Part shown: piece by piece, positions 1-20,000 of the stretch
Numbering within the stretch: position 1 is the stretch's first letter
How the letters are laid out: each line of letters opens with the position of its first letter
Source: an uncultured virus (IMG/VR IMGVR_UViG_3300025902_000018)
Taxonomy: Duplodnaviria; Heunggongvirae; Uroviricota; Caudoviricetes
Length of the DNA stretch: 20,000 nt
Virus record (IMG/VR): IMGVR_UViG_3300025902_000018
Direction: 5' to 3' (one strand)
The notes under the pieces: model-generated
Told to the model about the DNA's origin: nothing
What the model saw: the letters and a program-made list of their open reading frames with translations, nothing else
The model's database searches: none
Made by a program: the position numbers and the translations under genes

Positions 1-330
1 GTAGTAGATCTTGTTCGGCGGTATAGTGGGGATCACTGCATTGTCATTCTAACCGGGAGAGAAGCCCTCGCTAAAGACCAAACTGAACTCTGGTTGAAAA
101 AACATGATATCCCCTTTGATATCTTGATAATGCGAGAGATTTCAGACAATAGACGAGGAGATATAGTAAAGGAAGAGTTGTTTTGGTCTAAGATTGCAAA
201 TTCGTTCAATGTGGTTTTTGCTATTGAGGATACCCCTAAAGTAGTCAGGATGTGGCAATCTATCAATGTTCCGGTGTTCGCTATCGGAAACCAATACATC
301 GAGAAGTCTTGGCAGAAACCTAAACTCTAA
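1..330 (+). CDS. pseT: Polynucleotide kinase 3'-phosphatase (HAD domain, T4 PseT-like), 5'-truncated by the window edge
   Basis: Frame is open from position 1: VVDLVRRY..IVILTGRE..TELWLKKHDIPFDILIMR..DNRRGDIVKEEL..FAIEDTPKVVRMW. This matches the HAD motifs of the PNKP phosphatase (TGR, LIMR..D.R, EDxxxVVxMW). Confidence 0.8.
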   Translation, partial: VVDLVRRYSGDHCIVILTGREALAKDQTELWLKKHDIPFDILIMREISDNRRGDIVKEELFWSKIANSFNVVFAIEDTPKVVRMWQSINVPVFAIGNQYIEKSWQKPKL

Positions 331-343
331 AAGGAAGTCTTTT

Positions 344-883
344 ATGAAATTAACCTTTCAAGTTCTCTCTTCCCCCTCTCAGGTGGCTCCGTTTAAACAT
401 GCCATTGAGAAACATCTCATGGATCTACCTCCGGAAGATAGGAACTTTAGATTCTTTGGAGTATCTAAAGCCAATGTAGACTTCTGGATTAATAAAATTA
501 CTACTTCCTCTGACTCTAAGCATATTATAGTGCTTATCTTCGATGAGGATGAAGTTGTAGCTGCTGGAGATATAGCGTACAGCACCCCCAAGAATGTTGC
601 TGAGTTAGCATTATCGGTATCCCCTGAGGTACGGAAACTACTGGTTACCACTACAGATATCCCTAATGAACTAGAAAGCACACAGGATGGCACCAAGATC
701 AATAAGTGGTTACTAGGAACATTGGTTGATATTGCTAAAGGAGATGGGTTTAACGGAGTTTCCTACTCAACGATGCCAGAAAATCAGAAAATGTTGACCT
801 TAGGAAAGAATATGGGATTTTCACATAAATGGATTGATGGAGCAGTTATGGGAGAAAAGAACTTTCAAGGAGACGAATTGTGA
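344..883 (+). CDS. GNAT-family N-acetyltransferase
   Basis: AAGGA SD before ATG at 344. Contains the RxFRFFG motif, AELALSVSPEVR and a C-terminal ENQKMLTLGKNMGF, typical of Pat-like GNAT domains. Confidence 0.65.
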   Translation: MKLTFQVLSSPSQVAPFKHAIEKHLMDLPPEDRNFRFFGVSKANVDFWINKITTSSDSKHIIVLIFDEDEVVAAGDIAYSTPKNVAELALSVSPEVRKLLVTTTDIPNELESTQDGTKINKWLLGTLVDIAKGDGFNGVSYSTMPENQKMLTLGKNMGFSHKWIDGAVMGEKNFQGDEL

Positions 884-1077
884 TTTGTCCATCCTGTCAG
901 GAGGAAGAGATTTCCCAAGGTAGACTAAAGTTAGGGTATTGGATCTGTCTGACCTGTGGGGAAGAAATGGCTAAACGACAACGGTCTGCCTGGACGGTCG
1001 TGCCACTTCACAAGTCCTCCTACATTCTTGTCACTGACAAGAGTCTCCTTTCCCAGTTGAACAAAACTGCGGCCTAG
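880..1077 (+). CDS. Small C4 zinc-finger protein (TraR/DksA-finger-like)
   Basis: CPSC..I..GRLKLGYWICLTC; GTG start overlaps the upstream stop; AGGAG SD. Confidence 0.55.
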   Translation: MICPSCQEEEISQGRLKLGYWICLTCGEEMAKRQRSAWTVVPLHKSSYILVTDKSLLSQLNKTAA

Positions 1078-1080
1078 CAT

Positions 1081-1104
1081 AGAATGCCCCGAACGGGGCA
1101 TTCT
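1081..1104 (+). terminator. Stem-loop, probable intrinsic terminator
   Basis: Perfect 10-bp inverted repeat AGAATGCCCC-GAAC-GGGGCATTCT just after the stop codon; U-tract is weak. Confidence 0.55.
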
Positions 1105-1126
1105 TCATTCATTCAAGGAGAACACC

Positions 1127-1489
1127 ATGGCGATGCCAACTTTATCCTTTTCGGCTCTTTCCCAACTCTCTGACTGGGAAGAAGAGTTAGTAAGTTCTTT
1201 CTTAGACCACCATAATCGAATCAGACCTTTCTGGCAAGGAAGATTATCTTTTCCTGAAAAGTTTGTCTATGGTCATCTATTAAATAAGTTATATGAGGAT
1301 CCTAGATTCTGTGTTCCGGTAATCCCACTTTCGGATCCCTTTATCTACCCATTCAGAAAGTACATTGATTCTGGAGATTGGCGAGGTTTTAAAGAACAAC
1401 TTAATTATGATCCAGTAGACTTACTAATCCTTATTCAGAAACTTTTGAAACTAGTGACACTTGATCAACACACAATCACGTTAAGGTGA
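1127..1489 (+). CDS. Hypothetical protein
   Basis: AAGGAG SD, 120-aa ORF. Confidence 0.65.
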   Translation: MAMPTLSFSALSQLSDWEEELVSSFLDHHNRIRPFWQGRLSFPEKFVYGHLLNKLYEDPRFCVPVIPLSDPFIYPFRKYIDSGDWRGFKEQLNYDPVDLLILIQKLLKLVTLDQHTITLR

Positions 1490-1495
1490 ACTAAG

Positions 1496-1690
1496 ATGGG
1501 AAAAATATTTCAATTTCCAGGCAAGAAATCTAACCTTAAGAAAGGTAAAGTAGTTTCCAGGAAGGGTGGTACTCCTTCTAGTGGAACACCTACTTTAACT
1601 AGATTTACCTGGGTGGGGTTTCCAAGACCACCTGCGTTGAATGCAGAGTTTAACATGTTTCAACCCCCTATAAATGATATAAATAGGTAA
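1496..1690 (+). CDS. Small basic hypothetical protein, 3' end probably replaced by the IS insertion
   Basis: MGKIFQFP start. A plausible original C-terminus (YFDDYDLPPPTCA*, 2955-2996) lies just past the right end of the element. Confidence 0.45.
   Translation: MGKIFQFPGKKSNLKKGKVVSRKGGTPSSGTPTLTRFTWVGFPRPPALNAEFNMFQPPINDINR
1678..1685 (+). promoter_or_regulatory. T4-type late promoter upstream of tnpB
   Basis: Exact TATAAATA 32 nt before the GTG start; a near copy (TATAAATG) at 1669-1676. Confidence 0.55.
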
Positions 1691-1717
1691 AAATTCATCT
1701 AAAACGGTAAATTCCAC

Positions 1718-2935
1718 GTGAGCCATAAAGCCTTTAAACTTAGACTAGATCCCACACCAGAACAAACAGTCTTGTTGAACAAGACTTTTGGTTGTGTCCG
1801 GGCCATCTGGAATCAAAGAGTCTATAGCTTCAATAATTGGAGTCCAGGAACTGACACAGTAGAACCTACCATCAAGGAGTTAAAGGTTATCTATCCTTGG
1901 TTGTCTGAAGTTCCTTACAACGCATTAGAACAGAAACTCAACGATTGGCGGTCATTTAAGTCCCAATTCTTCAACAAGAAAAGGAAAAAGAAATTAGGAA
2001 GACCAAGCTTTAGAAGTCGTAGAGGACGTCAATCTTTTAGGTTATCTGTGAATGGATTTTCCTTTAAAGATAATCAAGTAGTGGTCTCTAAAATAGGTAA
2101 ACTAAATCTTGTTGGTTATGATTTATCAATTTTACCTTTAGAGACTTGCAAGTCTATCACCATCTCTAAAGACCCTTCTGGGAAGTGTTTTTGTTCTATT
2201 CTTCTAGAAGTTACTATAGAACCTAAACCATTGACCGGTCAGATGGTTGGTATAGATTTAGGCATCAAAGATCTTTACATTCTTTCAGATGGTCAAGTTG
2301 TTGAAAACCCGAAGTGGTACCATGAAAACCAAGTGGTGCTGAAGAAGGCTCAACAACGGTTAGATAGAAAGGTTAAAGGTAGTAAACGGTATGAAAAGCA
2401 GCGAATCAAGGTAGCTAAGGTCTATGAGAAGATAAAGAACCAGAGAAACTACTTCCTTCACAACATCTCTTCTTCCTTAGTGACCAATTATGATCTTATC
2501 TGTCTTGAAGATTTGAACGTCTCTGGAATGGTCAAGAACCACTGTCTCTCTAAGGCCATCCAGAACGCTTCATGGTCTTCTTTTGTATCCATGTTGACCT
2601 ACAAGTGTGATTGGTATGGAAAAACCTTGGTAAAGGTTGATCGGTTCTTTCCTTCCTCTAAGACTTGTTCTTCCTGTGGCTTCAAGATGGTCAAGATGCC
2701 TTTGTCTATTCGAGAATGGATCTGTCCTTCTTGTGGGTCAAGACACCATAGAGATCATAACGCTGCAAAGAACATTCTCCAGGAAGGCTTTAGAATCATA
2801 ACTGGTCAGGAGTTTGCTAGTTTCCCTAAACTAGCTTCGGCAGAGTGTGTCGAATACAGACGTGGAGAGGTTGTAAGTCTATTTGATGCTCGTCATCACT
2901 TAGCATCCTTCGTGAAACGTCTAGAAGTTATATGA
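1718..2935 (+). CDS. tnpB: RNA-guided endonuclease TnpB
   Basis: N-terminal KAFKLRLDPT..KTFGCVRAIWN HTH; RuvC-I GIDLG, RuvC-II LEDL, Zn ribbon CSSC/CPSC, RuvC-III RDHNAAKN. Catalytic D/E/D residues are intact. Confidence 0.95.
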   Translation: MSHKAFKLRLDPTPEQTVLLNKTFGCVRAIWNQRVYSFNNWSPGTDTVEPTIKELKVIYPWLSEVPYNALEQKLNDWRSFKSQFFNKKRKKKLGRPSFRSRRGRQSFRLSVNGFSFKDNQVVVSKIGKLNLVGYDLSILPLETCKSITISKDPSGKCFCSILLEVTIEPKPLTGQMVGIDLGIKDLYILSDGQVVENPKWYHENQVVLKKAQQRLDRKVKGSKRYEKQRIKVAKVYEKIKNQRNYFLHNISSSLVTNYDLICLEDLNVSGMVKNHCLSKAIQNASWSSFVSMLTYKCDWYGKTLVKVDRFFPSSKTCSSCGFKMVKMPLSIREWICPSCGSRHHRDHNAAKNILQEGFRIITGQEFASFPKLASAECVEYRRGEVVSLFDARHHLASFVKRLEVI

Positions 2936-2975
2936 ATTTATATGATTTCGGTACTATTTCGATGATTATGATCTA
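2836..2975 (+). ncRNA. Putative omega/reRNA scaffold plus guide overlapping the tnpB 3' end
   Basis: Stems: TTCGGCA/TGTCGAA (2836-2854), AGACGT/ACGTCT (2858-2863/2917-2922), GATGCT/AGCATC (2885-2907), and a terminal hairpin at 2924-2949. Boundaries are inferred from known TnpB architecture. Confidence 0.5.
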
Positions 2976-3004
2976 CCTCCACCTACTTGCGCATAGGAAA
3001 CGTC

Positions 3005-3571
3005 ATGAAAACATTTAAGTCATTTGTCACCACAAAACACGATTTAAGTGAAGCGATATCAACAGATAAGAAGGAAAAATTCAAGAAGATTCTATTCTGC
3101 ACTTTGACTCAGGGAAGGTTAACTCCAAACTCTAGCAATTATGACTACTTCTACAGAGAAGTTGAAGACAATATTGGGGAACTAAAGTTTTTAAATATCA
3201 ATGAAAAATCTGTTCCGAACATAGATATCTTTGTAGAATTTTTCTCTGGTAGTCCAATCTTTAAGTCAGTAAACACTAAAGTAGGTAAAACTCCTATCAT
3301 TAAGTCTTTAGCTGAATTGGAAGGGTACTTCGCTAATGGTAATAAAGAAGAGAAGAATCAGTTCATTAAAGATTACTCTACTCTAGCTGCTAATTTAGAG
3401 TCTGCCTGGAATGGTTATAAAGAGGAAGTAAAGGAAATGGCAAAGGCATACCCAGATGAGTCCTTTATCATCCAAAAAAATGGCTTTGTTGAATCTGTAC
3501 TTCAACTGTTAGAGGCTTCAGATCCGGAGTCACCTATTGTGACCTTATTCCTACCTACTAAACTAATCTAA
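3005..3571 (+). CDS. Hypothetical protein, possible internal head protein
   Basis: AGGA SD before ATG at 3005. N-terminus MKTFKSFV..LSE resembles the T4 capsid-targeting sequence. Confidence 0.6.
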   Translation: MKTFKSFVTTKHDLSEAISTDKKEKFKKILFCTLTQGRLTPNSSNYDYFYREVEDNIGELKFLNINEKSVPNIDIFVEFFSGSPIFKSVNTKVGKTPIIKSLAELEGYFANGNKEEKNQFIKDYSTLAANLESAWNGYKEEVKEMAKAYPDESFIIQKNGFVESVLQLLEASDPESPIVTLFLPTKLI

Positions 3572-4285
3572 AGAGAGTTCTTCATCCTGAAGATCGTTGT
3601 AGTAGTTTCTGATAGAATCGAGATCTCCAGAGTTTCTAATCACCTTAAAGGCTAAGTTCTCTACTGAGTATTCACCACCAGTTTGAAGTCCTGTTTGTCG
3701 CATCTCAGCAATTCTATCTAAAAGACTTTCTACCTGGGTTAAATCTGTGCAGTGAGTTTCTACAATATCTTGAATCTCAGAGATGAGTTCGTTGGCTTTA
3801 GCCTGAACTTGTCCTGAATCAATTGAAATTTGTACTGGTTGAGGTACTGAAAGCCATTCTTGGTTAGTTAATGAATAGACTCCGGCATTCTCAACAATGG
3901 ATTCCTTTTGGGTAGTAGCATAGACTTCTACTGGAATGCCATAGATAGAAATAGAATGTTTGTCATTCCAAAGAGCCTTTTTGGTCTGGATGACATCTTC
4001 AATGGAGATCAGTTCACACGCCCCTTCTTTGGCAAAGTAGTCGGGATTGATGAGTAGATGTACATCTAAATCTGAGTTAGTTGTCCAGTTAAAGTTGGCA
4101 TTAGAGCCAGTAAGTACTATATCAGATACTGAATCCGGGGGAAGAGACTGAGACTCAATAAACTGTGAGGCGATTCTTAGTAGATGATCAGAAACTTCTG
4201 GTTTGATGGTTTGATCTGGATTCCAAATCTTAGGATTTAAGGTTTTCTGGAACTGAGTTTGTTTAAATTCTTTAAAAGGAAGCAT
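3563..4285 (-). CDS. Pol-beta superfamily nucleotidyltransferase
   Basis: IVLTGSNANFNWTTNSDLDVH gives the hGS..DxD motif; third acidic residue in PVEVY; C-terminal GGEYSVENLAFK. Confidence 0.8.
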   Translation of the reverse strand: MLPFKEFKQTQFQKTLNPKIWNPDQTIKPEVSDHLLRIASQFIESQSLPPDSVSDIVLTGSNANFNWTTNSDLDVHLLINPDYFAKEGACELISIEDVIQTKKALWNDKHSISIYGIPVEVYATTQKESIVENAGVYSLTNQEWLSVPQPVQISIDSGQVQAKANELISEIQDIVETHCTDLTQVESLLDRIAEMRQTGLQTGGEYSVENLAFKVIRNSGDLDSIRNYYNDLQDEELSLD

Positions 4286-4315
4286 TGGGTAGGTGTCCTC
4301 GCCAAAGTGGTTTCA

Positions 4316-4328
4316 ACTATTTAGTTTT
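4316..4328 (-). promoter_or_regulatory. Late-promoter-like AAAACTAAATAGT
   Basis: TAAATA core about 30 nt upstream of the nucleotidyltransferase start; the identical 13-mer occurs at 9366-9378. Confidence 0.55.
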
Positions 4329-4338
4329 TCCTGGGGGA

Positions 4339-5007
4339 ATGAGCATGTTTAAAGTGGTAGTCCTTATCTCAGGGGGTGGGAGTAATTTTCTTAAGATAGC
4401 CAGCTATTTCAGAACTCATGAGTTGCCTGTATCCTGTGTTGGTCTCATTTCTAACCGTCCAGAAGCAAAAGGGCTAAAGATCGCAAAAGAGTTCCAGATT
4501 CCACCCTTTGTCCTTGATCACACTACCTTTGTCTCTAGGACTACCTTTGAGCAGGCTTTAGCTCATGTGATTGATTCCCTCTCTCCGGATCTAATAGTCC
4601 TAGCAGGATTCATGCGGGTTTTGTCTAAAGAGTTCACTGAACTGTACCTGGGGAAAATGATCAACATTCACCCCTCTTTGCTGCCAAAATTTAAAGGACT
4701 TCACACTCACCGAAGAGCTTTAGCTGCTAAGGAAGTCGAACATGGGGCTTCAGTTCATTTTGTTTCCCCTGAATTGGATGGTGGTCCCCTCATTGCCCAA
4801 GCAAAACTTCAGGTAGATCCAAAATGGAATACAGAAGTCCTAGGTGATCAGGTTTTAAGAGTGGAGCACCTCCTCTATCCTTTAGTCATTAGGGCCTTTT
4901 CGGAACATAGAATTTCATGGAACAACGGTTGTCCTACCTTTGATGGAAAGCCATTGTCTTCTCCAATTCAACTTGAAGAGTTACTCAATGAATATTACAC
5001 TGATTGA
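4339..5007 (+). CDS. purN: Phosphoribosylglycinamide formyltransferase
   Basis: VVLISGGGSN, DLIVLAGFMRVL, INIHPSLLPKFKGLHTH, HGASVHFV..ELDGGP, EHLLYP. Start is 4339 or 4345. Confidence 0.93.
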   Translation: MSMFKVVVLISGGGSNFLKIASYFRTHELPVSCVGLISNRPEAKGLKIAKEFQIPPFVLDHTTFVSRTTFEQALAHVIDSLSPDLIVLAGFMRVLSKEFTELYLGKMINIHPSLLPKFKGLHTHRRALAAKEVEHGASVHFVSPELDGGPLIAQAKLQVDPKWNTEVLGDQVLRVEHLLYPLVIRAFSEHRISWNNGCPTFDGKPLSSPIQLEELLNEYYTD

Positions 5008-6316
5008 TCCTAAGCAGATTTCAGATCCAGAAGTTCTAGCCATGCTCATGGCTTTTTACTCTAGGTCTACCAAGCCTATTCATGATAGGCTAGAAACACT
5101 GGGAGAGAATGAGTTAAAGATTAAAGAAGCCTTAAAGAAGTATTATATTGGGTATGGACATGACTCTATTGCAGATTGTTCAAGTGTATCCCTATTCTTT
5201 GAGGGAATATCTCTACTTGCAGCTAAGTATTTGGAAGCCACCCCTCTCTTTAATGGTCAGGAATGTTCAACTAGGTATATAGACTTCTCTTCACAAGGAG
5301 TTGTAGATCCCTTTGCCACTCCAGAATCGAAGTTGATTCAAGAAAGATGGTTAGATATGTATATGACACTTCAAGGCCCAGTTAAAGAACATCTTGAAGA
5401 TTTGAATCCAAAAACTAAGTTTCAATCTGAAACTGTCTGGAAGAGGGCAATTACGGCTAAAACCCTAGACATAACCAGGGCATTCTTACCTGTTGGAATG
5501 AAAACGTCTGTTGCCCTTCATATGGGAATGGGCCCACTTAACAAACACCTCCATAGGTTAAGTTCGGTTAATGAGTTCGAAGTTAGAGAGATTGTTGCTA
5601 AAACTCTTCAGTACCTTAAAGAGAAGTTCCCCTATGTGTTTGCTAGAAAAGATTCACCTGAATCCTTATCCTTCAATGCTGACAGTTGTAAATTCAATAA
5701 CCATCTAACTCCCCATACCTCCACTAAGTTTATTCAACCGTTAAGCGTTACAGACAATATTTCATCTGAAATTTATGAGTATGTAGATCTATTAAACAGT
5801 AGACCTAAGGGAACTGAAGTACCTGCATACTTTGCCTCGATGGGAACAGTCACGATAGAGTATGCCCTTGATTATGGGTCATGGAGAGATATTCAACGTC
5901 ATCGAAACGCCGTATATAATAAAGCAACTTCAGTATCCAGTTCTAGAGTTTTTAGCCCTGAGTATCTCAAGCATATTCCCCCAGACTTTAAGCCTTGGGT
6001 ACTCCATGAGGTCAATGAACAGTATAGGTCAATTGAAGAATTAGTCAACGTCTTTATGGATCCTAATAACGTTCAATACTATCTTCCCTTAGGAAACATG
6101 GTGAATGCAAAGTTGATCCTGACAATTCCACAACTTGTCTACATTTTAGAATTAAGATCGTCTCAATCTGTCCACTTTACTTTACGTCAACTTATAGTGT
6201 CTATAGGATCTATTTTGAAACCTAGATATCCTATGCTGTTTCAGCACATGGATGATTCACCAACAGAGTTTAACTTCGCACGAGGATACCAGACCATTGC
6301 CAAAAAAGACCGATAA
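4988..6316 (+). CDS. thyX: FAD-dependent thymidylate synthase, long two-domain Thy1 type
   Basis: GYGHDSIAD, QECSTRY, RAFLP, DYGSWRDIQRHR, YYLPLG, ELRS..VHFTLR. Confidence 0.85.
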   Translation: MNITLIDPKQISDPEVLAMLMAFYSRSTKPIHDRLETLGENELKIKEALKKYYIGYGHDSIADCSSVSLFFEGISLLAAKYLEATPLFNGQECSTRYIDFSSQGVVDPFATPESKLIQERWLDMYMTLQGPVKEHLEDLNPKTKFQSETVWKRAITAKTLDITRAFLPVGMKTSVALHMGMGPLNKHLHRLSSVNEFEVREIVAKTLQYLKEKFPYVFARKDSPESLSFNADSCKFNNHLTPHTSTKFIQPLSVTDNISSEIYEYVDLLNSRPKGTEVPAYFASMGTVTIEYALDYGSWRDIQRHRNAVYNKATSVSSSRVFSPEYLKHIPPDFKPWVLHEVNEQYRSIEELVNVFMDPNNVQYYLPLGNMVNAKLILTIPQLVYILELRSSQSVHFTLRQLIVSIGSILKPRYPMLFQHMDDSPTEFNFARGYQTIAKKDR

Positions 6317-6329
6317 AACCTATATTCAG

Positions 6330-6497
6330 ATGTTGAAGATCATTATTGAACGTGAACTAAGGGACAAGGATGTCAGTGAATTGAACTTGGAACTGTGTAG
6401 AGCCTATGCCAGATCTATCTCTGACTATATTAAGAATGAAAAGGAGGTAGGGCAAAAAAACCCTAAACTCCTTCTGGAAAGGAAGCTCTATGTCTGA
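6330..6497 (+). CDS. Small hypothetical protein
   Basis: Fills the gap between thyX and terL-N; stop overlaps the next start; start uncertain. Confidence 0.4.
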   Translation: MLKIIIERELRDKDVSELNLELCRAYARSISDYIKNEKEVGQKNPKLLLERKLYV

Positions 6498-6867
6498 CGA
6501 CACCGCATATAAAGGGAATAAGTCGTTAAAGAAGGCGTATGAGGATTTTGAGTTTACTGAAGAACAAGTCCAAGAGTTTGTTAAGTGTGCTAAGGATGTA
6601 AACTACTTTGCTTCTAATTTTGTCAAAGTAGTTCATCCAGATAGGGGTCTCATTCCCATCAAACTCTATGATTACCAACAGGAGCTTCTATCCCACTTTA
6701 AAGAAAACAGGAACTGTATTGTTCTGTCTTCCAGGCAAAGTGGGAAGTGTTTAGGGGGGGATACACCACTGTCAGTAAAGAGAACCGAGGACTCAGAGCC
6801 CCTTACGCTGACCTTTGAAGCTCTTTTTGAGACCCTTAAAGGTTGTAGTGGATTCCATCTTCAATAA
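6490..6867 (+). CDS. terL: Terminase large subunit N-terminal fragment (86 aa) fused to a split-intein N part
   Basis: gp17-like YKGNKSLKKA, KCAKDVNYF, adenine-binding LYDYQ and Walker A SRQSGK, followed directly by CLGGDT. Confidence 0.9.
   Translation: MSDDTAYKGNKSLKKAYEDFEFTEEQVQEFVKCAKDVNYFASNFVKVVHPDRGLIPIKLYDYQQELLSHFKENRNCIVLSSRQSGKCLGGDTPLSVKRTEDSEPLTLTFEALFETLKGCSGFHLQ
6748..6867 (+). other. Atypically short N-intein (39 aa)
   Basis: Block A CLGGDTPLSV followed by LTFEALFETL and a stop; no block B. Confidence 0.85.
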
Positions 6868-8224
6868 AGATTCTAGGAAGAGAATCCCAAATAGAGTTCA
6901 CATAGGCATCGTGAAAGTCGGATCTGGGTGTTTCTAAGTCTACCAGTTCTTTAAACCCTTCATTGGTAAGGAGCCAGGAAAACAACACCAAGGTCATTAC
7001 TAGATCATCATGCTGGCCAGTACTGGCTTCAAATGACTTCTTTTTCCGTACCAAAGTAGACATCTCTTTGACAATTTCAATATCATTAAGAACGATCCAG
7101 TTCTTCTTAAGAAGGTCTATGAGCATTTCAAGACCTAACTTCTTGACCGGGACTGTCGTCTTTACTCCAAACTTAGTCCCTTCTTTAAAGAAGGCTGAAC
7201 TTACCTTCTGTTTTTTAATGGAGGTCTTAATTATGTTTTCATATTCATAGTCTCGATATAACGGTGAAGCAATATCATGAATATTGACTTCAATAAGTAA
7301 CCAGGCTTCATGATACATCTTGGCAAAACGCCAGACCAGTTCAGTAAACTGAAACAGATTAGTTTTATTACTTCTTAAGGTAAATACTACAGTATGAGGT
7401 TGTTGCTGCTCATTCTCTTGTTTTCCTACCCTAAAGATGGTCATAACTGAATAGTCTTCCCCTATTCCCTCAGCAATATCTACCACCCCGATATAGACCT
7501 CTTTAGGTTTAGGCTCTTCAAAGATCTTATACTCTTGACTTTGGTGAAGAGGGTTAGTATACTCAAGATGTTTAATCAACTCTGAGGGGATTACGGAATC
7601 TACGAACCCAAAAAATTCATTCTTAAACTCACGATTGAATCTGGCTTCACCTATATCCATGATAGTAGATTTAACCCACTGTTCATCACGTCCAGGAACG
7701 GACTGCCAGTTTACTTCAAAGGGGGCAAACGTATTCTCATTCTTTTTAGCGGAAGACCAAAGTTCATAGAAGTGATTAAGATCCTTTGCTGAAGAAACCA
7801 TGATAATTTGAGTCTCCTTACCTGAGGCAATAGTAGGGTAGACTGATGAATAAAACTCATTAAAGATGTTATTGGGGATAAACGCACAATTCTTAGAAGC
7901 AATATTACCCTCTAGATAGAACACCTCACCTTCTACACCTTGAATCGAATAAAGAGGGGTGATGCCTAACGTATGTGTTTTCTTTACCACCTGTTCAGAG
8001 GAAGTAATAAAGTCGCCAACCAGTAGGTCAGCAAGTGTTTTTTCAGTCCCCGAAGAGTCTAAGAGAACGTGATCGTGAGATCCTGTAATAGTTCTTCCTG
8101 AAGATAAACTAAGGGAGATTAAGCAGTTTGAATAAGTCTTTTTAAGGGCAGTGAATGGTTTAAATCCAGAGGGTGTCTTAATAAGATACCCTTTATTCAT
8201 AACGGTATGAGGTGCTAAATTCAT
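6836..8224 (-). CDS. terL: Split-intein C part (112 aa) fused to the terminase large subunit C-terminal fragment (post-Walker B ATPase plus nuclease)
   Basis: After SKN comes CAFIPNN..SVYPTIASGKETQIIMVSS..LNHFYELW, WQSVPGRDEQW, then nuclease motifs VVDIAEGIGEDYS, IEVN and GQHDDLVM. Confidence 0.92.
   Translation of the reverse strand: MNLAPHTVMNKGYLIKTPSGFKPFTALKKTYSNCLISLSLSSGRTITGSHDHVLLDSSGTEKTLADLLVGDFITSSEQVVKKTHTLGITPLYSIQGVEGEVFYLEGNIASKNCAFIPNNIFNEFYSSVYPTIASGKETQIIMVSSAKDLNHFYELWSSAKKNENTFAPFEVNWQSVPGRDEQWVKSTIMDIGEARFNREFKNEFFGFVDSVIPSELIKHLEYTNPLHQSQEYKIFEEPKPKEVYIGVVDIAEGIGEDYSVMTIFRVGKQENEQQQPHTVVFTLRSNKTNLFQFTELVWRFAKMYHEAWLLIEVNIHDIASPLYRDYEYENIIKTSIKKQKVSSAFFKEGTKFGVKTTVPVKKLGLEMLIDLLKKNWIVLNDIEIVKEMSTLVRKKKSFEASTGQHDDLVMTLVLFSWLLTNEGFKELVDLETPRSDFHDAYVNSIWDSLPRIFIEDGIHYNL
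7889..8224 (-). other. Long C-intein of an atypically split intein
   Basis: IKTPSGF, block B ITGSHDH, ADLLVGD, block F LYSI, block G FYLEGNIASKN followed by +1 Cys; no block A. Confidence 0.88.
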
Positions 8225-8654
8225 GGAAACTCACTTGTTGTTTGACAAAAAAGAGATTGACGAAGAGTTAAAGATTGGAAGTGATCTGTTTAAGGAGTCA
8301 CAAAGAACTCCTAACCTACATAACAAATTAAATGTCTTGGTATTGGAGTTACAACGGAGACGTGCTGCAACTCAACGTGAATACTTCCAGAAGTATCGAG
8401 AGAAGTGGGAATACTATACTGGAAAGGCATCCTCAGAAGTGTATAAGCAATGCCCGTTTCCATTTCGGATTCTTAAAGGGGATATAGACATCTATTTGAA
8501 CTCTGATACAGAATTGTCAAGTTTAAAGCAGGCATTAAATGAATTAGAATCAGACATAAGCTATATCTCTGAGGCACTAAAACAGGTAGGACAACGTTCC
8601 TATTTGATTAGGAATATGATGTCCTACCTGGAATATCTAAACGGTCTAACCTAA
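8223..8654 (+). CDS. uvsY: Recombination mediator UvsY
   Basis: KWEYYTGKA..VYK..PFPFRILKGDIDIYLNSD.EL and QRSYLIRN match the T4-like UvsY pattern. Confidence 0.8.
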   Translation: METHLLFDKKEIDEELKIGSDLFKESQRTPNLHNKLNVLVLELQRRRAATQREYFQKYREKWEYYTGKASSEVYKQCPFPFRILKGDIDIYLNSDTELSSLKQALNELESDISYISEALKQVGQRSYLIRNMMSYLEYLNGLT

Positions 8655-8657
8655 GAC

Positions 8658-9329
8658 TTAAACTTCAGCTACTAGGCCTACTTCAGTTCCAGTAAATTCA
8701 GTATCAGACCCAGAAGTAACATTCTCCCCATTCACATCCTTAGAAGTCCAATATTGGTATCTTAAGGTAACTGGGAACTCTTCAATGGAATCGTTCTGGT
8801 CATAGGCTAGGGCGATTTCACCTAGTCGAGTTGGGAATGAATTCACCATCTCATAGGTGTAGAGAACATTGTTTCTCCTGTCTAACTGTTCTACTTTAAA
8901 GTCAATAAAGTAGTTGAAGTAATCTCCGGCCCCACCTTGGAAATGACCCCCATTTACTTTACCATTGTAAGTTTCACGGTTCTCTTCATGGAGATTCATG
9001 CCATTCATCCAGTGTTCGAAGAATGACCTTACCCCGAAGTCTTGTGAGTTGAAACAGGTAATTTCCCAAGGATCAAACTCCCGATCCCCATACTCATAGA
9101 ACTTGCGCCCCATGAAAGGGACGGCGATTTCCCCTAGATTTGAGCCAGGAAGACTTGCCCCTTTGCAATAGAAGTAGAACAGGTTTTCTTTACCGCCAAG
9201 ATACTTCTTAGTGATAAAGGGTTCTGCCTGTTCCTTCTGCATAGACACCCTAAACAGAGTGGGTCTAACAGAAGTGAAGTTGTTTTTGAATTCATTGATT
9301 CCAGACAATCCCCGATATGATGTTGCCAT
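8658..9329 (-). CDS. Tail tube protein (gp19-like)
   Basis: RPTLFRV, CKGASLPGSNLGEIAVPFMGR..GDREFDPWEIT, VEQLDR, FPT..GEIALAYD..IEEFPVTLRYQYW; AAGGA SD. Confidence 0.9.
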   Translation of the reverse strand: MATSYRGLSGINEFKNNFTSVRPTLFRVSMQKEQAEPFITKKYLGGKENLFYFYCKGASLPGSNLGEIAVPFMGRKFYEYGDREFDPWEITCFNSQDFGVRSFFEHWMNGMNLHEENRETYNGKVNGGHFQGGAGDYFNYFIDFKVEQLDRRNNVLYTYEMVNSFPTRLGEIALAYDQNDSIEEFPVTLRYQYWTSKDVNGENVTSGSDTEFTGTEVGLVAEV

Positions 9330-9365
9330 GTTATTAAGTCCTTTATTGAAAGATTAAACCTTTTG

Positions 9366-9378
9366 ACTATTTAGTTTT
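9366..9378 (-). promoter_or_regulatory. Late-promoter-like AAAACTAAATAGT upstream of the tail tube gene
   Basis: TAAATA core in the intergenic gap; identical to 4316-4328. Confidence 0.6.
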
Positions 9379-9388
9379 AAGAACCTTT

Positions 9389-10120
9389 CTAAGTTCTCGT
9401 CGACCCACCTCTAGTAATTCCCCCAGGAGTCCAAGTAGGCGAGATAATAGTCCAACCATTGCCACCCCCACCTCCACGCCATATTTCAGAATCTGCTGGT
9501 CCCCCTTGTCCTTCTGAACTTCCACCAGTCCCAGGAATACCCGCGTTAAGCTCATCGGTCTCCCACCACTGGTACTGCAATGAAACTGTAAAGGTTTCTA
9601 TGCTATCATTTTCATCGTAATCCAATTTAATATCACTGCACTCTAGGGGAAACACCCCAAAGAACTTGTACTTCTTTAACGGATTCTCTCGCCTATCCAA
9701 CTGAGTAACGGTTAGCTCATCCATAAATATGTCAAAAGCCGTGGTCACTGTGGAGGAATTAGTTTCTATCTGATAGTTCTTCTCATTGAGATTGATGTTA
9801 TTCATCCATTCTTCAAAGAAGTTACGAATAGCAAAATCTTGTGAGTTATAGAACTCCAAGGTTAGAGTATCAAATTCACGATCTCCAGAATCGTAATACA
9901 TTCGCCCTAGGTAGGGTATCTGAAGAGGTGTTATTTTTGATGCAGGTAGGGTAGCAGATTTACAATAAATAAAGATGTCAGTAGTTTTATCTTTAGGGAT
10001 CCAAGTGTTCTTATAGAGCTTAGATTCCCAAATTTGAGGAAAATCTACTCGAAACCTATTGGGTCTAACCGAAGTAAACTTAGATTTGAAGGCGGCTATG
10101 GAACAAGATCCTTTACTCAT
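9389..10120 (-). CDS. Second gp19-like tail tube paralog with a Gly-rich C-terminal tail
   Basis: RPNRFRV, CKSATLPAS, PYLGR..GDREFD, QLDRR, IETFTVSLQYQWW; GGAG SD before ATG at 10120. Confidence 0.85.
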   Translation of the reverse strand: MSKGSCSIAAFKSKFTSVRPNRFRVDFPQIWESKLYKNTWIPKDKTTDIFIYCKSATLPASKITPLQIPYLGRMYYDSGDREFDTLTLEFYNSQDFAIRNFFEEWMNNINLNEKNYQIETNSSTVTTAFDIFMDELTVTQLDRRENPLKKYKFFGVFPLECSDIKLDYDENDSIETFTVSLQYQWWETDELNAGIPGTGGSSEGQGGPADSEIWRGGGGGNGWTIISPTWTPGGITRGGSTRT

Positions 10121-10147
10121 TGATGCTCCGAAAGAGAGGAAAAACAA

Positions 10148-10831
10148 ATGCGTTCTTTTAAAGACTTTCTTCTAGAGAAGTCCATTTCAGTATCGTCCCG
10201 ACTTCTTAAAGAGAATGTCGAAAAGGATTTGTACTGGTTAAATGTAGATTTTATTAACTATTTATATTTCATTGAAAATGGTGAATTCAATCCCAAATTG
10301 ACTAAGGGAAGACAACTGGTATTTGTTTCAGAACAAAGTTCATCAAAGTCTGACTTTAATAACATTTTTGATTATCCGGTTACTCTTTATTTTGATAAAG
10401 AAACCTTTAAATATTTTATTGATAAAAAAGAAGATAAAGGTGAACTTAAAGAAGCCCTAGACCCAGGCGAAGAGGTTGGGGAACCCGAAGAGGAACCCAC
10501 AGAAGTTCCAGAGGAACCTTTGGAAGCCCCAGAAGATACCGTAGAAGACCCTGAAGAGGAACTACCTCCAGAATACTCAATGTCCCCAGACAAGTTCGAT
10601 TTTGATATTTCTAGGAACAAAGATCTCCTGGTCAAGATAGAACTTAATTATACTCCTATTAACGAACTAACTCTTGAGAAGGACTTTAGAGATTTCACCA
10701 AAATTTTCACAATTAAGTTCTCTAACGATACTGATAACTTAAAGACTAAGTTTAAAGAAAGAATTACAGCTAAAACTGAACAGTGGCTAAGTAAGAGTAA
10801 GACAAAAGTAGAACTGATCATTACCGATTAA
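10148..10831 (+). CDS. Hypothetical protein with an acidic Glu/Pro-rich linker, possible head protein
   Basis: GAGGA SD; N-terminus MRSFKDFLLE; PEE-type low-complexity stretch at about 10460-10570. Confidence 0.65.
   Translation: MRSFKDFLLEKSISVSSRLLKENVEKDLYWLNVDFINYLYFIENGEFNPKLTKGRQLVFVSEQSSSKSDFNNIFDYPVTLYFDKETFKYFIDKKEDKGELKEALDPGEEVGEPEEEPTEVPEEPLEAPEDTVEDPEEELPPEYSMSPDKFDFDISRNKDLLVKIELNYTPINELTLEKDFRDFTKIFTIKFSNDTDNLKTKFKERITAKTEQWLSKSKTKVELIITD
10259..10266 (-). promoter_or_regulatory. T4-type late promoter embedded antisense in ORF 10148
   Basis: Minus strand reads TATAAATAGT about 140 nt upstream of the gp19 paralog start. Confidence 0.45.
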
Positions 10832-10842
10832 AAGGCAAACCC

Positions 10843-11343
10843 ATGGAACTAAAGACTAATGTTGTCCAAGATACAATTGATGGGGTTACAACCTACTATC
10901 TTAAGTTGTTCGACCAATACACCAACCGAGATGTTTGGGATATTGCAGATCCTAAAGATAAGAAAAATGTGAGTGCCTCTTACTTGGGGTGGATTGATGA
11001 CAGTGTAGTGGATTCAGTAAACCCAACTCTTACTTTGGTAGAGGATGAAGATGATGAAGATGATGAAGATATCCCCGAGGGTATTCTTGATATAAACTTT
11101 TCCCTTTCTGATAGCTTTGCATTCACCACAAAGGATGTTCAGGAAACTATCAGCCAGATAAGGGATACCTTGCTTAGTTATGACCTAATCTTACCCCCAG
11201 TTACCCCATTTTTAGAAACCTCTAGAGAACTCTATGATATAGAATTGTTCGATAAGAACTTTAAACGATTCTGGTTACTCCATTTAGACATTACCAAGGT
11301 TGGAGAATACTTTCAAGTCTATGCCGGAGTTATTGCTGCATAA
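10843..11343 (+). CDS. Acidic hypothetical protein
   Basis: 166-aa ORF in operon with an EDEDDEDDED tract. Confidence 0.6.
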   Translation: MELKTNVVQDTIDGVTTYYLKLFDQYTNRDVWDIADPKDKKNVSASYLGWIDDSVVDSVNPTLTLVEDEDDEDDEDIPEGILDINFSLSDSFAFTTKDVQETISQIRDTLLSYDLILPPVTPFLETSRELYDIELFDKNFKRFWLLHLDITKVGEYFQVYAGVIAA

Positions 11344-11345
11344 AC

Positions 11346-11699
11346 ATGTTGGACTTAGAGACATTAACCTATCTGAAAGAAGGGTATCTTCGTGGTAAAT
11401 TTACTACATCGTTGGTAAAGGATGTCAACCGAGTTTACATAATTAAAAAACAACTTACTAAATATAAGACACGCCGAATGCTGAATATTAGGTTGTTACT
11501 GAACAACATCATTTTATTGTTCAACTGTTTCACTCCAGGCACAGTAAAACGATTGTTGTATGAGAACTTCTCAGAAAATTTTGAGAGATCTATTCTAAAA
11601 ACCTGTATGATACAGATAAACTTTATGGAGTGTGATGAGTGGTTGGAAATAACCACAAATCCAGAAATTGATATACTAATCCGCCAAACCTTAGGTTGA
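11346..11699 (+). CDS. Conserved T4-like phage hypothetical protein
   Basis: D..RV.IIKKQL.KY....LNIRLLLNNIILLFNCF resembles a family I recognise from T4-like late regions. Confidence 0.6.
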   Translation: MLDLETLTYLKEGYLRGKFTTSLVKDVNRVYIIKKQLTKYKTRRMLNIRLLLNNIILLFNCFTPGTVKRLLYENFSENFERSILKTCMIQINFMECDEWLEITTNPEIDILIRQTLG

Positions 11700-11706
11700 C
11701 ACAGTT

Positions 11707-11934
11707 ATGAGCGAGCAAGAACTTCCCCAAGAAGAATCAGAAGAAGAAACTCCTAAGACAGGAGTTGACAATGTAGAAAATCCAGATCTTCCCCTAAAGT
11801 TTGATTTCCTGTTAAAAACTTCTAAACCCAGTAGATCAGCAAAACATCCTTGGATTAAGGTTAAGACTGACAAGAAGGGGGTTAAACTCCCGTCATTTGC
11901 CAGTTTCCTGAAAACTCACAAGAAACCTTCATGA
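11707..11934 (+). CDS. Small hypothetical protein
   Basis: 75-aa ORF, acidic N-half and basic C-half. Confidence 0.5.
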   Translation: MSEQELPQEESEEETPKTGVDNVENPDLPLKFDFLLKTSKPSRSAKHPWIKVKTDKKGVKLPSFASFLKTHKKPS

Positions 11935-11949
11935 TGAAGGAGTAGTTCC

Positions 11950-12573
11950 ATCGCTACCAATCCGTTCTTCTATGAGAATAGAGCCTCAATAGACAGTGAT
12001 CTATTGGAGGACATTATTATTGAATCCATCCAGATATCTGGAATCAACTGTTTCTATGTTAGAAAGACATTTCAAGACATTGATCAGATACTGGGTGAAG
12101 ATAATTTGATGAAGTTTTCAGATGCCTATCTTCTAGAATTCTACCTGGATTCCTTTGAGGGATATGGGGGGGAAGGGCAGATTGTCTCCAAGTTTGGGAT
12201 AGAAGTAAAGAACCGGCTAGACTTCTCAGTAGCAGTGAAGAGGTTTAAAGAGGAAGTAAAGATTGACCGTCCCATGGAGGGTGATCTTCTTTGGCTCCCA
12301 TTGACTCAATCCTTCTTTGAAATCCTCTTCGTTGAGGACAACATACCTTTCTTCGAATTAGGGAGAAACTATATCTTTAAACTGGCTACTCAATCTTGGT
12401 ATTATGGACAAGAAAAAGTAGAAACAGAAGAGGCTAGACTGAATAAGTTTGTTACAGATAAAAAAGAGACCACTCCTATTCTCTCTGACAATGATGAGTT
12501 TAATGACTTTGGGAATGATAAAATCATTGACACCAACATCTTTGGGGTGACTATTAAGGATAGAAGGCCATGA
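11950..12573 (+). CDS. Neck protein gp14-like, probable ATC start
   Basis: ESIQISG..FYVRK, ILGED, EGYGGEG..SKFGIEV, RPMEGDLLWLP, FEILFVE, PFFELG. The frame extends upstream to ATC-GCT-ACC-AAT-CCG-TTC with an AAGGAG SD. Confidence 0.85.
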   Translation: MATNPFFYENRASIDSDLLEDIIIESIQISGINCFYVRKTFQDIDQILGEDNLMKFSDAYLLEFYLDSFEGYGGEGQIVSKFGIEVKNRLDFSVAVKRFKEEVKIDRPMEGDLLWLPLTQSFFEILFVEDNIPFFELGRNYIFKLATQSWYYGQEKVETEEARLNKFVTDKKETTPILSDNDEFNDFGNDKIIDTNIFGVTIKDRRP

Positions 12574-13628
12574 TAGACACCTATTTTTATCACTCTACCT
12601 TAAAGAATGCCATAAAACTCTTCGGAAAGATATTCTCAGATTTAAAAGTAAAGAAGGGGGTTGAGTACTATGCAGTCCCTGTTACCTATGCAAAGAAGGA
12701 TAAGATAGTCCAGAAGTACAATCAGTATCTTACCGGTGATTCCCCCCATGAAGCCAATATAACGTTGCCTAGAATTGGTTTTATAATGGGTGATCCACAA
12801 CTGGATAAAAGTCGACAACTAAATCGGCTGAATAAGATAACGCCTGTTCAGACAAAGACTCGACAATACTACTCCTTTAACTCCATTCCTTATACTGTAC
12901 CTTTTAGTTTGTCTATAATGGCTAAGAATTTTGATGAGATTCTTCAGTTAGTAGAACAGATAGTGCCTTTCTTCTCTCCAGAGTTTGTAGTTACCATTCA
13001 AGATGTTCCTGAGTTAGAACTGAATACCGATTATGTTTTCTCATTAGAATCTGTTAGTGAAGAATTAGATACCTATGATGGTACCTTTGATGATAGGCGG
13101 TTGATTATTCAGACACTACTGTTCAACTGTCAGCTTAATCTGTACTATCCTGTCATGGAAGCCAAACAGATTAAGAAGATTATTTTGAATGGGATATCAG
13201 ATTTTGAAGTACAGGAAGAGTTGTTCGAATATACGTTAGAGGTAGTTCCCAAGGAAGCCCAGCCAGAAGAAGTTCACATTCTTAAGGAATCCTGGCAGGA
13301 TCTTGATAATGAACCAGTAGTAACCTTTACCTCTGAGCCTTATGAGATTTTTGTGTCTAACTTGAAAGGAGTTATCTTCTCAGATTATACCGATCAACAA
13401 AAGTTTGATGAGATATGGGCACTTATTCAGGATCAGCTTGCTATTATAAATGATTCTAATCAGATTTCTTCTCAGGTATTTTCAAGAATCACTAACAGTA
13501 TTGATTTAAAGGTGTGTTCTACCTTTACCAATCAAGAGATCATTGGTTATATCCCCTTAAAATCACTCGAAGTACCCTGTGATTTAGCCCCACCTAGATA
13601 TTCTGTGTCTGCCCAGGTTGCCCAATGA
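12570..13628 (+). CDS. Tail terminator / sheath stabilizer gp15-like with C-terminal extension
   Basis: YFYHSTLK...FGKIFSD, VPVTYA, TLPRIGF, PYTVPFSLSI, LQLVEQIVPFFSP, YDGTFDDRRLII.TL.F. Confidence 0.88.
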   Translation: MIDTYFYHSTLKNAIKLFGKIFSDLKVKKGVEYYAVPVTYAKKDKIVQKYNQYLTGDSPHEANITLPRIGFIMGDPQLDKSRQLNRLNKITPVQTKTRQYYSFNSIPYTVPFSLSIMAKNFDEILQLVEQIVPFFSPEFVVTIQDVPELELNTDYVFSLESVSEELDTYDGTFDDRRLIIQTLLFNCQLNLYYPVMEAKQIKKIILNGISDFEVQEELFEYTLEVVPKEAQPEEVHILKESWQDLDNEPVVTFTSEPYEIFVSNLKGVIFSDYTDQQKFDEIWALIQDQLAIINDSNQISSQVFSRITNSIDLKVCSTFTNQEIIGYIPLKSLEVPCDLAPPRYSVSAQVAQ

Positions 13629-14056
13629 TAGAACTTGAATCCAGTGATCAGATAGCTAAATTATTCTTTCCCCAAACTGATTCTCCATTAGTTTCACTCG
13701 AACCTGATGATAAGGAGATTGATGAATATCAGGACACTCTTACTTCTGATTTTTCAAAGGCCCGAAGTTCAATCAACTCTATCTTAAAAACGTCTGAGGT
13801 TGCTTTAGATAGGTTAATGGATGTGGTAAAGGATACTGATTCCCCTAGGGCATTTGAAGTAGCAGCTACTTTGATTGCTACTATCTCTAATTCATCTAAA
13901 GATCTCTTAGAACTTCATGAAAAACTACATAGGCTTAAAGAGAAAACCAATCAGGCTAACTCACCAGTAAATCAGACTAATATTCAGAACAACATTGCAT
14001 TTAAGGGAACTTCTAAAGATCTCTTGGAGTTGATCAAGGAAAGTTCAATTCCATGA
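13625..14056 (+). CDS. terS: Terminase small subunit gp16-like
   Basis: DFSKAR, DSPRAFEVAATLI, NNIAFKGTSKDL; follows gp15. Confidence 0.85.
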   Translation: MIELESSDQIAKLFFPQTDSPLVSLEPDDKEIDEYQDTLTSDFSKARSSINSILKTSEVALDRLMDVVKDTDSPRAFEVAATLIATISNSSKDLLELHEKLHRLKEKTNQANSPVNQTNIQNNIAFKGTSKDLLELIKESSIP

Positions 14057-14078
14057 AAAAGCCCCCTTTCGGGGGCTT
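14056..14078 (-). terminator. Intrinsic terminator for hsp20, possibly bidirectional
   Basis: Minus strand AAGCCCCC-GAAA-GGGGGC-TTTTT between convergent genes. Confidence 0.8.
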
Positions 14079-14092
14079 AACGGTTACACTGG

Positions 14093-14566
14093 CTACGATG
14101 ATTCTAAGACTGGTTGATTTTCATTTTTGGTAAAAATTTCAATCCGTTTAGGTTTCATCTCTTCAGGAACTACTCGATTTAACTCAATAGTCAAAATGCC
14201 ATTTTCGATTTCTGCTTTAGTGACTTTGATGTGATTCCCCAGTGTGAAGTCTAGTTTAAAAGCCCGCTTGGCGAGTTTCCTTCTTAAATACTTGACTGTT
14301 GAATCCTCTTTTTTATCTGCGTTGGATGAAATAGTAAGCCGTTGACCTTCTGTGGTAATGTCAACCTCTGAGGGGGTAAATCCTGCGATCCCTATTTCAA
14401 TTTTATAGTCATCATCCCCTATCTGGATAAGGTTAAAGGGAGGATAATTAGAAAGTGGTCTCTCATAGACCGTATCGAAGTTTAGAAGAGCATTCCACAG
14501 ACTGGATGGAATCTCTAGTTCATTAGCGTTAGAAAATGGACTTCTCTGAAGCATGTTGTAAGCCAT
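14093..14566 (-). CDS. hsp20: Small heat-shock protein Hsp20 (IbpA-like)
   Basis: NYPPFNL, IEIGIAGF, YLRRKLAKRAF...FTL, A.IENGILTIEL.RVVPEEMKPKRIEI. Confidence 0.93.
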   Translation of the reverse strand: MAYNMLQRSPFSNANELEIPSSLWNALLNFDTVYERPLSNYPPFNLIQIGDDDYKIEIGIAGFTPSEVDITTEGQRLTISSNADKKEDSTVKYLRRKLAKRAFKLDFTLGNHIKVTKAEIENGILTIELNRVVPEEMKPKRIEIFTKNENQPVLESS

Positions 14567-14691
14567 AGCATTCTCCTAATTAGCGAGTACCTGAATGAAA
14601 GTTGTGGATCCCACCTGGTGGCGATCCCTTTAAGTAGATTAGAATGAACCCAATCATTGAGTGACACAGTGTTCACCCAATGTTATTTATT
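14567..14691 (-). promoter_or_regulatory. hsp20 leader: AATAAATA promoter, two hairpins and a ROSE-like SD-sequestering stem
   Basis: The mRNA reads CUCGCU-AAUU-AGGAG next to the start codon; further stems at 14606-14627 and about 14655-14682. Confidence 0.6.
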
Positions 14692-14717
14692 ACAGGGGAA
14701 TTCCCAAAAAGTTTCCC

Positions 14718-14746
14718 TTGACATTTCCTTGAAACTATTGTAAACT
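14718..14746 (+). promoter_or_regulatory. Sigma70-type early promoter
   Basis: TTGACA-17 nt-TAAACT, preceded by CCCAAAAAGT. Confidence 0.7.
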
Positions 14747-14770
14747 GTAAAAAACTAGGAACCGAACTCC

Positions 14771-15466
14771 ATGTCACACTCTATTAGAGAATTTAACTCC
14801 CCAAGTCTTATTTCAGACTACACCTTGATCAGGAATGACCATCCCGATGGAAGATATTACAGTCTACCAAACTCATCAAAGAAATTGTATTCGGTAACTA
14901 CGGTTCTTTCTAAGACTTCTGATAAGTCCGGATTGACAGAGTGGAGGAAACGTGTCGGTGAACATGAAGCTTCCAGGATTTCTAAAGAAGCAACAACCAT
15001 TGGAACTCGGTTACATTCATTGATGGAAACGTTGCTTGAAAATAAGTGGGCTGAGGTAAAGGAAGACCCCGAACTTCTATTCAGGTTCCAAAAGGTAAAG
15101 TCGTTTCTGGAAGATGACATCAAAGAATTGATGGGTTCTGAATTGCCGTTGTACTCAGAAACCTTAGGGATTGCCGGTACTACCGATCTAGTCTACCGGG
15201 ATACCCAAGATAGAATCGTAGTAGCTGATCTAAAGACTTCCAGAACAGCAAAAAAACGTGAATACATTGAAGATTACTTCTTACAACTTACTGCCTATGC
15301 AGTATGTCTCTATGAACGATTTAAGGTTGACTGTGAACTAGGTCTTAACTTAGTAGTTCTTCCAGATGGTAGTACCAATAAGTTCTATGTAGATCCCTCT
15401 GCCTATATGGAAACATTCCAGTCTCGTGTTCAACAATTCTTCACCATGAACCACCCCCAGGAATAA
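14771..15466 (+). CDS. PD-(D/E)XK (RecB/Cas4-like) exonuclease
   Basis: SVTTVLS, EWRKRVG, GTRLH, SELPLYS..GIAGTTD, ADLKTS, YFLQLTAYA. Confidence 0.85.
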   Translation: MSHSIREFNSPSLISDYTLIRNDHPDGRYYSLPNSSKKLYSVTTVLSKTSDKSGLTEWRKRVGEHEASRISKEATTIGTRLHSLMETLLENKWAEVKEDPELLFRFQKVKSFLEDDIKELMGSELPLYSETLGIAGTTDLVYRDTQDRIVVADLKTSRTAKKREYIEDYFLQLTAYAVCLYERFKVDCELGLNLVVLPDGSTNKFYVDPSAYMETFQSRVQQFFTMNHPQE

Positions 15467-15470
15467 TCCA

Positions 15471-15731
15471 ATGCCTATCTTCGATTTTAAATGTAAAGAA
15501 TGTGATACCGTCTTTGAACGGATTGCTAAGTGGGATGTCCATGAAGTTCAGGTTTGTCCTCATTGTATGTCAGAACACACTGAAATTCAATTCCCAACTC
15601 CAGCTATAGTGAGATGCAATACCCTTTTTGGACGCCAGAAAATCCCTACTGATTTCAAACAAGGGGTCTTAGAACCCATTAAGAAACATTACACTAAGAA
15701 AGGCTACAACTCAGATGCCATCAAGGTGTAG
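15471..15731 (+). CDS. FmdB-family zinc-ribbon protein
   Basis: MPIFDFKCKEC..FE...CPHC. Confidence 0.8.
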   Translation: MPIFDFKCKECDTVFERIAKWDVHEVQVCPHCMSEHTEIQFPTPAIVRCNTLFGRQKIPTDFKQGVLEPIKKHYTKKGYNSDAIKV

Positions 15732-15733
15732 TC

Positions 15734-15991
15734 ATGGAAGAAACTGCCAACGATCTTGGTTTCTTTACCCCAGAAACGTTTGAACTACAAGTAGAGTTAT
15801 TCAGGCAGAAATATAAAGATTCCTATATGGATACTATTGTAACTCTTCTTGAAGAACAGAATATAGATTTCTTGGATGCCAATGAATACATCAGTCCTCT
15901 CTTGAAGCTAAAGTTGGAAAATGAACTGTTAAAGACTAGACAATTGAAACATTCTAAGTTTCAAAGTAACTTTGAGGTTATGTTTGAATGA
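15734..15991 (+). CDS. Late transcription coactivator gp33-like
   Basis: F...VE.....SYMDTIV..LEEQNID....ISPLLKLKLENE; located before gp59 as in T4-like phages. Confidence 0.7.
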   Translation: MEETANDLGFFTPETFELQVELFRQKYKDSYMDTIVTLLEEQNIDFLDANEYISPLLKLKLENELLKTRQLKHSKFQSNFEVMFE

Positions 15992-16533
15992 CTGCAAATG
16001 AAGTGTGGGAACTGTACAGCAAACTAAAGAAGCATTTTAGAACAACTTCATTTGACTTTTACACTTCAAAGACTAAGATTAAACCATTAAAGCCAGAATC
16101 TTCAGATGAACGGGTATGTTCAACATTATCTTCTCTGCCTAAAGTAGAACTGTTTGGTCGGATTCTGGCTAACTTGATCGAAACCCCAGGGATAATCCCA
16201 ATTCAACTCCTAGATGCTAAAGCCAAAGAAGTTTGGGAGTTTTGGGATTTTAGAATAAGGAATAAGTATTGGTTGTTCTCTAGACAACTTAAAACCCATT
16301 ATGCTAAGTACACCTCTTTAGAACTGGAGAATATTGTTCAGGCGTACTGCTCCTCTATGATAAGTCCAGAGACCTTAGTAGGTCTCTATAGGTGTCAATA
16401 CCCATTCTCATTGGACCATGAAGATCCTATTGTTTCTACAGTTTCCAAATTGGTATTGAAATACAATTCTTTTCTGACATTCGATGAACCTCAATTAAAA
16501 ACCATAATCAAAAACGTCAAATTAGGAGAATAG
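15988..16533 (+). CDS. Helicase loader gp59-like (divergent)
   Basis: AxEVWELYSKLKKHF...FDFY, ISPETLV, LKYNSFL; synteny with gp33. Confidence 0.7.
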   Translation: MTANEVWELYSKLKKHFRTTSFDFYTSKTKIKPLKPESSDERVCSTLSSLPKVELFGRILANLIETPGIIPIQLLDAKAKEVWEFWDFRIRNKYWLFSRQLKTHYAKYTSLELENIVQAYCSSMISPETLVGLYRCQYPFSLDHEDPIVSTVSKLVLKYNSFLTFDEPQLKTIIKNVKLGE

Positions 16534-16536
16534 CCC

Positions 16537-16716
16537 ATGAAGCCACAACGTTCTTTACTGTCTAAGAGAAGTCATTATTCAAGTTTGAATGGTCAACGAA
16601 ACCAATGGGCTGAGCTGTCACAGAGGAAAGACGAAAGTAACCAAAAACGATCTCCCCAAAAAGTGCTTGACAAATCCGACCCGATCTACTATAATTTGAA
16701 AATTGATAAGGGGTAA
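16537..16716 (+). CDS. Small hypothetical protein (59 aa, below the ORF-track cutoff)
   Basis: AGGAG SD; MKPQRSLL...IDKG*. Confidence 0.4.
   Translation: MKPQRSLLSKRSHYSSLNGQRNQWAELSQRKDESNQKRSPQKVLDKSDPIYYNLKIDKG
16667..16695 (+). promoter_or_regulatory. Consensus sigma70 early promoter
   Basis: Perfect TTGACA-17 nt-TATAAT, preceded by the same CCCAAAAAGT as the promoter at 14718. Confidence 0.85.
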
Positions 16717-16720
16717 TGTT

Positions 16721-17476
16721 GTGCAGATTCAGGTAGCCTCAGACCTTCACCTTGATATCAATGGTACTATTTCTGGAATTTGCTCGTATAAGAGCATTCA
16801 TTCATCTATTCTAAATTCTAGGGGAAAATCAGATACAGTCCTAATCCTAGCTGGAGATATCTGTAATCCTAGATTTTATTCGCAGTTGTTAGATGTATTA
16901 AGTCCATTGTGGCGGCATATCATTATAGTTCCAGGAAATCATGAGTTTTATGGGTGGTCTATTGCTGAAGGACTTGACAGTATGAAGACTTCAGCCAGTA
17001 ACTATTCAAATGTAAGTATCCTTGATAAAGCAACGGTTGAGATTGACGGAATAACCTTCATTGGAGCCATAGGCTGGGCACCCACCAAACAAATTCCTAA
17101 CATAGAACGATTTATCAATGATTTTTCTTGGATAAAGGATTTTAAGACCCATACCCACAGGTGTCAGGAACTTCACGATGAAAGTATGGAGTGGTTACGG
17201 TCAACCTTGATAATGACAGAGACTCCTAAGGTAGTCGTTACTCATTTTGGACAACTATCACTTCCTGTCCCTAATAAGTTTATCGGCAGCTTAGTGAACT
17301 CATACTTCATTACTGGGGCATTAGATGATTGTTCGGATAAACCAGAACTATTCATTCATGGCCACACCCATGTCAGTTACTCTATCAAACGTAATTCGTA
17401 CGGAATATTATGTAATCCATTAGGATATGGTACTGAGAATTTACAGTATTCACCAAATCTGATTCACACTCTTTAA
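16721..17476 (+). CDS. Calcineurin-like metallophosphoesterase
   Basis: SDLH, AGDI, PGNHE, VTH, HGHTH, CNPLGY; GTG start after AAGGGG. Confidence 0.88.
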   Translation: MQIQVASDLHLDINGTISGICSYKSIHSSILNSRGKSDTVLILAGDICNPRFYSQLLDVLSPLWRHIIIVPGNHEFYGWSIAEGLDSMKTSASNYSNVSILDKATVEIDGITFIGAIGWAPTKQIPNIERFINDFSWIKDFKTHTHRCQELHDESMEWLRSTLIMTETPKVVVTHFGQLSLPVPNKFIGSLVNSYFITGALDDCSDKPELFIHGHTHVSYSIKRNSYGILCNPLGYGTENLQYSPNLIHTL

Positions 17477-17485
17477 GGAATCTTT

Positions 17486-17830
17486 ATGGCCTTAACCGTT
17501 CGAGAGTTGAAAGAGACTGAAACCTGGATAGTTCTTAATGACAAACTTTCAGATCTGCCTATTCATCGTCGAGTTCTCCCCCTTCTTCTCTTAGTGACTT
17601 ATCTGAATAATCAAGGCATTAGGAATAGGACTGAACTCTTTATCAAATCTGGAGAGTTCGAACGGGACATGGATGACTTCTATGTGAAATTTAAGTATAC
17701 CGAACACGTTCACAAACCAGAGTCAGATCTAATTCGTTGTTGCAGTAAGATTCACCAATATCTTGAACAACACGATATTTCAGTAGATTCAATAATCCCG
17801 TTGCTACACTTCCTGCAAAAATCACTTTAA
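17486..17830 (+). CDS. Hypothetical protein
   Basis: TAAGGA SD, 114 aa. Confidence 0.6.
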   Translation: MALTVRELKETETWIVLNDKLSDLPIHRRVLPLLLLVTYLNNQGIRNRTELFIKSGEFERDMDDFYVKFKYTEHVHKPESDLIRCCSKIHQYLEQHDISVDSIIPLLHFLQKSL

Positions 17831-17841
17831 GGAACCTTACC

Positions 17842-18081
17842 ATGTCAGAACCCGTTTGTTTTCGCCTAGATTCTTTTCCCGACGTCCCCTTCTATATTGC
17901 TGATATTGCCGATAAAGAAGAAGATGTTGAAATTTCAATTTCAACTAAGGATCCTGATCAAGAACATGTGTTAGACAATCCCCTATTCAGGGAAGAAGTG
18001 ACTAAGTTTTTGGAAACCATGATCAATGAAGCCGTGAAGAACGCTAAAGAAAAGTTAGATTCTTCAGAAGAGAGTGAGTAA
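17842..18081 (+). CDS. Hypothetical protein
   Basis: TAAGGA SD, 79 aa, acidic. Confidence 0.6.
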   Translation: MSEPVCFRLDSFPDVPFYIADIADKEEDVEISISTKDPDQEHVLDNPLFREEVTKFLETMINEAVKNAKEKLDSSEESE

Positions 18082-18699
18082 ATGATAACTATTGCCATAG
18101 GAGGAGACAATGTCCGAGGTGAACAGCTGTATTTCACCTCGGACACGTAGACCCATTTTTACCATACCAATATTTTAGCTTACTGTAAGAATAGAGAGTT
18201 CGTCTCCTTAGAGGATCATAATGAGAAGTTGGTTGAATTGTGGAATGAGGTTGTTTCCCCAGACTCCATTATAATCCATCTAGGAGACTTTGCTTTTGGC
18301 AACCCAGGAAAGGCTTGCTCCATTCTTCCTAAACTGTCAGGGAAGAAGATTCTAGTTCCAGGCAATCATGATGCTAAGAATCTAAAGTCACCCGAGTTTA
18401 AATCGTTCTGGAGGCATATTACCGGACCTTTATTGGAGTTAGACCTTAAAGAGTTGTTTTTAGTCTTGTGCCACTTCCCGATTGAATGTTGGAATCACAG
18501 GTACCATGGGTCTATCCATCTTCATGGTCATTGTCATTCTAATAGGGAGCAAGGGTTAAAGCCTAGACAACTTAAGAATAGACTGGATGTAGGAGTAGAT
18601 TATCATAACCTGAAACCAATATCATTACCCGAAGTTCTTGCTGAAGTGACCAGGAATAATGATGAATTGATGACTCAAACTTTAGACCAAGTGTTTTAG
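18082..18699 (+). CDS. Metallophosphoesterase with an in-frame TAG at 18148 (recoded gene or pseudogene)
   Basis: Single frame: MITIAIGGDNVRGEQLYFTSDT*THFYHTNILAYC..WNEVV..HLGDF..GNHD..CHFP..HLHGHCH..DVGVD. Confidence 0.75.
18111..18145 (+). promoter_or_regulatory. 13-bp perfect stem-loop abutting the in-frame stop
   Basis: TGTCCGAGGTGAA-(9 nt loop)-TTCACCTCGGACA. Confidence 0.7.
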
Positions 18700-18710
18700 C
18701 TGAGGAAACT

Positions 18711-19070
18711 ATGAAAAGAGCACAGATGTTGGAGATTGTTGATGTTCTAACCAATCTTAAAGACCAGAAACTCCCAGTGAAGTTAGCCTACCGGGTGTCT
18801 AGGATCCTAGACAAGTGTAACCGAGAACAGACGTTCTTTGAAAATGAACGAATTAAGTTGGTTCGAACTTTAGGAGTCGAGAAAGAGTCGGGACAGATTG
18901 AAGTTCCAGATGAGAATCGAGAAACCTTTGTGGAGAAGATTAGCACCCTCCTTGAAGAAGAGGTTGATGTTCAACTACCTATGCTTCCATTGGAGTTATT
19001 TCCTGATGCTATTGTAATTTCAACTCAGGACATGACTAAATTAGCATGTCTTATTGAAGAACCCATGTAG
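18711..19070 (+). CDS. Hypothetical phage protein (helical; LPVKLAY motif)
   Basis: GAGGA SD, 119 aa. Confidence 0.65.
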   Translation: MKRAQMLEIVDVLTNLKDQKLPVKLAYRVSRILDKCNREQTFFENERIKLVRTLGVEKESGQIEVPDENRETFVEKISTLLEEEVDVQLPMLPLELFPDAIVISTQDMTKLACLIEEPM

Positions 19071-19089
19071 GGCTAACTTGGAGAACTCT

Positions 19090-19458
19090 ATGAAATATCA
19101 AGGCAAACAGTTTGTGACTGTGAAGTTTCTGAAAGAGAATTCCCTAATCAGTAACGAATCGGTATTCTTTAAGACCATTCCACAACGATATAAGTTGAAA
19201 GTGTTGGACAATAAACTGTATGATGAGGTTGAAACCATTAAAGGTAAGCTAGAAAGTATCAACGAAGTGGATATGGAACTTCCTGGGTGGGTTGTTCCCC
19301 TATCAGATATTGAAGTTGATGTAGAGCCAGTTCCGGCTCTTCATGATATTAAACCAGATAGTGTCTTTGACTATCTGGATTTCATCAGTTACGACTTCTA
19401 TCAGTCGATGAAGTGGGTTGGCTATGCCAAGAGGACAAAACTCGGAGGTAATGAATGA
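19090..19458 (+). CDS. Hypothetical protein
   Basis: GGAG SD before ATG at 19090. Confidence 0.55.
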   Translation: MKYQGKQFVTVKFLKENSLISNESVFFKTIPQRYKLKVLDNKLYDEVETIKGKLESINEVDMELPGWVVPLSDIEVDVEPVPALHDIKPDSVFDYLDFISYDFYQSMKWVGYAKRTKLGGNE

Positions 19459-19634
19459 GCACACCTGAACAACAATCAGAAGATATTGAAATTCGGATTC
19501 GGAAAGAAAACCATGGCTATACGGTTTCTGGAAGGTACATGAAGATAACTTCACAGACATCAATCGCAGATCTTAATGAACTGGAATCTGCTATTGATCA
19601 TATCAAGCAGGTAGGGATGGATTATTGGAAGTGA
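19455..19634 (+). CDS. Small hypothetical protein (59 aa)
   Basis: GGAGG SD; ATGA overlap with the upstream stop; MSTPEQQSE...DYWK*. Confidence 0.5.
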   Translation: MSTPEQQSEDIEIRIRKENHGYTVSGRYMKITSQTSIADLNELESAIDHIKQVGMDYWK

Positions 19635-19656
19635 TGATTTAACCACCTAAGCAACC

Positions 19657-19682
19657 ACTCTACCTTATCTCTAAGGTAGAGT
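19657..19682. terminator. Intergenic hairpin (terminator or RNA-processing stem)
   Basis: Perfect 11-bp inverted repeat ACTCTACCTTA-TCTC-TAAGGTAGAGT; no long U-tract. Confidence 0.45.
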
Positions 19683-19703
19683 TATCCCCGAAGAGGATTT
19701 AAA

Positions 19704-20000
19704 GTGACCAATAAAATGTTTATTAGTTTTGATGAACTTCAATCTTGTATTCAAAAAGCTAAAGATTTTGAAGCATGTCGGGAGGAAATTGAAACACTAG
19801 TACAACTATCCTCCGTTGAAGAATTCTTTAATCACAAAGAGTGTCCATACTGGTTGTATTGGTACTCATACAATGTTCTTAAAAGCCGTTGGCCTGAAGC
19901 CGAAGAGTTCATTAAACAGGATCCTGAATGGGCTTATCGGTATAGTTTGAATGTCATTGAAGGTCGTTGGCCTGAAGCCGAAGAGTTCATTAAACAGGAT
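19704..20000 (+). CDS. Repeat protein with 26-aa RWPEAE units, 3'-truncated by the window edge
   Basis: GAGGA SD then GTG; the open frame contains RWPEAEEFIKQD twice. Confidence 0.7.
   Translation, partial: MTNKMFISFDELQSCIQKAKDFEACREEIETLVQLSSVEEFFNHKECPYWLYWYSYNVLKSRWPEAEEFIKQDPEWAYRYSLNVIEGRWPEAEEFIKQD
19887..20000 (+). repeat. Coding tandem repeat with 78-bp period
   Basis: Identical 36-mer CGTTGGCCTGAAGCCGAAGAGTTCATTAAACAGGAT at 19887-19922 and 19965-20000. Confidence 0.85.

Follow-up and report, generated by a model that had tools for sequence, protein, structure and literature searches.

Putative hairpin-driven stop-hop over a UAG codon in the active-site motif of a phage metallophosphoesterase

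Very few natural cases of programmed translational bypassing are known; those listed in two preprints are the homologues of T4 gene 60, the Hau3 terminase and the yeast byps (10.1101/2022.08.31.505936; 10.1101/2024.12.09.627546). In the gene 60/MobA family of topoisomerase genes, an insert lies within a conserved gene, a stop directly follows the take-off codon and the landing codon matches it, and the endonuclease cassette of MobA replaces the 5' part of the gene (10.1101/2022.08.31.505936; 10.1101/2024.12.09.627546). The MobA insert blocks self-cleavage, and the MobA endonuclease has been lost in several phages (10.1101/2022.08.31.505936). A stem-loop 5' of the gene 60 take-off codon is proposed to complete its pairing, pulling the mRNA and pushing the ribosome (PMC5009743; 10.1101/2022.08.31.505936; 10.1101/2024.12.09.627546). 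A smaller event is known from synthetic E. coli stop-hops, in which a single amino acid results from nine bases (Weiss et al. 1987, cited in PMC5009743); as described in that 2016 review, these are low-level and have no stimulators, and a natural in-frame stop-hop was not known to it (PMC5009743). In the main texts of open-access papers and preprints we found no report of bypassing in a phosphoesterase.

The 20,000-nt stretch analysed here (the window) forms the end of a 76,864-base virus contig with an estimated completeness of 43%. The terminase matches of the record are T4-like, and sequence matching it was found in sludge and wastewater runs. Close to the end of the window, on the plus strand, lies a calcineurin-like metallophosphoesterase gene of the aq_1665-like type. 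Its N-terminal coding segment (18082..18147) comprises 22 codons and opens with an ATG at 18082 that abuts the TAA of the preceding ORF. The segment ends in F-T-S-D and a likely take-off codon, ACG (Thr, 18145..18147). A UAG stop follows immediately (18148..18150), and then a likely landing codon, ACC (Thr, 18151..18153), and the His codon (CAT, 18154-18156) at which decoding would resume into the remainder of the enzyme (18154..18699). The frame thus reads Y-F-T-S-D-T-stop-T-H-F-Y-H around the junction. After the TAG, T-H-F-Y-H plus 181 codons stay open to a TAG at 18697-18699 and hold all later phosphoesterase motifs (GDF, GNHD and HLHGHCH), as the sequence-only reading had stated.

The gene matches Pfam Metallophos (PF00149), phrog_547 and the structure of aq_1665 (PDB 1xm7), and contains the Metallophos elements GD, GNH[DE] and a late H..GH.H. 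Compared with other aq_1665-like enzymes it has the same motifs, and the sole difference is the interruption: the first motif, D-x-H, is broken in the window DNA and intact only given a hop. At the corresponding place, 1xm7, the one relative found with a solved structure, reads S-D-T-H. The expectation of D-x-H at this position holds across the family, as 108 of 120 homologous proteins have the motif with one residue between Asp and His; the remaining 12 comprise three matches of other spacing that lie elsewhere in N-truncated proteins and nine proteins without the motif in their first 70 residues. TAG is an ordinary stop in this virus (it terminates 20 of the 68 long ORFs of the record), and no tRNA gene was found in the incomplete 77-kb record, which rules out TAG reassignment as in alternative-code phages. 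A second, uninterrupted metallophosphoesterase of another subfamily is encoded 600 nt upstream (16703-17476, plus strand).

We propose that the window element works in the manner of gene 60 bypassing but belongs outside the MobA/topoisomerase family. It resembles that family in the insert within a conserved gene, the stop right after take-off, the matched landing codon and the stem-loop 5' of take-off, and its relatives resemble MobA in an endonuclease cassette that replaces the 5' part of the gene and is lost in some phages. The differences from the published descriptions are nevertheless substantial. The gap is 6 nt (5-14 nt in the family) as against 50 nt in gene 60 and 20 nt in the shortest clade named, the host gene is a phosphoesterase instead of a topoisomerase, take-off would occur on Thr, Leu, His or Ile codons instead of Gly, and the stem closes at the take-off codon and not 9 nt before it. 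The stem-loop at the take-off and A site of gene 60 is absent, a six-base gap leaving no room for it; when 18060-18220 is folded, the main stem lies entirely upstream of take-off and a weak 5-bp hairpin follows. The nascent-chain signal of gene 60 (KKYK, codons 13-29 of 46) is also absent from the 22 codons before take-off, and this segment is 8-32 codons long, with unrelated sequences, in 54 of the 57 alleles that have a start. Because these other gene 60 signals are missing, a hop driven by the hairpin is favoured. Finally, the endonucleases beside gap-bearing relatives belong to several families (phrog_4645, HNH and GIY-YIG), whereas gene 60 is linked to the MobA cassette.

Other known systems resemble the element in part. 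Its geometry (matched codon, stop, matched codon) is identical to that of the synthetic stop-hops, and hops of +5 and +6 both have counterparts in the phosphoesterase family; unlike the low-level synthetic events, there is a conserved hairpin here, and the active site would depend on the hop. The candidate in the terminase of Streptomyces phage phiHau3 likewise has a short gap, with a 5' stem-loop and an internal Shine-Dalgarno sequence as proposed stimulators, but it is triggered by a hungry UUA codon and tied to host development, and we noted no endonuclease link in its description (PMC10732093). The mitochondrial byps of Magnusiomyces are also mobile inserts skipped in translation that tolerate imperfect take-off and landing pairs; they differ in length (27-55 nt), in their trigger (an unused sense codon), in having the hairpin within the gap and in being read by mitochondrial ribosomes (PMC5009743; 10.1101/2022.08.31.505936).

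The six bases are neither an error nor a peculiarity of a single sample, because contigs from three other studies (runs X4, X6 and X17) span the site with ACG-TAG-ACC unaltered and without an indel, and yet differ elsewhere by 2, 17 and 7 substitutions, respectively. This support consists of assembled contigs, not raw reads; the site is uncovered in runs X10 and X15 and falls in a hole in X13. A further assembly with the six bases was found (L146). A sequencing or assembly error, which the sequence-only reading had kept as an alternative, is thereby ruled out.

The arrangement recurs in related viruses. One of 80 related loci (L010, 37% identity) encodes D-L-stop-L-H behind an 11-bp stem. Viral sequences were scanned with Asp and His set nine free bases apart; phosphoesterases made up 18 of the 34 loci, each of them with a stop between matched codons. 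Of 15 chance loci that have a stop at their centre, only 1 shows matched codons. Fixed-length scans yielded 102 loci (63 distinct), from which 38 six-base alleles remained after removal of 25 non-phosphoesterases: 28 with Leu, four with Thr, three with Thr-to-Ile and three with His-stop-His one codon later. Scans with variable gaps found 79 loci, of which 63 were distinct; 31 were discarded, and 20 further alleles were gained. The resulting 58 distinct gap alleles, window included, have gaps of 5 (12 alleles), 6 (38), 8 (5), 11, 12 and 14 nt (one each, L203 having the 12-nt gap); these are counts over related alleles and, because of that relatedness, not of independent events. All three stops are used (TAA in 28, TAG in 26 and TGA in four). 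The codons before and after the stop share their first two bases and the amino acid in 52 of 58 alleles, and the landing is near-cognate in the other six (four Thr to Ile, one Thr to Ala, one Ser to Ala). The landing codon was never set by any scan pattern; the stop after take-off was built into every pattern except that with nine free bases. Conservation of a matched codon, a stop and a matched codon in relatives, as anticipated by the sequence-only reading, is therefore seen with Leu, Thr, His and Ile, and the wobble mismatch between ACG and ACC that it had flagged is usual, fully identical codons being found in 25 of the 58 alleles.

The gap may differ in length even near the window. A loose end from run X17 that corresponds to window 18102-18148 lacks one base at the junction relative to the window and has its match, over 30 letters only, in the P0003/P0124 cluster; it likely represents a 5-nt gap in a sister clade, with a UGA overlapping the landing codon, and suggests that the gap changed frame within the window's own clade. 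One 90% protein cluster (P0010/P0127) contains intact and N-truncated members together, and an allele with a 5-nt gap (L251) resembles this cluster and has a 5' arm like that of the window. A pattern scan of GTDB bacteria and archaea gave three matches, all chance matches outside phosphoesterases; the pattern, being restricted to F-T-S(TCN)-D with a gap of 6 nt, is no proof of absence. A similarity search of a phage collection revealed no cultured phage with a gap among 12 records opened: L183-L186, L265 and L266 are intact, and L267-L272 have no phosphoesterase beside the endonuclease. Among 469 candidates in the virus record with a stop and matched codons, the window element has the strongest upstream fold, and five others passed -15 kcal/mol. 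The in-frame one of these five (C1:48795) was rejected as two adjacent genes.

These alleles bear directly on conventional readthrough, in which the UAG would be decoded as an amino acid and D-T-x-T-H tolerated. The gap is in frame here and in 39 of 58 alleles, and insertion of a residue would leave D-x-H whole in the three His-stop-His alleles, two of which have no strong stem. However, the gap is out of frame in 19 of the 58 alleles, and likely also in the 5-nt form of the sister clade, so that readthrough cannot be the mechanism of the phosphoesterase gap family. Three sense codons occur in none of the 18 phosphoesterases from the scan with free bases, the one-residue spacing is kept in 108 of 108 motif-bearing homologues, readthrough has no need for matched codons, and TAG is an ordinary stop in a record without a detected tRNA gene. 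We consider readthrough in the window very unlikely.

The hairpin provides the second line of evidence for a hop. The sequence-only reading had described a perfect 13-bp stem ending on the first base of the ACG codon. In the window, the stem-loop (18111..18145, plus strand) indeed has 13 perfect pairs (18111-18123 with 18133-18145) and a 9-nt loop, closes on the first base of ACG and uses the F-T-S-D codons as its 3' arm; it is far more stable than expected by chance (z = -4.45, equalled by 0 of 200 shuffles), and the 161-nt stretch around it has z = -3.25. The perfect length is not constant across strains, as a common strain variant (18123 A>C) lacks the innermost pair, which leaves 12 bp conserved. 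A contiguous stem of at least 9 bp is detected in 22 of 38 six-nt alleles and in 0 of 44 intact controls, with median folding energies of -20.8 and -4.0 kcal/mol, respectively. Intact relatives with the same hairpin, named earlier as an observation that would count against a hop, are thus not what we found: intact homologues lack the strong hairpin. L265, the intact sister of L217, also folds here, into a stem that is less stable and not continuous (-9.8 versus -24.3 kcal/mol, z = -2.46, 4 of 200 shuffles).

Position and covariation tie the stem to the take-off codon. Among six-nt alleles with stems of at least 8 bp, 23 of 27 stems close at position -1 or 0 of take-off, and in locus L106, where the hop would occur one codon later, the stem is longer by that same codon. 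When the 5' arm was anchored with both wobble positions excluded from the ranking, an arm was found in 53 of 58 alleles versus 4 of 44 intact controls. In every one of the 53 anchored alleles the wobble base of the Ser codon forms a Watson-Crick pair, and each of the four pair types occurs (28, 19, 3 and 3); the wobble base of the Thr codon is Watson-Crick paired in 45 and forms G-U in a further five; none of the four anchored controls shows wobble pairing. The covariation anticipated in relatives is therefore present. Five alleles have no anchored stem (L101, L115, L145, L233 and L246). Three of them (L101, L115 and L145) have no strong stem, place just 8-10 codons ahead of take-off, carry a strong Shine-Dalgarno sequence at the start site and may use another stimulator.

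Taken together, the comparisons support the earlier proposal of a hop that restores D-T-H, and we consider it very probable that a hairpin-driven stop-hop, with two-of-three pairing at the landing codon, gives an intact D-T-H enzyme. With UAG in the A site, the peptidyl-tRNA(Thr) would release ACG, slide over six bases, re-pair with ACC, chiefly requiring two of three pairs, and resume at His, yielding an enzyme whose metal-binding motif is whole. At take-off, the 3' arm of the stem would lie inside the ribosome and the hairpin would be unable to form fully; as the ribosome advances, the hairpin would gain pairs and serve as a ratchet, either driving the hop or locking it, in the manner proposed for the gene 60 5' stem-loop. 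With a ribosome footprint of 6, 9 or 12 nt, folding of the RNA outside the footprint gives -7.1, -4.2 and -4.2 at take-off and -20.0, -12.9 and -7.1 after landing, respectively, so that the six-base move would gain 3-13 kcal/mol of pairing depending on the assumed cover. The element may have arrived with a homing-endonuclease cassette that took the place of the gene's 5' end and whose insert would protect the allele against cutting; in the window lineage, the endonuclease would then have been lost and the hop kept.

Selection and phylogeny argue against the view that the gene is dead, a recent insertion having inactivated it without leaving a product. The four closest proteins (82, 67, 65 and 55% identical) lack the D-x-H segment in their calls and retain every downstream motif; for P0002-P0005, N-truncated calls and one 30-nt loose end suggest gaps as well. 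In a quick tree, which omits six short alleles and the 20 alleles with gaps other than 6 nt, the window protein and its four closest relatives form a group with 99% support and no intact member, and 15 label changes, at least six of them forced, are found among 32 gap, 101 intact and five truncated rows. Downstream of the gap, dN/dS between gap alleles is 0.04-0.16 (median 0.11) in the 10 measurable pairs of 35 close pairs; the remaining 25 show synonymous saturation, with dN of 0.05-0.23. The substitution pattern shows purifying selection downstream of the gap among gap alleles. All three later motifs are present in 43 of the 58 alleles, six are full-length with one pattern missed and four are cut by the end of the locus; only five (L091, L095, L145, L156 and L195) have a short, broken downstream frame. 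These five broken frames, and an enzyme that is probably accessory, would fit a dead gene, and the closest intact allele of the window clade was not found, so that dN/dS of its own lineage is not measurable at the DNA level. The low dN/dS among gap-sharing alleles, the exchange of one stop for another (TAA in L092, TGA in L122) and the stem covariation are nevertheless difficult to reconcile with inactivation, and the recent inactivating insertion raised by the sequence-only reading now appears highly improbable.

Endonuclease genes mark the probable origin of the gap. By PHROGs, the ORF directly upstream is an endonuclease in 17 of 54 gap alleles and in 1 of 42 controls. The 17 comprise 11 of the 35 six-base alleles for which upstream DNA was available (eight phrog_4645, two HNH and one GIY-YIG, two of these being fragments) and 6 of 19 alleles with other gap lengths. 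In locus L217, whose gap is 5 nt, a segment of about 1 kb made up of the endonuclease, a new 5' end, the hairpin and the gap occupies the place where the intact, 82%-identical sister L265 has about 55 nt, and in L122 the endonuclease of L092 is gone while the hairpin and gap are retained. These gene neighbourhoods make it likely that the gap originated as a homing-endonuclease cassette, in the manner of T4 mobA/gene 60. For the window we infer this origin from the relatives, because neither an endonuclease gene upstream in the window nor a homologue by tblastn in the record (43% complete) was found; for the same reason, the window would be a post-loss allele.

Some neighbouring genes add to this diversity. 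Two upstream ORFs (L201:545-1471 and L230:1557-2387) belong to phrog_23051 and are 33% identical to each other, and one of the pair has weak similarity to the HNH protein of L100; we take them by eye to be a further endonuclease type and left them out of the endonuclease counts. In L228, the phosphoesterase N-terminus continues an endonuclease-like reading frame without a change of frame, with 311 codons to take-off, and a hop could yield a fusion. Homologues of the cassette endonucleases are also located between two DNA polymerase ORFs in Proteus phage PM135 (L267) and Providencia phage PR1 (L268).

A hairpin at a junction with an endonuclease nearby is also a feature of mobile introns, and matched flanking bases could steer a polymerase skip; a micro-intron or a skip at the hairpin might thus remove the gap before translation. 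A group I or group II intron finds no support, as no Rfam core matches the window or eight loci, and no 5' exon precedes the endonuclease in the comparison of L217 with L265. The gaps start with an in-frame stop and match codon by codon, features visible to translation only. The lone RNA-library contig over the site retains the six bases and shows no joint, a weak observation with 30 letters on one side, one short of the threshold for bridging, and DNA as a possible source. We attach very little probability to such RNA-level repair and retain the hop during translation as the preferred reading.

An internal GGAGGAG upstream of the junction was another element of the sequence-only reading. This Shine-Dalgarno-like sequence is present (18100..18106, plus strand, 4 nt 5' of the stem) and could be a landing aid or the ribosome site of an out-of-frame ATG, but it is not general: a Shine-Dalgarno-like match of at least 5 nt within 14 nt of the stem occurs in 21 of 53 gap alleles, some of which are ordinary start sites, in a count confined to gap alleles. 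Gene 60 has a mini Shine-Dalgarno sequence about 6 nt 5' of landing; in the window, a GGA located 7 nt 5' of the landing codon sits within the stem, and it is not retained in alleles with TCC, TCT or TCA. The out-of-frame ATG behind GGAGGAG opens a 22-codon frame (+1; 18110..18178, plus strand) and is possibly a former cassette start. This same start, ATG-TCC-GAG, is in frame in L201 and L242. Where a Shine-Dalgarno-like sequence and an ATG stand together at the 5' foot of the stem, the ATG is in frame in L201, L242 and L247, and out of frame in L251, L256 and the window. The stem-foot ATG may be an old start or open a short regulatory frame whose translation would open the hairpin. Least probable of all is a split gene, in which a 22-residue peptide ending in S-D-T leaves the ribosome at UAG, translation begins anew downstream and the two parts assemble, for although the Shine-Dalgarno-like motif 5' of the hairpin could be brought near the junction by loop-out and Leu alleles have CUG/CUN there, the window landing position offers no ATG, GTG or TTG and a restart leaves the codon matching (Thr, Leu, His and Ile, in four gap frames) unexplained.

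Other parts of the window also deserve mention. The terminase large subunit is encoded in two convergent halves on opposite strands (6490-6867, plus, and 6836-8224, minus; PHROGs), the first ending in about 39 residues from a Cys and the second opening with about 112 residues that end in K-N before a Cys. By eye this is a putative, atypically split intein, which would call for an inversion or for protein trans-splicing; no intein was matched in Pfam or NCBIfam. A 405-residue ORF (1718-2935, plus strand) is presumably, by eye, a TnpB of IS200/IS605 elements, and two adjacent similar ORFs (8658-9329 and 9389-10147, both minus strand) presumably encode tail-tube-like paralogues, also judged by eye.

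The suggestion of the sequence-only reading that the element tunes enzyme level is a guess, a homing-endonuclease cassette being the better-supported origin. More broadly, and with slightly less than even confidence, we propose that a single re-forming hairpin alone, without a nascent-peptide signal or an A-site structure, supports efficient natural in-frame stop-hopping and constitutes a minimal portable module with which several unrelated homing endonucleases mark an active-site motif, and that it may be kept after endonuclease loss to gate enzyme level (for example, by the supply of release factor or Thr-tRNA) or to shield the gene from co-infecting endonuclease carriers. If the hop is real, the locus is a natural case of a decoding trick known from laboratory constructs, and selfish endonucleases could interrupt an active-site motif at nearly no cost. 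Genes with such gaps get annotated as truncated, which is the case for the four closest proteins in the databases, and part of what looks like readthrough may be hopping. With one signal in common and gaps ranging from 5 to 14 nt, the natural alleles, which number in the dozens, would allow a direct test of a debated point, namely whether a stem that forms at the ribosome exit suffices for forward movement.
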